This document shows positions 1-64,000 of a DNA stretch of 64,000 nucleotides, piece after piece. The DNA comes from Gammaproteobacteria bacterium. Its GTDB lineage: Bacteria > Pseudomonadota > Gammaproteobacteria > Steroidobacterales > JABDKV01. Position numbers and translations under genes: made by a program. The DNA is taken from assembly GCA_029862165.1 (NCBI GenBank), contig JAOTXU010000017.1:2914-66913 (forward strand), given 5' to 3'. The notes under the pieces are model-generated. The model was given only the letters and a program-made list of their open reading frames with translations, had not been told where the DNA came from and searched no databases. The stretch's first letter is position 1. The number at the start of each line of letters is the position of its first letter.

Positions 1-289
1 TTTGATAAACCTTGTCCAGGTCCGGTCGTTCTTCGCGATCGACTTTGATGTTGACAAACAACTGATTCATCAGCGAGGCAATAGCTTGATCTTCGAATGA
101 CTCATGCGCCATGACATGACACCAATGGCAAGCCGAGTAGCCGATTGACAGCAGCACGGGTTTGTTGGCTGAATGGGCCTGTTCCAGTGCTTCCGGACCC
201 CAAGGATGCCAATCCACCGGGTTTTGTGCGTGTTGCAGCAGATAGGGGCTGGTCTCGGTGCCCAGACGATTTGAGGTTTTTGGATGCAT
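1..289 (-). CDS. Thioredoxin-domain protein of the DUF255/YyaL-like family. Only the 5' part is present; the gene continues past the left edge.
   Basis: It is missing from the ORF track because the window edge truncates it. My translation of the minus strand from the ATG at 289..287 reads [85 protein letters not shown]. That is the conserved N-terminus of this family, including the CHWCH motif. The listed ORF 70..303 is in another frame. Confidence 0.8.
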
Positions 290-344
290 GATGAGCTGAG
301 CACCTTTAAAATAAGACTATACCGCTTGTGGGGCCAAAGACGTC

Positions 345-1553
345 ATGACAGAGAAAATAACCGAGCGTCTCAGGCATTTGCGCCTCAAGCGTCGCGAAGG
401 CCGGCGCATCCGCGCGGGGCATTTGTGGGTGTTTAGCAACGAGATCGATACGGACGCCACGCCACTGCGTCTGTTCGAGCCTGGCGAAGCGGTGTCTATC
501 CGCGGAGCCGACGGCCGATTTCTCGCCTATGGCTATGTTAATCCCCACTCATTGATCTGTGCACGCGTATTGAGTCGCGATCAGAAACATCCTCCGGATC
601 GTTCAATGCTCGTACATCGTCTGAAGATTGCTTTGTCGTTGCGGGAAAAACTGTTTGATCATCCCTGTTATCGCCTCGTTTTTGGTGACGGTGATTTACT
701 GCCGGGACTGGTTGTCGATCGCCACGGTGAGGTCTTGGTGGCGCAGCTTACAACGGCTGGAATGGAGCGCATGAAAGATGACGTACTGGCTGCTTTGCGC
801 AAAGTGATACGTCCCAAGGCGGTACTGTGGAGAAACGATAGCAGCGTCAGGAAACTCGAGGGATTGGAGTCCTATGTGGAACCGGCATACGGCAAGATTC
901 CGGAAACGGTTGAAATACGCGAAGGCAGGGCGCGTTTCGACATACCGCTGATGGGCGGCCAGAAGACCGGGTGGTACTACGATCAGCGTCTAAACCGTGA
1001 GCGTCTCAAGCCATATGTGCGGGACGCGCGTGTACTCGACGTTTACAGCTACGTTGGTGCTTTTGGTATCCAATGCAAAAAGCACGGTGCAGAAAGTGTA
1101 ATCTGCGTGGATTCATCTGCGCAGGCCCTGGAGTTTGCACAAACCAATGCCCGCAAGAACCGGGTCAGGGTCGAAACCTTGAAGGGCGATGCGGTCGAAG
1201 TCCTGCGCGACTTACGCAAGGAAAAAAGTCAGTTCGATGTCGTCATTCTGGATCCACCAGCCTTCGTAAAGAAAAAGAGGGATCTGGAGGCGGGACGTGA
1301 AGCCTACCGGCGCATCATCCAGAGCGGAATGCAACTGTTGGGTCGGGAAGGCTATTTGTTGGCCTGCTCATGTTCGTCTCACATGCCACAGAGCGAGTTA
1401 TTACAACTCGTGCAGCATGCCGCCCGGCACACCGGGCGCCACGCACAACTGATCGAGGTTGGTGGGCAGGCACCGGATCATCCCATACACCCGGCAATTC
1501 CGGAAACACGCTATCTGAAATCCTTGCTGTGTCGGCTAACCAGACAGCAGTGA
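345..1553 (+). CDS. rlmI: 23S rRNA m5C1962 methyltransferase RlmI (PUA-like N-terminus plus class I SAM methyltransferase)
   Basis: The 402-aa product is colinear with E. coli RlmI as I recall it. Shared strings include GHLWVFSNEI, DGLPGLVVDR, QKTGWYYDQR, VLDVYSYVGAFG, FDVVILDPPAF and a C-terminal YLK..LCRL. Confidence 0.85.
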   Translation: MTEKITERLRHLRLKRREGRRIRAGHLWVFSNEIDTDATPLRLFEPGEAVSIRGADGRFLAYGYVNPHSLICARVLSRDQKHPPDRSMLVHRLKIALSLREKLFDHPCYRLVFGDGDLLPGLVVDRHGEVLVAQLTTAGMERMKDDVLAALRKVIRPKAVLWRNDSSVRKLEGLESYVEPAYGKIPETVEIREGRARFDIPLMGGQKTGWYYDQRLNRERLKPYVRDARVLDVYSYVGAFGIQCKKHGAESVICVDSSAQALEFAQTNARKNRVRVETLKGDAVEVLRDLRKEKSQFDVVILDPPAFVKKKRDLEAGREAYRRIIQSGMQLLGREGYLLACSCSSHMPQSELLQLVQHAARHTGRHAQLIEVGGQAPDHPIHPAIPETRYLKSLLCRLTRQQ

Positions 1554-1569
1554 TACACTGACGCCCGCC

Positions 1570-2418
1570 GTGATTCGTTATCCCGAAATCGACAACGTCG
1601 TATTCAGTCTGGGCCCGCTGGATATCCATTGGTATGGAATAATGTACGTGTTTGGTTTCATTACGGCGTTCCTGCTATTACGTCATCGTGCGAACAAACC
1701 CGATTCCGGATGGGATCACGCGGCGGCCGAAGACCTGGTCTTTTACGGCATGTTGGGTTTGTTTCTAGGGGCCCGTATTTTTTACATGTTTGTGTATGGT
1801 TTGGATCAGCTAAAGGCTAATCCACTCAACATGTTTATGATCAAGCAAGGTGGCATGTCCTTCCACGGCGGTTTGATCGGCGTGATGTTAGCGATGTTGT
1901 GGTATGGCCGTCGTCATGAGCGCAGTTTTTTTGAAGTGACCGATTTTCTCGTACCGGCTATTCCGCCCGGGTTGTTTTTTGGGCGCATCGGGAATTTTAT
2001 CAACGGTGAATTGTGGGGTAAGCCAACCGATGTGCCGTGGGCTTTTTTCTATGACGGCACAGCGCGGCCGGACGTGGCACAGGTATTCGCCGATGGCCAG
2101 GCCCGTCATCCCTCGCAGCTCTACGAGGCCGGTCTCGAGGGGCTGGTCCTGTTCCTTATACTATGGGTGTATTCGAGCCGTCCCCGGCCGACCATGGCGG
2201 TGTCCGGTATCTTCTTGTTTTTATACGGACTTTTTCGGTTTCTCGTCGAATTTGTCCGGGTTCCGGACAGCCACATGGGCGAGGGCGGCTATCTGGCCTT
2301 TGGCTGGCTGACGACAGGCCAGATACTGACCGCACCCATGGTGCTACTCGGCCTGATTCTGATTATTCTGGCTTACACACGCGGTGACACCGTGAGACCT
2401 GAAAAGGCAACGCAATGA
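1570..2418 (+). CDS. lgt: Prolipoprotein diacylglyceryl transferase
   Basis: GTG start, 282 aa. Lgt signatures are present: [33 protein letters not shown] and HPSQLYE. It is a polytopic membrane protein, and its stop overlaps the thyA start (ATGA). Confidence 0.93.
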
Positions 2419-3209
2419 AACAGTATTTGGAAATGATGCAACACGTGCTGGATAGCGGTGTGAAAAAAACCGACCGAACCGGTACGGGCACACTAAGTGT
2501 TTTCGGTTATCAGATGCGATTCGATTTGCAACAGGGCTTTCCTCTGGTAACCACAAAGAAATTACATCTGCGTTCGATCATTCACGAGTTGTTGTGGTTT
2601 TTGCGTGGTGACACCAACATCGGTTATCTAAATCAGAACGGTGTGCGCATCTGGAATGAATGGGCCGATGGGGATGGCGAGCTGGGACCGGTTTATGGTG
2701 CGCAATGGCGATCCTGGCCGGCGGCAAACGGTGAATGCATTGACCAGATTGATCGCGTCGTGACCCAGATTCGAACGCAGCCGGATTCGCGCCGCATGAT
2801 TGTGAGCGCCTGGAATGTATCCGATCTCGATAGCATGGCATTGCCACCGTGTCATATGCTATTTCAGTTCTATGTGGCCGACGGGCTTTTGTCTTGTCAG
2901 TTGTATCAACGCAGTGCCGATGTTTTTCTTGGTGTTCCCTTCAACATCGCATCTTATGCACTGCTGACTCATATGCTGGCACAACAGTGCGACCTTGAGC
3001 CCGGTGAATTCATCTGGACCGGTGGAGATTGTCATTTGTACAGCAATCACATGGAACAGACCTTGCAGCAGTTGTCACGTGAGCCTTATCCACCGCCCAA
3101 ACTGGTCATAGCACGTCGCCCGGACAGTATTTTCGACTATCGCTACGAAGATTTCCTAATCGAAAACTATCAGTCGCATGCCGGAATCAAGGCCGCCGTC
3201 GCGGTCTGA
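2415..3209 (+). CDS. thyA: Thymidylate synthase (ThyA type)
   Basis: 264 aa, with [38 protein letters not shown], the active-site PPCH and [23 protein letters not shown]. Confidence 0.97.
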
Positions 3210-3235
3210 AGCAGGTCGAAGCGATTTCTATTTCC

Positions 3236-3709
3236 TTGATCGTCGCCATGACGCCGGAGCGGGTGATCGGCCGCGACGGGAAGATGCCGTGGCATTTGTC
3301 GGCAGATCTCAAACATTTCAAGGCGACCACGATGGGCAAACCCATTGTCATGGGTCGCAAAACTTATGATTCTATCGGCAGACCATTGCCCGGCAGACAC
3401 AATATCGTCATTACACGCAACCAGGACTTTTCTGCCGAGGGTGTGACAGCCGCGAATTCCCTGGACGACGCATTGCTCAACGCCGGAGATGTGCCGGAGA
3501 TAATGATTATCGGTGGTGCCCGACTCTATGAGTCAGCTCTACCGATGGCGCAACGCCTTTACGTCACACAAGTACTTGCCAGGATTCCCGGCGATACTTT
3601 TTTCCCGCAAGTGGACTGGACCCGGTGGCGCATCGTCCGGCGATCTGCGACCCAGTCAGACGACGGCTTAAGTTTCTATTTTTCAGTTTACGAAAAACGC
3701 GCGTCGTAA
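3236..3709 (+). CDS. folA: Dihydrofolate reductase
   Basis: DHFR motifs are present: VIGRDGKMPW, LKHFKATTMGKPIVMGRKTYDSIG, PLPGRHNIVITR and IIGGARLYE. The start is uncertain. TTG at 3236 comes from the ORF track, and the in-frame upstream codons (..AISIS) also resemble the DHFR N-terminus. Confidence 0.9.
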   Translation: MIVAMTPERVIGRDGKMPWHLSADLKHFKATTMGKPIVMGRKTYDSIGRPLPGRHNIVITRNQDFSAEGVTAANSLDDALLNAGDVPEIMIIGGARLYESALPMAQRLYVTQVLARIPGDTFFPQVDWTRWRIVRRSATQSDDGLSFYFSVYEKRAS

Positions 3710-3763
3710 TCTGGTGCCAGTGACCCGATGCGGTAGTCTGTGTCGCAGCGCGGATCGCGCGAA

Positions 3764-5128
3764 CTAGTCTTCCGAATCAGCCGTGGCAGATTGCTCTTGC
3801 TTGGCGGATGCTTCGGCCGCCTGTAACCGGCCCGTCAACAGTTTGACAAATTGATCACCGGGCAGCGGCCCGGTCGTGGTACCCCTGCCTTCGTGAATAA
3901 TGACAAACGTCGGGGCCCTCGTGATCAAGCCTTGCGCGTCGTAAAGATCTTTGACGACACGCTCGAGTCCTTGACGGCTCTCGAAACAGCCGCGAAATTT
4001 TTGCATGTCGAGTTCGAGGTCTTCGGCCAACGCAAGCAATGCAGCATCGGCATTCTCATTAGCCCATTGTTCGGAATCGGCATGCAGCCGGCCGTGCATC
4101 TGCCAGTATTGCTGCTGATCACCGGCGCATTCAGCGGCCACGGCCGCAACGAGCGCATGCTCGTGTACCCGTAGCGGTAATTGCTTGTCGACCCACAGCA
4201 CTTTGCCCGGGTCGACGAGTTCCTTGTCGATAACGGGTTGCGCTTCGAGCGTATGCTTCTGGCAGGCCGGGCACTGAAAGTCATTGAACTCGACGACCAC
4301 CACCTGTGCTTCGGGGTTGCCCTTGTATGCGTCGCCGGCCATCGTGAAGCCGGGCCGTTCGGGATCGGGGGCGAGACCCTCGGCTTTGGCCCACAGCGGC
4401 AGCTCGGGCGGCGCGGGCTTTGGATCCTCGGGCGGTGCTTCGCCGGCAATCAGCGCATCGGCATAACGCGCAAATCGCGCCAACGGATGCGCACCGCTCA
4501 TTTCGTAAGTTTTGTCGCTGCCGGTTGAGAGAAAGCGAAAACTGGGTGTGCCGTTGTAGCCAAGACCGCGACCCTCTTCGACGCTGGCCGTTACTTGTGC
4601 CGCTATGGAGCCCTCGGCAATGCAGGCTTTGTATTTCTGCATATCGGCGCCGAATTCTTCCGCCACGCCAGCCAGAAAATCACTTGGATCGGGCAGCCGG
4701 TTCCACTCGCCCTGTCGAGCAAACAAGGCATCGTGCATTTTCCAGTACGCCGCGGCGCCCTGCTGGCCGACACAGTTCGTGGCGACGTGCCCAACGGCCG
4801 CAGTCGGATGCAGGCCCTCAAGCGGCAGGTCACGGAACACGAGCTTGAGCTGGCCGGTGCGCACATACTGATCGAGCAACGCCGGCACTGTCTGACGGAA
4901 ATGCCGGCCGCAGAACGGGCATAGATAATCGCTCCACTCCTCCAGCGTGACCGGCGCATCCACCTTGCCGATAAACGGGTGGCCCGCATCCGTGAAACCG
5001 ACAGGCATGTCGTCGTGGGTTGCCGACTGTGCCGTCGTGTCTTGCGCGGTGATGTCCTGTGCGCACGCAATTAGCACAATCAGCATCATCACAGACAATA
5101 CACTGTCTTTTAATAGATAAATCTTCAT
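3764..5128 (-). CDS. Lipoprotein with two tandem DsbA-like thioredoxin-fold domains
   Basis: The signal peptide ends in a lipobox (VLIAC). Two DsbA-type modules follow, each with its own CxxC (..DYLCPFCGRH.. and ..DFQCPACQKH..) and a conserved GTPSF / APTF cis-Pro loop region. Confidence 0.75.
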   Translation of the reverse strand: MKIYLLKDSVLSVMMLIVLIACAQDITAQDTTAQSATHDDMPVGFTDAGHPFIGKVDAPVTLEEWSDYLCPFCGRHFRQTVPALLDQYVRTGQLKLVFRDLPLEGLHPTAAVGHVATNCVGQQGAAAYWKMHDALFARQGEWNRLPDPSDFLAGVAEEFGADMQKYKACIAEGSIAAQVTASVEEGRGLGYNGTPSFRFLSTGSDKTYEMSGAHPLARFARYADALIAGEAPPEDPKPAPPELPLWAKAEGLAPDPERPGFTMAGDAYKGNPEAQVVVVEFNDFQCPACQKHTLEAQPVIDKELVDPGKVLWVDKQLPLRVHEHALVAAVAAECAGDQQQYWQMHGRLHADSEQWANENADAALLALAEDLELDMQKFRGCFESRQGLERVVKDLYDAQGLITRAPTFVIIHEGRGTTTGPLPGDQFVKLLTGRLQAAEASAKQEQSATADSED

Positions 5129-5180
5129 AAACTTACGCCATCAAATCCCTGCAAGCACAATACGGTCTGCTTGCCGCAAA

Positions 5181-5213
5181 GAAAAGGGGCCGGGATTTCC
5201 CCGGCCCCTGTGG
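5181..5213 (-). terminator. Rho-independent terminator after the 5286..7538 gene
   Basis: A 9-bp GC stem (GGGGCCGGG 5186-5194 pairing with CCCGGCCCC 5200-5208) has the loop ATTTC. On the minus strand it is followed by TTTTCTTTG. Confidence 0.7.
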
Positions 5214-5285
5214 TTTTAACCCGGCAGCTTGCTACTCATGCCTCCTTGCGAGCGAAAACTGCCGCGCCTGGACTTTCCGCCGAGG

Positions 5286-7538
5286 CTACTCGATCGTCAC
5301 CGTCGCGTCGTCGGACGGATCCGGAGAAACCGGTGTCGTCTCATCGTCCTCAAGCTGGCCCGTCACGGTGTCCGTCACTGTTGCCGTGCCGTCCGGACTG
5401 TCGATCACCGCATCGAACGAGCAGGAAACTGAGTCGCCATTGCTAGCCGGGATGACTGTGTCCAATTCGTCACACGTATTATTGGAAATGTTGGGGTTGT
5501 TCGAGTCTAACAAGTCCCCATAGGGCGTGTCAGTGAGGCTGATCAACGTCAATGGATCCGTATCGACCGAAAGGTTGTCAATAGTCACCCGGTAACTAAC
5601 GACTGCCTTCGTCACGATCTTCGTCACTGCTGCCGCTGGGTCGACGTTGTTGAAGTTGACAGCCGCGACGTCCATTGCGCTTACGGGCACATTGTCATCG
5701 TCCACACCGGAGGCGGTTCCGGTATTGTCAATCATGTCACCCACGTTCCCTTCCACAGGCACCGTCACCGAACAGCTATACATGCCGCCGGGGGCCAACA
5801 CTACGGGGGGCGTGACTACGTCGCAGTCACCCTGACCCTGCAGATCCATTAGCACGTCGTCGGTCAAGCTGTCGATAGTCACCGTATCCACCGTAGAGGT
5901 GTTGGTGACCTTGTACGTGTAGGTAACGTTGCCACGTGGTTCATTAACACAACCTGGACCGTCGACGCTGCCCATATCATCGCACAGCGGTGTTACCGTC
6001 TTCAATAACGTGATCATCGACGGCACGTCCACCACGGTGATAAGTGCGGTGTCCATGACGGGGCCTACACTAATTCCGTCATCGTCCACACCGGAGGCGG
6101 TTCCCTCATTGGGAATCGTATCACCCGCGTTGCCAGTCAAAGCCACCGTCACGGAGCAGCTATACATGCCGCCAGCTGCCAACTCTACGGCCGGGGTTAC
6201 GTCACAGTCACCCTGACCATCCAGATCGAGGAGCTGGTCATCGGTCAAGCTGTCGATGAACACCGTATCCACGTCAGAGGTGTTAGTGACCTTGTACGTA
6301 TAGGTAACGTCGCCACCCGGTTCCAGAATTTCAGTCGGGTTTCCCGTGCAGTTCAGCGCGTCTGAGCAAGCGGCCGTCTTCATAATCGAAATCGACGACG
6401 GATCATTGAGAATGTCCACCGTAGCAGGATCGGATCCCGTTACAGTCCTACCCTCAGAATCGGTCCCGGAGACATTGACCGTATCGGTGATACTGTCTAG
6501 GTAATTCCCCGAAATGGCCCGTATGAACGTGCACGTCGTAAACTCGCCCGGGCCCAATAACAAATCCGGATCATCACAGGTTGACGATATATCTGTGACT
6601 ATCATCCCGTCACTCAATTCGTCGTCAAGAATGGAATCTAGTTGGACGTCAGCGAACGGCGATGGATTTGTGATTGTCACAGTAAACGTCGCGTCGCCAC
6701 CCGGCTCAACCAAACAACCTGGGCCGTCAACATCTCCCGCAGGATCGCACAGCGGTGTAACCGTCTTGAGCACGTCCAGCTGAGTGACTGGCACCTCGAT
6801 AGGCAGGGTGAAGCCTATGTCGCAACGGCACTTCGACGGTGATCCCGGAAAGGCATCGAGCGGGCTCGTGCAAAGCTCGTTTGCGCCAAACTGCCGCCAA
6901 CTCGTGCAGTTCGGCAGATTCAACAGGCCGTCACCATCCGGATCGATGCATTTTGTTGTCAATGTGATCGTTGGATTCAGCGGATTATGACCGGGCTTAT
7001 CGATGTCGCCGCAAGTGTCCTGAATCAGGCCATTCGGATCGTCATCCTTGCCATCAAGATCCAACCACGGTTGGTCCGGTGTGAAAGGCATCACCGTGAT
7101 AGCACATTGCCCGGTAAGGGCGCCGTCCATGTTGGGATCGCCATCGACCGCCCAGTAGATCCCAACGTCGTGCCGCCGTTTGGCGGTGGTTATAACGTCG
7201 AATGTCGCGATGAATGTCACGGTATCACCCGGAAAGGCGCAGCCACCGTCTGGGTCCAGGATCTCGATGTCAGGCACGCCCGGCATCCCGTCTTTGTCGG
7301 CAACGCCGGCAACCTGGATGTCATTGGCGTTACAATTAAGGTCCCCAGGAAATATGTCATCCATACACCCATTGATACAGGTAGCTGGGTCGGTTGGGTC
7401 TCCTGCACACATCGATTGCGCGTTCGCGGTTGGCACCGCTATTAACATAATAACGGGCAGCAGCACCGCGAAAATCACAGCCTGCCCGAGAGAGCGCAGC
7501 GCAACTTGTTGAATTGTAACTCGTTTAGTTGTTATCAT
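5286..7538 (-). CDS. Secreted Cys-rich protein with four tandem ~125-aa beta-sandwich-type repeats (DUF11 / conserved-repeat-domain-like)
   Basis: 750 aa. An N-terminal signal peptide (..VPTANA|QS) is followed by a ~210-aa Cys/Asp-rich region with DxDGD-like motifs. Then come four repeats, each carrying VTYTYKVTNTS / IDSLTDD / GQGDCDV / GGMYSCSVTV / GTASGVDDD-type strings. I did not recognise a C-terminal anchor. Confidence 0.6.
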   Translation of the reverse strand: MITTKRVTIQQVALRSLGQAVIFAVLLPVIMLIAVPTANAQSMCAGDPTDPATCINGCMDDIFPGDLNCNANDIQVAGVADKDGMPGVPDIEILDPDGGCAFPGDTVTFIATFDVITTAKRRHDVGIYWAVDGDPNMDGALTGQCAITVMPFTPDQPWLDLDGKDDDPNGLIQDTCGDIDKPGHNPLNPTITLTTKCIDPDGDGLLNLPNCTSWRQFGANELCTSPLDAFPGSPSKCRCDIGFTLPIEVPVTQLDVLKTVTPLCDPAGDVDGPGCLVEPGGDATFTVTITNPSPFADVQLDSILDDELSDGMIVTDISSTCDDPDLLLGPGEFTTCTFIRAISGNYLDSITDTVNVSGTDSEGRTVTGSDPATVDILNDPSSISIMKTAACSDALNCTGNPTEILEPGGDVTYTYKVTNTSDVDTVFIDSLTDDQLLDLDGQGDCDVTPAVELAAGGMYSCSVTVALTGNAGDTIPNEGTASGVDDDGISVGPVMDTALITVVDVPSMITLLKTVTPLCDDMGSVDGPGCVNEPRGNVTYTYKVTNTSTVDTVTIDSLTDDVLMDLQGQGDCDVVTPPVVLAPGGMYSCSVTVPVEGNVGDMIDNTGTASGVDDDNVPVSAMDVAAVNFNNVDPAAAVTKIVTKAVVSYRVTIDNLSVDTDPLTLISLTDTPYGDLLDSNNPNISNNTCDELDTVIPASNGDSVSCSFDAVIDSPDGTATVTDTVTGQLEDDETTPVSPDPSDDATVTIE
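5289..6779 (-). repeat. Intragenic tandem domain repeats; the two central units are near-identical with a 384-bp offset
   Basis: The string gtcatcgtccacaccggaggcggttcc occurs at 5694 and again at 6078, an offset of 384 bp (128 codons). Repeat boundaries fall at roughly aa 254, 379, 504 and 632. Confidence 0.8.
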
Positions 7539-7821
7539 TCCCTTCCCCCAATCAGTTCTTGTGTTAATTGATTGATATCGACGCCCCTTTTTTGAATGCC
7601 ATCTGGGATGGCAACTTATGTAAAAGAGGAGCGTTTACGCCCCAAATGTAGTTCAGGTCGACCGATTTTTCCAGCGTGAAATGACACTTTTTGGAGAGCA
7701 TGTGTTGACCCAATCCGATGTCCGGCGGAGCGAGGCTTTGGGGCGTCCAACATTAAACCCACGTCTTATGTCAAAACCCTAGACGTGTCAAAGGATTATG
7801 AAAAAGCCCGGGTTCCAAAAA

Positions 7822-7837
7822 TGTGACGTCCGTCACA
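7822..7837. promoter_or_regulatory. CRP/Vfr-type binding site with perfect half-sites: TGTGA-cgtccg-TCACA
   Basis: This is an exact match to both consensus half-sites at the canonical 6-bp spacing. It lies in the 495-bp divergent intergenic region. A -10-like TACACT at 7858-7863 would put a transcription start near 7870, about 41 bp from the site centre, which is class II geometry. Confidence 0.55.
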
Positions 7838-7875
7838 GGTCGCGAGCCTCACGGCGCTACACTGCATCATAAGAT

Positions 7876-7965
7876 CTCGCCCGATAACGGCAAACTCCGA
7901 GTGATCGGAGGACGCAAATCCACGGGTCCCAGGAAATGTGGGATGGCCGGGTTACCGAAGGTGAG
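7876..7965 (+). promoter_or_regulatory. Candidate c-di-GMP-I (GEMM-I) riboswitch aptamer in the 5' leader of the 8034..8477 gene
   Basis: The conserved GEMM-I blocks appear in the canonical order:
- GGCAAAC (7889-7895).
- Hairpin CTCCGA-GTGA-TCGGAG (7895-7910) with a GNRA loop.
- GACGCAAATCC (7911-7921).
- Second hairpin ACGGG-TCCCA-ggaaatg-TGGGA-tgg-CCG (7922-7949).
- GGGTTACCGAAGG (7949-7961).
- Closing helix CTCGCC+CGATAAC (7876-7888) pairing with GTTACCG..GGTGAG (7951-7965).
The comparison is to my memory of the V. cholerae Vc2 aptamer. No covariance model was run. Confidence 0.7.
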
Positions 7966-7998
7966 AAAGCCTGAATGCACGGGCTCGGTGTCGGGATC

Positions 7999-8028
7999 TT
8001 TCCTTGATTTAGTTTCAGGAAAAGGAAA
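7999..8028 (+). promoter_or_regulatory. Possible SD-sequestering hairpin (expression platform)
   Basis: TTTCCTT (7999-8005) is the exact complement of the Shine-Dalgarno AAGGAAA (8022-8028), which lies 5 nt upstream of the ATG at 8034. The loop is 16 nt. Confidence 0.35.
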
Positions 8029-8033
8029 CCCCT

Positions 8034-8477
8034 ATGAAGATTCGACACCTTGTTGCTTTGTGTTATCTCTTTGGCGCGACCGCGCAGGCGGAAGAAATGG
8101 ACGTCTACGTGTGGGACCCGGGCTGCAATCACACGACTGCCACCAATTGGTTCACGGTGCCAGCGTCGGAAGGGACACAATCAATCCTTGTTGACCTTAG
8201 CGGCTGCACTGAGGAACAGATCGGTAGGTTGTTGTTTTTCGGTAACTACGCAACGAAAACGAGCGGCCGGCAACTGTCGTCCAAGCATAAAGTGCGCCTG
8301 CACTTATCTGCTCTCGATAGCTTCGGCAATGTAATAACGCAAATGACGTCAGATTCCGGATCGATACTCGCCGACGTGGCGCACCTGAATTCCCCGGCCT
8401 GCTTGCTCGTGGCCGAGAATATGAATCGTAAGAAAGATGTGAAGATTCGTTTGCGCGCGCAGCTAATAGCTCCTTGA
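8034..8477 (+). CDS. Small secreted protein of unknown function (147 aa)
   Basis: It has a good SD (AAGGAAA) and a signal peptide MKIRHLVALCYLFGATAQA|EE. The mature part is ~128 aa with three Cys. I recognised no family. A strong hairpin follows the gene. Confidence 0.7.
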   Translation: MKIRHLVALCYLFGATAQAEEMDVYVWDPGCNHTTATNWFTVPASEGTQSILVDLSGCTEEQIGRLLFFGNYATKTSGRQLSSKHKVRLHLSALDSFGNVITQMTSDSGSILADVAHLNSPACLLVAENMNRKKDVKIRLRAQLIAP

Positions 8478-8488
8478 AAAGGCAATGG

Positions 8489-8515
8489 GTAGCCCGCCAC
8501 TATGTGGCGGGCTAC
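8489..8515. terminator. Strong hairpin between the convergent genes 8034..8477 (+) and kmo (-)
   Basis: A 12-bp stem (GTAGCCCGCCAC / GTGGCGGGCTAC) has a 3-nt loop. The U-tract is poor on the plus strand, and CCTTTTC follows on the minus strand. Terminator function is plausible but not certain. Confidence 0.5.
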
Positions 8516-8660
8516 TATAAGTAGGTAGTGGATAGGCAAAAATTCCCTACCGAAAGTAAGTCACAGGCCGGGGCGCGTGTTCGCCGGCGCGAGGCTTGCC
8601 GCCGGCGTCTGCGGACGTGTGATGAACAGCGCTACGGTATGACCTTTGTCCGGACAGACT

Positions 8661-10016
8661 CTACAGTTGTTCTGTTATGAGTTTTTCGGCTAACGCATAG
8701 TCAACAATATCCAGCGTTTCGCTGCTACCGAGCAGTTGTTCGAGTATTTCTTGTTGGATGCTGCCGCGTCGCTGTGCCTCGGCATAGGGCACGTGATGAA
8801 ACATGATGAGCGAATAACGTGGGACAAAAGTATCCGGGAAGCGTCGCTCCAACTCCCACGCCAGTTCTTTTTTCAGGTGAAACCGCGGGTCGCGTACGCT
8901 GTCACGCATTTCGACATAGTTCTCCAGGGCCATAGCCGCGATCGCGTCAGTGTTGGGTTTCCGGTGCGATTCAAACTCGGCAAATACCCGTTCCCACCCT
9001 CTGGGACCGGGCGTGGCCTTGTCCGCGATACAGCGATCAAGTTGAAAACAATCCTCGAACGCGCAATTCATGCCCTGGCCGTGAAACGGAACGACACTGT
9101 GCGCCGCGTCGCCCACCAATAGAAATTTTCCACCGACACGCCAGGGCTGGCAGTACACCGTTACCATCGCACCGGTTGGATTGGCGAAAAACTGTTCCGC
9201 CAGGTCTGGTATCAGTGCCAGAGCGTCGGGAAACTGTTGCTGGAAAAACTCATTGATCGCGGAAGCGGTAGACAACGATTCAAAACTGAGATCACCGGCG
9301 CGCGGCAAAAATAAAGTAACTGTAAAGCTGCCATCGAGGTTTGGCAGCGCGATCAGCATGTAGTCGCCACGTGGCCAGATGTGCAAGGCGTTCGCATCGA
9401 TTCGATGCTCGTTGTCTGCGGTGACCGGTATGCTTAGCTCCTTATATGCGTGGTCGAGATAGTCTTCCCGTGCATGATAGCCGGGCAATTTCGACATCTG
9501 CCGGCGAACGATCGAACCGGCGCCGTCTGCAGCAATGACAGGTGTCTGCTCGAGTACAAATTGACGGCCTGTGTCTTCTTCGCGGATACGTACGTCACCG
9601 GAACGCATATCTGCCGCCATGACGCGCCGTTGAAAATGAAATTCCACGCCATATTGGTGCTCGGCGGTGTTGAGCAGTAATTCATTCAAACCGCTACGGG
9701 ACACCGAATAGATGACTTCTTCGTCGTTCTTGCCGTAAGGCTGAAAACCCAGCTCGCCGGACGGGTCATGCAGCATGCGCCCGCGCATCGTAATCAGTAA
9801 CTCGCTTACCGATTTGTACAAGCCCACTTCACGCAACGCGTGTATGCCGCGGTTTGCCAGTGCGAGATTGATGGAACGCCCGGCCGGGATCTCGGTGCTG
9901 CGCAAGTCAGGGCGGCTTTCGTAGACTTCTACCGGGTAGCCGCGCCGCGCCAGGTAAATCGCCAATAACGATCCGGCGAGCCCCGCACCCAATATAACGA
10001 TGCGTTCGTTGCTCAC
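8661..10016 (-). CDS. kmo: Kynurenine 3-monooxygenase (FAD-dependent)
   Basis: 451 aa. The FAD fingerprint IVILGAGLAGSLLAIYLARRGYPVEVYE is present, as is the class A flavoprotein monooxygenase motif LVGDAAH. It sits in a kynurenine-pathway operon, and its GTG start overlaps the kynU stop (GTGA). Confidence 0.85.
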   Translation of the reverse strand: MSNERIVILGAGLAGSLLAIYLARRGYPVEVYESRPDLRSTEIPAGRSINLALANRGIHALREVGLYKSVSELLITMRGRMLHDPSGELGFQPYGKNDEEVIYSVSRSGLNELLLNTAEHQYGVEFHFQRRVMAADMRSGDVRIREEDTGRQFVLEQTPVIAADGAGSIVRRQMSKLPGYHAREDYLDHAYKELSIPVTADNEHRIDANALHIWPRGDYMLIALPNLDGSFTVTLFLPRAGDLSFESLSTASAINEFFQQQFPDALALIPDLAEQFFANPTGAMVTVYCQPWRVGGKFLLVGDAAHSVVPFHGQGMNCAFEDCFQLDRCIADKATPGPRGWERVFAEFESHRKPNTDAIAAMALENYVEMRDSVRDPRFHLKKELAWELERRFPDTFVPRYSLIMFHHVPYAEAQRRGSIQQEILEQLLGSSETLDIVDYALAEKLITEQL

Positions 10017-11281
10017 GTCGCGAGCAGCTCCTGCATGACTTCAACGAAGCGATACACTTCGGTGTAGCGGTTATACAGTGGCACCGGCGCAACACGAATT
10101 ACATCGGGTTCGCGCCAGTCGCAGATTACGCCACGGATACCGAGTCGCTTCTGCACCTCGCGCCCGAGTTCCGGCCGCCGTAGCCGCAACGACAACTGGC
10201 TGGCGCGTGCGTGCTGCGGCGTAATTATCTGGATGTGCTCATCGAGTTTCTTATCGACCAACCAAGCGAGATACGAGGTAAGTTTTGTTGATTTGTCTCG
10301 TAACGCGGGGATGCCTACGCGATCGAAAATGTCCAGCGAGGCAAGTACTGGCGCCAGTGACAGAATGGGCGGATTACTAAGCTGCCAACCCTCGGCACCC
10401 GGGATCGGAATGAATTCCGGGCCCATGCGAAAACGAGAACTCTTGTCGTGCCCCCACCAGCCGGCAAGGCGGGAGAGGCTGTCGTCCTCAGCATAACGTT
10501 TATTGATATAGCAACCGCCGATCGCGCCGGGGCCGGAATTCATGTATTTGTACGTGCACCAGGCAGCAAAATCCACATCCCAATCGTGCAATTGCAGTGG
10601 AATGTTGCCGATTGCGTGTGCCAGGTCAAAACCAACCATGCAGCCCTTGTTGTGACCCAAACGGGTAATCTCGGCCATATCCAGGACCTGGCCGCTGTAA
10701 TATTGCACACCCGGCAAAAGTATCAGGGCAATCTCATCGCCGTGTTTGTCGATCGTGTCACTAATATTTTGCTCCGCCAGGAAAAACTCGGATTCTCTTG
10801 GGGCGATTTCGATCAGGTTTTCTGCCGGATCCAGACCGTGGAATTTCAGTTGCGAAACAACAGCGTAGCGATCGGAAGGAAAGGCGGGCTTTTCGATTAG
10901 AATTTTTTTTCGTTTGCCGGACGGTCGGAAAAAACTGACCATCATCAAGTGCAGATTGACCGTAAGTGTATTCATGCACACGACTTCGATGTCTTTTGCA
11001 CCGACCAAACGGGCAGAAGCCGCTGTTGCCAGCTCGTGATAGGGCATCCATGGACGACGGCCAAAAAAATGCCCCTCTACCGCGTAACGCTGCCAGTCAT
11101 CGAGTTCCTCGTCGACATAGCGGCGTGCGCTCTTTGGCTGCAACCCCAGCGAATTGCCGGCCAGATATAACTGCGAACGGCCGCGCTTGTCCGGCGGGAT
11201 GTGGAATAGTTTGCGGTATTCGCTTAGTGGATCGAGCCGATCTTCTTCCAGGGCATAAGCCGTGTCGTCCTGAAAAGTCAT
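10013..11281 (-). CDS. kynU: Kynureninase (PLP-dependent)
   Basis: 422 aa. Kynureninase-like strings include YLAGNSLGLQPK, DFAAWCTYKYMNSGPGAIGG, the PLP-lysine region and WWGH. The ATG overlaps the upstream stop (ATGA). Confidence 0.9.
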   Translation of the reverse strand: MTFQDDTAYALEEDRLDPLSEYRKLFHIPPDKRGRSQLYLAGNSLGLQPKSARRYVDEELDDWQRYAVEGHFFGRRPWMPYHELATAASARLVGAKDIEVVCMNTLTVNLHLMMVSFFRPSGKRKKILIEKPAFPSDRYAVVSQLKFHGLDPAENLIEIAPRESEFFLAEQNISDTIDKHGDEIALILLPGVQYYSGQVLDMAEITRLGHNKGCMVGFDLAHAIGNIPLQLHDWDVDFAAWCTYKYMNSGPGAIGGCYINKRYAEDDSLSRLAGWWGHDKSSRFRMGPEFIPIPGAEGWQLSNPPILSLAPVLASLDIFDRVGIPALRDKSTKLTSYLAWLVDKKLDEHIQIITPQHARASQLSLRLRRPELGREVQKRLGIRGVICDWREPDVIRVAPVPLYNRYTEVYRFVEVMQELLAT

Positions 11282-12090
11282 GCTGCAATCCGGTACAACA
11301 GCGGCCGGCTCGGTGCGGCATCGCTGACAAACGGTGCGATCTGCAGGGCCAGCAAATGTAAGCCGTCATCGATTCGGTCCGGCACGTAAATCATCTCAGT
11401 TATCGTTGCATGGGCACGGGTGGCATCGTGTACCGACCGACTCCCGCTGGCCAGACCCCAGAATATTCGATGAGCATCCAGATGTGCATCATCGAGTCGG
11501 TCTACCGAAGGGGTGTCTACGAGCAAGTGGCGTACATTTCTCTCGACTATCCAGCGCATCGCTTCAACGCTGAAATACGGTGTTTGATCGATCGGCCATT
11601 CGCGCCGGGTTTTTTCTTTATCATTAGGTAAGGTGCGTATGATCAGCGCGTCAACGGCGCTCAGGTCAGCGTCTGTCAAGGCTTTGTGCAAAGCGTCTTG
11701 AGTGATGAGACGGTCTTTCTTGCTCGGTTTCTGCCAATCCTGTTCATGAACTTCACCGGCCGGTGCGGTTGCGATGGTTACGACTTGCGCCAGATAGAGT
11801 GCCCGCATTGCCATGTCATTGACGGCGATTCGCTCGTTGGTGATGTGTCCGATACATTCGGTATGAGTACCATTGCAGTGTGGGATCAGGTCCAGGTGTT
11901 CGGCGTTGCAACTGCCACCAAGCCGTGTATCCCCGATAAAATCGCCGGCATGCATCGGCCGCGCCGTTGCAGCGTCGGCGCCAAAAAAGCCGGGTTGCGG
12001 ACCATCGAAACGCAGCGGGATGGAAATATCGACCGGGTCACCGGTGGCCACGTATTCCCGATCACCGCTTTGCAGCACCAGACGACTCAC
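11278..12090 (-). CDS. Cyclase-family protein, candidate kynurenine formamidase with a divergent motif
   Basis: It carries HCNGTHTECIGH where the cyclase/KynB family has HxGTHxDxPxH. Its position is between ACMSD and kynU. I place the start at GTG 12090, which overlaps the ACMSD stop (GTGA). The ORF track extends the frame to TTG 12120. Confidence 0.6.
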   Translation of the reverse strand: MSRLVLQSGDREYVATGDPVDISIPLRFDGPQPGFFGADAATARPMHAGDFIGDTRLGGSCNAEHLDLIPHCNGTHTECIGHITNERIAVNDMAMRALYLAQVVTIATAPAGEVHEQDWQKPSKKDRLITQDALHKALTDADLSAVDALIIRTLPNDKEKTRREWPIDQTPYFSVEAMRWIVERNVRHLLVDTPSVDRLDDAHLDAHRIFWGLASGSRSVHDATRAHATITEMIYVPDRIDDGLHLLALQIAPFVSDAAPSRPLLYRIAA

Positions 12091-13112
12091 AGGAATTGCT
12101 CCGCTTCCAGCCCTAGCCAACGTAGTGCCGTTCCGTGTAGGAGTAACGCACGCGTGTCTTTGCTCATTGCCATCGATTCAATCATCTCGCCGGGCACGTG
12201 CTCGCCCAGCGGAAACGGATAATCACTACCCAGGGCAATATTGTCTGCGCCCATGAGCTTGATCATGTAGTTCAACACATGGGGTTCGTGTACCAGTGAA
12301 TCGACAATAAATCGCCCGAGATATTCGCGCGGATTTGTCGTGTTGTTAACGGCGACCAGGTCCGGTCGCACCTTGAACCCGTGTTCAATACGTCCGATGC
12401 TTGCCGGAAATGCTCCGCCACCGTGGGCAAAAGCGATTCGCAACTTGGGCAGTCGTTCAAATACGCCGCCAAAAATCATGGAGCAGATCGACAGTGAGGT
12501 TTCGGCTGGCATGCCCACTAGCCATGGCAGCCAGTACCTGCTCATCCGGTCCCGCCCGAGCATTTCCCACGGGTGTACAAATATTGCGGCCCCCATTTGT
12601 TCGGCCGCCTCGAAAATAGGAAAGACTTGCGGGTCGTCCAGGTTCCAGCCGTTGACGTGGGAGCCTATTTCTATGCCGGCCAGACCCAGTTCGTTCACAC
12701 AGCGCTCCATCTCACCTATTGCCATGTCCGCCGACTGCATCGGTACTGTTCCCAGGCCGACAAAACGAGTTGGATGCTCGTTAACCAGCGACGCGATATG
12801 GTCGTTTAACAAGCGTGACAGGTCCAGTGTATCTTCGGGGCGCGCCCAGTACGAAAACATGATGGGTACAGTTGATAGAACCTGGACATTGACACCGGTC
12901 TTGTCGCATTCGGTGATACGGGTATCCGGGCACCAACAGTTTGCTTCAATTTCGCGGAAAAATTTGCCGTCACTCAGTAGATTGGCGCAGCCGGGGCCCT
13001 TGTGTTCGAGCGCGACGAAACCGCCGTAACCATAGCGTTCTTTCAGATCCGGCCAATTTTCGGGCAGGACATGGGTATGGATGTCTATTTTTAGCATCCC
13101 CTGTCCGGGCAT
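12087..13112 (-). CDS. 2-amino-3-carboxymuconate-6-semialdehyde decarboxylase (amidohydrolase_2 family)
   Basis: MLKIDIHTHVLPENWPDLKERYGYGGFV closely resembles the eukaryotic and bacterial ACMSD/NbaD N-terminus, including the HxH metal site. The alternative start at ATG 13097 (MLKIDIH) fits homologues better than 13112. Confidence 0.88.
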   Translation of the reverse strand: MPGQGMLKIDIHTHVLPENWPDLKERYGYGGFVALEHKGPGCANLLSDGKFFREIEANCWCPDTRITECDKTGVNVQVLSTVPIMFSYWARPEDTLDLSRLLNDHIASLVNEHPTRFVGLGTVPMQSADMAIGEMERCVNELGLAGIEIGSHVNGWNLDDPQVFPIFEAAEQMGAAIFVHPWEMLGRDRMSRYWLPWLVGMPAETSLSICSMIFGGVFERLPKLRIAFAHGGGAFPASIGRIEHGFKVRPDLVAVNNTTNPREYLGRFIVDSLVHEPHVLNYMIKLMGADNIALGSDYPFPLGEHVPGEMIESMAMSKDTRALLLHGTALRWLGLEAEQFL

Positions 13113-13115
13113 GAT

Positions 13116-14087
13116 TCAGGCGCTCTCGGGTCGATCCATGATGTCACCACAACGTTGGCAAGTGCGGTGCTCGGTGCTGGAAAAAAAACGGTCAAAGATA
13201 GGTGGCAGTTGGCTCACGATATCAACCAGGTCGAGGTACTCCTCGTATAATTTTTCATGACAGTTCTCGCAGTACCACATGAAACCGTCTTTCTCTCCGG
13301 GCCGTCTGGTACGTTCTATTACCAGACCGATCGTATCCGCAAAGCGCTGCGGCGAATGCGGTAAACGTGGAGGCAGCAGAAAAATCTCGCCTTCTTTGAT
13401 CGGTATGTCTACGGGACGACCGTCCTGCATCGTTTTTAGCAGCATATCGCCTTCGAGCTGGTAGAAAAATTCTTCGCCTTCATCATAATGATAGTCCTTG
13501 CGGGAGTTTGGTCCACCGACCACCATGACGATGAATTCCGTGTTCAGATACACCTGCTGGTTGCAAACGGGTGGCTTGAGCAAGTGGCGGTTTTCGTCTA
13601 TCCAGGCATTGAGATTGAACGGCAACTTCAGGGCATTCATTGTGGTTCCTTTTTTCTGCGTCACGTCTGCACGATTCAACGTGGCGACGCACTTCAGTTC
13701 AATTGCAATGGGCGTTGGGAGACAAGAGACCTGCACGGTTGTTCGGCAAGGCTGATTAACGCCAAAATATTCGGCGTAGAGCCGATTGTAGACTTCGAAA
13801 TCGCGGTCGATGTCAGTCAGAAAAACCGTAACGTCGACCAGTCGGTCCCAACCGGAGCCAGATGCCTCCAGTACGCTTTTCACATTGGCGAATACCGAAT
13901 GACACTGTGCCGCCATGTCGTAGCTTGCGACGTTGCCCGCGTCATCAAGTACCACTCCAGGGATGGCTTCACCATCGACTGAGCGCGGGCCGATTCCGGA
14001 CAGGAACAGCAAGTCGCCCACTCGACGTGCATGCGGGTAGGCGCCGACTGGTGGTGGAGCCTGGGCAGTTCGAATGATGTCAGTCAT
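13116..14087 (-). CDS. In-frame fusion of a RidA/YjgF-family domain (2-aminomuconate deaminase-like) and 3-hydroxyanthranilate 3,4-dioxygenase
   Basis: - The N-terminal ~150 aa are RidA-like (MTDIIRTAQAPPPVGAYPHARRVGDLLFLSGIG..TTVQVSCLP..IELKCVA).
- The C-terminal 174 aa are a cupin HAAO (..MVVGGPNSRKDYHYDEGEEFFYQLEGDM..LLPPRLPHSPQR..) with the two CxxC pairs of the rubredoxin-like site.
- No stop codon separates the two parts.
- I chose the start at ATG 14087, which overlaps the end of the upstream gene by 8 nt. Confidence 0.8.
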   Translation of the reverse strand: MTDIIRTAQAPPPVGAYPHARRVGDLLFLSGIGPRSVDGEAIPGVVLDDAGNVASYDMAAQCHSVFANVKSVLEASGSGWDRLVDVTVFLTDIDRDFEVYNRLYAEYFGVNQPCRTTVQVSCLPTPIAIELKCVATLNRADVTQKKGTTMNALKLPFNLNAWIDENRHLLKPPVCNQQVYLNTEFIVMVVGGPNSRKDYHYDEGEEFFYQLEGDMLLKTMQDGRPVDIPIKEGEIFLLPPRLPHSPQRFADTIGLVIERTRRPGEKDGFMWYCENCHEKLYEEYLDLVDIVSQLPPIFDRFFSSTEHRTCQRCGDIMDRPESA

Positions 14088-15528
14088 ATCGCACACACAC
14101 GTTTTTGGGTTCGGTAAAAAACCGCATGGATTCAAAGCCACCCTCGCGGCCCATGCCGGATTGTTTCATACCACCCATGGGCGTACGCAGATCACGCATC
14201 ATCCATGTATTGACCCATACCAGGCCGGCCTCGATTCGTCGCGCCACTCGCAGACACCGGGTCACGTCACTGCCCCAGATTGACGCGGCCAGACCATAAG
14301 TGCTCTGGTTACTCAGTGCGATTGCTTCGTCTTCATCGTCGAAGGGCATTATCGTTACGACAGGACCAAAAATCTCTTCCTGGTTGGTGCGACACTGGGC
14401 AGGCAAACCTTCAATGACAGTGGGCGCGACAAACCAACCCTCGGCACAACGCCCCGGCAGGTTGACCGGCGTGCCCCCACACAACACTTCACCGCCTTCG
14501 TCCTGCGCGAGCTGGATACAATCCAACACTTTGTCACGGTGGGCTGCCGAGATAAGGGCGCCCTGGTCGCTACCGTTCACCAGCGGGTCGCCGACGACCA
14601 GTTGTTTGGCACGGGCGACAAAGTCTTCGCGAAAACGCTCGTAAACCTCGTTTTGCACCAGGATACGCGAACCGCACAGACAGACTTCGCCCTGGTTGGT
14701 AAAAGCCGCCCGTAGGGTCTGGTCCAGGGTGCGATCCCAGTCACAATCGGCAAAGACGACCGTCGGATTCTTGCCACCCATTTCGAGCGAGAGTTTCTTG
14801 AATCGACCCGCCGTGCTCTTGGCAATTTGTTTGCCGGTGCTGGTGCCGCCCGTGAAGGAGATAGCGGCAATTTCGGTTTGGTCGACCAGCGCCTGCCCGA
14901 CGCCGGCACCGCGTCCGTGTACGATGTTCAAGACGCCGGGCGGCACATTGGCCCGACTCAACAAACGGCTAAACAGGTAGGCCGTCATGGGTGTAAGTTC
15001 CGAGGGTTTTGCAATTACTGTGTTACCGGCAGCTAGGGCCGGGGCGATTTTCCATGACAACAGATACAACGGCAGATTCCACGGCGAGATACACGCAACG
15101 ACACCCAACGGTTCGCGTAGTGTGTAGTTGATTGCGTCCTGTCCCATCGCATGTGATTCACTTGCGAAATGCTCGGCAGCACCAGCGTAGAAACGCAGGT
15201 TTGCAGCGACACGCGGTATGTCGACCGATTCGGCAAGTCGCAGCGGCTTGCCGGTGTCGACAGATTCTGCCTGCGCAAACTCGGCAGCACGTTCTTCCAC
15301 CAGATTCGCAAGCCGGTTCAAGACACGACCGCGTTCTGCCGCCGACGTTGCGGCCCAGGGATCGAATGCGGATTGTGCAGCAGACATGGCTTTTTTCAGG
15401 TCGTCGGCAGACGAGTCCGGCGCACGTGCGTAGGCCTGTCCGGTAGCCGGTTCGAATACGTCGAGCCAGCGATCTTCAGCCGGCGCTGCCACATCACCAT
15501 CGATGTAGTTGTAGATTTTTTCCATCAC
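14080..15528 (-). CDS. 2-aminomuconate-6-semialdehyde dehydrogenase (NAD+ aldehyde dehydrogenase family)
   Basis: 482 aa. ALDH motifs are present (ELGGKNP-like LEMGGKNP, catalytic-Cys region FTNQGEVCLCGSR, EEIFGPV). The operon context with ACMSD and HAAO supports the specific assignment. Confidence 0.8.
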   Translation of the reverse strand: MMEKIYNYIDGDVAAPAEDRWLDVFEPATGQAYARAPDSSADDLKKAMSAAQSAFDPWAATSAAERGRVLNRLANLVEERAAEFAQAESVDTGKPLRLAESVDIPRVAANLRFYAGAAEHFASESHAMGQDAINYTLREPLGVVACISPWNLPLYLLSWKIAPALAAGNTVIAKPSELTPMTAYLFSRLLSRANVPPGVLNIVHGRGAGVGQALVDQTEIAAISFTGGTSTGKQIAKSTAGRFKKLSLEMGGKNPTVVFADCDWDRTLDQTLRAAFTNQGEVCLCGSRILVQNEVYERFREDFVARAKQLVVGDPLVNGSDQGALISAAHRDKVLDCIQLAQDEGGEVLCGGTPVNLPGRCAEGWFVAPTVIEGLPAQCRTNQEEIFGPVVTIMPFDDEDEAIALSNQSTYGLAASIWGSDVTRCLRVARRIEAGLVWVNTWMMRDLRTPMGGMKQSGMGREGGFESMRFFTEPKNVCVRYD

Positions 15529-16308
15529 TCAGTACCCACGAGATCGGCCGCCGTCGACGGGCAGATTGACGCCATTGATATATGAGGCAGCCGGCGAAGC
15601 AAGAAATGCAATAGCTGCAGCGATTTCAGCCGGTTCAGCAAAACGCTGTAACGGTACTTCGGCCTGGCGCAGCGCCACGATTTCATCGAGTGTACGACCG
15701 GCGCGTTTTGCCTGGTGTCGAAAGATTTCGTCCAGGCGTTCCGTTGCGGTATAGCCGGGTAGCACATTATTGACTGTGATCCCGTGTGTCCCCAGTTCAC
15801 GCGATAGTGTTTTTGCCCAGGCCGCCACCGCGGCGCGGATTGTGTTGGACACACCCAGGCCGGGTATCGGTTCTTTAACAGACGTCGAAATGATATTGAT
15901 GATGCGTCCGTAACCGGATGTTTTCATACCGGGCAACACCGTCTGCATCAAGACCTGGTCTGCGATCAGATGCTGGCGAAAGGCCTCCGCGTACGCTTGT
16001 GGATCAGCATCATTGGCGGTTCCCGGCGCGGGGCCACCGGAATTGTTTATCAGAATTTGTACGTTATGCGCAGCGGTTTTTTCGCTCACGGCTAATTGTA
16101 GTTTCTCGGTGTCATTTACATCGGCCACAATAAAGTCGTGTTGCCGGTCTTTGACAACCGGCAGGTTTTGGATCACTTTTTGCAATGCTTCGGCATTGCG
16201 CGCCAGCAACGTAACCGCTACGCCGTCCCGGGCAAGCGCGGCGGCGGTCGCAGCACCAATACCGCGACTGGCGCCGCACACCAAGGCATGCCGGTTTTTC
16301 AGACTCAC
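15529..16308 (-). CDS. Short-chain dehydrogenase/reductase, substrate unknown; first gene of the kynurenine cluster
   Basis: 259 aa. It has the classical SDR motif TGxxxGIG (CGASRGIGAA), NNSG, and a YxxxK-region substitute. Its stop directly abuts the next start (TGA GTG ATG). Confidence 0.8.
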   Translation of the reverse strand: MSLKNRHALVCGASRGIGAATAAALARDGVAVTLLARNAEALQKVIQNLPVVKDRQHDFIVADVNDTEKLQLAVSEKTAAHNVQILINNSGGPAPGTANDADPQAYAEAFRQHLIADQVLMQTVLPGMKTSGYGRIINIISTSVKEPIPGLGVSNTIRAAVAAWAKTLSRELGTHGITVNNVLPGYTATERLDEIFRHQAKRAGRTLDEIVALRQAEVPLQRFAEPAEIAAAIAFLASPAASYINGVNLPVDGGRSRGY

Positions 16309-16347
16309 GATGTCGTCGCCTCTCCCGATCCCTGCTTGAGCCAGAGT

Positions 16348-17190
16348 CTATGGTAACGGTGACTTGCCGGCCGATACAGACTGGTATGGCTGGCAGCTGA
16401 CCGATATCCGCCCGGATGGCGCGTCCAGAGATAGTGCGCTTAGCTTTCCGCCCCAAACACAGCCGGTATCCAGAGCACAGACATCCGGATCACCTGTTTC
16501 GCCCAGTGTCGACCAATGCCCGAAAATGATTTTTTGTCTGGCGCTGGCGCGTCCGGGGATGCGGAACCATGGATGGAAGCCCGCCGGCTGCGTGCCCGGA
16601 GCGCCCTTGGATTTGAGGCACATTTCGCCGTCCGGGCTGCAATAACGCATACGGGTCAGGCTGTTGACGATACAGCGCAGTCTGTTGTCACCGGTCAGGT
16701 GGTCGTACCAAGTTGCCGGCGCGTCGCCATACATATTGCGCAGAAACTCATGATATCTATTGCTCCGCAGGACGGCTTCTACTTCTGCTGCGCATCTCAT
16801 AGCCATGTTTGCGTCCCAGCGTGGTGGCAGACCGGCGTGCACCAACAAGAAGCCACCCTCACGGAATGCCAGTGGCCGTCGGCGCAACCAGTCGATGAGT
16901 TCGATGCGATCAGGTGCATCGAGTATCGCAGTCAGCGTGTCGCGTTTTTTTGCTGTTGCGACGCCAGCATCCACAGCAAGCAAATGCAGGTCGTGATTAC
17001 CTAGCACTGTGACCGCGCTATTGCCTAATCCTTTGACAAAACGCAGAGTCTGCAGAGAGTCGGGTCCGCGGTTGACCAAATCGCCAGTAAACCAGAGACG
17101 GTCTGCACGCCTGTCGAAATTGAGTTTGTCGATCAGTTGTTCAAGAGCGGCGTGGCAACCCTGTACGTCACCGATGCCGTATACGGTCAT
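16348..17190 (-). CDS. apaH: Bis(5'-nucleosyl)-tetraphosphatase, symmetrical
   Basis: [46 protein letters not shown] are the metallophosphoesterase/ApaH signatures. The gene follows apaG. Confidence 0.93.
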
Positions 17191-17197
17191 ACGCGGG

Positions 17198-17575
17198 TCA
17201 ATTCAATGTGCGCGGCGTCGCCAGGGTGAATGGCGCTATGACCGTGTCAAATGCCGCGCCATCGTCGCCGATCATGCCGTAGCTGCCCTGCATCGAACCG
17301 ACCGGCGTATCCAGTATCGCTCCGCTGGAATATCTAAAAGTTTCGCCCGGCGCAATGTGCGGTTGTTCACCTACGACGCCCTCACCACGTACTTCCTGGA
17401 TGCGTCCGTTGGCGTCGGTAATAATCCAGTGCCGGGTCAACAGCTTCGCCGGTATATCGCCCTGGTTGCGGATGCTGATCGTGTAGGAAAAAACATAACG
17501 TTCACCCGCCGGATCCGACTGCTGGTCGATATAGTCGGTTTCAACTTCGATTTGAAATTCGTAGGGCTCTTTCAT
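17198..17575 (-). CDS. apaG: ApaG (DUF525) protein
   Basis: From the ATG at 17575 the product reads [61 protein letters not shown]. The ORF-track extension to 17683 overlaps the usp gene and is unlikely. Confidence 0.9.
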
Positions 17576-17579
17576 AGTT

Positions 17580-18011
17580 TCAGCGAACACGCACGGCCAG
17601 CAGGTCGCAGGGTGCCGCATGCAAGATGGTGTCTTCAGTATAGTTGACCAGGATTGCCAGACCGTGGCGCTCGCGGCTCCCAAGTATGATCAGGTCAGCC
17701 TCGATGTCCTGTGCTAACTGAACCAGCTCGGATTTTATATTGCCGATACGAATCTCTTGTGTTGCTTCAGTGAGCTGATGTTTCTTGGCCAGCGCAGCCA
17801 ATCGTGCTTGTGCGCTGGCGCGCAGTTCCTCCGGCAAATCGACTGACGGTAGCAACGCCTCACCCATCGGCTCTACCGGCACGTACTCAACAACGTGCAG
17901 TAAGCTAAGCGTGGCACCAAATAAATCGGCAAGTTTGCTTGCCGTGTCGCACACAGCGTCGCTGTGTTCACTGAGATCGACCGCGACCAGGATCTGACGA
18001 TAGTGGCTCAT
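17580..18011 (-). CDS. Universal stress protein (UspA family)
   Basis: 143 aa. ILVAVDLSEHSD..LSLLHVVE..DLIILGSRERHGL are typical USP motifs. Confidence 0.85.
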   Translation of the reverse strand: MSHYRQILVAVDLSEHSDAVCDTASKLADLFGATLSLLHVVEYVPVEPMGEALLPSVDLPEELRASAQARLAALAKKHQLTEATQEIRIGNIKSELVQLAQDIEADLIILGSRERHGLAILVNYTEDTILHAAPCDLLAVRVR

Positions 18012-18038
18012 AGGGCAATACTAGCAGGGCACGGGCCT

Positions 18039-18809
18039 CTAGCGCCCCTCAATCTCTCGAGTTATAGCGGAAAATCCTGCTGGATCAATGGTTTCCGGGC
18101 GTGCCGCCGGGTCCTGACCGGCCGCTTCAATATCGGCGACAGTGGCCAGGCTGGCCAGCGCATTGCGTAATGTCTTGCGGCGATGGCTAAAGGCCACCCT
18201 GACCACGCGGGTGAATAATTCCGGATCAGCCAACTCAAAGGGCGGTGTCGCATGCGGCACCAACCGCACGACGGCACTATCGACGCGAGGTGGTGGGTGG
18301 AATGCGCCACGGCCGACGCCGAACTGATATTCCACCCGTGCCACGGCCGCCAGCATGATCGTTAACCGGCCATAGGTTTTGTTACCGGTGCTTGCCGTCA
18401 TGCGCTCGACCACTTCACGCTGCAGCATGAATAGCATGTCGCTGATGTGAGCTGACTGTTTCATTAGATGAAACAACAATGGAGTTGAAATATTGTATGG
18501 CAGGTTTCCAAAAACCCGCAGATGAGTTTTTTTCAGGCTCGCGAAATCGAATTTTAGTGCGTCAGCCTCGTGCACCCGCAATGCGCCATGTTGCCCTAGC
18601 TGATCGCGCGCCAGTTGTGCGAGATCGCGGTCCACTTCGATAACGTCGAGGCTGCCTGCGCGTTGTAGTACCCGTGTTGTCAGAGCACCACGGCCCGGGC
18701 CGATCTCGACCAGGTTTTCACCAGGTTTGGGGTCCAGCGTATCGACAATACGTTCTATCACCTGCGGGTCGTGCAGAAAATGTTGCCCGAAGCGTTTTCT
18801 TACCGGCAT
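18039..18809 (-). CDS. rsmA: 16S rRNA (adenine1518/1519-N6)-dimethyltransferase
   Basis: FGQHFLHD, VEIGPGRGALT, GNLPYNISTPL and the KsgA C-terminal domain are present. The position downstream of pdxA is conserved. Confidence 0.95.
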   Translation of the reverse strand: MPVRKRFGQHFLHDPQVIERIVDTLDPKPGENLVEIGPGRGALTTRVLQRAGSLDVIEVDRDLAQLARDQLGQHGALRVHEADALKFDFASLKKTHLRVFGNLPYNISTPLLFHLMKQSAHISDMLFMLQREVVERMTASTGNKTYGRLTIMLAAVARVEYQFGVGRGAFHPPPRVDSAVVRLVPHATPPFELADPELFTRVVRVAFSHRRKTLRNALASLATVADIEAAGQDPAARPETIDPAGFSAITREIEGR

Positions 18810-18810
18810 T

Positions 18811-19806
18811 TTAGTCTCGTTGCGTTACGCCCAACTCAATGGCCAGGTTGATCGCGGCGCGGAGACTGCCGGGGTCAGCCCTTCCGCTACCTGCCAAATC
18901 GAAAGCCGTGCCATGATCGACTGAAGTGCGGACAAAAGGCAGCCCCAACGTCACATTCACAGCGTCGCGAAACCCAGCATACTTGAGCACCGGTAACCCC
19001 TGATCGTGGTACATCGCCAGTACTGCATCAGCATTTTCGAGCCGTTCCGGCAGGAATGCGGTATCGGCGGGCAACGGTCCGGTTACGCCCAGACCCTGGT
19101 CACGAAGTTTCTGCAAAACCGGCTCAATAATTTCTATTTCCTCGCGACCCAGATGACCCGATTCGCCTGCATGGGGATTGAGGCCACATACCAGAATCTG
19201 TGGGTTGTCCAGTCTGAAGCGGCGCCACAAATCGTCGTGTAGCACTAACAGCACCGATTCCAGTCTGTCGGCGGTAATTGCAGCGGGAACCGCTGCCAAG
19301 GGCAGATGGGTGGTCGCCAGGGCTACCCGTAGCGATCCACTACACAAAAGCATGACCGGCAACGCATTTCCCGATGCAGCGGCGAGAAATTCTGTGTGTC
19401 CGCTAAATGCAGTGCCTGATTGCGACAGCACGGCCTTGCTCACCGGGCCGGTAACCATCGCGTCGGCCTCTGAATGTAAGCAGGCTGATGCCGCGATTCG
19501 CAGGCTTTCCAATATGGCCGGGCCATTTATGGATGACGGTTTTCCAGCAATGACCTTGTCGGCAAACCTAACAGGCAAGACCTGCAGTTGACCAGCTTTG
19601 TGGGGCGCGGACTGTCGGGCGGAGTCCAGCACCACAATATCGATGTCGGTACCGAGCATCTGACCCCGCGCGCTTAACACGCCCGGATCTGTGACGATCG
19701 CGATGGCAGCCGGCCAGTTTTCCATGGCGATTGCCAGACACAGATCGGGTCCAATTCCGGCGGGATCGCCGGGTGTCAGGATCAGACGGACCGGTATGTC
19801 ATTCAA
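18811..19806 (-). CDS. pdxA: 4-hydroxythreonine-4-phosphate dehydrogenase
   Basis: 331 aa with TPGDPAGIGPDL, GHTEFLA, LNPHAGE and VDHGTAFD motifs. The position after surA is conserved. Confidence 0.95.
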   Translation of the reverse strand: MNDIPVRLILTPGDPAGIGPDLCLAIAMENWPAAIAIVTDPGVLSARGQMLGTDIDIVVLDSARQSAPHKAGQLQVLPVRFADKVIAGKPSSINGPAILESLRIAASACLHSEADAMVTGPVSKAVLSQSGTAFSGHTEFLAAASGNALPVMLLCSGSLRVALATTHLPLAAVPAAITADRLESVLLVLHDDLWRRFRLDNPQILVCGLNPHAGESGHLGREEIEIIEPVLQKLRDQGLGVTGPLPADTAFLPERLENADAVLAMYHDQGLPVLKYAGFRDAVNVTLGLPFVRTSVDHGTAFDLAGSGRADPGSLRAAINLAIELGVTQRD

Positions 19807-21101
19807 CTGCTGCCGTCGAGTCTGATCTCGACGTACGCTTCATCGCGTAACTGGCGAATCCAGTCCTGCGCCTCTTCTTCAAATTTGCGCTCACGCAGGG
19901 TGACAGCAGCCTGATTGCGACGCACATCCAACGTACTGTCGTAGGTCCGCGTATCGAGTAGCTGTACGATGTGCCAACCGAAAGGAGTTTCGAATGGTTC
20001 CGAAATCTCCATTTTTTCCAGTGCATCCAGCTGTGCTTCGAACTCCGGAACAAAGTTACCTAGGCTTGCCCAGCCGAGTTCGCCGCCAGCGCTGGCACCT
20101 GATGCGTCGTCGGATTCGGCCGCCGCGATTGTTGCGAAATCTTCGCCATCGTTCAGACGGGCCAATATGTCCACTAATTTTTGTTTCGCTTGTTCAGAGG
20201 TGACAACCTGATTCGGCTGAATCAATATGTGTCTGGCCAATCGTTGATCCGTCATAACCTTTTCTACTCCACGGATGTCACTTAACTGCACAACATGGAA
20301 TCCACTTGCACTCCTGATCGGCGGAGCGGTTTGTCCCGGGGTCATTGTGACGACCGTGTCTGCAAAAATGGAAGGAAGCGCATTGGCCTTGAGATAACCG
20401 AGATTGCCGTGATCTGTCAGAACACCCGGTGAAGCAGAATAGGAAATCGCAAGCGGGCCGAAATCTTCGCCGTCGTTGAGTCGTGTAACGAGTTCCTCCG
20501 ATATCTTAGCGGCTTCGGATATTGTCTCCTCGCTGGCGTCGCTCGCAACAGAAATTAGCAAGTGGAGCACCTCATACTCGATATCGTCCGGCGCGTTCTT
20601 GGCAATAATCTTGTCAACTTCGCTACGTGTAATAGAAATTCGCGAACCGACATCGCGCATGCGCAATTGATCCAGCACCATATCCTCGCGCAGCTCGGTA
20701 CGATAATGGCTGTAATCCAATCCCTGAATGGAAAGCGCTGCTGGCAGCTCGCTGAGTGTTAGGCCGTTGCGCTGAGCGAGCAATTCCAGGGAACGGTTGA
20801 CTTCTTCGTCCGAAATTGCCAAACCAAGCCGATCCGCACGTTGTAGCTGAATCTGCCTCAGGATCAGGCTCTCGAGTACTTGCCGGCGCAGAATTTCCGG
20901 CGGCGGTGGCGGAATGTTCTGTGCGTTGAGGTTGCGGTTAGCTGTTTCGAGCTGCCGAGCAAGCTCGCTCTGTAACACGACGCCTTCGTTAACCACAGCG
21001 ACTATACGATCCAGCAGAATCTCAGAGCTTTTATCCTGAGCGTGCGCCTGATGAGCCAGAATGCTGCAACAGACAAGAAAAGCAACTCTAATATATTTCA
21101 T
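19803..21101 (-). CDS. surA: Periplasmic chaperone / peptidyl-prolyl isomerase SurA
   Basis: It has a signal peptide, the SurA N-domain (DRIVAVVN..VLQSEL) and two parvulin domains (..HILI.. and FGWHIVQLLD). Confidence 0.93.
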   Translation of the reverse strand: MKYIRVAFLVCCSILAHQAHAQDKSSEILLDRIVAVVNEGVVLQSELARQLETANRNLNAQNIPPPPPEILRRQVLESLILRQIQLQRADRLGLAISDEEVNRSLELLAQRNGLTLSELPAALSIQGLDYSHYRTELREDMVLDQLRMRDVGSRISITRSEVDKIIAKNAPDDIEYEVLHLLISVASDASEETISEAAKISEELVTRLNDGEDFGPLAISYSASPGVLTDHGNLGYLKANALPSIFADTVVTMTPGQTAPPIRSASGFHVVQLSDIRGVEKVMTDQRLARHILIQPNQVVTSEQAKQKLVDILARLNDGEDFATIAAAESDDASGASAGGELGWASLGNFVPEFEAQLDALEKMEISEPFETPFGWHIVQLLDTRTYDSTLDVRRNQAAVTLRERKFEEEAQDWIRQLRDEAYVEIRLDGSS

Positions 21102-21109
21102 GATTCTAA

Positions 21110-23386
21110 TTACCGTGACCCGTAGCCAAGGATACCATTCTCCAACAATAAATCGGCTCGTCCACCGACGCTGGCAAGACCCTTGAAGTGAATCTGTGTA
21201 AAAACGGCGGTGTCTCTGGAGCCGTCCCGACTATTAACGAAGTTACGCGATACGACGCGCGCCACCCAACAGCATGTTTCGTACTCCACGCCTGCAAAAC
21301 GTTCAAGCGTTTTGTCATCTTGCAACGAATAGTTCCAGCGCCCGACAAAATTCCAACGGGATGACACCGGCCAGGCAAAGGACAAATCGGACTGCTCCAG
21401 TTCCTGACGCCGAAAACGATACGCCAAGTTAACGATCCGTTCGTCATCCGGGCGAAACTGCACTCGAACTTCAGCCTTTGACGACTGCGTTGCTTCTGGA
21501 TCCCATTGATAGCCGACGTCGGCATTCCATCGTCGACTGAAGTTCATGCCGACTTCGGCGATCATATTCGAGGAATCGGCAACTGGGCTCGCACCATCGG
21601 GCAGCGAGACCGCGCGGTCGCTGAGAAACAGAGCCTGTCCCAGAGTTGCCGTAAGGTATTCACGCCCATCGCCAAAATTAAGCAGCCGGGATGTGACGCC
21701 GATACTGAGTTTATCTGTGTCGCCCAAGCGATCGCCTCCTGTAAAACGATTCTGTCTGAACAACTGCACGTTATTGAAATCAGGTTCTCCGCTGTCAAAT
21801 ATGGGAATGTTGGACTGATCGCGAAAGGGGATGTGTGTGTATTGAACTCTTGGTTCAAGGGTTTGTGTGAGTTTTCCCACACCGCCGACTGGCCGTTCGA
21901 AGAAGGCGCGGCTATCAATACTTAGCACGGGCGCTGTAACCGTTGGTGTCCGGTCAGCATTGTCGACGCGATTCGAAAGCTGATATTGCGTGTGCCGAAG
22001 TTCGAGGCGCGGTGTGATGGAAAACCCCGGCCCGCCAACGGGTAGGCTCACATCGGGTCTCAGATCCAGACGCAATCCTGTAACACCGCTACGACGTTGA
22101 AAGTTTACGACTTCGGCGCGTAATCCCACTTTTGTTCCGGCAAAATTGTTCCAGGAGCCGTTGGCCAGAAATTGAGGCACTCTTTCATAAGGGCGATTAT
22201 CTTCCGTGATATTCGCTGCCAGTGTCTGGAAACCCTGTGTACGGGCCAGCAATCGCCAGGTTTCGCCCCGATACCTCAGGTCGCCGCGTCGCTCAAGGTG
22301 GGTGGGGCTGGCAGCCCCGAGACTGCCAGCCAGATCTTCAAAATATCGATCATCACTGACATGTTCGAGGCTTGCATCGAGACCCCAGCCAGTGCCGAAG
22401 TTTGTGCGGTGTTTGAAGCGCGTGTGCGAACGCGTCGCGTTTACCAGGTCATCGCTGGGCAAATATACTGCGTTGAGTTCGCCGGACGAGCGTGGCCAGA
22501 GGTAACGAAATGCAGCGTCAAATTGCACACCACGCTTGCCAAGCAGGCGTGGCGTGAAAATCAGATCGCGGTTTGGCGCCATATTCCAGTAGATCGGTAC
22601 ACTCATATCAAAACCGCTGCTATCAGAGCGACCGACGTCAGGAACTAGTATACCGCTCTTGCGCTGGTCTTCGATCGGGAACGACAAATAGGGCGCGTAC
22701 AAGACCGGTACACCTTTAAAGCGCAACTGCACGTTGCGGCCCACACCGACCCCGTTCTCCCGATTCAGCGTTACTCTTGGTGCCAGCAAGACCCAGTCAT
22801 CCTTGTCAACCGGACAAGTGGTGTAGCTGACGTCACGTAATTCAACTATGTTGTCGCTCGGCGTCCAGATCTGTTGTGCCTCGCCTCGTCCATCACGTTG
22901 TGGCAATCGAAAAGACGTACTGACAAAGTTGCCGGTTGCATCACCCGTTTCAAATTCGCCCTGACGGCCGGTCAATTCGATGCGGGGGTCGGCATAACGG
23001 ACGTTTCCACTGGCATTGAGTCGCCCGGTGCCGGCATCATAGCGGACCTCATCCGCGATAATTCGTCGCTCTCCATATTGCAACTCGACATCGCCAGAGA
23101 ACACTGAGTCTTCGCGGATCGACAATATGGCCTGATCGGCGCTGACGTGTACTTTTTCGGCGTCACCGAGCTCTCTCGCCATTTCCAGCTTCAGGCCATT
23201 GTCCGGGTCCTCACTGGCGCCCGCGATGCAGGAGAAGGCGAGGCCTGTCCAAATCAACGCACATATCACTGCCTGACCGCTGGATCCGGTGGCACGCTTA
23301 CTGGGTAATTTGGGGTATGTGGGGCAAATGTTTGGCAAGATTGTTTGTAATTCGACTCGGTGCAAAGCGCCGTTACAATGGCACAC
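21110..23386 (-). CDS. lptD: LPS-assembly outer-membrane protein LptD
   Basis: The OstA N-domain (ADQAILSIREDSVFSGDVELQYGERRIIADEVRYD) is followed by a large beta-barrel. Synteny with surA-pdxA is conserved. The start is uncertain: GTG at 23386 from the track, with a downstream TTG or GTG possible before the signal peptide AVICALIWTGLAFSCIAGA. Confidence 0.9.
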   Translation of the reverse strand: MCHCNGALHRVELQTILPNICPTYPKLPSKRATGSSGQAVICALIWTGLAFSCIAGASEDPDNGLKLEMARELGDAEKVHVSADQAILSIREDSVFSGDVELQYGERRIIADEVRYDAGTGRLNASGNVRYADPRIELTGRQGEFETGDATGNFVSTSFRLPQRDGRGEAQQIWTPSDNIVELRDVSYTTCPVDKDDWVLLAPRVTLNRENGVGVGRNVQLRFKGVPVLYAPYLSFPIEDQRKSGILVPDVGRSDSSGFDMSVPIYWNMAPNRDLIFTPRLLGKRGVQFDAAFRYLWPRSSGELNAVYLPSDDLVNATRSHTRFKHRTNFGTGWGLDASLEHVSDDRYFEDLAGSLGAASPTHLERRGDLRYRGETWRLLARTQGFQTLAANITEDNRPYERVPQFLANGSWNNFAGTKVGLRAEVVNFQRRSGVTGLRLDLRPDVSLPVGGPGFSITPRLELRHTQYQLSNRVDNADRTPTVTAPVLSIDSRAFFERPVGGVGKLTQTLEPRVQYTHIPFRDQSNIPIFDSGEPDFNNVQLFRQNRFTGGDRLGDTDKLSIGVTSRLLNFGDGREYLTATLGQALFLSDRAVSLPDGASPVADSSNMIAEVGMNFSRRWNADVGYQWDPEATQSSKAEVRVQFRPDDERIVNLAYRFRRQELEQSDLSFAWPVSSRWNFVGRWNYSLQDDKTLERFAGVEYETCCWVARVVSRNFVNSRDGSRDTAVFTQIHFKGLASVGGRADLLLENGILGYGSR

Positions 23387-23430
23387 TTGGTGGGACGCTT
23401 CAAACGGCTAATATATTGAATCTCAAGGCC

Positions 23431-24090
23431 ATGATTCTTGCGGCTGGGCGGGGTAGGCGACTGCGACCGTTGACCGACCAAATCCCGAAACCACTGCTAC
23501 AGCTGGCCGGGGAGACTCTGCTTGGACGCCATCTGCGGGCATTGAGTTCCGCCTCGATCAGCAGTGTCGTTATCAATACTGCCTGGCTGGGCTGGATGAT
23601 CCGGCACTACGTCGGTGACGGTGCTCCCTATGATCTCGACGTCACAATCTCAGATGAAGGCGAGACCGTCCTCGATACCGGTGGTGGCATCCTCAAGGCG
23701 ATGCCTCTGTTGGGTGCGGCGCCGTTCATGTTATTGAATGCCGATATCTGGACCGATTTAGATCTGCGTACCATCCAGCCACCAGGGCCAAACGATTTGG
23801 CCAGCCTGGTCCTTGTGCGCAACCCACCTCACCACGGCGCTGGAGATTTTGCGCTCGACGCTGACCGGGTCGTTGAGCACGGCATCCAGCTGACATACTC
23901 CGGTATGGCCATTCTGAGGCCCGAGTTGTTTGCCGGTTGCACCGACGCAATTTTCCCGTTGGCCCCATTGCTGCGTCAGGCAATTGGGGACGGTCGTGTT
24001 TGCGGTCAGCGCTATGACGGTGCCTGGTTCGATATCGGTACCGCGGGCCGTCTTGCCACCGCCCGTCAGTACGCTGCAGCTAGTAAGTAG
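23431..24090 (+). CDS. murU: N-acetylmuramate alpha-1-phosphate uridylyltransferase (MurU-type nucleotidyltransferase)
   Basis: From the ATG at 23431 the product reads MILAAGRGRRLRPLTDQIPKPLL..DTGGGILKA.PLLG.APF..NADIWTD..FSG..FPLAPLLRQA...G.V.G..Y.G.W.DIGT. This is colinear with Pseudomonas MurU as I recall it. The gene is divergent from lptD, as in pseudomonads. Confidence 0.8.
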   Translation: MILAAGRGRRLRPLTDQIPKPLLQLAGETLLGRHLRALSSASISSVVINTAWLGWMIRHYVGDGAPYDLDVTISDEGETVLDTGGGILKAMPLLGAAPFMLLNADIWTDLDLRTIQPPGPNDLASLVLVRNPPHHGAGDFALDADRVVEHGIQLTYSGMAILRPELFAGCTDAIFPLAPLLRQAIGDGRVCGQRYDGAWFDIGTAGRLATARQYAAASK

Positions 24091-24099
24091 AACAAAAGA

Positions 24100-24130
24100 A
24101 AAGGCCACGTCCTGATGGACGTGGCCTTTT
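24100..24130. terminator. Bidirectional rho-independent terminator
   Basis: The stem GGCCACGTCC (24103-24112) pairs with GGACGTGGCC (24117-24126) around the loop TGAT. It is flanked by an A-run upstream and TTTT downstream, and it lies between convergent genes. Confidence 0.85.
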
Positions 24131-24151
24131 CAGGTACTAACTAGCCGTCAG

Positions 24152-25528
24152 TTAGAACTTCAAACCAAGCGAACGAATGATCTCCATGGTGATGTATTTC
24201 TCACCTGAAGGCAGACCTTTCTGGTTGGCGTAGCAACGGGCAGCCTGAAGCGTGCAGGGACCCATAACGCCGTCTACGCGGCACTGGTTGCGGCTAGGAC
24301 CGCACCTGCAGCAACCGGTTTTCTGCAGAGAGGCCTGAAGGGCGCTGACGTTCTGTGCAGTCATGTTGACTTCACACAAAACCGGACGCCACTGGAGGCC
24401 TTCGTCCGAGACTTTTTCGGTCAGCGTGACCGAATCGTACTCGGCGGGGATCGCGATGCGACGCTCAGAAGCTGAACTCACAAGCTTCCTCACTTTTACT
24501 GTGCCGTATTCTGCAGGAATCGTGACTTCGCGAGTGCTTGCCGGGCGAACCAACTTGCTGACTGTTACAGTCTTGTAGGTGGCTTCCGTCGGAATGGAGC
24601 GAGTCGTTGCGGGCTTGGCCAGCACGCGTTTCTCGACCGTCTTGTACTCGGCAGGAATCTCGATAGTCTTGGTAGTTGCAGGTTTCACCAACACAGTTTT
24701 CTGGATGGACTTGTACGTGGCTGGAACTTCGACCAGGCACATTACTTCGCCGGTATCTTCCGTGCGTGTATCCAGAACTTTGTACTCGGTGTCGCCAAAA
24801 CGCTGGACCTGTGCAGCGGCACCGCCACTAACGCCTGCGCCTGTGCCCAAGCCTGTGGAGCGCTTCCATTCAGTGCGGGCAGGCGAATCGAGAACACGCT
24901 CGGTTTGGGTCTTGTACTCTGCCGGGACTTCAACGATTCGGGTTGAGGCCGGGGACACCAGTACGCGTTCACTAGCGGTCCGGTACTCGGCAGGCACAAC
25001 AGCAAGCTTCTCGCCGGCCGGCTTGACCAGCACACGCTCCTGGACCTGCTCGTACTGAGCCGGAATAGTCTCCAGACGTGTTGAAGCCTCCTTGACCAGC
25101 ACACGCTCCGTGCCTGGCTCGTATCGGGCAGGAATCACTTCGATACGTTCGCTAGCCTCTCTTTTCAAAACGCGCTTGGTTGACGTGTTGTACTTGGCCG
25201 GGATGATTACCCTGGCATAGCACTCGCCTGGACGCGGGTTCGGCGGAAAGAGGTCGGAACCAATACCGCCAGCGGCGCTTATGCCGCCGGTGCTACCGGC
25301 ATGGCTAGCCTCCAGATCGCTGGTTAATCCGGCAACCTGGCGTTCTTTGTTACGCAGTTCAGATTCAAGCATTGAGATCTTACGTTGCTGCTCGGTAATC
25401 TTTGTTGCATTTGCCGAGCTGCTGCTTGCAGTTGTACTGCTGCTGTCGCTTGTACCAGAACTGGCACAGCCGGCAAGCGTCAGAGTAAATGCAGAAGCGA
25501 GCAGTACGGTAATCACACGTACGTTCAT
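24152..25528 (-). CDS. Lipoprotein with a coiled-coil segment, ten 23-residue PAxY repeats and a C-terminal peptidoglycan-binding-like domain
   Basis: The start is ATG 25528, preceded by GGAGG. A lipobox is present (LTLAGC). The repeat pattern is (I/V)PA-x-Y-x5-RVLVK-x-A-(S/T)-x-R-x3. The C-terminus reads ..LQASLQKTG..RVDGVMGPCTLQAARCYANQKGLPSGE.. and resembles PG_binding_1, with extra cysteines. Confidence 0.7.
   Translation of the reverse strand: MNVRVITVLLASAFTLTLAGCASSGTSDSSSTTASSSSANATKITEQQRKISMLESELRNKERQVAGLTSDLEASHAGSTGGISAAGGIGSDLFPPNPRPGECYARVIIPAKYNTSTKRVLKREASERIEVIPARYEPGTERVLVKEASTRLETIPAQYEQVQERVLVKPAGEKLAVVPAEYRTASERVLVSPASTRIVEVPAEYKTQTERVLDSPARTEWKRSTGLGTGAGVSGGAAAQVQRFGDTEYKVLDTRTEDTGEVMCLVEVPATYKSIQKTVLVKPATTKTIEIPAEYKTVEKRVLAKPATTRSIPTEATYKTVTVSKLVRPASTREVTIPAEYGTVKVRKLVSSASERRIAIPAEYDSVTLTEKVSDEGLQWRPVLCEVNMTAQNVSALQASLQKTGCCRCGPSRNQCRVDGVMGPCTLQAARCYANQKGLPSGEKYITMEIIRSLGLKF
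24380..25201 (-). repeat. Two blocks of five 69-bp (23-codon) tandem repeats within the lipoprotein gene
   Basis: The peptide units include PAKYNTSTKRVLKREASERIEVI, PARYEPGTERVLVKEASTRLETI, PAQYEQVQERVLVKPAGEKLAVV, PAEYRTASERVLVSPASTRIVEV, then PATYKSIQKTVLVKPATTKTIEI, PAEYKTVEKRVLAKPATTRSIPT and more. The spacing is exactly 23 aa. Confidence 0.85.
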
Positions 25529-25551
25529 TTTTAAATACCTCCGGGTATTCC

Positions 25552-25579
25552 CCAAAAAAAGACAGGTCGCTTTGACCCG
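25552..25579 (-). terminator. Terminator-like hairpin plus T-run downstream of lipA and immediately upstream of the lipoprotein SD
   Basis: The minus strand reads CGGGTC-aaagc-GACCTG (a 6-bp stem including one G-U pair) followed by TCTTTTTTT. The element lies ~150 nt after the lipA stop and only ~24 nt before the start codon at 25528. Confidence 0.4.
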
Positions 25580-25732
25580 ATCTCCCCGTGGGCTTATTAA
25601 AAAAAACTCCTTCGAGCCCGCTTCAACGCCCCCAAAAGGCCTGCATCAGAAGCGGTACGGGGGTGATTATAAGAGGGCTGGGGCAGAAAGCTATGGGGCC
25701 CATAAACTTTTACATTGATGAAGTTATATGTA

Positions 25733-26704
25733 TCAGGAAGCGCTGGACAATGCCCTTTCGGCCTGCTGATCGGCATGGTATGAGGAGCGGACCAGTGGCC
25801 CACTGGCCACATGGCTGAATCCGAGCTCGTAGCCTATCTGCTCGAGTTCGGCGAACTGGTCCGGGGGGACGAAGCGAATCACCGGATGGTGGTGCCGGCT
25901 GGGCTGCAGGTACTGCCCGATCGTCAGCATGTTCACATCGTGCTCTCGCAGCTCCTTCATTAAATCAATGACTTCCGCGATGTCCTCGCCAAGACCCAGC
26001 ATTACGCCGGATTTTGTCGGGATGCCAGGGTGACGTCTGCCAAACTCCGCCAGCAGGGCCAGCGAATGGCCTAAATCCGACCCCGGACGCACCGGCCGAT
26101 AGAGTCTGGACACAGTCTCAACGTTGTGATTGAACACATCCGGCGGCTCCCGGTCCATGGCAGCGAGGGCCTTGTCCATCCGGCCACGGAAGTCCGGCAC
26201 CAGCACTTCAATCTGGGTATTGGGGCAGGCCGCGCGGACCGCGCCAATGCATTCGGCGAAATGCTGCGCACCGCCGTCGCGCAAATCGTCGCGATCCACC
26301 GAGGTGATAACGACATATTGCAGATTCATGGCCGCTATCGTTCGTGCGAGATTGGCGGGCTCTTCGCGATCCAGCGGCATCGGACGACCATGCGCAACAT
26401 CGCAAAAGGTGCAACGCCGGGTGCAAATATCACCCATGATCATGAACGTCGCCGTGCCCTTGCCAAAACACTCGGCGATGTTTGGGCAAGACGCCTCCTC
26501 ACACACGGTGTAAAGACGGTGTTCCCGAAGAATTTTTTTCAAGCTGGCAACCGCTGGTGTGGCTGGCGACTTGACACGTAACCACGGCGGCTTGCGTTGT
26601 GGTCGTACCGTCGGTTCGATCTTCACGGGAATGCGCGCCATTTTTTCCGCGGCACTCATCTTATGTCCTGGCTCAAGGCGCGGTCGCCGTGTGATATCGC
26701 TCAC
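25733..26704 (-). CDS. lipA: Lipoyl synthase (radical SAM)
   Basis: [13 protein letters not shown] and CTRRCTFC cluster motifs are present. 323 aa, downstream of lipB. Confidence 0.97.
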
Positions 26705-27378
26705 GATGCGCGTTCCATTATTATCGGGTCAGTTTGGTACTGAATTTCGGGGGGCGCATTGTAGCCCAGATTCATGATTAGCCGCAGTGCTAAATCGTCC
26801 CTGACGGTAGCGAGTTGTTCCGGTCCACCCAAATCGGAGAGCTGGGTGACCTCCATATCTTTAAAGCCACATGGATTGATTCGTTGAAACGGGCTCAAAT
26901 CCATTTTCACGTTGAATGCGAGGCCGTGGTAACTGCAGTTGCGTTTGACTCGCAGGCCGATGCTGGCGACCTTGGCATCGCGTACATAGACACCCGGTGC
27001 GTCGGGTCGGGCAGCCGCCGAGATGTCGTAGCCGCCGAGCGTTTCGATTATTGATCGCTCCAATGCTGTTACCAGATCGCGTACACCTAGGTGCATACGC
27101 TTCAGATCGATCAGTGGATAGGCCACGAGCTGGCCGGGTCCGTGATACGTTACCTGGCCGCCTCGATCGATATTGATTACTGGTATTTCCTGCGGCGCCA
27201 GGACGTGCTCGGCAGCGGCATTCATGCCGAGTGTAAACACCGGTTGGTGTTCGAGAAACCAGATCTCGTCACGCGTATGTTCGTCGCGGGTGCGGTTAAA
27301 TTCCTGCATCTGTCGCCACACAGGCTCATACTCCTGTAACCCGAGGTCGCGCAGCAGCGGGTAGATTGGCGTACTCAT
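26701..27378 (-). CDS. lipB: Octanoyltransferase
   Basis: [24 protein letters not shown] and the active-site PCG are present. The gene overlaps the lipA start. Confidence 0.95.
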
Positions 27379-27632
27379 AAAACAAACAAGACCAGCTCGC
27401 TGGCTGTGAGCTCATGATACAGCGCGTCGAGTTGCTCGCGGTCGCTTGCCTTTATCGTAAAACTGAGCGCCATATATTTATTGTTACGGCTGGCGCGGAT
27501 TCCTGGAAGTGGCGTGGTCTCAGTATGTCTCGCGATAATCTCCACCACAGTCGCATGAAATTCGTCTGTATGATGACCCATCACTTTGATGGGGAAGTCA
27601 CAGGGAAACTCCAGTAGCGATTCAGTGTTCAC
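27375..27632 (-). CDS. ybeD: YbeD-family protein (DUF493)
   Basis: 85 aa. FPCDFPIKVMG is the typical YbeD N-terminus. The position between dacA/dat and lipB is conserved. Confidence 0.85.
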   Translation of the reverse strand: MNTESLLEFPCDFPIKVMGHHTDEFHATVVEIIARHTETTPLPGIRASRNNKYMALSFTIKASDREQLDALYHELTASELVLFVL

Positions 27633-28516
27633 GCCGCCTGGCCACGCAGTCGGCGCTTATGTTTTTGAAACAACTCATACATGCGGCGAAACAGTGGGCC
27701 GGGGCGACCATCACTCACCGGATTTCCGTCTAGTCGGCATACGGGCAGAAGTTCTCGCAGTGAGCTGCATAGCCAAACTTCTTTCGCCTGAAATAACTGT
27801 GTGCGTGTCAGTTCTGCTGAGCGCGCCGGGAGTTGGTTCTCTGCTGCGAGATCCATAATCAGGTCGCGTGTAGTCCCCGGTAGTATCGCGGTGCCGTTGG
27901 GGGGTGTCATGATGGTATCTTCGATTACGGCGAAGACGCTGCTGGCCGAACCCTCCGTGACGTAGTCACCGTCGCACAGAATTGTTTCAGCAACCCCCTC
28001 GTGCACGGCTTCCTGGCGTAAGAGCACATTAGCCAGTAGTGAAATCGACTTTATATCGCGACGCGCCCAACGCGTGTCGGGGCGGACGATGGCTGCGATG
28101 CCCTTTTTAATCAGATCCGGATTAAGCTCGGGTAGGGGCGTGCACATGGCGTACACCGTGGGCGTGATGTCGGCGGGAAAAGCGTGATCGCGATAGGTCG
28201 GCGCACCGCGTGTCACCTGTATGTAAACCGAAACGTCGCTTACACCGTTTATCGCGATCAGATCTGTGACCATCTGCAACCATCTGGCCTGACCCATCGG
28301 ATCGTCGATGCTTATTGCGTTCAGGCCGGCCAAAAGTCGGTGAATGTGTTTTTTCGGTTGTAATGGTACGCCCCGGTATACCGGAATAATCTCGTAGATT
28401 CCGTCACCGAATAAAAAACCGCGATCCAGCACGGAGATATGCGCGTCGTCAATCTTGCACATGGCACCGTTCAGCCAGACTGTGGGCAATGGCGATTTCG
28501 TGGCTATTCGAACCAC
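27629..28516 (-). CDS. Class IV aminotransferase, probably D-amino-acid (D-alanine) aminotransferase
   Basis: DRGFLFGDGIYE, the fold-type IV PLP motifs and the cell-wall gene context support the call. The start is uncertain because 28516 overlaps the dacA end by 13 nt. Confidence 0.75.
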   Translation of the reverse strand: MVRIATKSPLPTVWLNGAMCKIDDAHISVLDRGFLFGDGIYEIIPVYRGVPLQPKKHIHRLLAGLNAISIDDPMGQARWLQMVTDLIAINGVSDVSVYIQVTRGAPTYRDHAFPADITPTVYAMCTPLPELNPDLIKKGIAAIVRPDTRWARRDIKSISLLANVLLRQEAVHEGVAETILCDGDYVTEGSASSVFAVIEDTIMTPPNGTAILPGTTRDLIMDLAAENQLPARSAELTRTQLFQAKEVWLCSSLRELLPVCRLDGNPVSDGRPGPLFRRMYELFQKHKRRLRGQAA

Positions 28517-29634
28517 AGCATCACCTCATCTATTGCGCGGCGAAAGAGGCTGCCGGTTTCAACTGCTTCCAGTGGATACAGCGGCGCACTCTTGATGAGC
28601 TTGTCGCCAAGGCTGATTTTGATCGTGCCAACTTCATTGTCCGTCGGCAGCGGGGCGAGGATGAGAGATTTGAGATCCATTTCTGCGCGCAGAGACTCAT
28701 ATTGTCCACGTGGAATCGTTACGAAAATCTTGTTCCGAACGCCAAGTTGGGCTTCCCGGCTGCTGCCTTTCCAGACTTTTGCGCTCGTAATCGGTGTGTT
28801 CGCTTCGTAAAGGGCGTGGGTCTCGTAGAAACGAAAGCCGTAGTTTAACAATGCTTGCGTCGCGTCGGCGCGCGTTTTTTCACTTGTTGTGCCCATAACT
28901 ACACTGATCAAACGCGTGCCGTCGCGCAATGCCGAAGCTACGAGACAATAACCGGCAGAATCCGTGAAACCGGTTTTGATGCCGTCAACAGAATCGTCTC
29001 GCCAGAGCAAGGTATTTCGGTTGTGCTGTTTGATGCCGTTGTATGTGAATTCTCGCGTCGCGTACCAACGGTAGAATTCCGGAAACTCATATATTAGCGC
29101 TGCCGCCAACGTGGCAATGTCTCGTGGTGTCGAATAATGTTCCTCTGATGGCAAACCGGTGGAATTCTCATAATGCGTACCGGAAAGCCCCAACCTGTTT
29201 GCATATTGATTCATCAATTCCGCGAAAGTCTCCTCGGAGCCCGCGATATGTTCCGCCAGCGCGATACTCGCGTCATTGCCGGATTGAATGATCATTCCCT
29301 GTAGTAGTTCTTCCACCGAAACCCGCTTACGTTCTTCAATGAACATGCGCGAGCCGACGGCCCTATAGGCGTTGTTACTGACCGTCACCAGTTCATCAAG
29401 GCTGAGATTGCCGTTAGCAATTACGCTAAACGTAATGTATGCCGTCATGATTTTGGTTATGCTCGCCGGTTCGAGGCGTTCGTCCGGATTTTTCCCGGCA
29501 ATCTCCTGACCGCTTTGAAAATCGATTAAGTAGTACGACGAGCCCGGCACCGGGGGTGGGGCTGGTACAGGCACGTCGACTGCCACAGCCGGAGCGGCAA
29601 ACAAAAGCATAAGCAACAGAGTTTTCAGTCGCAT
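28504..29634 (-). CDS. dacA: D-alanyl-D-alanine carboxypeptidase (PBP5/6 type)
   Basis: A signal peptide is followed by SxxK (ASITKIMT), SxN (QSGND), KTG (IKTGFT) and the PBP5 C-terminal domain. Confidence 0.9.
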   Translation of the reverse strand: MRLKTLLLMLLFAAPAVAVDVPVPAPPPVPGSSYYLIDFQSGQEIAGKNPDERLEPASITKIMTAYITFSVIANGNLSLDELVTVSNNAYRAVGSRMFIEERKRVSVEELLQGMIIQSGNDASIALAEHIAGSEETFAELMNQYANRLGLSGTHYENSTGLPSEEHYSTPRDIATLAAALIYEFPEFYRWYATREFTYNGIKQHNRNTLLWRDDSVDGIKTGFTDSAGYCLVASALRDGTRLISVVMGTTSEKTRADATQALLNYGFRFYETHALYEANTPITSAKVWKGSSREAQLGVRNKIFVTIPRGQYESLRAEMDLKSLILAPLPTDNEVGTIKISLGDKLIKSAPLYPLEAVETGSLFRRAIDEVMLWFE

Positions 29635-29668
29635 GGGTCGTCCTGATTTGGGGCGGCCGGAAAGTTAT

Positions 29669-30493
29669 TCACTCGGTGACCAGGTGAGTGTCACTGATCC
29701 CGAGCGAGTCCAATTGGGTGATCAGCATGTCATAGTCGGCCACACCCGTGACCGGACCTATTTGTACGCGGTACACCGGTATTCCCTCCAGCTCTCCGCC
29801 GCCTATACGCACACCACCAATACCGGCATTGTACAGTGTTGTTTGGATACGCTGCGCATTTGTGAGCTCGCCAAATGCGCCAACCTGCACATAGATACGC
29901 TGAAGCGGATATGTGTTCGGTGTTTCCGGGCCAGCGTCAGGAAGCGGGTTTCCAGCGATCGACGCGGCCACCTCTGTAGTAATCGCCGTCGTGGTCGGCT
30001 TTGCGACCGGCAACGTTTGGGCCTGTCTGGCCATGGTGGCATCGATTACCTCCACCTCAACTAGCGTGGTGCCGTCATCGACCATACCCAACTGCAGAGC
30101 GGCGGCGTATGAGAGGTCTATCAGCCGATTTTTTGCGAATGGGCCGCGGTCATTGACCCGTACAGTGGTGACAGCACCGTTGCGCAGATTGGTAACCCTA
30201 ACCAGCGTAGGCAATGGCAAGGTCTTGTGTGCCGCAGTGAACTGATGCATGTCGTAGCGTTCGCCATTTGCGGTTTGGCGGCCGTGGAATTTCCCCCCGT
30301 ACCATGACGCCACACCTCGTTCGCGATAACCGCCCGCATCGGCTATCGGGTAGTAGGTCTGGCCAAATACTTCGTACGGACTCGTTTTGGCAGATCGTTC
30401 TGAGGGGCTCGGTGCCGGCGTCGGCTCATACGGGGTGCCGACGCAGGCACTTAGAAAACTTACCGCCAGTAGATACTGAAGGTGCCGTTTCAT
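29669..30493 (-). CDS. rlpA: Septal ring lytic transglycosylase RlpA (DPBB domain plus SPOR domain)
   Basis: A lipobox is present (FLSAC). The DPBB core reads ASWYGGKFHGRQTANGERYDM..TAAHKTLPLPT.VRVTNL.NG..V.VRVNDRGPF. The C-terminal SPOR-like segment reads YVQVGAF. Confidence 0.9.
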   Translation of the reverse strand: MKRHLQYLLAVSFLSACVGTPYEPTPAPSPSERSAKTSPYEVFGQTYYPIADAGGYRERGVASWYGGKFHGRQTANGERYDMHQFTAAHKTLPLPTLVRVTNLRNGAVTTVRVNDRGPFAKNRLIDLSYAAALQLGMVDDGTTLVEVEVIDATMARQAQTLPVAKPTTTAITTEVAASIAGNPLPDAGPETPNTYPLQRIYVQVGAFGELTNAQRIQTTLYNAGIGGVRIGGGELEGIPVYRVQIGPVTGVADYDMLITQLDSLGISDTHLVTE

Positions 30494-31461
30494 TTCTGTT
30501 GCACTTTTTCAGAAATCGCTCGACCCAGATCCAGAACTGCCATTGCATACATGGTACTTCGGTTGTATCGCGTAATTACGTAGAAATTCTTGTAGCCTAC
30601 CCAGTATTCCGTGCCATCATTATTTTCCAACGCGAAGACCAGCACGGGCATTTCGTTTGTTGTTTTTTCATCAAGCTGAATATTCGAATTACGTAAGTCG
30701 CTGGCGTTGTGGCGAAGCTCCAGTTTTTCACCAATGAATTCGGCCGCAGTCTCTGCATCGACCGAAATTGACTCTCTTACAGGCTCATTTGGTCGCCATC
30801 CAAATGAATGCAGATAGTAGGCTACGCTACCGATCACATCACGCCAGTCATGCCAAAGATCGATTTTGCCATCGCCACTACCATCGACGGCATAACGACG
30901 GTAGCTGCTGGAGATAAACTGGGCAGCGCCCATTGCGCCCGCATAGGAACCCAATGCTTGGAGCGGGTCGATAGAGTGCTCTCTTGTAAGCAACAGAAAT
31001 TGTTCCAGTTCACCGCGAAAAAAATCACTGCGTGGGGGATATTCGAACGCGAGTGTGCTTAGCGCATCAATGATGCGGAAATTACCGGCACGACTGCCGT
31101 AGTGAGTTTCGATGCCGAGTATGGCGACGATGATTTCTGCCGGGATACCACATTCGCTGGACACCTGTGCGAGGCTCTCGCTGTGCTCTTGCCAGAAAAC
31201 CACTCCATCGTTAATACGCCGGTCGTTGATGAACAATGCCCGGTACTCGTGCCACGGGCGCGTTTTTTCCGCCGGACGGCTGATCGCATTGAGTATTGAT
31301 TGCTTTCGTTCCGCCGCGTCGAGTATTTCCTGCACCCATTGACGATCTAGCCCGTGGCGCTCGACGACTTCTTCAACGAATGAATCGATCTGCGATGCTT
31401 CAAAGGAAAAAGCGGCAGCGGGAAATAATACAAATGTGAGGCAGAGGGTTGCAGTTCTCAC
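30490..31461 (-). CDS. mltB: Lytic murein transglycosylase B family
   Basis: GIETHYG, GAMGAAQFISSSY and the Slt35/MltB-like fold are present. The gene lies between rodA and rlpA, as in many gammaproteobacteria. Confidence 0.85.
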   Translation of the reverse strand: MRTATLCLTFVLFPAAAFSFEASQIDSFVEEVVERHGLDRQWVQEILDAAERKQSILNAISRPAEKTRPWHEYRALFINDRRINDGVVFWQEHSESLAQVSSECGIPAEIIVAILGIETHYGSRAGNFRIIDALSTLAFEYPPRSDFFRGELEQFLLLTREHSIDPLQALGSYAGAMGAAQFISSSYRRYAVDGSGDGKIDLWHDWRDVIGSVAYYLHSFGWRPNEPVRESISVDAETAAEFIGEKLELRHNASDLRNSNIQLDEKTTNEMPVLVFALENNDGTEYWVGYKNFYVITRYNRSTMYAMAVLDLGRAISEKVQQK

Positions 31462-32594
31462 GTGGAAAGCAATTTCCTGTTTGTCTGGATTGACATGAGG
31501 ATACCGAAACCCGCCATCAGGGTCACCATTGAGGTTCCACCATAGCTGACCAGTGGCAGGGGCACGCCCACGACGGGAAGCAGCCCGCTGACCATCCCGG
31601 CATTAACGAACACATAGACAAAGAAGGTGAGGCTGATTGCGCCGGCCAGCAAACGGGAAAACGTGTTTCTTGCCTGTGCTGAAATAAGCAGGCCTCTTGC
31701 AATAATAAACACATAGATACTCAGGAGTACGACCATGCCAATCAGCCCAAATTCCTCCCCGAGCACTGCAAAAATGAAATCGGTTGATCGTTCCGGCAGG
31801 AATTCGAGTTGTGCCTGAGTGCCGTTATTCCAGCCTTTGCCAAAAACGCCGCCCGAGCCGATTGCTATTTTCGATTGAATGATGTGATAGCCGGCACCGA
31901 GTGGGTCTGTTTCCGGATTTAGAAAAGTCAACACACGATTCCTTTGGTAATCCTTCATCAGTGTCCAGAGTACTGGCGCCATCGACAGACCCAGGACGAC
32001 CATAATGGCTATCATCTTGAAACTCATGCCGGCTATCAAAATGACGATAAACCCGGAGGCGGCGATCAGAAGTGCTGTACCCAGATCCGGTTGCATACCT
32101 ACCAGCACCGTCGGCACCAATACCAGCACGGCTACGACGACGAGTGATTTCGGACCGGGTGGCAGTTGTTGCTGATGCAGGTACCAGGCTGCCATCAATG
32201 GGAGGCTGAGTTTCATGATCTCCGATGGCTGAAAGCGAATAAAGCCCAGGTCCAGCCAACGCTGTGCGCCCTTACCAACGTCACCGCCGATCATGACGCC
32301 AAATAGCAATAGCAGAGCGGTGAGGTAAATCCACGGTGCCATCAAGCGCAGGAAATGTGGTGGAATCTGTGCGACGAGGACCAGCGCCAAAACGGAAATT
32401 CCAAACCTCAGGGATTGTTTTAGAACGATACCCAGATCCTGGCCCGATGCGCTGTAAAGAATCAGCATGCCCACAGATGCCACCACGATCAGCGCGAGCA
32501 GCAATGGTCCATCGAGATGCAGGCGACGCAGGGCACGAGCGACAATGCCTAGTGGGCGTTTATCACGGAAGTCCTCACTTTCGGCGAAAATCAT
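31458..32594 (-). CDS. rodA: Peptidoglycan glycosyltransferase RodA (SEDS family)
   Basis: 378-aa polytopic protein with the SEDS motifs RWLDLGF.RFQPSE..K and TDFIFAV..EE.G. It overlaps mrdA. Confidence 0.95.
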   Translation of the reverse strand: MIFAESEDFRDKRPLGIVARALRRLHLDGPLLLALIVVASVGMLILYSASGQDLGIVLKQSLRFGISVLALVLVAQIPPHFLRLMAPWIYLTALLLLFGVMIGGDVGKGAQRWLDLGFIRFQPSEIMKLSLPLMAAWYLHQQQLPPGPKSLVVVAVLVLVPTVLVGMQPDLGTALLIAASGFIVILIAGMSFKMIAIMVVLGLSMAPVLWTLMKDYQRNRVLTFLNPETDPLGAGYHIIQSKIAIGSGGVFGKGWNNGTQAQLEFLPERSTDFIFAVLGEEFGLIGMVVLLSIYVFIIARGLLISAQARNTFSRLLAGAISLTFFVYVFVNAGMVSGLLPVVGVPLPLVSYGGTSMVTLMAGFGILMSIQTNRKLLST

Positions 32595-34492
32595 TGCGAC
32601 TGTGATGTATTACTGGTCGCGATTACAGCCTCATCGCGCCCTGCGAACCAGGCGTCGAAAATAGCACGCGCCGCGGGGGCAGCTGCAGCGGCGCCACTGC
32701 CTGCATTTTCGATGATGACTGCAACTGCTAACTCGGGTTGCTCGAGTGGGGCAAACGCGATAAACATAGCGTGATGTCGCAGCCTCTCTTGTACTTCCTC
32801 GGCGTCGTATTCGTCCTCCTGACCGATAGAAAATATTTGTACCGTGCCGGTTTTGCCTGCCATCCGGTAATCCAGACCCAATCCCGCGCCTATGGCAGTG
32901 CCGTGTTCGCCGTGCACAACATCAACCATCCCGTCAATGATGGTTTTCCAGTATTCCGGGTTTGTTACGGGAACTGGCTCCAGCTCAACAGGCGGGTTCA
33001 TGACCAATTCAGAGGTCATCGGATCACGTATCGCGCTAATCAGCCTCGGCTGGAAACGCTTGCCGCGTGCAGCAAGAATAGAAGTGGCGTGCGCGAGTTG
33101 CAGTGGAGTTGCGAGCATGAAGCCTTGACCGATGCCCGAGATAACGGTTTCACCTGGAAACCATACTTGTTCCGCTCGCTCACTAAATGAACGCCGCTTC
33201 CAGTCACGCGATGGCATCAGCCCCGGTTTCTCGCCCAGTATGTCAATACCCGTGGCATTACCGAATCCGAACAGACTCATAAACTGATGTATGCGATCGA
33301 TGCCGAGCTCAATGGCAAGATCGTAAAAATAGACGTCGCACGATTGCTCGATCGCCGAGATCAGGTTGACTTCACCGTGACCTTCTTTTTTCCAGTCGCG
33401 ATACCGATGATCGTCACCCGGTAGTGTGTAATAACCAGGGCACAGTAGTTCGTCGTACTGATTGCGGATCGAATAGTGCAACGCTGCCAAGGCAAGTATT
33501 GGTTTGATTGTTGATCCGGGTGAATAATGCCCACCCAAAGCGCGGTTAAACAATGGTTCGTCACTGTCGCTTGACAGCTCATTAAACTGACGTCGCGTAA
33601 ACCCTTCACCAAACAGATTCGGATCGTAGGCGGGCGCACTTGCCAGCGCCAGGATGCCGCCGTCGCGGGGATCGATAGCAACGGCCGCACCGCGGTGACC
33701 GTCCAACGCCAGCTCGGCTGCTTTTTGCAAGCGGGTATCGAGCGTAAGAAAAACATCATTACCAGGAGACGGATGTATGCCTTCTATTGTTTGCAGGGAA
33801 CGACCCTGGGCATTCACTACAACTTGTTGATGACCGACTTTGCCATGCAGGCGATCTTCGAAGGCCCGCTCCACGCCGATTTTCCCAATATGCGTGGTGC
33901 CAGAATAGGATTTGCCGTCGATACGGCGCAGATCGCTTTGATCGATGGCGCCGACGTAACCGACGGCGTGTACCGCCAGCGGACCTACCGGGTAGTGGCG
34001 GGCAAGACGTGCACGGATATCTACGCCGGGGAAATGTGGCCGTTGGACGGCAAAACGGGCAACTTCCTCATCGCTCAGTCGATACCGCACAGCAACCGGG
34101 TCAAAGTGCCGGCGTTTTGCGATTTGTTGCATGATGGCTGCGAAATCGTCGTTCTTGAGCAAGCCCTGTGCTACCAGTGCGCGTACGGTTTCTTCTGGGT
34201 CGCCCACTTGCTCCGGAATCAGTTCGAGTTGATATGCAGGGAGGTTTTCTGCAAGCAATACGCCGTTGCGATCAAATATCAGTCCGCGGGTCGGTGGTAC
34301 GGCCTCGATGCGCACGCGGTTGCCATGAGACAGCTCCTGAAAATAGTCGTAATTGACGACCTGGAGGAAAAATAATCGAGCGACAAGAAACAACGTCAGG
34401 ACAAACGTGATGATTCCGGCCAGCAACAAACGACCGGTGAATACTTGCTGCTCCCGCCAGTGATCTTTGAGTAGAATAGTGCGGAGACTCAC
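32591..34492 (-). CDS. mrdA: Penicillin-binding protein 2 (elongasome transpeptidase)
   Basis: 633 aa. An N-terminal TM and the PBP dimerisation domain are followed by SxxK (GSTIKP), SxD-like and KTG (GKTGT) motifs. Confidence 0.95.
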   Translation of the reverse strand: MSLRTILLKDHWREQQVFTGRLLLAGIITFVLTLFLVARLFFLQVVNYDYFQELSHGNRVRIEAVPPTRGLIFDRNGVLLAENLPAYQLELIPEQVGDPEETVRALVAQGLLKNDDFAAIMQQIAKRRHFDPVAVRYRLSDEEVARFAVQRPHFPGVDIRARLARHYPVGPLAVHAVGYVGAIDQSDLRRIDGKSYSGTTHIGKIGVERAFEDRLHGKVGHQQVVVNAQGRSLQTIEGIHPSPGNDVFLTLDTRLQKAAELALDGHRGAAVAIDPRDGGILALASAPAYDPNLFGEGFTRRQFNELSSDSDEPLFNRALGGHYSPGSTIKPILALAALHYSIRNQYDELLCPGYYTLPGDDHRYRDWKKEGHGEVNLISAIEQSCDVYFYDLAIELGIDRIHQFMSLFGFGNATGIDILGEKPGLMPSRDWKRRSFSERAEQVWFPGETVISGIGQGFMLATPLQLAHATSILAARGKRFQPRLISAIRDPMTSELVMNPPVELEPVPVTNPEYWKTIIDGMVDVVHGEHGTAIGAGLGLDYRMAGKTGTVQIFSIGQEDEYDAEEVQERLRHHAMFIAFAPLEQPELAVAVIIENAGSGAAAAAPAARAIFDAWFAGRDEAVIATSNTSQSQ

Positions 34493-34493
34493 C

Positions 34494-34991
34494 TCAAACT
34501 TCTCCCGCCGGCTCGCGTACCAGACGCATCCGATGTAGAACGGTAGTGACCGGTGGCCATACCGCTGTGCTGGCTAACACGCTTAGCCATCTGCGCCAGT
34601 CGCTGCCAGGCTCACCGCTTACACCGTCGACCCAAAAAAGCATGAATTCGTATATGGCGACAAGCATGAACACCGTCGCGGTCTGCTGACCCATCGGGAA
34701 AACGCGGACGCGCAGGTGAAACTGCATGGCGACGAAACCCATAATTGTCAGCGCCAATGCATGCTGTCCGAGCAGTACGCCGCGCAGCGTATCCAGACAG
34801 AGGCCGGTCAGCCAGGCCGTCATTAGACCGATCCGCCTGGGTTCATAGATTAGCCAATAGATCATTACCAGGGCAATCCACGATGGCCGCCACGGTTGTA
34901 ACCATTGCGGCAGTGGTAACACGGTTAGTATCAGCGCACCGACCACGGATACGAGCACTGTCGGCCAGATTCGTGACGATGGCTCGCTCAT
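34494..34991 (-). CDS. mreD: Rod shape-determining protein MreD
   Basis: 165-aa multi-TM protein located directly after mreC. Confidence 0.85.
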   Translation of the reverse strand: MSEPSSRIWPTVLVSVVGALILTVLPLPQWLQPWRPSWIALVMIYWLIYEPRRIGLMTAWLTGLCLDTLRGVLLGQHALALTIMGFVAMQFHLRVRVFPMGQQTATVFMLVAIYEFMLFWVDGVSGEPGSDWRRWLSVLASTAVWPPVTTVLHRMRLVREPAGEV

Positions 34992-35878
34992 CTTTCCGCG
35001 ATTTCCTTGGCTTCGGATGGCGGGCTGCCGACCTCCGTGGTCGACCAGACCAGCAGGACCTCACGATTTCGATTCAGCGCAGCCGCCGGCCGTGCCAGCA
35101 CCGTAGCGAAGGAGCTGGACGGATCGGGAGACACCTGCGTGACCGAGCCTACCGGATAGCCAGGTGGAAAGTTTCCACCCAAACCGGATGAGATCAACAG
35201 ATCACCGATAACGATGTCAGCGTTGTTTGGTAGAAACGGTAGGCTAAGTTTGCCGGCGTCTCCGGTTCCTACAGCGATTGTACGCAGACCATTGCGATTT
35301 ACTTCCACCGGTACGGCATGACTGGCATCACTTATCAGTACCGCTTCTGAACTGACCGGGCTGGCATGTGTAATCTGCCCGACTATTCCATTTGCATCCA
35401 ATAGTGGTTGACCGCGGTAAGCGCCGTGTACGGTACCTTTATTAATCACAATGCGATGTCGTAAAGGGTCAAGATCGACCGCCATGATTTCGCTGACGAG
35501 TACCCGGTCTGCTACTCTCGCTGAAGATTCCATCAAGGCACGTAGCCGCCGGTTTTCAGCCTGTAATGCGTCGAACCGTTGCAGACGCGCAGACGTTTCC
35601 AATTTCTCATTTTGCAGATGGCGGTTCTCAGCCAGCAGTTCACGCCGTTGCGCAATGCTCTCGCCAAGCCAGTGCACGGCGACAAACGGCAGGTCGACTA
35701 CTATGCGGACCGGGTGCAGCATTAGCGACAGAGAGTGTCTGATCGAGTCCAGGTGTCCCGCGCGAAAGTCGAGCATCATGAACACAATTGACACAAAGGC
35801 TAGCAATACACATCGCATCGCAGGCGACGGACCGCCCAGGAAGAGCGGTTTGGATTCAGATTTTCTCAGGTCGATCAC
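34988..35878 (-). CDS. mreC: Rod shape-determining protein MreC
   Basis: It has an N-terminal TM, a coiled coil (ENRHLQNEKLE..LQAENRRLR) and beta-barrel domains (G.VGQI..V, FPPGYPVG). Confidence 0.92.
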   Translation of the reverse strand: MIDLRKSESKPLFLGGPSPAMRCVLLAFVSIVFMMLDFRAGHLDSIRHSLSLMLHPVRIVVDLPFVAVHWLGESIAQRRELLAENRHLQNEKLETSARLQRFDALQAENRRLRALMESSARVADRVLVSEIMAVDLDPLRHRIVINKGTVHGAYRGQPLLDANGIVGQITHASPVSSEAVLISDASHAVPVEVNRNGLRTIAVGTGDAGKLSLPFLPNNADIVIGDLLISSGLGGNFPPGYPVGSVTQVSPDPSSSFATVLARPAAALNRNREVLLVWSTTEVGSPPSEAKEIAER

Positions 35879-35955
35879 GGCTGGCGATTACGGCAGTTTG
35901 CAGCCGATAAAATACACGTGCTGATAGTACACGTTATGCGTTAGGAAGGGATGCT

Positions 35956-37413
<1,458 letters not shown>

Positions 37414-37446
37414 AGCCGTATTGCAGGCTATTTGGTGTAAGTCGCG

Positions 37447-38895
37447 ATGCATAGCAGGACGGTGGCAGAACTGTCTGCTGGCCTCGCGGCCGGCGACTTC
37501 TCGAGCGTGGAGCTGACCCGCCATTGTCTCGAGCGTATTGAGGCCAATACCAGGTTAAACGCCTTTATTACGGTGACTGCCGATACCGCGCTGGAGACGG
37601 CGGCGCATGCCGACAAGTTGCTCGGGCAGGGCAAAGCAGGACCTTTAACCGGTATTCCTATAGCGCACAAAGACATTTTCTGCACCCGGGACGTGCTTAC
37701 AAGCTGTGGATCCAGGATCCTTTCGAATTTCGTCTCGCCATATAACGCTACAGTCGTACAGCGTTTGTCCGACGCCGGCATGGTATTGGTCGGCAAGACG
37801 AATATGGACGAGTTCGCTATGGGCTCGTCAAACGAAACGTCGTGGTATGGCAATTGCCACAATCCGTGGGATGAGTCACGAGTGCCCGGCGGATCATCAG
37901 GTGGCTCGGCAAGTGCGGTCGCCGCCCGGCTCGTGCCGGTCGCAACCGGTACCGACACAGGTGGTTCTATCAGGCAACCGGCGGCGTTGACCGGGATAAC
38001 GGGACTCAAACCAACCTATGGGCGCGTGTCGCGTTACGGCATGGTTGCTTTTGCATCCAGCCTGGACCAGGGCGGAATTTTGGCTGTCAGCTCAGAGGAT
38101 GTCGCAATTGTGTTGGCTGCGATGGCCGGATTTGATCCGCGAGATTCCACCAGCGTCGACGAGCCGGTGCCCGATTATCACGCGGCACTCAATACGGAAC
38201 TTGCCGGTCTACGCATCGGTGTGCCACAGCAATTTTTTGAAGAAGGCCTGGAGCCTGCGGTCGAAGCAGCGGTGCGAGAGGCGCTGGAAGTCTATCGCGG
38301 CATGGGCGCACAGTTGGTGGAGGTTGAGTTACCCAATCTGGCGTTATCGGTACCCACCTATTACGTGGTTGCGCCCGCCGAGGCGTCATCCAATCTGTCA
38401 CGATTTGACGGCGTGCGGTTTGGTTATCGCAGTGAAAGCGCCAAGGATCTACATGAACTGTATCGCAAGAGTCGCGGTGAAGGCTTTGGTGCTGAAGTAA
38501 AACGCCGCATCATGACCGGCACCTATGCCTTATCGGCGGGTTATTACGATGCGTATTATTTGAAGGCGCAAAAAGTGCGTCGGCTGATCAACGATGATTT
38601 TCGCAATGTATTCGCAGAGGTTGATGTCGTAATGGGGCCGACGACGCCGACACCTGCATTCGGCATCGGTGACAAGACCGATGACCCCATTACAATGTAT
38701 CTCAACGATATCTACACGATCGCTGCGAATCTCGCCGGATTACCGGCCATCTCGATACCCTGCGGATTTGCCGATGAATTGCCGGTAGGCTTGCAGATCA
38801 TCGCCGGACATTTTGCAGAGGCACGATTGTTGGCTATCGCACACAGTTATCAGCGTGAAACCGACTGGCATCGCCGCGCGCCGGCTGGGTTTTGA
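37447..38895 (+). CDS. gatA: Asp/Glu-tRNA amidotransferase subunit A (amidase signature)
   Basis: The amidase signature [19 protein letters not shown] is present. 482 aa. Confidence 0.96.
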
Positions 38896-38906
38896 CGGAG
38901 TCGGCC

Positions 38907-40340
38907 ATGGAATGGGAGGTCGTCATCGGTCTGGAAGTGCATGCGCAGCTGGGTACGCAGAGCAAGATTTTTTCGGCCGCATCGACCGAGTTTGGGGCGC
39001 CACCGAACACCCAGGCCTGCGCTGTCGATCTGGGCTACCCGGGTGTCTTACCTGTATTTAACGGAGAAGCGGCACGGATGGCCATAAAGTTCGGTCTGGC
39101 GGTAAACGCAACGATCGCACACCGTTCGGTTTTTGCCCGCAAGAATTATTTTTACCCGGATCTGCCCAAGGGCTACCAGATCAGCCAGTACGAATTACCG
39201 ATCGTGCAGGGTGGCAAGATGGACATTACGCTCGAAGATGGAACAGGCAAGACGATCGGTATCACACGGGCCCACCTTGAGGAGGACGCCGGCAAGTCCT
39301 TGCACGAGGATTTCCACGGGATGACGGGAGTGGATCTCAATCGCGCGGGCACACCGTTGCTGGAAATCGTATCCGAACCCGATATGCGTTCTGCTGCCGA
39401 AGCGGTCGCCTATCTCAAGAAAATACGCACACTGGTGCAATACCTGGAGATCTGCGACGGCAACATGCAGGAAGGATCATTGCGCTGTGATGCAAATGTG
39501 TCTGTCCGTCCTGCCGGTCAGCAAGAACTGGGGACCCGGTCCGAGCTGAAGAATCTCAATTCCTTTCGTTTTATTGAGAAAGCTATTTTGCACGAAGTCG
39601 AACGTCAGATTGATGTTATAGAAAGCGGCGGTACCGTCGTCCAGGAAACCCGGCTGTACGACTCGGATCGTGATGAAACACGATCGATGCGCTCCAAAGA
39701 AGAGGCAAATGATTATCGTTATTTTCCGGATCCGGACCTGCTGCCCCTGGTGCTGGACCAGGACATGATCGATGACGTCCGCGCTACACTGCCCGAGCTG
39801 CCGGCCGCAAGGCATCAGCGCTTTGTCGGTGATTTTGGTCTGTCTGGCTACGATGCCGAAGTCCTTACCAGCAGCCGGGAAATGGCGGACTATTTCGAAA
39901 ACGTCGTTGCCGGTGTGGGTGGCGAGGCAAAACTGGCGGCGAACTGGGTGATGGGCGATCTTTCGGGCGTCCTCAACCGGGAAAACCTGTCGATCAGTGA
40001 GAGCCGGATCGACGCCGAGATGCTGGCAGGCATGCTCAGGCGTGTTGCGGACAACACGATTTCGGGCAAGATTGCCAAGCAGGTATTCGAAGCGATGTGG
40101 TCAGGCGAGGGTGATGCTGACACGATTATTGAAACCCGCGGACTCAAGCAGATCACCGACGCCGGTGCGATTGCCGGCATCATCGACGAGATTATTGCCG
40201 CCAATCCCCGGCAGCTCGAGCAATATCGTTCAGGCAAGGAGCGGCTGTTTGGCTTCTTCGTGGGCCAGGTCATGAAAGCAACCGACGGTAAGGCAAATCC
40301 CCAACAGGTTAACGAACTGCTGAAGAAAAAACTGTCCTGA
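38907..40340 (+). CDS. gatB: Asp/Glu-tRNA amidotransferase subunit B
   Basis: [15 protein letters not shown] is the canonical GatB N-terminus, with GGAG 10 nt upstream of ATG 38907. The ORF track starts 15 nt earlier. Confidence 0.96.
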
Positions 40341-40402
40341 CCAAACGAGGATCGACCACACGGCCGCTGCACTGATGCCGGAGTTGACCTACTATTAACG
40401 TT

Positions 40403-40600
40403 ATGGGCGCGGTTTATCTCAAACTGAGAAAACATCTTGGAGATGTCATTTTTATCGGCGCAGCCACCGCCGGCGCGGTTGCCTGCTGGGCCTACAGCTT
40501 GCCGGCGTGGATGCTGGTCGTGTGCCTGCTCGCGCTGTTTTTCGCTGTGATTTCGCTTTTGGGCGATCTGGGTCTGTTTGGTGGGGGTGGCCCCGACTGA
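40403..40600 (+). CDS. Possible small membrane protein (65 aa, two hydrophobic helices)
   Basis: The only support is an ORF with two TM-like segments in an otherwise empty gap. There is no clear SD and I recognised no family. Confidence 0.3.
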   Translation: MGAVYLKLRKHLGDVIFIGAATAGAVACWAYSLPAWMLVVCLLALFFAVISLLGDLGLFGGGGPD

Positions 40601-40764
40601 TCCCCAGGTCTCGATTTGCCCTCTCTGGTAAGCAAAAATCGCTGTCCCGGCCGGATTCCCCCCTGGAATTCGACGCAAGCGTTTCTCCCTTTCTCCCCAA
40701 TTGTGTAGGATAGTTCTCACACTAGTGCCAGATCTGGGGATTCTGGCCTTGAATAAGATATTGT

Positions 40765-40813
40765 GCATGTCAATTTGAGAATACTTAAAGACATGCGTAT
40801 ATTTGCAAGTATT
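40765..40813. promoter_or_regulatory. Interleaved inverted repeats upstream of sahR (candidate operator/promoter region)
   Basis: GCATGTC (40765-40771) pairs with GACATGC (40790-40796), and AATACTT (40780-40786) pairs with AAGTATT (40807-40813). The region ends 15 bp before the sahR ATG. Confidence 0.3.
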
Positions 40814-40827
40814 GGGAGAGCCTAGGC

Positions 40828-42673
<1,846 letters not shown>

Positions 42674-42695
42674 CGCAAGTGTCTGGGGTCGCAAG

Positions 42696-45600
42696 GTGAC
42701 GTTAGATGTTCGTCAGGTTCTAAGTACCCTGATGCAGAAACGCATCATCGTGCTCGACGGCGCGATGGGTACGACGATTCAGCGGTGCCAACTAACCGAG
42801 TCGGATTTTCGTGGCGAGCGTTTTGCGGACTGGCCGCAGGATCTCAAGGGAAACAACGATCTTTTGTCGTTGACCCGGCCCGATATAATTCTGGATATCC
42901 ATCGCGAATTCCTGTTGGCCGGCGCCGACATTATTGAGACCAATACGTTTACCGCCAACGCGCCTTCAATGGCCGATTACGGCATGGCGGATCTCTCCTA
43001 CGAAATAAACGAGTCAGCCGCAAGGATCGCCCGTCAGGCGGCCGACGAAATCACCCGGGAAACCGGGCAACAGCGTTTTGTTGCTGGTGCTATCGGACCT
43101 ACCACGCGTACGGCATCGATTTCTCCGGATGTGAATGACCCCGGGATGCGAAACACCAGTTTCGATGAGCTGGCGGAGACCTATGCGGATTCAGTCCGGG
43201 CGTTACTAAGCGGTGGAGTGGATCTATTGGTCGTCGAGACAATTTTCGACACGCTCAATGCCAAGGCCGCGCTGTTTGCCATCAAAGGTGTTTTGCAGGA
43301 AACCGGTCGCGATGTTCCGGTGATTGTCTCCGGTACGATTACCGACGCATCCGGCCGCACGCTTTCGGGGCAAACAACCGAAGCTTTCTGGGCATCGATA
43401 CGACATGCGCAACCATTCATGGTCAGCCTCAATTGCGCGCTAGGCGCTGAAGAATTGCGTCCCTATATTGAGGAGTTGTCACGTCTGGCCGATTGCTGGG
43501 TTGGAGTTTATCCCAATGCCGGCTTACCCAACTCCTTTGGTGAATATGATCAAACACCGGCGGAAATGGCTGCGATCGTACGGGAATTTGCCGACAGCGG
43601 GTTTGTAAACCTCGTCGGTGGTTGCTGTGGTACGACACCCGAGCACATCCAGTGTCTGGCGGAAGCGATTTCCAATTGTCGACCCCGTGAGGTTCCTACG
43701 CTGAGAGCCGTCACGCGCCTGGCCGGGCTGGAGCCACAGAATATCAGTCCGTCCAGTTTGTTTGTAAACGTCGGCGAACGCACAAACGTCACAGGTTCGG
43801 CGAGGTTCCGGAAGCTCATTACGGCTGGTGACTTTACGGCTGCGGTGGAGGTCGCCCGCCAGCAGGTCGAAAACGGTGCCCAAATTATCGACGTGAACAT
43901 GGACGAAGGCATGCTGGATTCCGAGGCCGCCATGACCACGTTCCTGAGCCTAATCGCGTCGGAACCCGACATAGCCCGCGTTCCGATCATGATTGACTCT
44001 TCGAAGTGGACGGTAATCGAGGCTGGTCTTAAGTGCGTGCAGGGTAAAGGAGTTGTTAATTCGATCAGTCTGAAAGAAGGGGAGCAGCCCTTCCTCGAGC
44101 AGGCGCGTCTGGTGCGCCGTTATGGCGCCGCGGTCATCGTGATGGCATTCGATGAGCAGGGACAAGCAGATTCTGTCGAGCGCAAACTGAATATCTGCAA
44201 GCGCGCCTACAACCTATTGGTTACCGAGGCTGCATTTCCGCCTGAAGACATCATTTTTGACCCCAACATATTTGCGGTTGCAACCGGCATTGAAGAACAC
44301 AACGACTATGCACGGGGTTTCATTGAAGCCGTCGCGGCCATCAAGAAGGAACTCCCACATGCGTTGGTCAGTGGCGGGGTAAGTAACGTCTCGTTTTCAT
44401 TCCGCGGAAACAACGCGGTGCGTGAGGCGATGCACTCTGTGTTTCTCTATCACGCGATTCGTGCCGGGATGGACATGGGTATTGTCAACGCCGGTCAGTT
44501 ATCAATTTACGAGGACATCCCCGATGAACTGCGCGAGGCTGTCGAGGACGTCATTCTCAATCGGCGTGCCGATGCGACGGAGAGATTGTTGGTCCTGGCG
44601 CAACGTTATCAGGGGAGCGGCGGTAAGCGTGCCGAAGTAGTTGATGGCGCGTGGCGCAGTTTGCCGGCTCACAAGCGACTCGAGCATGCACTGGTCAAGG
44701 GCGTAGACGAGTTCATTGTTGCCGATACTGAAGAAGCCCGGCTGGCAGCGGAAAGACCCATCGATGTCATCGAGGGTCCGCTGATGGATGGAATGAATGT
44801 AGTCGGCGATCTATTCGGTTCTGGCAAGATGTTTTTGCCGCAAGTCGTCAAATCCGCACGAGTCATGAAGAAGGCGGTTGCCCATCTTGTGCCGTTTATC
44901 GATCGCCATAAAGACGGAGGCAATAGTTCTAACGGCACGATCGTACTTGCGACCGTAAAAGGGGATGTACACGACATCGGCAAGAATATTGTCAGTGTCG
45001 TACTCCAATGTAATAACTTTACTGTGATCGATTTGGGTGTAATGGCGCCGTGTGAAAAAATTCTGGACGCGGCGCGCAAGAATGACGCCGATATTATTGG
45101 TTTATCGGGACTGATCACACCGTCGCTGGACGAAATGGTACACGTCGCGAGTGAAATGAAACGAATTGGCTTCACGAGTCCGCTTCTAATTGGCGGTGCG
45201 ACTACGTCTCCCGCTCACACGGCCGTAAAGATTGATCCGGCTTATGACGGCCCGGTAATCTATGTCAAAGACGCATCGCGTGCTGTTGGCGTCGCACAGT
45301 CTTTGATCAGTGATGACGATCGAGAGGCGTTTGTGTCCAAGGCTTCGGATGACTGCGAACGTCGCCGGAATCAGCATCGTTTGAAAACCCGCAAAACACC
45401 CAGTCTTTCGCTAATCGAGGCCCGGGAGAATCGCTTGCGTTGCGACTGGAACAACTATGAACCACCGGTGCCAAACTCGACGGGCATAGAAGTATTTGAT
45501 CACTATCCATTAGAAGAGTTGACCCCATATATTGACTGGAGTCCCTTCTTTTACGCCTGGGAGCTGCCGGGAGGCTTTCCACAATTGTTGGATGACTCGC

Positions 45601-46400
45601 GTGTCGGTGAAACGGCCCGGCGCCTGTTCGCGGATGCGCAAAAGATGCTTGAGCAGGTTGTAACCGAGAAGTGGTTACGCCCCAGGGCTGTGATCGGTCT
45701 TTTTCATGCGAACAGCGTTGGCCATGACGACATTCAGGTTTATACAGATAGCGACCACAACAGCGTGGCGGCTACTTTGCATCACTTGCGACAACAAAAG
45801 ACCAAGCCTGACGGACATACGCATGACTGTCTTGCGGACTTTGTCGCACCAATCGATAGCGGGCAGGCAGACTATGTCGGGGCCTTTGCAGTTTCGGCGG
45901 GGCAGGGTGTGGACGAACGGGTCGCCGAGTTCGAAGCTGATAACGATGATTACAGCGCCATTTTGCTAAAAGCACTCGCGGACAGGCTAGCAGAGTCATT
46001 CGCCGAACGTCTGCATCATCGCGTCCGTCTGGAGTACTGGGGATATGCACCCAACGAACAGTTGGATAACAATGAGCTCATTGCGGAAAAATACCGTGGG
46101 ATACGACCGGCACCCGGTTATCCTGCTTGTCCGGACCACACTGAGAAAAATACCCTGTGGCAATTATTGGATGTCGAACAGCGGGCCGGCATCAAGCTTA
46201 CCGAGTCGTATGCCATGTGGCCGACCGCTGCAGTCAGTGGCTGGTATTTCTCACACCCGGAGTCTAAATACTTTATGGTCGGCAAGATCGGCCGCGATCA
46301 GGTTGTTGACTACGCAGCGCGCAAAGGCATGAGTATTGAGCTCATGGAGCGCTGGTTGGGGCCAAATCTGGGGTACGACACGGGTAACGCTGCAGCGTGA
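42696..46400 (+). CDS. metH: Cobalamin-dependent methionine synthase
   Basis: 1234 aa with all four modules: Hcy-binding, pterin-binding, B12-binding (the DxHxxG motif reads [11 protein letters not shown]) and the AdoMet activation domain. Confidence 0.98.
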
Positions 46401-46467
46401 GCAACTACGTTAGCCCGGCGCGGCATGATTTCGATATGATTAACCGGTCGAAACGGTAACTGTCGCG

Positions 46468-46779
46468 ATGGAACTTGATTTTCACAAAGAGAAGCAGCGG
46501 ATTGCCGAAATGTCGGATGCTGAGCTGGTCGCTCAGACCCGCAATGCCTCCATCAGTTCGACTGATCGCATGCTGGTTGAGGCGGAAATATCGCGCCGCG
46601 GTCTGGACCGGCGGCGCATCGTAGCCCAGGGGCCACGGTCAGATACCCAAACCAAAAGCCGCTCCAACCCGATTGGTTTGCTGGTTTTTGTGGTGATAGC
46701 GCTGTCGATAGTCTCAGCGATATTGGACGACATGGGATTCGATGTCATCCAATGGTTACGCGATCTGTTTTCTGACTAA
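46468..46779 (+). CDS. Hypothetical small protein with a C-terminal TM helix (103 aa)
   Basis: It is an ORF in an intergenic gap with one hydrophobic segment (IGLLVFVVIALSIVSAIL). I recognised no family and see no clear SD. Confidence 0.35.
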   Translation: MELDFHKEKQRIAEMSDAELVAQTRNASISSTDRMLVEAEISRRGLDRRRIVAQGPRSDTQTKSRSNPIGLLVFVVIALSIVSAILDDMGFDVIQWLRDLFSD

Positions 46780-46819
46780 TCCGCCGGCTCAATCACCGTG
46801 TCGTACGGTATTTTCTACT

Positions 46820-47674
46820 CTATATGCGTCTGGCGGTAGTCACCCGGTCCAGCCTCGCGATATCAGCTTGGGTGACAATATTCGCATAGCCGGCGCCAGA
46901 TAATAATTCGCACACCGCAGCCGCCTGATCATGTCCATGCTCAAGTAACAACCAACCACCCGGGCGCAAACAGCGTGACGCCTGAGGAATGATTTGCCTG
47001 TAGGCGTCTAATCCATCTGTTCCACCGACCAGGGCGAGAGCAGGTTCGAACGCAACGCCGTCGCCTACGAGATGCTCATCGCCACATGCAATATAAGGTG
47101 GATTGCTAACAACGATATCGCTGCACTTGTTGCTAAGGCCGGTTAACCAGTCACACTGGACAAATTCAACGTTACTTTGCAATGCCAGCGCGTTGTTCTT
47201 TGCGACAGCCAAAGCCTCTGCACTGACATCTGTCGCGATCAACGACTTGTCACGAAGTTCGCTGGCCAGGGCCAGCGCGATGGCACCACAACCGGTGCCC
47301 AGATCGATAATTACTGACGCATCGGCCGCATGAGATAACGTGAGTTCTACCAGGTGCTCCGTTTCTGGTCGCGGCACAAGCGTGTGATTGTTGACCTGCA
47401 GGGTCAACGACCAGAAATCCCACTGGCCCCTAAGGTAGGCCAATGGTACGCCGCTAGCGCGGCGTTCGACGAGTTCGTCGAATAATTGGACCACATCGTC
47501 GTCGACTGACCTCTCCGGCCAGGTGTGTAACCAGCTACGTGTTTGTTGCGTGGCATATGTCAGCAACAATTCCGCATCCAGCCGGCTATTGTCCAGATGA
47601 GCAAGACGGGATTGCGCGCGCAACAACAATCCTGCGATCGAGGATAGGGTTGACTTTTCGGCACCTGATTTCAT
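46820..47674 (-). CDS. prmC: Release factor glutamine N5-methyltransferase (HemK/PrmC)
   Basis: PLAYLRGQWDFWSL.L.V....LVPRPETE, IDLGTGCGAIALA and the catalytic VSNPPY are present. I chose the start at ATG 47674; the longer track ORF overlaps the divergent CBS gene region. Confidence 0.8.
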   Translation of the reverse strand: MKSGAEKSTLSSIAGLLLRAQSRLAHLDNSRLDAELLLTYATQQTRSWLHTWPERSVDDDVVQLFDELVERRASGVPLAYLRGQWDFWSLTLQVNNHTLVPRPETEHLVELTLSHAADASVIIDLGTGCGAIALALASELRDKSLIATDVSAEALAVAKNNALALQSNVEFVQCDWLTGLSNKCSDIVVSNPPYIACGDEHLVGDGVAFEPALALVGGTDGLDAYRQIIPQASRCLRPGGWLLLEHGHDQAAAVCELLSGAGYANIVTQADIARLDRVTTARRI

Positions 47675-47772
47675 CTCGTGCCATGATAACGTCCCGCGCC
47701 GCGCCATGGGTGCGACGGCAGCGGATTTCCGGGCTAGAATTGGCTTCGCCCGGCGCCTTTGGAGTAGCCACG

Positions 47773-49167
47773 ATGACCGTCTATCGCAATGTGCTCGAAA
47801 TGATTGGCAACACACCGTTGCTCGAGTTGAGCCAAATGGACACCGGGCCCTGTCGATTGTTTGTCAAACTCGAACTTGCAAATCCAGGTGGATCAATCAA
47901 GGACCGTATCGGTGTTGCGATGATCGAAGCCGCAGAGAAACGCGGCGATATCAAATCAGGCGATACGTTGGTAGAGGCAACTGCCGGCAATACCGGTATC
48001 GGACTCGCCCTGGCGGCGGCACAAAAGGGTTATCGTCTCGTGTTGGTTATTCCGGACAAGATGAGCCAGGAAAAGATATTCAATCTGCGTGCGATGGGGG
48101 CGGAAATTATACTGACCCGATCGGATGTGGCGCGCGGGCATCCCGAGTATTACCAGGACCTGGCGAAGACCATCGCCGAACAAAATGCCGGCTATTACAT
48201 CAACCAGTTCGGCAACTCCGACAACCCGGATGCACACGAGGCAACAACTGCGCCCGAGGTATGGGAGCAGATGGGTCACGATCTCGATGCTGTCGTCGTC
48301 GGAGTCGGTACTTCCGGCACTGTGACCGGCCTGAGCCGGTATTTCAAAAAACACGCACCCGACGTCGAGATCGTTTTGGCCGACCCAAAGGGATCAGTGC
48401 TGGCCGATTACCTGGCGACCGGTAAGGTGGGGACCAGCAGTACGTGGCTGGTCGAGGGTATCGGTGAGGACTTTATCCCGGATATCGCCGACATGGACTC
48501 GATCTCAAGCGCCTTTACCATCAGCGACGATGAGTCATTCTCTACCGCGCGCGAGTTGCTGCGTTCCGAAGGACTGCTGGCCGGATCATCGACCGGTACA
48601 TTGCTTGCAGCAGCGCTGCGTTACTGCCGTGGACAGACGAAACCAAAACGCGTTCTGACTTTTGCATGCGATACAGGCAACAAGTATCTGTCAAAATTGT
48701 ACAACGACTTCTGGATGGAAGATCAGGGCTTTATCGAGCGCGAGCATTATGATGATCTTCGTGATTTGATCGGCCGCTTGCATGAGCAAGCCGCAACGGT
48801 CACGGTTGGGCCCGACGATACGTTGACCACGGCACACAACCGGTTGCGTAACGCCGGTTTCTCGCAACTACCAGTGATGGAATCAGGCGAACTGGTCGGC
48901 GTGTTAACTGAAGAGGATATTATGCGGGTTGCCTTCGGTAGTCCGGAACGGCTGCGTGACAACGTGCGTGGCGCCATGCAGACGGCTTTTCCCAGCGTTG
49001 AAAAAGATTTTGGCACCAAGAATCTGGTCGCACTGCTCAGCGGTGTGCCCTATACGGCGGTCATTGATGACGGGCAATTTCTTGGTTTGATTACGCGTTC
49101 TGATGTGCTCAACTATCTGCGCAAACAAATGCCGCCGGAACCGGGACCAGCGAGACAAAGCAAATGA
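47773..49167 (+). CDS. Cystathionine beta-synthase (CysK-fold PLP domain plus a tandem CBS pair)
   Basis: From ATG 47773 (GGAG at 47761) the product reads MTVYRNVLEMIGNTPLLEL..KLELANPGGSIKDRIG..EATAGNTGIGLA. The C-terminus carries two CBS motifs (..FSQLPVME.GELVGVLTEEDI.. and ..TAVIDDGQFLGLITRSDVL). Confidence 0.85.
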   Translation: MTVYRNVLEMIGNTPLLELSQMDTGPCRLFVKLELANPGGSIKDRIGVAMIEAAEKRGDIKSGDTLVEATAGNTGIGLALAAAQKGYRLVLVIPDKMSQEKIFNLRAMGAEIILTRSDVARGHPEYYQDLAKTIAEQNAGYYINQFGNSDNPDAHEATTAPEVWEQMGHDLDAVVVGVGTSGTVTGLSRYFKKHAPDVEIVLADPKGSVLADYLATGKVGTSSTWLVEGIGEDFIPDIADMDSISSAFTISDDESFSTARELLRSEGLLAGSSTGTLLAAALRYCRGQTKPKRVLTFACDTGNKYLSKLYNDFWMEDQGFIEREHYDDLRDLIGRLHEQAATVTVGPDDTLTTAHNRLRNAGFSQLPVMESGELVGVLTEEDIMRVAFGSPERLRDNVRGAMQTAFPSVEKDFGTKNLVALLSGVPYTAVIDDGQFLGLITRSDVLNYLRKQMPPEPGPARQSK

Positions 49168-50321
49168 GTAAAAACAAAAAGCAGGCGTTCGGTACACGAG
49201 TGATTCATGGCGGCCAGTCGCCGGATCCGCTGACCGGCGCCGTGATGCCGCCGATCTATGCGACTTCGACCTATGCACAAAAAAGTCCCGGTAAACACCA
49301 GGGATACGAATATTCACGCACGCAGAATCCTACTCGCATGGCCTACGAGCGTTGTGTAGCCAATCTCGAGAGTGGCTCGCACGGATTTGCGTTCGCGTCA
49401 GGGATGGCGGCGACCGCAACGGTCATGGAGCTTATTGATACCGGTAGCCATGTCGTAGCGATGGATGATCTTTATGGCGGTACTTTTCGGCTATTCGAGC
49501 GCGTCCGAAAGCGTTCCGCCGGTCTGGATTTCAGCTTCGTAGATATCAGCGAACAGGATTCGCTCGAACAAGCGATCCGACCGGAGACCCGGATGATCTG
49601 GATCGAAACACCGACCAACCCGATGTTGAAGTTGGTCGATCTGGAGATGGTTGCCACGGTTGCGCGGCAAAGAGGCATATTGACGGTTGCGGACAACACC
49701 TTCGCGACGCCCTACGTGCAACGCCCACTGGAACAGGGATTCGACATCGTTTTGCACTCGGCCACGAAATATCTCAACGGTCATTCGGACATGGTTGGTG
49801 GTGTGGTCGCGGTAGCAGACGATGGCTTGGCAGAGCAACTGGCTTTTCTGCAAAACTCGATCGGCGGCATTGCCGGACCATTTGACAGCTTTCTGGCGTT
49901 GCGTGGATTAAAGACTCTCGCTATACGGATGCAGCGTCATGGTGAGAACGGTCAGCAGATCGCTGAATACCTGCAAACCCATAAGAAGGTGGAACACGTC
50001 ATTTATCCTGGCCTGGATTCTCATCCACAACACGAGCTGGCGCAACAGCAGATGAACAGTTACACCGGCATGGTGTCGTTAGTTATCCAGGGCGGACTGC
50101 GCGAGGCAACTCAATTCCTGGAGAGACTTGAAACGTTCACGCTGGCGGAGAGTTTGGGCGGAGTCGAAAGTCTGGCAAATCACCCGGCGATCATGACACA
50201 CGCGTCGGTACCGGAGGATAAACGGACGCAGTTGGGCATCGACGATAATTTGGTCCGTCTGTCGGCTGGCATCGAGGAGTGTGCCGACCTGATTGCCGAC
50301 ATAGAAAACGCGCTCTCGTGA
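49164..50321 (+). CDS. Cystathionine gamma-lyase / Cys-Met metabolism PLP enzyme
   Basis: GTRVIHGG..P..GAV.PPIY.TSTY, the PLP-lysine region SATKYLNGHSD and GGVESL..HPA.MTHAS are present. Its ATGA overlaps the CBS stop. Confidence 0.88.
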   Translation: MSKNKKQAFGTRVIHGGQSPDPLTGAVMPPIYATSTYAQKSPGKHQGYEYSRTQNPTRMAYERCVANLESGSHGFAFASGMAATATVMELIDTGSHVVAMDDLYGGTFRLFERVRKRSAGLDFSFVDISEQDSLEQAIRPETRMIWIETPTNPMLKLVDLEMVATVARQRGILTVADNTFATPYVQRPLEQGFDIVLHSATKYLNGHSDMVGGVVAVADDGLAEQLAFLQNSIGGIAGPFDSFLALRGLKTLAIRMQRHGENGQQIAEYLQTHKKVEHVIYPGLDSHPQHELAQQQMNSYTGMVSLVIQGGLREATQFLERLETFTLAESLGGVESLANHPAIMTHASVPEDKRTQLGIDDNLVRLSAGIEECADLIADIENALS

Positions 50322-51418
50322 TAGATACAACAGGTGGGCAAGACTCGGAAGAACTGCGCAACAAAACCCGAATCATTCCTTTTGTATTCAAAGGTCAGAC
50401 AGGCGAGTATTTCAGAATCTGGATCGTCAACATCGTCCTGACGATACTGACGGTTGGCATCTATTCGGCATGGGCCAAGGTCCGCACCCATCGCTACTTC
50501 TACGGCAGTACGTCGCTAGCTGGCCGGTCATTCGACTATACCGCCGATCCGTTAGCCATACTGAAGGGAAGGATTATCGCGACTGTTGCGTTCATTATCT
50601 GGTATTTCGCGACGACTTTTTTTCCGTTAACCAGTGTTGTGTTGGTGCCCTTGCTGCTCTTAGCTCTGCCCTGGGTAATCGTGCGTTCTTTGAAGTTTCG
50701 GGCGTTTCATACGCGTTATCGTAATTTGCGGTTTCATTTCTACGGAAGCAAATGGGAGGCGGCCAGTGCGTACTTATTGTTTCCTTTACTCACTATTTTC
50801 ACACTGGGTCTGCTCTGGCCTTATGTGGCCTATTTGCGGGCTAAATTCAAAATGGACAATTTGGGATTTGGTGACCGTCGCAGCAGTTTCTTCGGTAAGG
50901 TCGGTGGATATTACTCAATTTGGCTAACATTGTTCCTGTATTTTGTGGCACTCATTGTGGTTTTGTTTGTTTTTATGATGGGATCAGCTTTCTTTGGCAG
51001 TGACGGTTCTTTGGTCGCGGAAGACGTTACGCATCAATTACCGCCGCTACAGCTGATCGGTGCAGGATTGCTTTATCTCGTCGTCATATTCGCCGTTTAT
51101 GTCTTTCCACCAGCTTATATCAAGGCCATGGAGGGCAACTATCTGTTGAATAATTCCGAGATCGCCGGTTATCTGCCACACAGTACGATGAAAGTAGGCG
51201 AGTTATTTTATATCTACGCAACTAATATCGTGGGTATCGTGCTTTCGCTTGGTCTGGCGATACCGTGGGCCATGATTCGTGCCGCGCGCTATCGGCTGGA
51301 GCACACAGCCTTGGAGGTAGGCGATAATCTGGACTCAATCTCTGCCGGAGATCGTTACGGCATCGACGCGACGGGTGAGGAACTGGGAGAGGTCTTCGAT
51401 ATCGACCTTGGATTTTGA
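50318..51418 (+). CDS. YjgN-family inner-membrane protein (DUF898)
   Basis: F.G.TGEYFRIWIVN..LTILT.GIYSAWAKVR..RYFY is the DUF898 signature as I recall it. The protein is polytopic. I chose the GTG start at 50318, which overlaps the upstream stop (GTGA). Confidence 0.75.
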   Translation: MIDTTGGQDSEELRNKTRIIPFVFKGQTGEYFRIWIVNIVLTILTVGIYSAWAKVRTHRYFYGSTSLAGRSFDYTADPLAILKGRIIATVAFIIWYFATTFFPLTSVVLVPLLLLALPWVIVRSLKFRAFHTRYRNLRFHFYGSKWEAASAYLLFPLLTIFTLGLLWPYVAYLRAKFKMDNLGFGDRRSSFFGKVGGYYSIWLTLFLYFVALIVVLFVFMMGSAFFGSDGSLVAEDVTHQLPPLQLIGAGLLYLVVIFAVYVFPPAYIKAMEGNYLLNNSEIAGYLPHSTMKVGELFYIYATNIVGIVLSLGLAIPWAMIRAARYRLEHTALEVGDNLDSISAGDRYGIDATGEELGEVFDIDLGF

Positions 51419-52434
51419 CTGAAATCAGCGGCAATTTTTACGAGGCCAGTTCGTCGCGATCATTTCCGGCGAAAGCGGTACTTTACGGAACGAGGCAATT
51501 GCATGTGGTTGGTGCAGAATTTGTTCGTGAATACCATTTGTCTGAAACAAAGATTTCGCGTCGGATCGGCGACCTGACACGCACCATCACTTTTTTCGAT
51601 GGCTCCCTCTTTGAGTCTGACGATAACGAGATTATAGATGAGTACCTGGCCGCCATGGGGCTCGACACGGCGTCACGCCAGGTCCATAGGTTTGAGGGCG
51701 CTTGGCATTGGATTGCGGCCGCAGTTGTAGTCGTGGCTGTTGCAGCCTGGTTATTCATAGTGGTGGGCCTACCCGTGATGGCCAATAGCGTTGCCCACAG
51801 TTTGCCGCCGGAAGTCGACGATCAACTCGGTCGCGATGGCCTGCAGCTGATGGATAAACTGATCTTTGAGCCGTCCGAGCTCAGTGCCGAGCGTCAGGAA
51901 GGGTTACGCGAAAACTTCGCCGACCTTGCAAACTATGCCGATGTCGACAGAAAGCTTCGGTTGGAGTTTCGGGGTGGAGGCGATATCGGCCCCAACGCTT
52001 TTGCTTTGCCTTCGGGCACCATAGTTATGACGGACGAGCTGGTTGCACTGGCCGGGCACGAACACGAACTTGCCGCAGTACTGGCCCACGAGATTGGCCA
52101 TGTTGATGGCCGCCACTCACTACGCTTAATACTACAGGATTCTATTGCGGCGCTGATGTTTGCAGTAATGCTCGGTGACGTGACGTCGATCACCGGATTG
52201 GCCGGTGCTATACCGGCGTTGTTGGTGCAAACTAAATATTCGCGTAGTTTTGAAACTGAAGCCGACGACTACGCTCTTGAATTGATGAAGACAGCTAATA
52301 TCGACCCACAGTATTTCAGTGACATCCTGCAACGCATGGAAGAAAGTTATGGCGGCGGCAGCGACATGCCTGATTTTCTTTCCACCCATCCGGCTACCGA
52401 CCGTCGCGTGCGCCGTTTCGAACAGCGAGACTGA
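51415..52434 (+). CDS. M48-family zinc metallopeptidase with an N-terminal cytoplasmic domain and TM anchor
   Basis: HEXXH is present (LAHEIGHVDGRH), with downstream E..AD (FETEADDYAL) and HP...RV. The TTG start overlaps the DUF898 stop (TTGA). Confidence 0.8.
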   Translation: MTEISGNFYEASSSRSFPAKAVLYGTRQLHVVGAEFVREYHLSETKISRRIGDLTRTITFFDGSLFESDDNEIIDEYLAAMGLDTASRQVHRFEGAWHWIAAAVVVVAVAAWLFIVVGLPVMANSVAHSLPPEVDDQLGRDGLQLMDKLIFEPSELSAERQEGLRENFADLANYADVDRKLRLEFRGGGDIGPNAFALPSGTIVMTDELVALAGHEHELAAVLAHEIGHVDGRHSLRLILQDSIAALMFAVMLGDVTSITGLAGAIPALLVQTKYSRSFETEADDYALELMKTANIDPQYFSDILQRMEESYGGGSDMPDFLSTHPATDRRVRRFEQRD

Positions 52435-52514
52435 TCGCTTCGCCAACACGCTTGTCGTAATACCGCAGGTAGCGTGACCCGATACTTTTTCGATTTTCGT
52501 CGCGCAGCGTTTTC

Positions 52515-54209
52515 ATGAGCGGTATTATTTTCGGGACATCAGCGAGCGCAGGTTTGTCCGCAATGGCCAAAGTAACGGTCAACGTAAATACGACGTGGTA
52601 TTTCGCGCGAAAGCTGTTTGCAATGCTTCTTTTGCTCGTTTGTACGATGACGCCTGCGCGAGCTGTCACTGAAGACCTCTTCGAGCAATTCGAAGTCATG
52701 ACAGGTACGTCAAAGCACCAAACGGTTTTGACTGGTTTTTTTCTCGGTGGTGCTACTGCAGAAATCGCCGTGTTGCGTATTGACGACAATGACGACCGTC
52801 GCATACAACTGTACGGCTTTGACGGCGCGGTCTGGCTGCCGGTTCTGGACGCAACCATGGATTCCGATGTGCTGTTCGCCGATGTAGCCAACATCGGTGG
52901 TCGAGACCGCTTGATCAGCTACGAGCAGGGTCGCGTGAACTGGTTCGACCCCGAGTCAGCATCGGAACGGCCGCTGGTCGAAGTCGCAATGCATTACAAC
53001 GCCGCGGACAACCTCGAAGGAAGTGCCACCCAGCCCGGGGGCGACATCCCGCATGTGGATATTACCCGGGACCTGAACCACGATGGCCGCGACGACCTGA
53101 TACTGCCCGACTTCGATGGTTTCTGGATATCTACCCAACTGAGCGACGGCTCGTTTACCGGCGCCGTAAAACTGGGCCCTCCCGAACCGTTTCTCGACGC
53201 GAGGTGGGAAGCGCGGAGTTACAAGGATTTTGGCTTATCGGCCGGAACCATCCCCGTGTATCTGAGCCGTGTTCACGAGATGGACTACAACCGGGACGGT
53301 CGCAGCGATCTGGTGTTCTGGAATGAGGATCACTTCGACGTCTACGCCCAGAACGAACGCGGGTTGTTTGACCCGGTAGCCACAACTTTCACCGCCGACG
53401 TGCCGATAGACTCCGACGGAGCGTACTCGCGCATATCCGATTTCGGAGACGAAGGCCTATTGTCGCTCATGTTTGGATTCAACGAGAACACTAGGCGAAC
53501 AGTGCTGCACTCGTTGCGCGATCTAGATGGCGACCAGGTCGCCGACCTGGTGACCCTCACGCTTGCAGGACGGGCCGCGTTTAAACAGCGCAGCCTGTAT
53601 GAGGCGCATTTCGGCACAACCACACCGGACGGTACATTGTTCGCACGCGACGTCAGCACGGCGATCCATCCGCGAGGAAAAGCGGGACTAGGGCAGCCAT
53701 CGGGATACTCCTCCCAGTGGTTTGAAGACTTCGATGGCGATGGCCAGGTCGACATCATGTTCAGAGACGTAAGAATCGGGCTCGGCGGGATGGCCCGCGC
53801 GCTGGTTGGTAATTCCGTCGCGATAGATCTCGAGCTATACCGCATGGAAGATGGCGTGTATCCCGACAAGCCCACTTTCAAGCGCAACATCAGGCGCTTC
53901 GCACCCTTTGCCGGAATCGGCAACGTATTCCTCCCGACAGTCCGGATCGGGGATGTAAACGGCGACGAACGCGTGGACCTGCTGGTAGGCCAGAGCCCGG
54001 AAAAGCTACACATCTTTCTCGGCGTGCCCGGGCCCAAACTTCTGACTCGAAAGCCGCAGAACGTGGCGGTCGCCTTGCCATCCGACGAGCGACACACCCG
54101 GCTGGTGGATCTCAACAAGGACGGCAAGGAAGACGTTCTTGTGCATCAGACGCCGACCAGTCACGAGCCCACGAATCCGCATCGGATAACCGTGCTGATC
54201 GCCCGGTAG
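52515..54209 (+). CDS. Secreted FG-GAP/VCBS-repeat (integrin-alpha-like beta-propeller) protein
   Basis: Calcium-binding-type motifs recur: DLNHDGRDDLIL, DYNRDGRSDLVF, DLDGDQVADLV, DFDGDGQVDIMF, DVNGDERVDLLV and DLNKDGKEDVLV. The start is uncertain; a signal-like MLLLLVCTMTPARA begins at an internal Met. Confidence 0.7.
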   Translation: MSGIIFGTSASAGLSAMAKVTVNVNTTWYFARKLFAMLLLLVCTMTPARAVTEDLFEQFEVMTGTSKHQTVLTGFFLGGATAEIAVLRIDDNDDRRIQLYGFDGAVWLPVLDATMDSDVLFADVANIGGRDRLISYEQGRVNWFDPESASERPLVEVAMHYNAADNLEGSATQPGGDIPHVDITRDLNHDGRDDLILPDFDGFWISTQLSDGSFTGAVKLGPPEPFLDARWEARSYKDFGLSAGTIPVYLSRVHEMDYNRDGRSDLVFWNEDHFDVYAQNERGLFDPVATTFTADVPIDSDGAYSRISDFGDEGLLSLMFGFNENTRRTVLHSLRDLDGDQVADLVTLTLAGRAAFKQRSLYEAHFGTTTPDGTLFARDVSTAIHPRGKAGLGQPSGYSSQWFEDFDGDGQVDIMFRDVRIGLGGMARALVGNSVAIDLELYRMEDGVYPDKPTFKRNIRRFAPFAGIGNVFLPTVRIGDVNGDERVDLLVGQSPEKLHIFLGVPGPKLLTRKPQNVAVALPSDERHTRLVDLNKDGKEDVLVHQTPTSHEPTNPHRITVLIAR

Positions 54210-54404
54210 CTTACGTGGCTGGCCCGAGCACGGGTTACTGAATACAGGGGTGTTTTGTGGCCGAGAGGGCGCATTCGAGCAGGCAGGCACACGCCACTGG
54301 CGGACATTCAAAAACCGACTAAGCTTAGATGACTTTTCAATTACTCCGAGGGTCGCCTGAAAGCCCTCGACACACCCACCACCCCGGTGGGAGGAGAAAA
54401 AACC

Positions 54405-54644
54405 ATGCCGAAGTTCATCGATGCCCATCCCATGAAGCCATTCACAGGAGACGAGCTGAACAAGTTGCAGAATGCGCCGCCGGACGAGTTTGGGGTTACG
54501 CACCACGACGTCCTGTACAGCAAGAAGGACAACAAGATCTATTGTGTGCTGGACGCCCCGAACGCCGAAGCAATCCACAAGCATCATGAGAAGGCCGGGA
54601 TCAAGTGTGACTGGGTCCACGAAGTGGAGTCGACGCGTGGGTGA
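54405..54644 (+). CDS. DUF4242-family small protein (SCO4226-like)
   Basis: The ATG at 54405 is preceded by GGAGGAG. MPKFIDAHPM....T.DEL......P.DEFGV.H......K..NKIYCVLDAPN.EA..KHH.KAG..CDW..EVE matches the DUF4242 pattern as I recall it. Confidence 0.65.
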   Translation: MPKFIDAHPMKPFTGDELNKLQNAPPDEFGVTHHDVLYSKKDNKIYCVLDAPNAEAIHKHHEKAGIKCDWVHEVESTRG

Positions 54645-54725
54645 CCGATAGCCCTTGGCCGGCGTCAGAAACAAGGATGCACGTTTTCTAAAAGGTTCGC
54701 TCATGGACTCTAGGAGGAAGAGAGA

Positions 54726-55127
54726 ATGGCTAAAGTAACGGGAGTCGGCGGCGTCTTCTTCTTGTCTCAGGGCGAAGGAAAGGCTCTGTCGTCATGGTAT
54801 GAGAAACACCTGCATATGCGGCCAGAGGAGTTTGGTGGCGTCATACTGAAGTGGGAAGACGACACTGCTGAGGACGAGGGGATGACGGTGTGGCACACCG
54901 CAGACCGGGACAGCGATTGGTTCAGTCCCAGCACGTCGGCGTTCATGATCAATTATCGGGTCGACGACCTGGAGGCGATGGTCAATCAATTGACCGCCGC
55001 GGGCGTGGACATACTACAAGGCCCTGAGTACTACGAAAATGGGGCGTTTGCCTGGATCATGGATCCCGAGGGCAACAAGATTGAACTTTGGGAGCCAAAG
55101 ATTTGGGATGAGAAGAATAAAAGGTAG
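54726..55127 (+). CDS. VOC-family (glyoxalase/bleomycin-resistance fold) protein
   Basis: 133 aa. The GVGGVFF N-terminus and the ..F.W..DPEGNKIELWEP C-terminus are typical of the VOC superfamily. Confidence 0.75.
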   Translation: MAKVTGVGGVFFLSQGEGKALSSWYEKHLHMRPEEFGGVILKWEDDTAEDEGMTVWHTADRDSDWFSPSTSAFMINYRVDDLEAMVNQLTAAGVDILQGPEYYENGAFAWIMDPEGNKIELWEPKIWDEKNKR

Positions 55128-55156
55128 CTGCAAAATGCAAACGCTACCAGTATTAG

Positions 55157-55188
55157 AGGGGCTTGCGTCAGCAAGCCCCTACGCTTTT
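55157..55188. terminator. Rho-independent terminator between convergent genes
   Basis: The stem AGGGGCTTGC (55157-55166) pairs with GCAAGCCCCT (55171-55180) around the loop GTCA, followed by ACGCTTTT. Confidence 0.75.
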
Positions 55189-55218
55189 CGGGTCGTCCTC
55201 AAACCGTGTGTGCTCAGG

Positions 55219-55485
55219 TCAGTTTATGAGTGTGAGATAGTGGAATTCCCCGTCGATAACGCCTGATTTGTCTCCAATCTCTTTAGACTCTGGTCTTGCC
55301 ATGAATGCGTTGGCTCGATCGATATCCTCGACGTCGAGGAGAAAGAACACATCGTTTGGATCTTCCGCCGTTTGCCAGAGACACGCTAGTGTCACGCCGT
55401 ACCTAGCTGCAGCAGCACTTTCTTCGTCGAAGTACGCGTACCACGTCGAGAAGTCTTTGACTTTGTTTCGAACGAGTAATTGCAT
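55219..55485 (-). CDS. Small hypothetical protein (88 aa), possibly an alpha+beta ferredoxin-like fold
   Basis: The ORF runs from the ATG at 55485 (MQLLVRNKVKDFSTWYAYFDEE..). I could not recognise a family confidently. The terminator hairpin lies downstream. Confidence 0.5.
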   Translation of the reverse strand: MQLLVRNKVKDFSTWYAYFDEESAAAARYGVTLACLWQTAEDPNDVFFLLDVEDIDRANAFMARPESKEIGDKSGVIDGEFHYLTLIN

Positions 55486-55575
55486 TGGGGGCCTCACGGA
55501 TCCGGAGTTTCATGGCCGGTATCATACACCCCGTCAAGCAACGTCTTCCTCACGCCGAAGGGCCGGTCCTGGCCG

Positions 55576-57822
55576 TCAGTAACGGAAATTGAACGCCGCC
55601 TTGAGCGCAAACTCAGTTTCGAACGCCCGCCAACCATTACGTTCGGCAATCTGGTTGAGCACCAGAAACACTTCGCGATCGGCACGAGGTTCCCAGCGCA
55701 GGCGGCTATTTACAGAAACCGTGTCGGAAATGTTGTCAGTCTGCACGAGGTTGAGCCATGCCCAGCGGGCGTTGAACGCGACATTCGCCCGCAACCGGTG
55801 CAACCTGGTTATGAACTCGCCCTGCGGCAAGTCGACTTTGTTGAATACCGTGGCCATGCCGAGTTCCAGCCGGGGGCCTGGTCGCCAGATGAGTTCGGGT
55901 ATCAAGGCGAGATTGTCGCCGCTCAGGAATCCACCATCCACGGCTTCCAGGACCAGTCGTATTGGGCGATGCTGTCCGGTCTCTATAAAGAATCCGTAGC
56001 GATCGCCGTCGTAGCGACCCGGCGGCACAACCACACCCGGGGAAATTTCGAATGGTTCGATCAGTTTTTCGGTTTCGCGACCGACAAAAAACGTCATGAA
56101 ATCGCCGCCGTGCGTGTTTGCTTCGAAGAAGTTCCACCACATGGCCTGCGTATCTACATCGCCGGTGTCAATACGTTCGGCACGGAAGTACTGCAGGCGC
56201 GTCGCCATCCATTGCAGCGGTCCGCTGGTGGGGCGTCGGCGGAAACGCACCTGGCCATCGACCTCGTTGACCCCGCCGCGATTGACGAAGCCCAGGGCCG
56301 GGTTGAAGTTCTCTTCGATGTGGCTGAACGCAAGCTCGCCATCTATGCGGTCGTTCGGCCAGTCGAACGCAGCGCCCCAGGCACTATCGCGCCCGTGCAA
56401 TTCGTCGGTGTTGCTTTGCTGCGCCCACAGCCGGGTGTTCAGCGTGCGCCCGTCGCCCACATTGCTGTTGCGATAGTTAAAGTCCAAGCCGGTAACACGG
56501 TTGCCGGCGCTGCCGTCCGGGTTGCCCTGGGTATAGATGGCGCCGAGGCTCGATTCCTTGAACAGGTTGCGGCTGAGGCGCGCAACAAACAATGTCTGAT
56601 CTGCGTCAGGTGCGCCGGCCTCCTGGTGCGTCGCCAATGCGCCAATGTTCCAGTCACCGGCACGCCCGGTGAGCTTGGTGCCCGCATTGATATCCAGCGG
56701 ATTGCCGGCACCGGAAAGGCCAATACGACGGCTGAAGAACGGCCTGCCATTGCGTTCCAGACCGCCGAACTCAAAGATGTTCGCGTCCTGCAGAAAGAAT
56801 TCGCGTTTCTCGGGGAAGAACAATGAAAAGCGGCTCAGGTTGATCTGCCGCTCGTCGGCCTCGGTAGCGGAGAAGTCGGTGTTGAAGGTCAACGCACCGG
56901 TGAGGTAGGGAGTAATCCGGTAGAAACCGGTCAGCGACGGATCGAATTCGGTTTCGTCCTTGCCCGTACGCCGGTCTCTCACGCTGATGGTTGCCGAGGG
57001 CACAACTTCAATGCCGACACCTTGGCGCATGCCTTCGAGTCCGGTGGAGTACCCGGATACCGCGGGACCAACGTTGCGCTCGCGTGACGACCAGGAAACT
57101 TCTTCGTTCTTGCGTGGGATCACGCGGCCGAGATTGAAGCCCCAGGTATCGAGTGCCGGATCGAAAGAGATGGATTTGAACGGGATCGCCATCTCAGCCG
57201 ACCAGCCCCAGGGCTGACGCCGTCCGCCGGCGTACCAGACAGTGTCCCATTCTTCGATCCAGTAATCGTTTCCCATCAGTGCTTCCCGGCGAATACCGTT
57301 GGCGTTGACCTGGAAAAAATAGGCGTTGCGCCGGTCGTCGAAAGTATCCAGGTGTACTTCGAAGCGGTCGTCGGAAAAAAATGTCCGCCCTTGGATGAGT
57401 CCGTTGGCGGTGACTGCCTCGGGTGTGTCGTCATACGCCTTGACTCCGATGTAGAAAAAATTCTTGTCGTAGGCCAGGCGTACTTCGGTGCGCTCGCTCG
57501 GTGGCGTATGGTCGCCGGGTCTTATCTGGTGAAAGTCTGTTACCAATGTGGCGTTGGTCCATTCGCCGGTCTCGACCTGACCATCGATCACGGGTGGCGG
57601 TTGACCGGCCAGCCGGTAGGGATGGGTGACCGGGAATTCCCCGCCGGCGGTTGCCGCAGCGGCTAGCGCCGTAAGAAGCGCAACACTCAAATCGCTTCGT
57701 CCTGTTATTGCTTGATTCCGGAAGGCATACTCTTCGATCCCGGCGGCGGCCACAAAGTTCCGGTGCAACGCTGCCAATGCCCGGTTCAGACTAGCAGATA
57801 CTTCTATATTGTGTAGCGACAA
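55576..57822 (-). CDS. CBM9-like domain plus DUF5916 outer-membrane beta-barrel-type protein
   Basis: The N-terminal region (DG...GEW..A..V.DF.Q..P....P.SERTEV...YD...FYIGV.AYD ... W.AEMAIPF.SI.F) resembles carbohydrate-binding family 9 / DOMON-like domains. A long beta-rich C-terminus ends in ..AAFNFRY, an aromatic terminus. The start codon is uncertain (TTG in the track). Confidence 0.65.
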   Translation of the reverse strand: MSLHNIEVSASLNRALAALHRNFVAAAGIEEYAFRNQAITGRSDLSVALLTALAAAATAGGEFPVTHPYRLAGQPPPVIDGQVETGEWTNATLVTDFHQIRPGDHTPPSERTEVRLAYDKNFFYIGVKAYDDTPEAVTANGLIQGRTFFSDDRFEVHLDTFDDRRNAYFFQVNANGIRREALMGNDYWIEEWDTVWYAGGRRQPWGWSAEMAIPFKSISFDPALDTWGFNLGRVIPRKNEEVSWSSRERNVGPAVSGYSTGLEGMRQGVGIEVVPSATISVRDRRTGKDETEFDPSLTGFYRITPYLTGALTFNTDFSATEADERQINLSRFSLFFPEKREFFLQDANIFEFGGLERNGRPFFSRRIGLSGAGNPLDINAGTKLTGRAGDWNIGALATHQEAGAPDADQTLFVARLSRNLFKESSLGAIYTQGNPDGSAGNRVTGLDFNYRNSNVGDGRTLNTRLWAQQSNTDELHGRDSAWGAAFDWPNDRIDGELAFSHIEENFNPALGFVNRGGVNEVDGQVRFRRRPTSGPLQWMATRLQYFRAERIDTGDVDTQAMWWNFFEANTHGGDFMTFFVGRETEKLIEPFEISPGVVVPPGRYDGDRYGFFIETGQHRPIRLVLEAVDGGFLSGDNLALIPELIWRPGPRLELGMATVFNKVDLPQGEFITRLHRLRANVAFNARWAWLNLVQTDNISDTVSVNSRLRWEPRADREVFLVLNQIAERNGWRAFETEFALKAAFNFRY

Positions 57823-57912
57823 TCATTAAAATCGCACGGTCGAGGTCTCCGCAGTGCAATTCCGGTTCGAAACTGACGCAGTGAGACCGAGCCTGCTAAC
57901 AGAGAGAATGAC

Positions 57913-58575
57913 ATGTCAACAAAAGCCAATTTTCTGGACGCCGAACTGTATGACTATCTGCTGTCGGTATCAGTGTACGAGGATGAACTGCTCACTCAGC
58001 TGCGCGAGGAGACTGCCCAACTGCCCATGTCAGTAATGCAGATTGCACCGGACCAGGGGCAGTTCATGGCATTGCTTATACGTCTGATGGGTGTGCGCGC
58101 GGCAATCGAGGTGGGGGTGTTCACTGGGTACAGCAGTTTGTGCATCGCGCGTGCGTTGCCTGCGGACGGCCGCCTGTTGTGCTGTGATGTTAGCGAGGAG
58201 TGGACCGCCATCGCGCGGCGCTATTGGGATGCCGCCGGCGTGGCCGAGCGGATCGAGCTCGTACTCGCGCCGGCGTCGGAGACTTTGCGCTCACGGATCG
58301 AGGCCGGCGATGCGGGGCGCTACGACTTTGCCTTCATCGATGCGGACAAAGAGTCCTACGACGACTATTTTGAATGTTGCCTCGAACTGCTGCGCCCTGG
58401 CGGGTTGATGCTGTTCGACAACGTCCTGTGGTCGGGCCGGGTAATGAGAGCCGCTGAAGAAGACGCCGAAACGCAGGCGCTACATGCATTTAATGTAAAG
58501 CTCCATGGTGACGAGCGCGTGGACATCAGCTTACTGCCGGTAGCGGATGGCTTGTTTCTCGCGCGCAAACGCTGA
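57913..58575 (+). CDS. Class I SAM-dependent O-methyltransferase (caffeoyl-CoA OMT / Methyltransf_3 family)
   Basis: 220 aa. PDQGQFMALLIRLMG....IEVGVFTGYSSL..A.ALP.DG.L..CD......A..YW..AG...RIEL..APA..TL and FDF.FIDADK..Y..Y.E.CL.LLRPGG....DNVLW.G.V are present. Confidence 0.85.
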   Translation: MSTKANFLDAELYDYLLSVSVYEDELLTQLREETAQLPMSVMQIAPDQGQFMALLIRLMGVRAAIEVGVFTGYSSLCIARALPADGRLLCCDVSEEWTAIARRYWDAAGVAERIELVLAPASETLRSRIEAGDAGRYDFAFIDADKESYDDYFECCLELLRPGGLMLFDNVLWSGRVMRAAEEDAETQALHAFNVKLHGDERVDISLLPVADGLFLARKR

Positions 58576-58598
58576 CAGAGCTTGATTATTAACGTCAG
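58487..58598 (+). repeat. Direct repeat, copy 1: the last ~29 codons plus stop of the OMT gene and a downstream TTAACGTCAG motif
   Basis: 58487-58575 matches 62885-62973 at 87 of 89 positions, an offset of 4398 bp. The only mismatches are 58494-58495. TTAACGTCAG recurs at 58589-58598 and 62978-62987. Confidence 0.95.
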
Positions 58599-58676
58599 AC
58601 CGGCAGAAGTTGCCTGGAAAAACCAATGGGGCGATTGCTGCCGAGCGGAGATCTGGAGAGCGACGTGAAGGACTCT

Positions 58677-59144
58677 TTATTCTGCTTGCTGCTCGCGGTT
58701 GCTGGCAGCCCAGGCAGTGGCGGTATCGAAACACTCGAAGGACTCTATTTGGAGTCCAACGTTTTTAGCGCTGACCATAAAAAAGCCAAGATAGTTTCGC
58801 AGACCACCGGACATCACGATGGCGATTCGGTGGCTGCGAAGCTGGCGTCTTTCGTCGGTATGCAAGGCCAGTAAATATGCGTCGATCTCGGTCAGATCAC
58901 CGCTTGCCGAACGCGCGTCGATAACGGAAGGGCAGCCCAGGCGATCCAGTTCGTCCACCAGCATGACCCAATCGTTCAGGGTCGAATGCTGACCGCCACA
59001 GGTGACTATCACAATATTTTTGTCGTGCCTGATATTCAAAGTGTTGAATTCCTGATTAAGCGCCCGGCTCGGCAAGTCGGCTTTGCACCTCAGGAAGGTT
59101 CGGCATCCCTGCCGAAACCCGGAAAACCCAAGCCTAAGATCCAT
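58677..59144 (-). CDS. Hypothetical protein (155 aa), possibly a STAS/SpoIIAA-like fold
   Basis: The ORF lies downstream of the response-regulator gene on the same strand. The pattern ..NIVIVTCGGQHSTLNDWVMLVDELDRLG.PSVIDARSASGDLTEID...LA.....R.L...RIAIVMSG..... ..IESFECFDTATAWA loosely recalls STAS-type domains. The assignment is tentative. Confidence 0.35.
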   Translation of the reverse strand: MDLRLGFSGFRQGCRTFLRCKADLPSRALNQEFNTLNIRHDKNIVIVTCGGQHSTLNDWVMLVDELDRLGCPSVIDARSASGDLTEIDAYLLALHTDERRQLRSHRIAIVMSGGLRNYLGFFMVSAKNVGLQIESFECFDTATAWAASNREQQAE

Positions 59145-59286
59145 CTAGACCATGTCTATTTAACGGCCTTGCAGCGCAATAAACTATCCGTACGGCTGCC
59201 TAGGTAGGGTTGCCTATATTGCTTCAAGCGGCCCGGATATTCCGCTGCAGCAGGGTTTTGGTCCGGGCCGGGACGCCTGTTGTGGC

Positions 59287-59940
59287 TTATTGGGCCTCGG
59301 ACTCGAGTTCCACCAGGCCGGCCCAGCTGGCCAGCCGTGCCAGCTCGGTCACTGAACGGGCCCGGGTTTTTTCCATGATGTGTGTGCGGTGATGATCGAT
59401 CGTGCGATGACTGATGCCCAACTCGGCAGCAATCTGTTTGCTGGATGCGGTGGCTGCACCGGCAATCATCAAGCGCATCACCTCTTGCTCGCGCTCGGTC
59501 AGGGAGTCGAAGCGTGCCAGCAGCGCTTGCCGGTATTTCTGTTGGGCGCGTAGCGCGGAGTCTGCGGCCAAAGCTCGATTAATGCGTTCGAGCAACGCGT
59601 CTATGCCAAAGGGCTTTTCGAGAAAGTCGATCGCCCCGGCTTTGATTGCCCGCACCGATTGCGGGATGTCGCCCTGACCTGTGATAAATATGATTGGAAT
59701 ACTGACCGCTGATTTCACCAGCTCCTGCTGCAGTTCCAGGCCAGTCATGCCGGGCAAGCTCACATCCAGCAACAGACAACCGGGTTCTTCGGCATTGTAA
59801 TAGTCCAGGAAGGCTTGCGCCGATTCGAAGGCTTGCATTCCAAACCCGCGCTCTGACAGCGCGCTGGCTAACCAGCGTCTGATTCCGACGTCATCGTCGA
59901 CCAGAAATATTGTTGGTTGTTGCGTCTCGATGTTGTCCAT
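59287..59940 (-). CDS. Two-component response regulator, FixJ/NarL type (REC plus LuxR-family HTH)
   Basis: The REC domain reads TIFLVDDD..LLLDVSLPGMTGLELQ..IIFITGQGD...V.A.KAGA.DFLEKPF. The HTH reads LTEREQEVM.L...G...SKQIA.ELGIS.RTI..HR..IM.K. The start is ATG 59940. Confidence 0.9.
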   Translation of the reverse strand: MDNIETQQPTIFLVDDDVGIRRWLASALSERGFGMQAFESAQAFLDYYNAEEPGCLLLDVSLPGMTGLELQQELVKSAVSIPIIFITGQGDIPQSVRAIKAGAIDFLEKPFGIDALLERINRALAADSALRAQQKYRQALLARFDSLTEREQEVMRLMIAGAATASSKQIAAELGISHRTIDHHRTHIMEKTRARSVTELARLASWAGLVELESEAQ

Positions 59941-59978
59941 TTTCACCGGCAGCAATCTTATGGTCCATCAGTGGGCCT

Positions 59979-60000
59979 GGTTAATACTCCTATATTAATC
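59979..60000. promoter_or_regulatory. Inverted repeat in the divergent regulator / binding-protein promoter region
   Basis: GGTTAATA-ctccta-TATTAATC pairs at 7 of 8 positions. It lies 39 bp upstream of the response-regulator start and is a candidate LuxR-type box. Sequence symmetry is the only support. Confidence 0.25.
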
Positions 60001-60142
60001 ACGTACGATCAATCGGCAAATCCCTACATCCACCGCTTGTATTTGAAATATTCGCGGCATCCGCGCTTACGAGCACATAGATGCGCTTCATCAACCGTTC
60101 GTCAGGATGTAGAATCACAAACTAGGTCGCGGTTTGGCTTAG

Positions 60143-61015
60143 ATGAAAATCCTGACACTAATTCTTGCGATGACTGTTTGCGCGTGCGCGAACGACGACG
60201 ATCGTAAGTCGTCAGCGCCCGACGTAATCACGATTGGCGTTCTTCCAGACCAAAACAAATCCGACTTGACAAGGCGTTACGCCCCGCTAATGGATTATCT
60301 GGAAACAGAGACCGGCCTTGATATAGTGCTCTCGATACCATCGGACTACGAAGAATTTCTCGACGAGTTCAATGCCGGTCACTTGCAGCTTGCCAATTTC
60401 GGCGGAATGACGTTTATCCAGGCCGAGCAAAAAAGTCAGGCCGTACCACTCGTCATGCGTGATATAGATTTGCAGTTTACGAGCTGCTATATCATTAATG
60501 CGTCCGATGGTCGACGCTCAGTCGCGGAATTCGAAGGTGAAGTGTTTTCATTTGGACCGAATCTGTCAACATCCGGGCACATCATGCCGCGATATTTTCT
60601 CATCACGGGTGGAATCGTGCCCGAACGCTTCTTTTCATCGGTACAGTATTCCTCAGGTCACGACCAGACAGCTAAATGGGTAAGCGACGAAATAGTGGCC
60701 ATAGGCGTCGCAAACTGCGACATCGTTCAATCCATGTTTGATGATGGTCGCTTGAGTACGGCCAAGCTTCGTATCCTGGAAACAACGCCTCCCTACCCAA
60801 ACTACGTGTGGGCAACACAAGCATCGCTCGATCTTTCCTTGAAGCATCTGCTCAGAGATGCTTTTCTCGGGCTTGACTTGACGAATCCAATGCATCTCCC
60901 GTTACTGAAAGCGCAAGGAGCCGGCGGCTACCTGCCGGCGGGCAGGGACGATTTTGAGGACATACGCGCCGCAGTACGCGAGCTTGCTTCGCTCGTTCAG
61001 AGTGATCCCAATTGA
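60143..61015 (+). CDS. PhnD-like (phosphonate ABC-type) periplasmic substrate-binding lipoprotein
   Basis: A signal with Cys (LAMTVCAC) is followed by ITIGVLPDQN...L.RRYAPL.DYLE..TGL.I.L....DY.EF...F..G.L.LANFGG..F, then FG.NLSTSGH.MPR.F and YSSGHDQTA..V....VAIG.AN. There is no adjacent ABC permease or ATPase. Its stop overlaps the kinase start. Confidence 0.75.
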   Translation: MKILTLILAMTVCACANDDDRKSSAPDVITIGVLPDQNKSDLTRRYAPLMDYLETETGLDIVLSIPSDYEEFLDEFNAGHLQLANFGGMTFIQAEQKSQAVPLVMRDIDLQFTSCYIINASDGRRSVAEFEGEVFSFGPNLSTSGHIMPRYFLITGGIVPERFFSSVQYSSGHDQTAKWVSDEIVAIGVANCDIVQSMFDDGRLSTAKLRILETTPPYPNYVWATQASLDLSLKHLLRDAFLGLDLTNPMHLPLLKAQGAGGYLPAGRDDFEDIRAAVRELASLVQSDPN

Positions 61016-62811
61016 ATAAGACGTCGGACAAATACAAAAGTGTACTGCGATATGTCTATGCGCTGACGGCCATCATGGTTATTGCTGCCACCGCGCTCTT
61101 AACCACGCTTTATACCGGCCAGCACGCTGAACTGGCGGCACAAGATCGCATCGCGTTCTATCATTTGGCGTCCTCGGCGGCGTCACAACAGTTGCGTAGA
61201 GACACCCGATCCATCAACCTTGTGCTTCAAGCCGCCGCAAACACGACTGAGACAGCCGCAGGCGGTTTTTCACTTACGGCTCGTGTCAGTGCCGCGCTGC
61301 ACTCGATGCAGGCTGACCTTATTAAGTTGCGCGAGCTGCAGGAACAATACGCCGATTACCAATTTTCCTCGACACTCGGACGGCTGACAGAGCGCTTCGG
61401 CGCTATCATGCACTTACACACTGAGGCCTCAATGGATCCATTGTTAGAGTCCGTCGAGGCCTTCGAGTTGAATATTGAGCAGCTGCGCCGACTCCACATG
61501 ATCGCTGCCGCAAATGAGTTGGCCAGCATCGAAGCCCAGGCACGTCGCGTCCTGCCAAACATGGCGATCCTCATGGCAATATTGATTGTTACATGCGTTG
61601 TTGGGTGGTACGTGACTCGATTGTTGCGAGAATCACTCGTTAATCAGAAGCGGGCTGAAGAAGCGCTGGCTGCAAGCGTGGAGCGCATGCATCATATGCA
61701 AAAACTCGAAGCGCTCGGACAGCTCGTCGGTGGCGTTGCTCACGACTTCAATAATCTGCTAACCGCGATTCTGGGCCAGGCTAGCCTCCTTGAAGACAAA
61801 TCGTCCAGGGACGAGCCCATGCGACAGGGTCTGAGCGAGATCAGCCGGGCTGCGGAGCAGGCGGCATTACTGACAAAACAACTTCTGACGTTCAGCCGAC
61901 GCCAGCCTATCGAACCAAAGATCGTCGACCTGAACAATTTGATCCGCGATATGGAACCAATATTGCGTCGACTGATCGGCGAAGATATTAAACTAACGGT
62001 TCGCTGCGACGATACTCAAAATACGATCGAACTGGATCCGGGGCAGTTTCATCAGGTCATCCTTAATCTGGCTGTCAACTCTCGTGATGCGTTGCCGGAT
62101 GGCGGCGAGATCTTGCTTACAGCGGAGCACGTGCAAATTGACTCGGATGACCACAGACGTGGCGACATGGTTAATGGCCGGTATGCCAAACTCGCCGTTA
62201 TCGACAATGGCGTCGGCATGGATAAAAAGACGCTTGACCGGGCATTCGAGCCGTTCTTCACGACCAAGCAGAAGGGGCGCGGCACGGGTCTCGGACTGGC
62301 AACAGTACACGGAATCATCACCGCGGCGAATGGTCACATTTTCGTCGACAGCAATCCCGAGAAAGGCACTTGCTTTGAGATCTATTTGCCGAGCTCTACG
62401 CGCTACGCCGAAAAGGTCGCCGCCGATTCGGTGTCAGAGCTAGCTGGGTCTGAAACTGTCCTGGTCGTAGAGGACGAGGAACAGATCCGGACATTGTTGC
62501 AGGGCGGATTAGGTTCTCTGGGCTACAGGGTACTGACGGCCTCGGGTGGAACCGAAGGGCTCGAGATCTGCGGAAGCCGGGCTGAGTCTATTGATGCGAT
62601 CGTCTCGGACGTTGTCATGCCGGACATGAACGGGGCAGCCTTCATGAAAGACGCCCTGGATATGCGGCCTGATGCCGTTGGGATCTATATGTCCGGCTAT
62701 ACCGACGACATCGTGCTGCAAACGGGGGTCGGCGGATCGGCGATTCCACTGATCAATAAGCCTTTTGAGCTTGATGAACTTGCGAGACTCATACGAGACC
62801 GACTGAACTAG
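61012..62811 (+). CDS. Hybrid sensor histidine kinase (2 TM, ~140-aa periplasmic domain, HisKA, HATPase_c, C-terminal REC)
   Basis: The H-box reads GGVAHDFNNLLTAILG. The N/G boxes read NLAVNSRDA and DNGVGMD..FEPFFTTK..G.GTGLGL. The receiver reads VLVVEDEE......L...GY.VL.A....E......IDAIVSDVVMP.MNG. The TTG start overlaps the PhnD-like stop. Confidence 0.88.
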   Translation: MNKTSDKYKSVLRYVYALTAIMVIAATALLTTLYTGQHAELAAQDRIAFYHLASSAASQQLRRDTRSINLVLQAAANTTETAAGGFSLTARVSAALHSMQADLIKLRELQEQYADYQFSSTLGRLTERFGAIMHLHTEASMDPLLESVEAFELNIEQLRRLHMIAAANELASIEAQARRVLPNMAILMAILIVTCVVGWYVTRLLRESLVNQKRAEEALAASVERMHHMQKLEALGQLVGGVAHDFNNLLTAILGQASLLEDKSSRDEPMRQGLSEISRAAEQAALLTKQLLTFSRRQPIEPKIVDLNNLIRDMEPILRRLIGEDIKLTVRCDDTQNTIELDPGQFHQVILNLAVNSRDALPDGGEILLTAEHVQIDSDDHRRGDMVNGRYAKLAVIDNGVGMDKKTLDRAFEPFFTTKQKGRGTGLGLATVHGIITAANGHIFVDSNPEKGTCFEIYLPSSTRYAEKVAADSVSELAGSETVLVVEDEEQIRTLLQGGLGSLGYRVLTASGGTEGLEICGSRAESIDAIVSDVVMPDMNGAAFMKDALDMRPDAVGIYMSGYTDDIVLQTGVGGSAIPLINKPFELDELARLIRDRLN

Positions 62812-62836
62812 TTTTCTTTTGAATGGAGATCCAGAC

Positions 62837-62884
62837 TTATTGCCCTTCGGTAATTTCTTCCAGCCAGGCAGCGAAGGCGACGTC
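62837..62884 (-). pseudogene. Orphan 3' fragment (15 codons plus stop) of a cysteine-synthase-like gene
   Basis: 62828-62884 aligns to 63672-63728, the true 3' end of the gene at the right edge, with 5 mismatches in 57 nt. It encodes ..DVAFAAWLEEITEGQ* against ..DVAVPAWLEETTEGQ*. It has no 5' part and abuts the OMT fragment at 62884/62885. Confidence 0.9.
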
Positions 62885-62987
62885 CATTTAACTTAAAGCT
62901 CCATGGTGACGAGCGCGTGGACATCAGCTTACTGCCGGTAGCGGATGGCTTGTTTCTCGCGCGCAAACGCTGATTTTTTAACGTCAG
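62885..62987 (+). pseudogene. Orphan 3' fragment of the O-methyltransferase gene (direct repeat, copy 2)
   Basis: It is identical to 58496-58575 across the last ~27 codons and the stop, and it carries the TTAACGTCAG motif. It has no 5' part and starts exactly where the cysteine-synthase fragment ends. Confidence 0.9.
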
Positions 62988-63197
62988 CTTTCCAGGGATG
63001 ACTGGCAGGAGTTGGTCGATTGCGCAATCCGGCAATCGTGGCTGTGAGCCGCTCCCAGGGGAGATTACAACCGTCCGATTGTGGCCGGTCGGCGCCTTCC
63101 GAAAAGACGGTCGAAATTTGAATAAACCCGAGGTCTCGTCTACTCTTTGGCAGAGTGCCGCATGGTCGGCATTGGCAAGAACGAGGAAGCTTCAGTG

Positions 63198-63593
63198 ATG
63201 AACTCAAAGATAATAGCCTTCGCATTTGTTGCATGCATGCTATCCAGCTGCGCCACTACTGCGGAACAAGACGGACATGAGGCCGCTAAACGTGTCAACG
63301 CAGCCCAAAGCGAGAAGATGGTTAGCATGGAAAATGACGCTTCCGACGCCGACGCAAACGGCGATGAGGCCGCTCAACAAGATGTCAACGCAGCACAAAG
63401 CGAGAAGACGGTTAGCACGGAAAATGAGGCTTACGAAGACAAAGTCAGGTGTCGGAGGATCGCAAAAACCGGCACACGGCTTGGAACCAAAGTATGTGCC
63501 ACGAATCGTCAATGGAAGGAGTCCGCGGAGAGCGCGGAGCGAACTACGGAGGAGTTGAAACGGCGGCCACAACATGGACGTGACGCAGGCTGA
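63198..63593 (+). CDS. Small lipoprotein with an internal tandem repeat and a conserved-looking Cys-pair C-terminus
   Basis: The ATG at 63198 follows GAGGAA. A lipobox is present (MLSSC). Two ~29-aa repeats read EAA...VNAAQSEK.VS.EN. The C-terminus reads KVRCRRIAKTGTRLGTKVCATNRQW. Confidence 0.65.
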   Translation: MNSKIIAFAFVACMLSSCATTAEQDGHEAAKRVNAAQSEKMVSMENDASDADANGDEAAQQDVNAAQSEKTVSTENEAYEDKVRCRRIAKTGTRLGTKVCATNRQWKESAESAERTTEELKRRPQHGRDAG

Positions 63594-63628
63594 CGTACAT
63601 CCACGCCCACCTCGCTGGTGCCTACGAC

Positions 63629-63650
63629 AAACGGCAGGTTGTTGCCGTTT
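63629..63650. terminator. Hairpin between the convergent lipoprotein and cysteine-synthase-like genes
   Basis: AAACGGCA-ggttgt-TGCCGTTT forms an 8-bp stem. The U-tracts are weak on both strands. Confidence 0.4.
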
Positions 63651-63680
63651 ACAGGCGTTCGTGCGCAAACGGATCTAGAC

Positions 63681-64000
63681 TTATTGTCCTTCGGTAGTTT
63701 CTTCCAGCCAGGCAGGGACGGCGACGTCTTTTTCTTTTAGGAATTCCGGATTGTAGAGACGTTGCAGGTAACGCAGACCGGTGTCGCAGAGAACTGTGAC
63801 GATTGTATGTCCCGGCCCCAGTTCGCGTGCCAGGCGAATCGCGCCGGCGACATTAACGCCACTGGAGCCGCCCAGACAAAACCCCTCGTCGCGTAAAAGA
63901 GAAAAAACGATAGGAATGGATTCACTATCGGGAATCTGATACGGAAAATCGACGTTGACACCCTCAAGATTTCCCGTTACACGGCTGTTGCCGATGCCTT
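63681..64000 (-). CDS. PLP-dependent cysteine synthase / CBS-family enzyme. Only the 3' part is present; the gene continues past the right edge.
   Basis: It is missing from the ORF track because the edge truncates it. My minus-strand translation ends ..GIGNSRVTGNLEGVNVDFPYQIPDSESIPIVFSLLRDEGFCLGGSSGVNVAGAIRLARELGPGHTIVTVLCDTGLRYLQRLYNPEFLKEKDVAVPAWLEETTEGQ*, with the stop at 63681-63683. The GGSSG and LCD.G.RY motifs are typical of the CysK/CysM fold. Confidence 0.8.
   Translation of the reverse strand, partial: GIGNSRVTGNLEGVNVDFPYQIPDSESIPIVFSLLRDEGFCLGGSSGVNVAGAIRLARELGPGHTIVTVLCDTGLRYLQRLYNPEFLKEKDVAVPAWLEETTEGQ

Follow-up and report, generated by a model that had tools for sequence, protein, structure and literature searches.

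A predicted c-di-GMP-I riboswitch and CRP-type operator upstream of a small secreted-protein gene in uncultured Gammaproteobacteria

A small secreted-protein gene and its neighbours

The DNA analysed here, hereafter the window, is a stretch of 64,000 nucleotides (64 kb) from a Gammaproteobacteria bacterium. One of its plus-strand open reading frames (positions 8034–8477, locus tag OER80_10870) encodes a protein of 147 aa that has a signal peptide and two invariant Cys residues, C31 and C58, and for which we obtained no match in Pfam or NCBIfam. The gene had been called an orphan in the original prediction, a description that did not hold: the protein has 34 homologues (45–100% identity, none with a Pfam domain) in uncultured Gammaproteobacteria/Woeseiaceae, and its gene is syntenic with genes encoding a DUF7507 and a DsbA-like protein. 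Three homologues bear names, all as hypothetical proteins, and two of these come from MAGs of an uncultured 'Gammaproteobacteria bacterium'. AlphaFold2 modelled the 147-aa protein as an all-beta jelly-roll sandwich (pLDDT 86.3, pTM 0.78), and a Foldseek comparison of this model with the PDB retrieved only generic lectin, CBM or jelly-roll matches (TM ≤0.48). An extracellular binding module would be a reasonable guess for this protein.

Two genes on the minus strand complete the neighbourhood. The first, at 5286–7538, encodes a secreted protein of 750 aa with DUF7507 repeats (Pfam PF24346, E 1.9e-08), and the second, at 3764–5128, a double thioredoxin/DsbA-like protein of 454 aa (Thioredoxin_4, E 6e-47, and DSBA; NF041057, 238 bits). 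The usual order, all on one strand, is small gene, DUF7507 gene and DsbA-like gene, and in most other loci the DUF7507 gene indeed lies downstream of the small gene in the same orientation; the last two genes are inverted to the divergent strand in the window.

Starting 12 nt past the stop codon of the small gene, the plus strand contains a perfect 12-bp GC-rich hairpin (GTAGCCCGCCAC tat GTGGCGGGCTAC, 8489–8515) with no U-run, and similar GC-rich hairpins follow the stop codon in four other loci (L013, L018, L020 and L022). The hairpin likely marks the end of a monocistronic transcript, and the riboswitch described below therefore probably controls the 147-aa gene alone. Operon-wide control of the DUF7507 and DsbA-like genes is unlikely, given these hairpins after the stop codon and the opposite orientation of both genes in the window. 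We also considered a second riboswitch, or another conserved leader, preceding the DUF7507 gene. This was ruled out, because an alignment of the minus strand of 7530–7830 with seven spacers that separate the small gene from the DUF7507 gene gave only 39% identity and no conserved block, and a search of Rfam returned nothing.

A c-di-GMP-I aptamer in the leader of the gene

Scanned in full against Rfam 15 with cmscan at the gathering threshold, the window gave a single riboswitch match, full-length to its model, on the plus strand at 7880–7960 (63.1 bits, E 1.5e-12; clan CL00126, c-di-GMP-I). The match sits in the 5′ leader of the 147-aa gene, on the same strand and 74 nt upstream of its AUG at 8034. 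The original prediction had proposed a c-di-GMP-I (GEMM-I) riboswitch at 7876–7965, where the plus strand reads exactly as it was quoted, and the covariance-model score, the conservation in orthologous leaders and the covariation described below all bear out that call. Its expectation of a match to RF01051 was borne out at the level of the clan, with a score above the cut-off, but the best model was RF03167.

All the sequence elements that had been listed are present. A GCAAA junction (7890–7894) begins P2 (7890–7915), whose hairpin pairs 7895–7900 with 7905–7910 beneath a GUGA loop (7901–7904). It is followed by an ACGCAAA junction (7912–7918) and by a second hairpin, P3 (7918–7953), with no 11-nt tetraloop receptor; the GGGUUACC strand and a closing helix are also found. 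The P2 loop, GUGA in the window, is GUAA, GCAA or GUGA in orthologues, with its G and A invariant, and other c-di-GMP-I members with non-GAAA loops likewise lack the 11-nt receptor. In the closing helix obtained with RNAalifold, 7875–7883 pair with 7956–7966; P1 is thus extended by seven pairs, formed between the 5′ strand and the sequence directly 3′ of the aptamer. RNAalifold and pair counting delimited the 3′ side of this extended P1 (CGAAGGUGAGA, 7956–7966, plus strand). Finally, C7913, within GACGC, and G7946, bulged before CCGGG, occupy the positions of C44 and G83 of Vc2 and are invariant in 18 leaders. The interhelical C44–G83 pair is universally conserved (PMC4744006; PMC5888326), and C7913–G7946 is its predicted tertiary equivalent.

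This architecture resembles that of Vc2 (Vibrio cholerae, upstream of tfoY, RF01051) in the three-helix junction, the GCAAA and ACGCAAA segments, the GNRA-capped P2, the location in a 5′ UTR, and the nucleotides at the ligand-contact positions G20, A47 and C92 and at C44 and G83. It differs from Vc2 in a P3 with about 6 nt fewer and no 11-nt receptor, in a P1 that is longer by 7 pairs, and in the P2 loop, which is GAAA in Vc2 but GUGA in the window and GUAA in most orthologues.

To assess conservation, we used 25 loci (24 distinct) fetched for carrying homologues of the downstream gene. In 18 other loci, drawn from metagenomes or MAGs, the aptamer directly precedes the orthologous gene, scoring 60–77 bits, at a near-constant distance of about 69–75 nt from the AUG. 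Conversely, no aptamer was found, even at E ≤1, in the leaders of L002 (Woeseiaceae; 57% protein identity), L011/L012 (43%) and L024 (45%). Two further loci, L022 and L025, were left out of this presence call, with only 52 and 63 nt of upstream sequence.

We aligned 18 leaders with MAFFT, which is blind to structure, and RNAalifold recovered P1, P2 and P3 from that alignment. Overall, 95.7% of the cells were paired, as compared with at most 59.5% in slid-register controls, and 13 pairs showed changes on both sides, as compared with 5.1 ± 1.6 in shuffled alignments, none of which (0/500) reached 13. The pairs changed on both sides include four of six in P2, three of 13 in P3 and two of nine in P1 and its extension; the pair 7877:7964, for instance, is C-G in 13 leaders, U-A in four, the window included, and U-G in one. 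The aptamer thus recurs in an orthologous gene family well beyond chance expectation, with compensatory changes retained among leaders of proteins only 44–86% identical and with all core nucleotides invariant. Its absence from the leaders of L002, L011/L012 and L024 indicates that it can be lost, and a decayed, non-functional relic, or a chance resemblance, might be envisaged on that account; nevertheless, the E value of the match, the compensatory changes and the invariant core all argue against it, and leave it a probability that is practically nil. The window element almost certainly belongs to the c-di-GMP-I class.

The choice of covariance model within the clan deserves comment. RF03167 (c-di-GMP-I-GGC) was the top model for the window (63.1 bits, gathering score 59) and for most orthologues, and one further CL00126 member exceeded its own gathering score and was masked by clan competition, presumably RF01051, with its cut-off of 35 bits. 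Against RF01051, the orthologue L007, which is nearly identical, reaches 62.4 bits, and in that alignment the deletions fall exactly at the receptor position. RF03167 and RF03168 are reportedly orphan variants, described by Weinberg and colleagues in PNAS in 2017. We take 'GGC' to denote positions 20, 47 and 92, as read off the model consensus and as reportedly used in the same work. The RF03167 consensus departs from the canonical one at a single conserved nucleotide, with G in place of A47 (GACGC-G-AA). This defining G is absent: the nucleotide is A7916 in the window, and A in all 19 leaders.

Both variant models share with the window a short, receptor-less P3, a GNRA/GUAA loop and the P1 pattern CnCG...CGAAG, whereas the window carries G/A/C rather than G/G/C or U/A/U. 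The same lineage also cross-matches RF03168 (UAU), at 77 bits in L019, which carries A/A/C and not U/A/U. Since scores are high where the defining nucleotides are absent, the variant models appear to fit a shared short-P3 scaffold and not the binding site, and RF03167 probably outscores the canonical model thanks to the short, receptor-less P3 common to the lineage of the window. Membership of the GGC class, and with it a ligand other than c-di-GMP, would account for the ranking of the models, but in view of A7916, its counterparts in the other leaders and the cross-match of L019 it is scarcely credible, and we rejected it. By its sequence, the window element is a canonical c-di-GMP-I aptamer, for which the RF03167 label is misleading.

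In Vc2, G20, A47 and C92 contact the ligand (PMC4744006; PMC5888326). The corresponding triplet of the window is G7889, A7916 and C7955, in agreement with the earlier alignment of G7889 to G20, which had been taken to favour c-di-GMP over 3′3′-cGAMP. The G/A/C triplet is found in 16 of the 19 leaders; two others, L007 (at its position 390) and L019 (at its position 866), have A-A-C, with A at position 20, and one, L021, has G-A-U, with a C92U change, although each of these three changes comes from a single metagenomic contig and could be a sequencing error. Judging from the binding-site nucleotides, the ligand is very probably c-di-GMP.

An aptamer for another cyclic dinucleotide, such as 3′3′-cGAMP or c-di-AMP, or a promiscuous one, would be in keeping with the A at position 20 in L007 and L019 and the U at position 92 in L021. 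G20A Vc2 binds cGAMP, and G20A/C92U Vc2 binds c-di-AMP (PMC7288161), while natural c-AMP-GMP variants carry the G20A change (PMC9481103; PMC7266159). The c-AMP-GMP (GEMM-Ib) riboswitches of Geobacter have the same fold, and their hallmark A20 is seen in the L007 and L019 leaders; the window, in contrast, has G7889 at that position, and its gene context is not of the exoelectrogenesis type. With G7889 and C7955, the window shows the c-di-GMP configuration, as do the 16 leaders with G/A/C, making a different or promiscuous specificity highly unlikely here. It is also quite unlikely, but worth stating, that the leader is a hotspot for the exchange of GEMM-I ligand-contact nucleotides within one orthologous gene family.

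Some conserved GEMM-I elements are unresponsive to c-di-GMP in vivo, for example Bc1 (PMC11218506). In the window, a crude motif scan of the ORFs of at least 120 aa found no GGDEF, EAL, HD-GYP or PilZ gene, a weak negative that agrees with the earlier statement that no GGDEF, EAL or PilZ gene lies nearby. Because no gene for a c-di-GMP enzyme was seen in the window, the use of c-di-GMP by this organism is an assumption of our interpretation.

Promoter, operator and expression platform

The aptamer at 7876–7965 is real but, contrary to the extent originally given to the element, it is only part of a conserved unit. This regulatory unit spans 7822–8036 and comprises a CRP-type operator, a predicted promoter, the aptamer and a platform predicted to sequester the Shine-Dalgarno (SD) sequence.

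The unit begins with a CRP-type palindrome, TGTGACGTCCGTCACA (TGTGA-N6-TCACA, 7822–7837, centre 7829.5), which is the sole perfect match in the 64 kb, with 0.08 expected by chance. All 15 leaders aligned here keep the TGTGA and TCAC half-sites unchanged, whereas the six bases between them vary without complementarity. The palindrome is therefore a predicted protein operator; it had been flagged on the minus strand as a possible RNA hairpin or terminator, which was ruled out by the same invariant half-sites and non-complementary inner bases. It occurs 50–54 nt before AGATC in all 18 other aptamer-bearing loci that include the region, and it is retained in the aptamer-less L002 and L024. We infer from these sequences that a CRP-family protein binds the palindrome.

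Located 20–23 nt downstream of the palindrome is a predicted −10 box, TACACT (7858–7863, plus strand; family consensus TAGACT). Across 15 leaders, the four specified bases of TAnAnT show little or no variation, and the spacing to the palindrome and to AGATC is fixed. Judged only from the spacing to the −10 box, transcription would start at about 7869–7871. The palindrome is then centred about 41 bp ahead of that predicted start, where a class II activator would be expected to bind, and the region resembles class II CRP promoters (TGTGA-N6-TCACA near −41.5) in its perfect half-sites, in the distance to the −10 box and in the lack of an evident −35 box. A crude motif scan of the window ORFs found no CRP-type HTH, which is a weak negative. 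In relatives of the Xanthomonadales, the CRP-like protein Clp is itself c-di-GMP-responsive. The locus combines a CRP-type operator and a c-di-GMP riboswitch on one small gene.

AGAUC (7872–7876) lies at the predicted 5′ end of the RNA. This motif is invariant and belongs to a 5′ switching strand (AAGAUCUCGCCCGA, 7871–7884, plus strand), which has two alternative partners. Positions 7871–7883 can pair either with 7956–7966, in the extended P1, or with CGGGAUCUU (7992–8000) together with UCGG (7985–7988). Both alternative helices are conserved, with about 96–97% of the cells paired; in the competing helix (7871–7879/7992–8000), the figure is 96.9% and six of the nine pairs are invariant, so that covariation support is essentially absent, and constraints on the promoter-proximal region or on the SD might explain part of its conservation. 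The single-sequence minimum free energy fold of the window forms this competing helix. Between the aptamer and the competing strand lies a variable spacer hairpin (7968–7988, plus strand; 91% paired, three pairs changed on both sides), whose 3′ arm CUCGG (7984–7988; family consensus UUCGG) can alternatively pair with CCGA (7881–7884), with 90% of the cells paired.

The second partner of the 5′ strand overlaps a 3′ switching strand that can act as an anti-SD. This strand (CGGGAUCUUUCC, 7992–8003, plus strand) was delimited by conservation and pairing, and GGGAUCUUUCC (7993–8003), within it, is invariant or nearly so in 18 leaders. It is complementary to the SD region AAGGAAA (8022–8036 up to and including the AUG, plus strand), in which GG is at 8024–8025, CCC at 8030–8032 and the AUG at 8034–8036; the GG is invariant and lies 8 nt ahead of the AUG. 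Positions 7999–8003 pair with GGAAA (8024–8028) and 7993–7995 with CCC, with 93–98% of the cells paired. In L014, both strands changed jointly, UCUUUCC to UCUCUCC and GGAAAG to GGAGAG.

We then compared SD accessibility in constrained folds. Across the leaders, the mean probability that the SD is unpaired was 0.13 with the aptamer and P1 forced, as compared with 0.51 with the competing helix forced, and accessibility was lower with the aptamer forced in 18 of 18 leaders. In the window alone, the modelled values differed little (0.45 versus 0.56), as a second copy of GGAA (8018–8021) offers decoy pairing. The ligand-free fold was favoured by a mean of 4.1 kcal/mol across the 18 leaders, a gap that nanomolar ligand binding could pay for, although nearest-neighbour folding takes no account of tertiary structure, of co-transcriptional kinetics or of ligand kinetics, which are very slow in the c-di-GMP-I class. 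A terminator scan found no terminator-like site on the plus strand between the aptamer and the AUG (7960–8034), ruling out a transcription-terminator platform.

A translational OFF switch is suggested because forcing the aptamer lowers SD accessibility, the anti-SD/SD pairing is conserved and there is no terminator. On this modelling, the element likely acts on translation, through sequestration of the SD, and we place moderate confidence in the OFF direction, which derives from the thermodynamic calculations. The same aptamer and ligand might instead give another output, either switching the gene ON or working through transcription, Rho-dependent termination or mRNA stability. In favour of this, both polarities occur among c-di-GMP-I riboswitches, with Vc1 activating gbpA (PMC4744006), the modelled SD effect in the window is small, and a pyrimidine-rich run, UCUUUCCUU, follows the long-range helix. 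Such an output is nonetheless unlikely, considering the drop in SD accessibility in every leader folded, the conserved anti-SD/SD complementarity with its joint change in L014, and the lack of a terminator-like site.

Proposed regulation and its biological meaning

The model that we favour, a translational OFF switch, combines these elements as follows. Transcription would start at about 7870, most likely from a promoter dependent on a CRP-family activator bound at 7822–7837. With no ligand, AAGAUCUCG (7871–7879) would pair with CGGGAUCUU (7992–8000), tying up the anti-SD and leaving the Shine-Dalgarno sequence at 8024–8028 accessible, and the protein would be made. Binding of c-di-GMP in the three-helix junction, at G7889, A7916 and C7955, would allow P1 and its extension (7875–7883/7956–7966) to lock the 5′ strand; the freed GGGAUCUUUCC (7993–8003) would then pair with GGAAA...CCC (8024–8032), block the ribosome-binding site and turn translation OFF. 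The protein would thus be made at low c-di-GMP and with the CRP-family activator in its active state. We consider it reasonably probable that this mechanism as a whole, that is, a GEMM-I riboswitch behind a CRP-family promoter, operating as an SD-sequestering translational OFF switch, is correct.

The element adds a member to the long-established c-di-GMP-I class; its closest structural reference is Vc2, and its closest functional parallel is Vc1/gbpA. Vc2 represses translation. Relative to Vc2, the three-strand platform of the window, made up of the 5′ strand, the anti-SD and the SD, is lineage-specific. The leader of gbpA is similar in that a GEMM-I element with conserved contact residues precedes, in a gammaproteobacterium, a gene whose product is secreted and serves in binding or colonisation; however, Vc1 is turned ON by c-di-GMP (PMC4744006), whereas the window element would be turned OFF, and the regulated proteins are unrelated. 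There is no mention in PMC4744006 of CRP involvement at Vc1/gbpA.

These results bear on how orphan variants of the class are called. Sequences that lack the defining nucleotides can still exceed the gathering scores of the Rfam models RF03167 and RF03168, and variant calls therefore need checking at the binding-site positions. The three-strand platform is simple enough for direct testing, and the natural G20A and C92U orthologues constitute ready-made specificity variants. Should orphan variants precede homologues of the small gene, the gene family would provide a fixed context and platform for working out the ligands of those variants. If the leader were indeed a hotspot for the exchange of contact nucleotides, one small secreted protein would be wired to different cyclic dinucleotides, and to a CRP-type (cAMP) input, across species.

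For the biology of these bacteria, the analysis assigns a c-di-GMP input, and a probable CRP-type input, to a previously unannotated neighbourhood of three genes in uncultured sediment-type Gammaproteobacteria/Woeseiaceae. A small secreted beta-sandwich protein, a surface-type protein with DUF7507 repeats and a DsbA-like oxidoreductase would thereby be tied to the choice between a motile and an attached way of life.

Ligand-contact positions and variant riboswitch models

To examine the c-di-GMP-I aptamer (window 7880-7960) among orthologues, we compared the ligand-contact positions, in Vc2 numbering, in the leaders of other loci carrying homologues of the small gene. The base at the G20 position (G7889 in the window) was A, as in the cGAMP type, in L007 (position 390) and L019 (position 866), and that at the C92 position (C7955) was U in L021 (position 82), with the remaining aptamer core invariant in all three cases. 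Each of these altered bases is known from one metagenomic contig and may have originated by sequencing error.

The window aptamer and that of L019 (857-937) also exceeded the gathering scores of the Rfam variant models RF03167 (c-di-GMP-I-GGC) and RF03168 (c-di-GMP-I-UAU), respectively. The defining positions (20/47/92) of the matching sequences read G/A/C or A/A/C; these variant calls are false positives within the window's lineage.

Three public gene calls for homologues of the 147-aa protein, P0016 (L015 1675-2295), P0030 (L016 623-1153) and P0031 (L019 944-1450), start within or just 3' of the riboswitch. Their N-terminal extensions (e.g. GKPRVIEGRK...MAGLPKV...SVSGSFL) are translated leader, and are annotation artefacts.

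Gene neighbourhood

Comparison of the window with L001, L002, L004, L013 and L014 indicated that the small gene, a DUF7507 protein gene and a DsbA-like protein gene form a conserved trio that most loci keep collinear. The last two genes are inverted in the window (3764-7538, minus strand) and divergent to the small gene. The DUF7507 gene leader contains, about 90 nt ahead of the start codon, a hairpin that resembles a terminator and leads into a T-rich tail (7628-7643, minus strand; GGGGCGTAAACGCTCC TCTTTTACAT); this element showed no conservation in other loci.

Adjoining the DsbA-like gene are thyA-like and folA-like ORFs (2415-3709, plus strand), labelled by eye from their translations. Convergent with the small gene is a run of genes (8661-14141, minus strand) resembling a cluster for the kynurenine/NAD de novo pathway. 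First comes an FAD monooxygenase gene of the kynurenine 3-monooxygenase type, identified with Pfam; next, labelled by eye from translations, are kynureninase-like, cyclase/formamidase-like, amidohydrolase (ACMSD-like) and 3-hydroxyanthranilate dioxygenase-like genes.

A CRP-type palindrome and leaders lacking the aptamer

In L024 (1-250) and L011 (3330-3545), whose homologues have diverged furthest, the leader retains the operator, the 5' (A)AGATC and the downstream GGATCT(TT), and that of L011 still reads CAAGATCCTGCTCGA...GGTGCCGAAGCG. The place of the aptamer is taken by some 110 nt of inserted sequence, either unrelated or degenerate, which could represent either aptamer decay or another sensor in its stead.

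A perfect CRP-type palindrome, TGTGACGTCCGTCACA, lies at 7822-7837, its sole occurrence across the 64 kb window. Its half-sites are without variation in all orthologous leaders, and the palindrome is kept in aptamer-less leaders (L002, at about 4880-4895; L024, at 33-47). This palindrome suggests that the small gene is also under the input of a CRP-family regulator.

Follow-up and report, generated by a model that had tools for sequence, protein, structure and literature searches.

What does a small exported protein do when its gene lies behind a CRP-type site and a c-di-GMP riboswitch, and in which direction does such a leader act? The question is raised by a gene at positions 8034-8477 (plus strand) of a 64-kb stretch of DNA, here called the window; the host is an uncultured organism, represented by a metagenome-assembled genome. 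An initial annotation had described the gene as an orphan standing alone. We followed it up with homology, structure and RNA-folding analyses across the window and related loci (identified here by L numbers). Our joint reading, to which we assign a probability of roughly 0.6, is that the product is an exported jelly-roll protein belonging to a three-gene module, and that it is governed by a CRP-family promoter together with a translational c-di-GMP-I switch of the OFF type.

The small exported protein and its family

The gene starts with ATG and encodes a 147-aa precursor, with a signal peptide at 8034-8090 and a mature domain at 8091-8474. It is a real, strongly conserved gene: comparison of the window gene with L006 gives a dN/dS of ~0.05. 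The strong Shine-Dalgarno (SD) sequence of the initial annotation is found as the purine-rich AGGAAAAGGAAA at 8017-8028, with a GGA (8024-8026) placed 7 nt 5' of the ATG. The annotated Sec signal likewise holds up. Assigned by eye rather than with a predictor, the Sec-type signal peptide MKIRHLVALCYLFGATAQA is directly followed by EE, giving an AQA|EE cleavage motif, and runs from the n-region MKIR through a hydrophobic core to this site; positions -3 and -1 hold small residues throughout 34 homologues. This predicted signal supports export to the periplasm only, and the labels "exoprotein" and "effector" of the initial annotation are putative. A lipoprotein reading of Cys10 was rejected because there is no lipobox, Leu preceding Cys10, and because Cys10 is not conserved. 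The mature part contains the three cysteines noted earlier (C31, C58 and C123), and among 49 diverse family members no residues other than C31 and C58 are invariant.

The term "orphan" does not survive database searches. The protein has 34 close homologues, and its family comprises 79 clusters at 50% identity among 1.84 billion representatives, nearly all of them stand-alone proteins of 130-180 aa. The long proteins that the family profile also matched (P0069, P0099, P0100 and P0112) were set aside as cadherin, Sel1 and other repeat artefacts. The companion claim, that no known family is recognisable, stands: Pfam and NCBIfam matched no family to the 147-aa protein, Pfam matched none of the 49 family members, and a sequence profile search of the PDB with the family returned only a weak match to adiponectin (4dou). 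That match amounts to 8 bits per domain, counted three times over the single-chain trimer, and aligning the family with the C1q domain in hhalign reaches 22% probability (E 1e-3); we treat the C1q resemblance as no more than a lead. By these searches, the small exported protein belongs to a family undescribed in Pfam and NCBIfam, an unannotated group of such proteins with about 80 clusters, none of them in Pfam.

The AlphaFold2 (AF2) model is all-beta with a pLDDT of 86, in agreement with the beta-rich appearance noted from the sequence, and folds the mature part of ~128 aa into a jelly-roll domain. A structure search on such a model had been suggested in the initial annotation; Foldseek against the PDB returned generic jelly-rolls only, with TM <0.5. 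Across the PDB and BFVD, the matches include Ena2A, carbohydrate-binding modules (CBMs), GOLD domains, capsids and the tips of tail fibres, each with a low TM, and the top match in the PDB is the Ena2A fibre subunit 9i0y (E 5e-5, TM 0.36-0.43, rmsd 12.6). Neither C1q nor TNF entries appear in the Foldseek top 50, and in the BFVD viral library TM reaches 0.55 at rmsd 19. Identity with an Ena (DUF3992) endospore-appendage subunit was rejected on the TM of 0.36-0.43 at that rmsd and on the lack of a Pfam match. The 147-aa product models as a disulfide-bearing jelly-roll without a specific structural relative.

After the stop codon, positions 8488-8516 (plus strand) can form a GC-rich hairpin of 13 pairs, with 12 Watson-Crick pairs and one G-U around a 3-nt loop; the 12-bp hairpin previously described as closing the gene is therefore present, with one wobble pair added. 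The 71-nt stretch that holds it (8470-8540) folds at -29.2 kcal/mol (z -3.3), and none of 200 shuffled sequences folds as well. The terminator scan called no intrinsic terminator at 8488-8516, where AUAAGUAGG follows the hairpin and there is no U tract. Most relatives have hairpins of unrelated sequence 3' of the small gene, and some, including L011 and L024, have canonical terminators with true U tracts. Between the window and L006, the terminal hairpin shows a compensatory C:G to U:A change. The gene is monocistronic within the window, as had been proposed: the riboswitch transcript carries no other gene there, and the next gene (8661-10016) is convergent.

Promoter, aptamer and the two folds of the leader

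A perfect palindrome of the CRP/Clp type, TGTGA-N6-TCACA (TGTGACGTCCGTCACA), occupies positions 7822-7837 and bears out the previously annotated CRP site: it is the only match in the 64-kb window, with 0.08 expected by chance. Its half-sites are invariant in 11 aligned leaders. The palindrome lies 58-62 nt upstream of the aptamer in 13 loci, and it is present also in L001, a locus without the aptamer. Twenty nucleotides past the palindrome is a -10-like hexamer, TACACT (7858-7863, plus strand; TAGACT in relatives), which falls in the conserved block GCGCTAGACTG of alignment A2 and is retained in L001. The promoter scan made no call at 7858-7863, because there is no -35. We infer that the hexamer is a -10 element with a transcription start near 7870, which would centre the palindrome about 40.5-41.5 nt before the start. 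This arrangement is consistent with class II activation geometry of the CRP family, with the palindrome near -41.5 replacing the -35 element, and the bound transcription factor would then be a CRP-family activator.

The riboswitch of the initial annotation is confirmed as an Rfam c-di-GMP-I (GEMM-I) match at 7880-7960 (plus strand; RF03167, 63.1 bits, E 1.5e-12, gathering score 59), with a GUGA loop of the GNRA type. A survey of homologues for GEMM leaders had also been proposed, as a test that could refute the initial interpretation, and the gene passes it: homologues do retain the leader, the aptamer lying upstream of 14 of the 18 genes in the close clade. The contact residues are canonical, with G 7889, A 7916 and C 7955 at the positions of Vc2 G20, A47 and C92. 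The A47 and C92 equivalents are invariant in all 14 leaders, and the G20 equivalent is kept in 13, with A in L009. Compensatory changes on both sides affect three pairs in P2 and two in P3, and the loop is GUGA or GUAA.

RF03167, the model for the GGC variant, is the best Rfam model in 13 of the 14 aptamer loci, the exception being L009, with 60.5-75.4 bits against the gathering score of 59. Taken alone, this would favour a true c-di-GMP-I-GGC specificity variant whose ligand is something other than c-di-GMP. We consider this very improbable. All 14 leaders have A where model position 37 has a conserved G, and the equivalents of G20 and C92 are present; we take the name "GGC" to refer to positions 20, 47 and 92, and model position 37 to be the A47 equivalent and hence the defining substitution. 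Moreover, a second, lower-scoring family of clan CL00126 also passed its own gathering score at 7880-7960. With a cut-off of 65.9, above the best score of 63.1, the UAU model is excluded and this second family must be RF01051, deduced from the cut-offs, its own score not being displayed. The ligand is thus probably c-di-GMP, and the case illustrates an annotation trap in which Rfam thresholds call a GGC specificity variant despite a canonical binding triad.

The leader is 165 nt long, and the terminator scan found no terminator in it. Its 5' switching strand, AAGAUCUCGCCCG (7871-7883, plus strand), can pair either with 7992-8000 in a helix that we call P0 or with 7956-7966 in an extended P1. 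The strand CGAAGGUGAGA (7956-7966, plus strand), which forms the 3' side of both P1 and the P1 extension, is paired in 95% of cells of the leader alignment; one of its pairs shows a compensatory C-G to U-A change in the window and L018, and another occurs as G-U, G-C and U-A. Farther downstream, the 3' switching strand UCGGUGUCGGGAUCUUUCCUU (7985-8005, plus strand) contains the anti-P1 and P0 3' strand (7985-8000), which overlaps the anti-SD (7994-8005). In its GGGATCTTTCC core, 8 of 11 columns are invariant and the other 3 are kept in at least 90% of the 14 aligned leaders. P0 is 97% paired; since it is almost invariant, covariation says little about it. The SD region AAGGAAACCCC (8022-8032, plus strand) forms the 3' strand of a sequestering hairpin whose helix is 91% paired; in L002 this helix shows a compensatory change from U-A to C-G, and the column concerned covaries in P0 as well. 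Overall, both folds are conserved and show compensatory changes: 95.4% of cells are paired in the fold labelled state B, where 9 pairs differ on both strands, and 97.3% in state A.

In constrained folding, the two states lie 1-4 kcal/mol apart in most of twelve leaders, and up to about 6 kcal/mol. In 10 of the 12 leaders the P1 state leaves the SD with an unpaired probability of 0.00-0.02, and the P0 state gives 0.01-0.75; the window's own difference between states is small (0.36 versus 0.23). In the ligand-free model, a short anti-SD hairpin is left over. As read from the alignment, the leader has two conserved folds that exclude each other and imply translational control. The switch is probably OFF at high c-di-GMP, and the anatomy of the leader points to repression rather than induction by c-di-GMP.

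Two other regulatory arrangements have to be weighed against this one, and we regard both as unlikely. The opposite logic would have c-di-GMP turn translation ON, as for a biofilm or adhesion factor, with the outer P0 as a stable platform that forms together with the bound aptamer and the long SD hairpin forming only when the aptamer is unfolded. P0 does coexist with stems P2 and P3 in several minimum-free-energy folds, adhesion factors are usually c-di-GMP-induced, and ON switches exist among GEMM-I elements, V. cholerae Vc1 being one. However, P0 and its continuation occupy 7880-7883, the 5' strand of P1, and therefore cannot coexist with a ligand-stabilised P1. The P1 extension, for its part, shows compensatory changes, and its formation frees the anti-SD, with SD accessibility dropping in 10 of the 12 leaders. 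The other arrangement concerns the promoter, and here too we would put the odds low: instead of cAMP-CRP, the palindrome would recruit a Clp-like CRP homologue that, as in Xanthomonas, loses DNA binding in the presence of c-di-GMP, placing the gene under two layers of c-di-GMP control with no integration of cAMP. Clp recognises sites of the TGTGA-N6-TCACA type, the uncultured host is a gammaproteobacterium with affinity to Woeseiaceae, and such an arrangement fits the OFF logic, as high c-di-GMP would silence the gene at both layers. Against it, the closest documented case, gbpA, uses cAMP-CRP, and the data do not tell a Clp-like regulator from cAMP-CRP.

The neighbouring CLIPPER_2 and DsbA genes

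The claim that the gene stands alone fails once related loci are compared. In the window, a gene on the minus strand (5286-7538) encodes a 750-aa exported Cys-rich protein matching CLIPPER_2 (Pfam PF24346, E 1.9e-8), with an N-terminal Cys-rich region and four to five Ig-like CLIPPER_2/DUF7507 domains. Its AF2 model has a pLDDT of 79, and Foldseek matches it to arrays of tandem Ig domains, among them PrgB, RTX-adhesin extenders and alpha-2-macroglobulin. Beside it, also on the minus strand (3764-5128), is a gene for a 454-aa exported tandem DsbA/Thioredoxin_4 oxidoreductase, which matches PF13462 twice and PF01323.

In nearly all loci long enough to judge, the small gene adjoins both a gene for a ~700-760-aa Cys-rich CLIPPER_2 protein (isopeptide Ig-like) and a tandem DsbA gene. 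Most relatives have these two genes downstream of the small gene on the same strand; in the window the arrangement is divergent, as it is in L013. All three genes lie on one strand in L001, L002, L003, L006 and L015. The small gene is followed by the CLIPPER_2 gene in L011, L016, L017 and L022, whose contigs end before a possible DsbA gene, and by the DsbA gene in L008 and L012; in L005 the CLIPPER gene precedes it. Even L019, the most divergent of the close members, retains a Thioredoxin_4 neighbour, and in the distant members L023 and L024 the small gene is followed by other large Cys-rich proteins of a disintegrin-like kind. The gap from the small gene to the large one is 230-590 nt.

Gene order across these loci indicates that the small gene, the CLIPPER_2 gene and the tandem DsbA gene form a conserved three-gene module. 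The small gene is no lone orphan, because it travels with an adhesin-like protein and a dedicated disulfide-forming enzyme. The small protein has no homology to any part of the CLIPPER_2 protein (hhalign probability 0.1%), and upstream of the CLIPPER_2 gene we found no conserved element that could be a second switch or a shared leader, only an A-rich stretch and an SD. Beside CLIPPER_2 homologues in cultured Hahella and Shewanella, the small-family gene, the DsbA gene and the aptamer are absent. The CLIPPER_2 family is thus much wider than the module, and the small protein is not its obligate partner.

A model of the locus and its known relatives

We propose that the three genes make up an envelope or extracellular module in which the small protein is the member under regulation of its own, with two gates on its synthesis. 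At the first gate, transcription would start near 7870 from a promoter without a -35, with a CRP-family site near -41.5. The second gate would be the 165-nt leader, acting as a translational c-di-GMP-I riboswitch. In the ligand-free state, 7871-7883 would pair with 7985-8000, and this anti-P1/P0 helix would tie up half of the anti-SD, leaving the ribosome-binding site partly open. Upon c-di-GMP binding, P1 and its extension would form (7875-7883 with 7956-7966), releasing GGGAUCUUUCCUU to pair with AAGGAAACCCC and close the ribosome-binding site. With two such gates, the protein would be made when a CRP-family activator is active and c-di-GMP is low. Once exported, it may serve the adhesin-like protein encoded next to it as a partner in binding or assembly, with its own C31-C58 pair oxidised by the neighbouring DsbA; the partner role toward the CLIPPER_2 protein is the most weakly inferred part of this model.

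The small protein might instead be a self-assembling subunit of a surface fibre or coat, such as a trimer or an Ena-like disulfide-linked polymer, with the CLIPPER_2 protein as a minor component or at the tip. The small gene has a strong ribosome-binding site, a promoter and a terminal hairpin to itself, followed by the gap of 230-590 nt, in the manner of major-subunit genes; a fibre subunit, Ena2A, is the top Foldseek match (E 5e-5), capsid-type jelly-rolls are among the other matches, a C1q-like motif is weakly matched, and a dedicated DsbA is linked. We nevertheless find this idea rather unlikely, as the Ena2A superposition has a TM of 0.36-0.43 at rmsd >12, the adiponectin score is 8 bits per domain in a threefold count with an hhalign probability of 22%, no usher, sortase or secretion genes are linked, and the two invariant cysteines may simply make an internal disulfide. 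More speculative still, and in our view doubtful, is an extension of the partner model in which the small jelly-roll is the regulated "switch subunit" of an unrecognised two-component adhesion system. The CLIPPER_2 protein would then be made from its own promoter, and the riboswitch and CRP-family activator would decide on adding the small partner, which, locked by its disulfide, would act on the large protein by capping, anchoring, releasing or retargeting it. If so, c-di-GMP would control adhesion through translational gating of an accessory subunit and not of the adhesin. Nothing here overturns current understanding, and the function proposed for the protein is putative. The family's unusually clear regulatory and genomic context gives a handle on function in uncultured sediment Gammaproteobacteria.

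Several known systems resemble parts of this locus. With canonical c-di-GMP-I riboswitches (RF01051, Vc2 type), the aptamer shares the three-helix junction, a P2 capped by a GNRA tetraloop, the G20/A47/C92 triad, and stems P2 and P3 that show compensatory changes. It differs from them in scoring higher with the GGC-variant model, in a short P1 prolonged by a conserved 6-pair extension, and in a nearly invariant 3' strand that serves as both anti-P1 and anti-SD. RF03167 is the best-scoring model and has in common with these leaders CCACGG in P3 and the CCGAAG 3' end, and with L018 and L021 in addition a G at the A91 equivalent, but its conserved G at position 37 is A here. The leader can be seen as a compact, well-conserved translational c-di-GMP-I switch, both of whose states are readable from sequence.

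Dedicated DsbA paralogues are known from fimbrial loci, for example Salmonella SrgA with PefA. As there, a locus-specific periplasmic thiol oxidase is encoded beside likely Cys-containing substrates; in contrast, the enzyme here is a fused double Thioredoxin_4/DsbA protein of ~440-454 aa, and the window locus has no chaperone-usher genes. The partner gene recalls fibrillar adhesins with CLIPPER/CLIPPER_2 isopeptide domains (PMC12617251) in its tandem CLIPPER_2 Ig-like domains, in their conservation of Lys, Asp/Glu and Asn and in its abundance of cysteines, but the window protein is short (750 aa) and has no recognisable anchor or secretion domain. The combination of CLIPPER_2, a small jelly-roll and a tandem DsbA is not described in that work (PMC12617251).

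The closest parallel to the leader is V. cholerae gbpA, a gene with the Vc1 GEMM-I element whose expression depends on cAMP-CRP and rises when c-di-GMP is low; the effect of c-di-GMP on its transcription is independent of Vc1 (PMC4545359). Both loci place a CRP-type site and a c-di-GMP-I aptamer before one gene for an exported, surface-related protein, and CRP-dependent induction at low c-di-GMP matches the logic that we propose for the window. The cargoes are unrelated, GbpA being a ~485-aa LPMO-type chitin binder and secreted colonisation factor, and the window differs in coupling a predicted SD-sequestering two-state leader to a putative class II promoter, a leader type conserved in 14 loci of uncultured marine gammaproteobacteria. 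By combining the aptamer with a putative class II CRP-type promoter, the window leader would integrate two signals, as the gbpA leader does.

A small exported-protein family and its gene neighbourhood

The small gene is an ATG-initiated ORF at 8034-8477 (+) encoding 147 aa, with a purine-rich AGGAAAAGGAAA at 8017-8028 ahead of the ATG. The N-terminus of its product, MKIRHLVALCYLFGATAQA/EE, has a hydrophobic core between a basic n-region and an A-x-A site, a signal-peptide pattern maintained across 34 homologues; Cys10, considered as a lipobox cysteine, lies outside any lipobox and is not conserved. Downstream of the stop codon, a hairpin at 8488-8516 comprises 12 Watson-Crick pairs and one G-U pair, and the 71-nt segment around it folds at -29.2 kcal/mol (z -3.3). 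No U tract follows this hairpin and a terminator scan gave no call there; most relatives also carry a terminal hairpin after the gene. The next gene (8661-10016) is convergent, and the small-gene transcript in the window therefore contains a single gene.

The 34 homologues, found in a search of 5.8 billion proteins, share 45-100% identity with the small protein and were recovered from metagenomes of marine sediment and from gammaproteobacterial MAGs, one of the latter named Woeseiaceae; nearly all close homologues are 142-156 aa long. A family profile matched 79 clusters at E <1e-3, and 45 at <1e-10, among 1.84 billion cluster representatives. Almost all are stand-alone proteins of 130-180 aa, and the few long matching proteins proved to be repeat artefacts. 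Comparison with the homologous gene at locus L006 gives a dN/dS of 0.05 at dS 1.5. Pfam returned no match for the small protein or any of 49 diverse family members, and NCBIfam no family for the small protein. The only residues invariant across the 49 members are C31 and C58, suggesting one conserved disulfide, C31-C58; C123 is variable.

An AlphaFold2 model built with the 34-sequence alignment (pLDDT 86, pTM 0.76) shows eleven beta-strands preceded by a signal helix. Foldseek against the PDB returned only generic jelly-roll or beta-sandwich matches, none above TM 0.5: Ena2A fibres, carbohydrate-binding modules, GOLD domains, plant-virus capsids, the beta-jelly-roll domain of Tk-SP and the superantigen YPM. 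Tail-fibre and CBM-like matches in BFVD were of similar quality. A PDB-sequence profile search matched the adiponectin C1q domain at E 8e-5, which reflects an 8-bit match tallied three times in a single-chain trimer, and hhalign gave 22% probability for the family against this domain; we treat a possible C1q/TNF likeness as a lead, not a finding.

In two loci on long contigs, L001 (3.8 Mb) and L002 (1.1 Mb), the small gene is followed on the same strand by genes for a ~760-aa CLIPPER_2 protein and a ~440-aa protein with two Thioredoxin_4/DsbA domains. A tblastn survey found this trio also in L003, L006 and L015. The small gene precedes a CLIPPER_2 gene in L011, L016, L017 and L022, where contigs stop before a possible DsbA gene; a DsbA gene lies 3' of it in L008 and L012; and in L005 the CLIPPER gene comes first. 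At L013 (L014 is near-identical), a single inverted CLIPPER_2 gene sits between two small paralogues, which share 43% and 37% identity with the window protein (L013:3601-7373). The window has a similar divergent layout, with CLIPPER_2 at 5286-7538 (-) and the tandem DsbA gene at 3764-5128 (-). Even in L019, the most divergent close member, the small gene faces a Thioredoxin_4 gene. The distant members L023 and L024 (~25-30% identity) are without a CLIPPER gene; genes for other large Cys-rich proteins, which match disintegrin and Dicty_CTDC, follow the small gene there at a distance of 390-570 nt. At L023, two FGE-sulfatase-domain genes are located upstream of the small gene and point away from it on the other strand. 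Together these features map to L023:9-3196 and L023:4494-6329 and to L024:5852-7228. Flanking genes beyond the module vary between loci; the module in the window has lgt-thyA-folA to one side and, to the other, a convergent kynurenine/3-hydroxyanthranilate pathway cluster (8661-15528, minus strand) encoding a KMO-like FAD monooxygenase, kynureninase, cyclase/formamidase, ACMSD-like amidohydrolase, RidA/3-HAO fusion and aldehyde dehydrogenase.

The model of the 750-aa CLIPPER_2 partner is a string of Ig-like domains (pLDDT 79) that matches the tandem-Ig arrays of PrgB, RTX-adhesin extenders and alpha-2-macroglobulins. CLIPPER and CLIPPER_2 are isopeptide-bond domains of fibrillar adhesins, in which disulfides are frequent in Pseudomonadota (PMC12617251). 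The ~700-aa CLIPPER_2 family (333 matches) is far larger than the small family, and the CLIPPER_2 loci of the cultured bacteria Hahella ganghwensis (L025) and Shewanella salipaludis (L026:3360-8103) have no small-family gene, DsbA or aptamer; the link is one-sided. A PAS-GGDEF-EAL gene lies 112 nt upstream of the Shewanella CLIPPER_2 gene and a HAMP-GGDEF gene 5 kb from that of Hahella, which suggests a c-di-GMP link by another route. In the window, the 5' region of the CLIPPER_2 gene holds two minus-strand hairpins (7597-7643), conserved in no relative: a terminator-like one at 7643..7628 (GGGGCGTAAACGCTCC then TCTTTTAC) and a second at 7613..7597 (TGCCATCCCAGATGGCA then TTC and an A6 run).

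The c-di-GMP-I leader

An Rfam clan CL00126 aptamer occupies 7880-7960 (63.1 bits, E 1.5e-12). An nhmmer profile and Rfam located it ahead of the small gene in the window and at 13 more loci (L002, L003, L005, L006, L007, L008, L009, L011, L012, L015/L016, L017, L018 and L021/L022), bearing out the association between homologues and c-di-GMP elements raised by the initial annotation. The same searches found none at L001, both L013 copies, L019, or the distant L023 and L024; the L013 copies also lack the CRP-type palindrome described below. Mean leader identity across the 14 loci is 76% while the gene's synonymous sites are saturated, which argues that the RNA itself is under selection. Gene-caller N-terminal extensions in P0016, P0030 and P0031 (for example at L018:623-1153) are in-frame translations of this leader (e.g. 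MAGLPKV...SVSGSFL), annotation artefacts that expose its conservation.

The best Rfam model is RF03167, "c-di-GMP-I-GGC" (60.5-75.4 bits, gathering score 59, L009 excepted). A second family of the clan also passes its own gathering score at the window aptamer; since the UAU cut-off of 65.9 bits exceeds the best score there, this family is RF01051, the canonical model. In RF03167, model position 37, which follows P2 as the first unpaired base and corresponds to A47 in the reference riboswitch Vc2, is a conserved G; "GGC" presumably refers to positions 20, 47 and 92. The window and all leaders (14/14) instead have A, arguing against GGC-variant identity. With equivalents of G20 (except in L009) and C92 also present, the aptamer has the canonical G/A/C binding triad, and on these predicted contacts we file it as a canonical c-di-GMP-I aptamer. 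Rfam thresholds place these aptamers in RF03167 despite the A, a likely source of mis-annotation. The L009 leader (L009:382-461) has A at the G20 equivalent (AUAGAGCAAAC), the signature of 3'3'-cGAMP-sensing GEMM-Ib, and its best model is the sub-threshold UAU variant (59.1 vs 65.9). At the equivalent of A91, L018 and L021 carry G.

A terminator scan found none between aptamer and ATG. The leaders carry two conserved, mutually exclusive folds. In state A, AAGAUCUCG (7871-7879) pairs with CGGGAUCUU (7992-8000) to form helix P0, extended by CCCG (7880-7883) pairing with CGGUG within 7987-7991, so that the 5' strand of the closing helix P1 is captured by a downstream anti-P1 strand. In state B, UCUCGCCCG (7875-7883) pairs with CGAAGGUGAGA (7956-7966), forming P1 plus a six-pair extension, and the freed GGAUCUUUCCUU (7994-8005) can pair with AAGGAAACCCC (8022-8032), burying the Shine-Dalgarno sequence (SD).

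Across 14 leaders, 95.4% of state B cells are paired and nine pairs are changed on both sides, including C-G to U-A in the P1 extension (window and L018), G-U, G-C or U-A at another of its pairs, and U-A to C-G in the SD helix of L002. State A is 97.3% paired; P0 is nearly invariant, so covariation neither supports nor contradicts it. One L002 column covaries with both alternative partners (A-U-A to G-C-G), and near-invariance of GGGATCTTTCC is what should be expected of a strand with two partners. When twelve leaders were folded under constraint, the two states lay within 1-4 kcal/mol of each other in most and about 6 apart at the most. The probability that the SD is unpaired was 0.00-0.02 in state B in 10/12 leaders, against 0.01-0.75 in state A; in the window the difference was modest (0.23 vs 0.36).

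Promoter and direction of control

The CRP-type palindrome TGTGACGTCCGTCACA at 7822-7837 is the only such sequence in 64 kb (0.08 expected). It lies 58-62 nt upstream of the aptamer in 13 loci (with one mismatch in L018), and L001 keeps it though the aptamer is missing. A conserved GCGCTAGACTG, in the window TACACT at 7858-7863, follows 20 nt 3' of the palindrome. If this is a -10 element, transcription would start near 7870 and the palindrome would be centred near -41, a putative class II CRP-dependent geometry. A sigma-70-like match, TTGCCG-16-TATGAT (9/12), lies on the minus strand at 7866-7893, antisense to the start of the leader, and could act as a promoter for the divergent CLIPPER_2 gene, reading across the CRP-type site. 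At L007:2113-2221, just upstream of the CRP-type site, is a long near-perfect hairpin; microRNA-precursor models match both its strands well under threshold.

In this riboswitch class, as established for Vc2, P1 is stabilised by the bound ligand. The likely logic is thus that c-di-GMP binding would form P1, close the SD and turn translation OFF, a reading we hold slightly better than even (about 0.55-0.6); the opposite direction, with c-di-GMP turning translation ON, appears rather unlikely. At the promoter, a Clp-like CRP homologue, a kind that itself senses c-di-GMP, would be as plausible an activator as CRP proper.

Proposed function and a known parallel

With c-di-GMP acting to turn translation OFF, the small protein would be made at low c-di-GMP with a CRP-family activator engaged, a condition typical of starved, non-sessile cells. 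Sec would export it, the adjacent tandem DsbA would presumably oxidise the C31-C58 pair, and the protein might then work with the adjacent multi-Ig adhesin-like protein. Its own promoter, strong ribosome-binding site, terminal hairpin and the 230-590 nt gap to the large gene are consistent with a partner or subunit that is abundant and dosed separately; its candidate roles would be substrate binding, polymerisation or altered anchoring of the large protein.

The initial annotation described an orphan secreted protein of no recognised family under a dedicated riboswitch. Every particular of its observation (ORF, SD, Sec-type signal, hairpin, riboswitch and CRP-type site) was confirmed, and the lack of a recognised family was borne out by Pfam and NCBIfam. 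Orphan status is refuted by the homologues, the clusters and the conserved three-gene module. Its interpretation is supported in part: the undescribed family and riboswitch leader hold, and function is a matter of inference. What the riboswitch controls belongs to a genuinely undescribed family of small proteins, linked to a CLIPPER_2 and DsbA module. Riboswitch and promoter each belong to a known type, here combined in a clean arrangement that is new. The gene is a good, testable case, if not a categorically new one. Its regulatory pattern parallels that of V. cholerae gbpA, a gene driven by cAMP-CRP and induced when c-di-GMP is low that also bears the GEMM-I element Vc1 (PMC4545359).

Follow-up and report, generated by a model that had tools for sequence, protein, structure and literature searches.

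Two unrelated cassettes stacked between a methyltransferase gene and cysK in a gammaproteobacterium, parted by fused copies of both flanking gene ends

Described routes to stacked and exchanged cassettes

Spontaneous tandem duplications with microhomology at the join point, of the type studied by Reams and Roth, carry a novel joint from the end of one unit to the start of the next and leave intact genes on the outside. The locus analysed here lies in a 64-kb window of DNA from an uncultured gammaproteobacterium ('the window' is this whole stretch of 64,000 nt) and likewise has a joint that fuses a unit end to a unit start, with intact genes outside, but its units hold unrelated cassettes of 4.2 and 0.7 kb, whereas the units of such duplications are identical. 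Stacking is also known from ICE/CIME accretion at fda in Streptococcus thermophilus and from SCC composites at rlmH, where a site-specific recombinase acts and one att is repeated three times. In those arrays, as here, copies of a gene 3' end part the stacked cassettes; at our locus, however, no recombinase was found, and the spacer is a fusion of both gene ends rather than a single att in three copies.

In Campbell-type insertion-duplication, a circular DNA bearing part of the target locus enters by a single crossover; the homologous locus is then partly duplicated around the added DNA and host recombination suffices, which resembles the present case. Described examples involve laboratory constructs or plasmids, whereas here a natural chromosomal fragment, with another cassette of this locus, would have closed on itself illegitimately to give a circular intermediate that we infer. 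A documented relative comes from E. coli conjugation, in which a 'SCO' class, with circular molecules lacking part of the homologous segment, gave target duplications of 109-950 bp and was commoner than HFIR proper (PMC3240628). HFIR and HDIR themselves, in naturally transformable bacteria, combine one homologous anchor with one illegitimate joint and use no mobile-element functions; in HFIR the insertion is usually accompanied by loss of a similar length of recipient DNA, and microhomology of 3-10 bp is seen at the joints (PMC3240628). Non-homologous DNA would have been gained without mobile-element functions here as well, but recipient DNA is duplicated instead of deleted.

Minimal mobile elements, or MGE-free hotspots, consist of unrelated cassettes tightly bounded by two chromosomal gene ends and free of mobility genes (PMC5635113). 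Our locus shares these traits, with no mobility genes in X (STAS-like protein, regulator, binding protein, kinase) or Y (lipoprotein), but in the described systems cassettes are replaced, not added. That class is also defined by variability among close relatives and by conserved flanks, whereas the two flanks here are not adjacent in the relatives examined.

Layout of the locus and reproducibility of the joint

The order at the locus is a-X-c'|a'-Y-c, between the methyltransferase (OMT) gene and the cysteine synthase gene (cysK), with the following features:

57913..58575, plus strand: OMT gene, intact, 220 aa, caffeoyl-CoA OMT-like (PF01596, E 4.5e-70, full length)
58487-58598, plus strand: repeat a, the final 89 nt of the OMT gene (58487-58575) and 23 nt downstream, ending in TTAACGTCAG
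58599-62827: cassette X, 4229 nt (4.2 kb), a four-gene signalling module
58677..59039, minus strand: X gene 1, predicted small STAS/SpoIIAA-fold protein of about 120 aa, TTG start at 59039
59287..59955, minus strand: X gene 2, FixJ/LuxR-type response regulator (PF00072 and PF00196)
60143..61015, plus strand: X gene 3, PhnD-like periplasmic binding protein (PBP; PF12974, E 9e-55; TIGR01098 over cutoff)
61012..62811, plus strand: X gene 4, hybrid histidine kinase (HK) with receiver (HisKA, HATPase_c and Response_reg domains)
62828-62884, minus strand: repeat c', an orphan copy of the final 15 codons and stop codon of cysK and 9 nt downstream
62884/62885: novel joint c'|a', c-like up to 62884 and a-like from 62885, with zero spacer
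62885-62987, plus strand: repeat a', an orphan copy of the final 89 nt of OMT (62885-62973) and 14 nt downstream, ending in TTAACGTCAG
62988-63671: cassette Y, 684 nt (0.7 kb), one lipoprotein gene
63198..63593, plus strand: Y gene, 131-aa lipoprotein with a signal peptide ending in CMLSSC
63672-63728, minus strand: repeat c, the true cysK 3' end and 9-11 nt downstream
63683..64000, minus strand: 3' part of the cysteine synthase A gene, which is intact and extends past the window

The outer copies of both interrupted genes are intact, so the event was neutral for OMT and cysK. Repeat a encodes the last 29 residues of OMT and repeat c the last 15 of CysK, a protein of 339 aa in the parent contig (NF007989, 528 bits against a cutoff of 387); prfA and hemA lie beyond cysK. 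Between a and a', 87/89 positions are identical, the two mismatches being adjacent at 62892-62893. The shared TTAACGTCAG stands at 58589-58598 in a and at 62978-62987 in a', with 10 extra bases in a past the stop codon. The two copies thus have an 80-nt identical core, and their differences are confined to its edges (62892-62893 and two indels past the stop codon). A possible decayed extension of a reaches 58612, where, beyond a 13-nt indel, ACCGGCAGAAGTTG matches 63001-63014 at 12/14 positions. The c' and c copies are identical at 52/57 positions (differences at 62832, 62843, 62853, 62872 and 62875), with a longest identical run of 18 nt, and encode DVAFAAWLEEITEGQ and DVAVPAWLEETTEGQ respectively, each ending at a stop codon.

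By self-BLAST of the whole window, a/a' (E 1e-37) and c'/c (E 2e-15) are the sole dispersed repeats, with no further copy of either; the three remaining matches are internal repeats, two of them within a gene near 5.7-6.8 kb and the third within Y, whose gene carries an internal 87-90-nt repeat. Around the joint, c and a placed in register match at 8/13 positions (P about 0.006, chosen post hoc), and within this patchy match no more than 1 nt overlaps exactly, compared with 3-10 bp at HFIR joints. Judged by its bases, c'|a' is one illegitimate join with only patchy microhomology, and the order of the pieces, with both flank ends doubled and a joint running from c to a, is on this reading diagnostic of a duplication-type joint. 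The coordinates, repeat counts and spacerless fusion given in the preliminary description proved exact to the base on recheck, and its view of the order as a duplication-type signature holds, with both unit ends repeated around the joint at 62884/62885.

A chimeric assembly at this position had been raised as a concern. The interval 62744-63025, which holds the joint and about 140 nt on each side, is unchanged at contig level in four assemblies made by three pipelines: ERZ27296365, ERZ27296363, JGI 3300022202 (whose contig is also that of NCBI MAG GCA_029861255.1) and the source, ERZ28013244. In a fifth assembly, Logan (SRR7132272), a contig crosses the joint by 39 nt; Logan contigs end at 62923 and 62944, exactly the points at which a 31-mer graph is bound to break on an 80-nt repeat. 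We take the joint as real and not as a product of assembly.

Cassette contents, surroundings and relatives

X and Y show no similarity beyond the shared flanks by self-BLAST and flank alignment, yet they start and stop at the same flank positions, as would be expected of alternative occupants of one site. A simple tandem duplication, with units that are copies of each other, was rejected because X (4229 nt) and Y (684 nt) are dissimilar beyond the flanks. X gene 1, the only gene of X without annotation, models as a STAS/SpoIIAA-like protein: its AlphaFold model (pLDDT 92.7) has Foldseek matches to 2q3l (DUF3478, SpoIIAA-like), 8ih8, 4xs5 and other anti-sigma antagonists. Its mechanical ORF extends to 59144, and 18 homologues of about 112-165 aa (one an 87-aa fragment) start at MNIR. 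X gene 2 scores 191 bits against the FixJ model NF006900, under the cutoff. The pair of PBP and HK genes is found again at 48-63% identity elsewhere (L097-L099), in unrelated contexts. The comparison of GC and codon usage suggested in the preliminary description was run for X against the genes of the window and makes X host-like, within or near the range of the others (PBP about 2 SD low). This composition is neutral on a close-relative donor. For the Y lipoprotein, a search among 5.8 billion proteins returned a single distant homologue, P0242.

No recombinase was found among the six genes, all of them assigned or modelled, by Pfam/NCBIfam-type profiles and the structure model of X gene 1, nor does the precomputed Pfam annotation place an integrase, transposase or resolvase in any called gene within about 10 kb. 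There is no tRNA in the 64-kb window, no Rfam match in the window, no structured element in the spacers, and no plasmid match for the window beyond the conserved receiver domain. This agrees with the earlier remark that no integrase, transposase or tRNA lies nearby. Two candidates were rejected: an integron cassette array, which calls for IntI, attI and attC sites, since no integrase was found in the called genes and the spacer consists of coding-sequence fragments free of Rfam or structured elements, and integrase-mediated island accretion, since no such Pfam occurs in X, Y or the called genes within about 10 kb and there are two repeats in two copies each.

Every contig with the exact OMT, HK or Y protein has the stacked form, and the identical OMT protein occurs on three contigs, all running on into X. 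In the protein, genome and metagenome collections searched we found no X-only form, no Y-only form, no donor-type cysK ending in c' and no conspecific variant of the locus. The preliminary description had suggested looking in related genomes for such single-cassette forms. The nearest further relatives have OMT 81% and CysK 85% identical. In none of the relatives examined (OMT 69-81%, CysK 82-85% identical; none above 85% was available) does OMT lie next to cysK, each gene having other neighbours, and the earlier picture of a variable islet between conserved convergent genes finds no support. In both of the 81%-identical OMT relatives, a small co-directional lipoprotein gene follows OMT, like Y after a', which we count in favour of the capture proposed below. 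A weak hint points to a'-Y as the resident unit and to X with c' as the newcomer.

Proposed capture of a second allele and its rivals

The best explanation of the locus is that two versions of one interval (OMT 3' end, cassette, cysK 3' end) stand in tandem. We tentatively favour, with a probability of about 0.45, the additive capture of a second, different allele from a close relative by one illegitimate join and one homologous exchange. A single illegitimate join would link the cysK end of the first unit to the OMT end of the second: one DNA end, joined without homology, would produce c'|a', and one homologous exchange would take place in the OMT end (in the mirror case, in the cysK end). 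The donor fragment may have closed into a circle before a Campbell-type single crossover integrated it, or it may have stayed linear, with homology anchoring one end and an illegitimate join attaching the other; both orders would give the same product, and host recombination functions would suffice.

The copies indicate that more than this would be needed. At Pro329, a residue invariant in 69 homologues, c' has Ala, and it has Phe at Val328; its changes relative to c comprise three non-synonymous and one synonymous. Thus c' is either decayed, in which case the event is old, or derived from an odd allele, and cannot be taken as a clean snapshot of a donor gene. Probably it is decayed, and the identical 80-nt core of a/a' would then need gene conversion. 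The tail EE[T/I]TEGQ is common to c and c' and absent from 9/9 full-length relatives read (73-85% identical), which suggests that c' comes from the same narrow lineage. Taken as a whole, a' (2/89) and c' (5/57) do not differ significantly in divergence (Fisher P = 0.11). Zero differences in the 78-nt stretch tested would have a P of 0.02-0.0008 if the units differ by 5-9%. A route from a single crossover to such a partial duplication is documented by experiment (PMC3240628), which supports this part of the earlier proposal; alone, however, a single crossover cannot yield an identical 80-nt core with differing edges, and gene conversion must be added. Differences at the edges only fit exchange or conversion within the core. 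After capture, gene conversion would have kept this core identical, while the c'/c pair would have drifted apart because its longest identical run is only 18 nt. This extra step counts against capture, as do the state of c' and the failure to find any donor-type, single-cassette or conspecific variant in the collections searched. The separation of OMT and cysK in relatives also leaves capture with no independent sign of a recurrent exchange site.

The strongest rival, already named as an alternative in the preliminary description and in our view nearly as likely as capture, is an internal tandem duplication, by unequal illegitimate sister-chromosome exchange, of a unit that began 89 nt within OMT and ended 57 nt within cysK, followed by divergence through cassette replacement or separate insertions of X and Y. 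The starting interval would have been a-Y-c (0.85 kb) or a near-empty spacer of about 0.2 kb. The joint signature would be the same, short duplications that spare both genes are neutral, and the decayed-looking c' (Pro329Ala and the 3:1 ratio of changes) fits an old relic better than a fresh donor allele; the similar divergence of a' and c' and a donor lineage seen nowhere in the collections searched also suit it. However, such a history needs more events than capture: either a two-crossover replacement with a right arm of only 57 nt, still requiring a foreign X allele here, or independent insertion of X and Y at an identical base in the two units, without insertion machinery or target-site duplication. 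Nor is there any residual similarity of X and Y beyond the shared flank.

Many integrases target gene ends and leave the gene intact. X with c' (or a' with Y) could accordingly be imagined as a non-autonomous integrative element that targets the OMT (or cysK) 3' end, carries a replacement gene end, is served by an integrase in trans and is built like the CIME/ICE or SCC tandem arrays, and the direct repeats made of a gene 3' end beside an intact gene would suit it. We nevertheless regard it as very improbable. No integrase or recombinase occurs in X, Y or within about 10 kb, and where three copies of one att are predicted there are two different repeats in two copies each, neither with an extra copy in the window. 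Moreover, both flank ends are fused in the middle piece, and the repeats consist of long coding stretches whose homology stops at ordinary gene-end boundaries. Least credible of all is an assembly chimera of two strain variants, one with X and one with Y: the source was assembled from short metagenome reads (MEGAHIT k141) and contigs of other assemblies break within X at 59430-59613, but the joint recurs identically across assemblies and in Logan, the Logan contig ends fit a genuine two-copy 80-nt repeat, and no c-to-a edge exists in a variant bubble, which means that the joint requires reads containing it.

With additive capture as the preferred reading, the locus is a tidy natural footprint of an integrase-free process already known from laboratory work, and its significance is modest. 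A further idea, which we consider improbable, is that the stacked locus is a natural 'heterozygous' tandem, holding two alternative alleles of one site without a dedicated recombinase and able to sort. If true, it could segregate to X-only by recombination between c' and c and to Y-only by recombination between a and a', and would represent a general, overlooked way for islets to grow additively and then sort, as opposed to one-for-one replacement.

Repeats and the joint between OMT and cysK

At its end the window runs from the O-methyltransferase gene (OMT) through cassette X, a 160-nt spacer and cassette Y into the 3' part of the cysteine synthase A gene (cysK, minus strand). The spacer is made up of c' and a', directly abutting. 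These two segments are orphan copies of c, the true 3' end of cysK, and of a, the 3' end of OMT:

57913-58575, plus strand: OMT, intact O-methyltransferase gene
58677-59039, minus strand: small protein gene of X, with a TTG start at 59039, where homologues begin MNIR
Within X (58599-62827): FixJ/LuxR-type response regulator gene
Within X: PhnD-like binding protein gene (PBP)
Within X: hybrid histidine kinase gene (HK)
62828-62884: c', copy of the last 15 codons of cysK with the stop codon and 9 nt downstream, identical to c (63672-63728) at 52 of 57 positions; the c'-type cysK ending is ...DVAFAAWLEEITEGQ
62885-62987: a', duplicating the final 89 nt of OMT, identical to a (58487-58575) at 87 of 89 positions, plus a downstream stretch ending in the common TTAACGTCAG
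Within Y (62988-63671): a single 131-aa lipoprotein gene, internally repeated and with hardly any homologues

On re-check, all coordinates and counts in the preliminary description were correct, and a self-comparison of the whole window found a/a' (E 1e-37) and c'/c (2e-15) to be the only dispersed repeats in the 64 kb. The register at the joint is c sequence through 62884 and a sequence from 62885. Around this point 8 of 13 positions (GC.AC.T...TTT) are shared by c and a, with an exact overlap of at most 1 base; the c'-a' joint is an illegitimate join. Between a and a', two adjacent mismatches near the joint (62892-62893) are followed by 80 identical nucleotides; past the stop codon they are set apart by a 10-nt indel, a single substitution and what is probably a 13-nt indel, after which 58599-58612 and 63001-63014 match at 12 of 14 positions. 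Apart from this probable 14-nt extension of a repeat, no hidden homology between X and Y was found. A match of 13/14 immediately ahead of c, whose X-side partner lies 103 nt within the HK gene, was taken to be chance, and a palindromic 'empty site' GTCAGGATCCAGAC was dropped as a recombination target because the a homology appears to run on past TTAACGTCAG.

The five mismatches between c and c' are evenly spread (longest identical run 18 nt) and, read in the cysK frame, amount to one synonymous and three non-synonymous changes in c'. Where c codes Val-Pro, c' codes Phe-Ala; since this proline (P329) is invariant in an alignment of 69 homologues (66-85% identity), c' has probably decayed since the event and is not a clean copy of a working allele.

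The joint in other assemblies and the content of the cassettes

The window lies within a 107-kb MEGAHIT contig (ERZ28013244 k141_746385), and exact-protein look-ups recovered further contigs from ERZ27296365, ERZ27296363, JGI 3300022202 (the same as NCBI MAG GCA_029861255.1) and Logan SRR7132272, all matching the window at 99.98-100%. The preliminary description had allowed for a chimeric assembly of two strain variants. The joint with ~140 nt on either side (62744-63025) is unchanged in the contigs of four assemblies, which may not be four independent samples, and a strain-variant bubble would have no c-to-a edge, making a chimera very unlikely. One Logan contig ends at 62923 and another starts at 62944, just where an 80-nt two-copy repeat is bound to interrupt a 31-mer graph. 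We therefore take the joint to be real; an assembly artefact, which would have had to be reproduced across assemblies, is scarcely credible.

Within the response regulator gene of X, four other assemblies all stop inside the HTH-coding part (59430-59613). Contig L005 has 106 nt of unrelated GC-rich sequence (1-106) before its match begins at 59480, and the only SNP, at 59515 (T>G), is in the JGI contig. Strain variation within X may be the cause, or a graph tangled by a conserved domain.

All four X genes are signalling genes. The small protein was predicted by AlphaFold (with alignment) at a pLDDT of 92.7, and Foldseek matched the model to SpoIIAA/STAS anti-sigma-antagonist folds; its STAS-like family of ~115 aa is rare, with 18 matches among 1.8 billion representatives. 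The annotation of the source contig has two ORFs on the plus strand at 58599-59286 (82 and 73 aa), in conflict with this conserved gene, which is on the minus strand. As an unannotated 155-aa ORF the same gene had no match in Pfam, PHROGs or NCBIfam and was considered as a hidden recombinase, but exhaustive HMMER and AlphaFold/Foldseek searches led to the STAS/SpoIIAA fold. The Y lipoprotein gene contains a tandem repeat of ~87-90 nt, 85-91% identical (63271-63436), and its product shares the C-terminal motif CRRI.(K/Q)TGTRLGTKVCATNRQW with its single distant homologue, P0242. Internal repeats were also observed in a 750-aa gene elsewhere in the window (5286-7538, minus strand), where 5694-5942 and 6078-6323 are 81.5% identical and a weaker third copy is present (within 5694-6767).

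The absence of integrases, transposases and tRNAs nearby, as reported in the preliminary description, was borne out: there is no recombinase among the X and Y genes, no tRNA in the window, and no integrase or transposase in the precomputed Pfam annotation for ~10 kb to either side, the neighbors on the cysK side being prfA, hemA, lolB and prs. The region had no Rfam match, a search for a plasmid origin returned only conserved receiver-domain matches, and consensus scans for terminators and promoters stayed at background level. A comparison of cassette composition, also brought up in the preliminary description, was made against the window's other genes. A foreign composition of X was rejected, as its GC, GC3 and codon usage are within or close to the range of the window's other genes (PBP ~2 SD low); the composition of Y is atypical, but calculated from only 131 codons.

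Relatives and flanking genes

This lineage has no close relatives in the collections searched, the nearest found by homologue searches having a methyltransferase 81% and a cysteine synthase 85% identical. Strains with X only or Y only, as envisaged in the preliminary description, did not appear: exact-protein look-ups of OMT, HK and Y for single-cassette or donor alleles gave the stacked form only, all contigs with the exact OMT entering X and all sufficiently long contigs with Y having HK and the c'-a' joint upstream. JGI metagenome contigs scanned with degenerate DNA for any cysK tail encoding AWLEE[T/I]TEGQ* gave no matches; the scan also missed the known JGI contig, so that collection evidently does not hold such short contigs. 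The tail EE[T/I]TEGQ is found in both c and c', and none of the nine full-length relatives that were read (73-85% identical) has it; c' therefore came from the same narrow lineage. In this lineage CysK has a C-terminal extension of ~6 residues (EETTEGQ), seen at 63683-63728 and within 15769-16788 of the parent contig (L001).

The flanks had been described as conserved convergent genes, a claim that did not survive comparison, and OMT and cysK are not a conserved gene pair. None of 80 GTDB loci with OMT homologues (54-69%) had synteny with cysK, prfA or hemA, and the pair was absent from five contigs of closer OMT relatives, which have other neighbors instead. Other neighbors were found on contigs of relatives of OMT (P0002, P0003, P0006 and P0011) and CysK (P0121, P0122, P0124 and P0125): the 85% CysK relative keeps prfA-cysK followed by an unrelated convergent gene, and the 82% relative has a different neighborhood to either side. 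A small co-directional lipoprotein gene directly follows OMT in both 81% OMT relatives (L178 1171-1266; L091 10587-11000), just as Y follows a' here, although with no sequence similarity to Y; this hints at a'-Y-c as the resident unit. Pairs of PBP and HK with 48-63% identity to those of X (contigs L097-L099) lie in unrelated contexts, adjoining neither OMT nor cysK.

A transsulfuration-type pair (47539-50321), in which a CBS-domain PALP enzyme is accompanied by a Cys/Met-metabolism PLP enzyme, lies ~10 kb upstream, so that together with cysK it puts sulfur-amino-acid genes to either side of the locus. This second PALP gene was ruled out as the source of c' because its 3' end gave no repeat match.

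Proposed gain of a second cassette

Judged from sequence, the order a-X-c'-a'-Y-c has the form of a tandem-duplication product of the interval from a to c, except that its two units hold unrelated inserts with the same boundaries. We tentatively favor, at a probability of roughly 45%, the route that takes the fewest events, in which a second allele of the interval was captured through a single illegitimate join plus a single homologous exchange. A fragment could have circularized and then integrated by a single crossover, or a linear fragment could have been anchored at one end and illegitimately joined at the other; the two orders are inseparable from sequence alone, and both routes are documented in the laboratory. 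During E. coli conjugation, single crossovers of circular molecules missing part of a homologous segment produced target duplications of 109-950 bp and outnumbered true homology-facilitated illegitimate recombination, which typically deletes recipient DNA and leaves joints with 3-10 bp of microhomology (PMC3240628). Of the single-crossover capture put forward in the preliminary description, the joint and its duplication-type order hold up, but the identity of the a/a' core needs an addition. For units that differ by 5-9%, the probability of 78-80 nt staying identical without a break is 0.02-0.0008, and since a single crossover does not homogenize two copies, the simplest account would be gene conversion of the core that left diverged edges.

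The main rival, in our judgment somewhat less probable than capture of a second allele, is that a-Y-c or a nearly empty spacer was duplicated internally and then underwent cassette replacement or two insertions. This takes more steps; the decayed appearance of c' fits it, as does the lack of any donor. Duplication of an a-X-Y-c unit was rejected as it would require two precise deletions, too many steps, and a target-site-duplication model was rejected as it predicts one segment repeated to either side of a single insert. Site-specific accretion is very improbable, with no recombinase in X, in Y or in the annotation for ~10 kb to either side and a repeat pattern that does not fit.

Apart from its non-identical units, the locus has the defining features of an insertion-duplication or tandem-duplication joint. 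With its tight gene-end boundaries and absence of mobility genes it also recalls minimal mobile elements and hotspots free of mobile genetic elements (PMC3787668; PMC5635113), a likeness of content and boundaries only. What defines those systems is content that varies from one close relative to another while the flanks are conserved; their cassettes are replaced and those here are stacked. Most models of integrase-free gene-content change likewise invoke replacement, through double crossover at flanking core genes (PMC5635113).

The locus is thus a new natural instance of an already known type of event, a well-preserved scar of integrase-free additive cassette gain in one clonal uncultured gammaproteobacterium. 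As a single clonal example without comparators it is an illustrative case and not a new principle; its significance would rise with reads in which it segregates into single-cassette forms, or with a census in which such joints prove common. The c'-a' joint is an example of the additive alternative from an uncultured bacterium in the wild, where a second cassette was placed beside the first and left a datable scar. Systematic finds of such scars could serve to count how frequently islets grow through a single illegitimate join plus a single homologous exchange.
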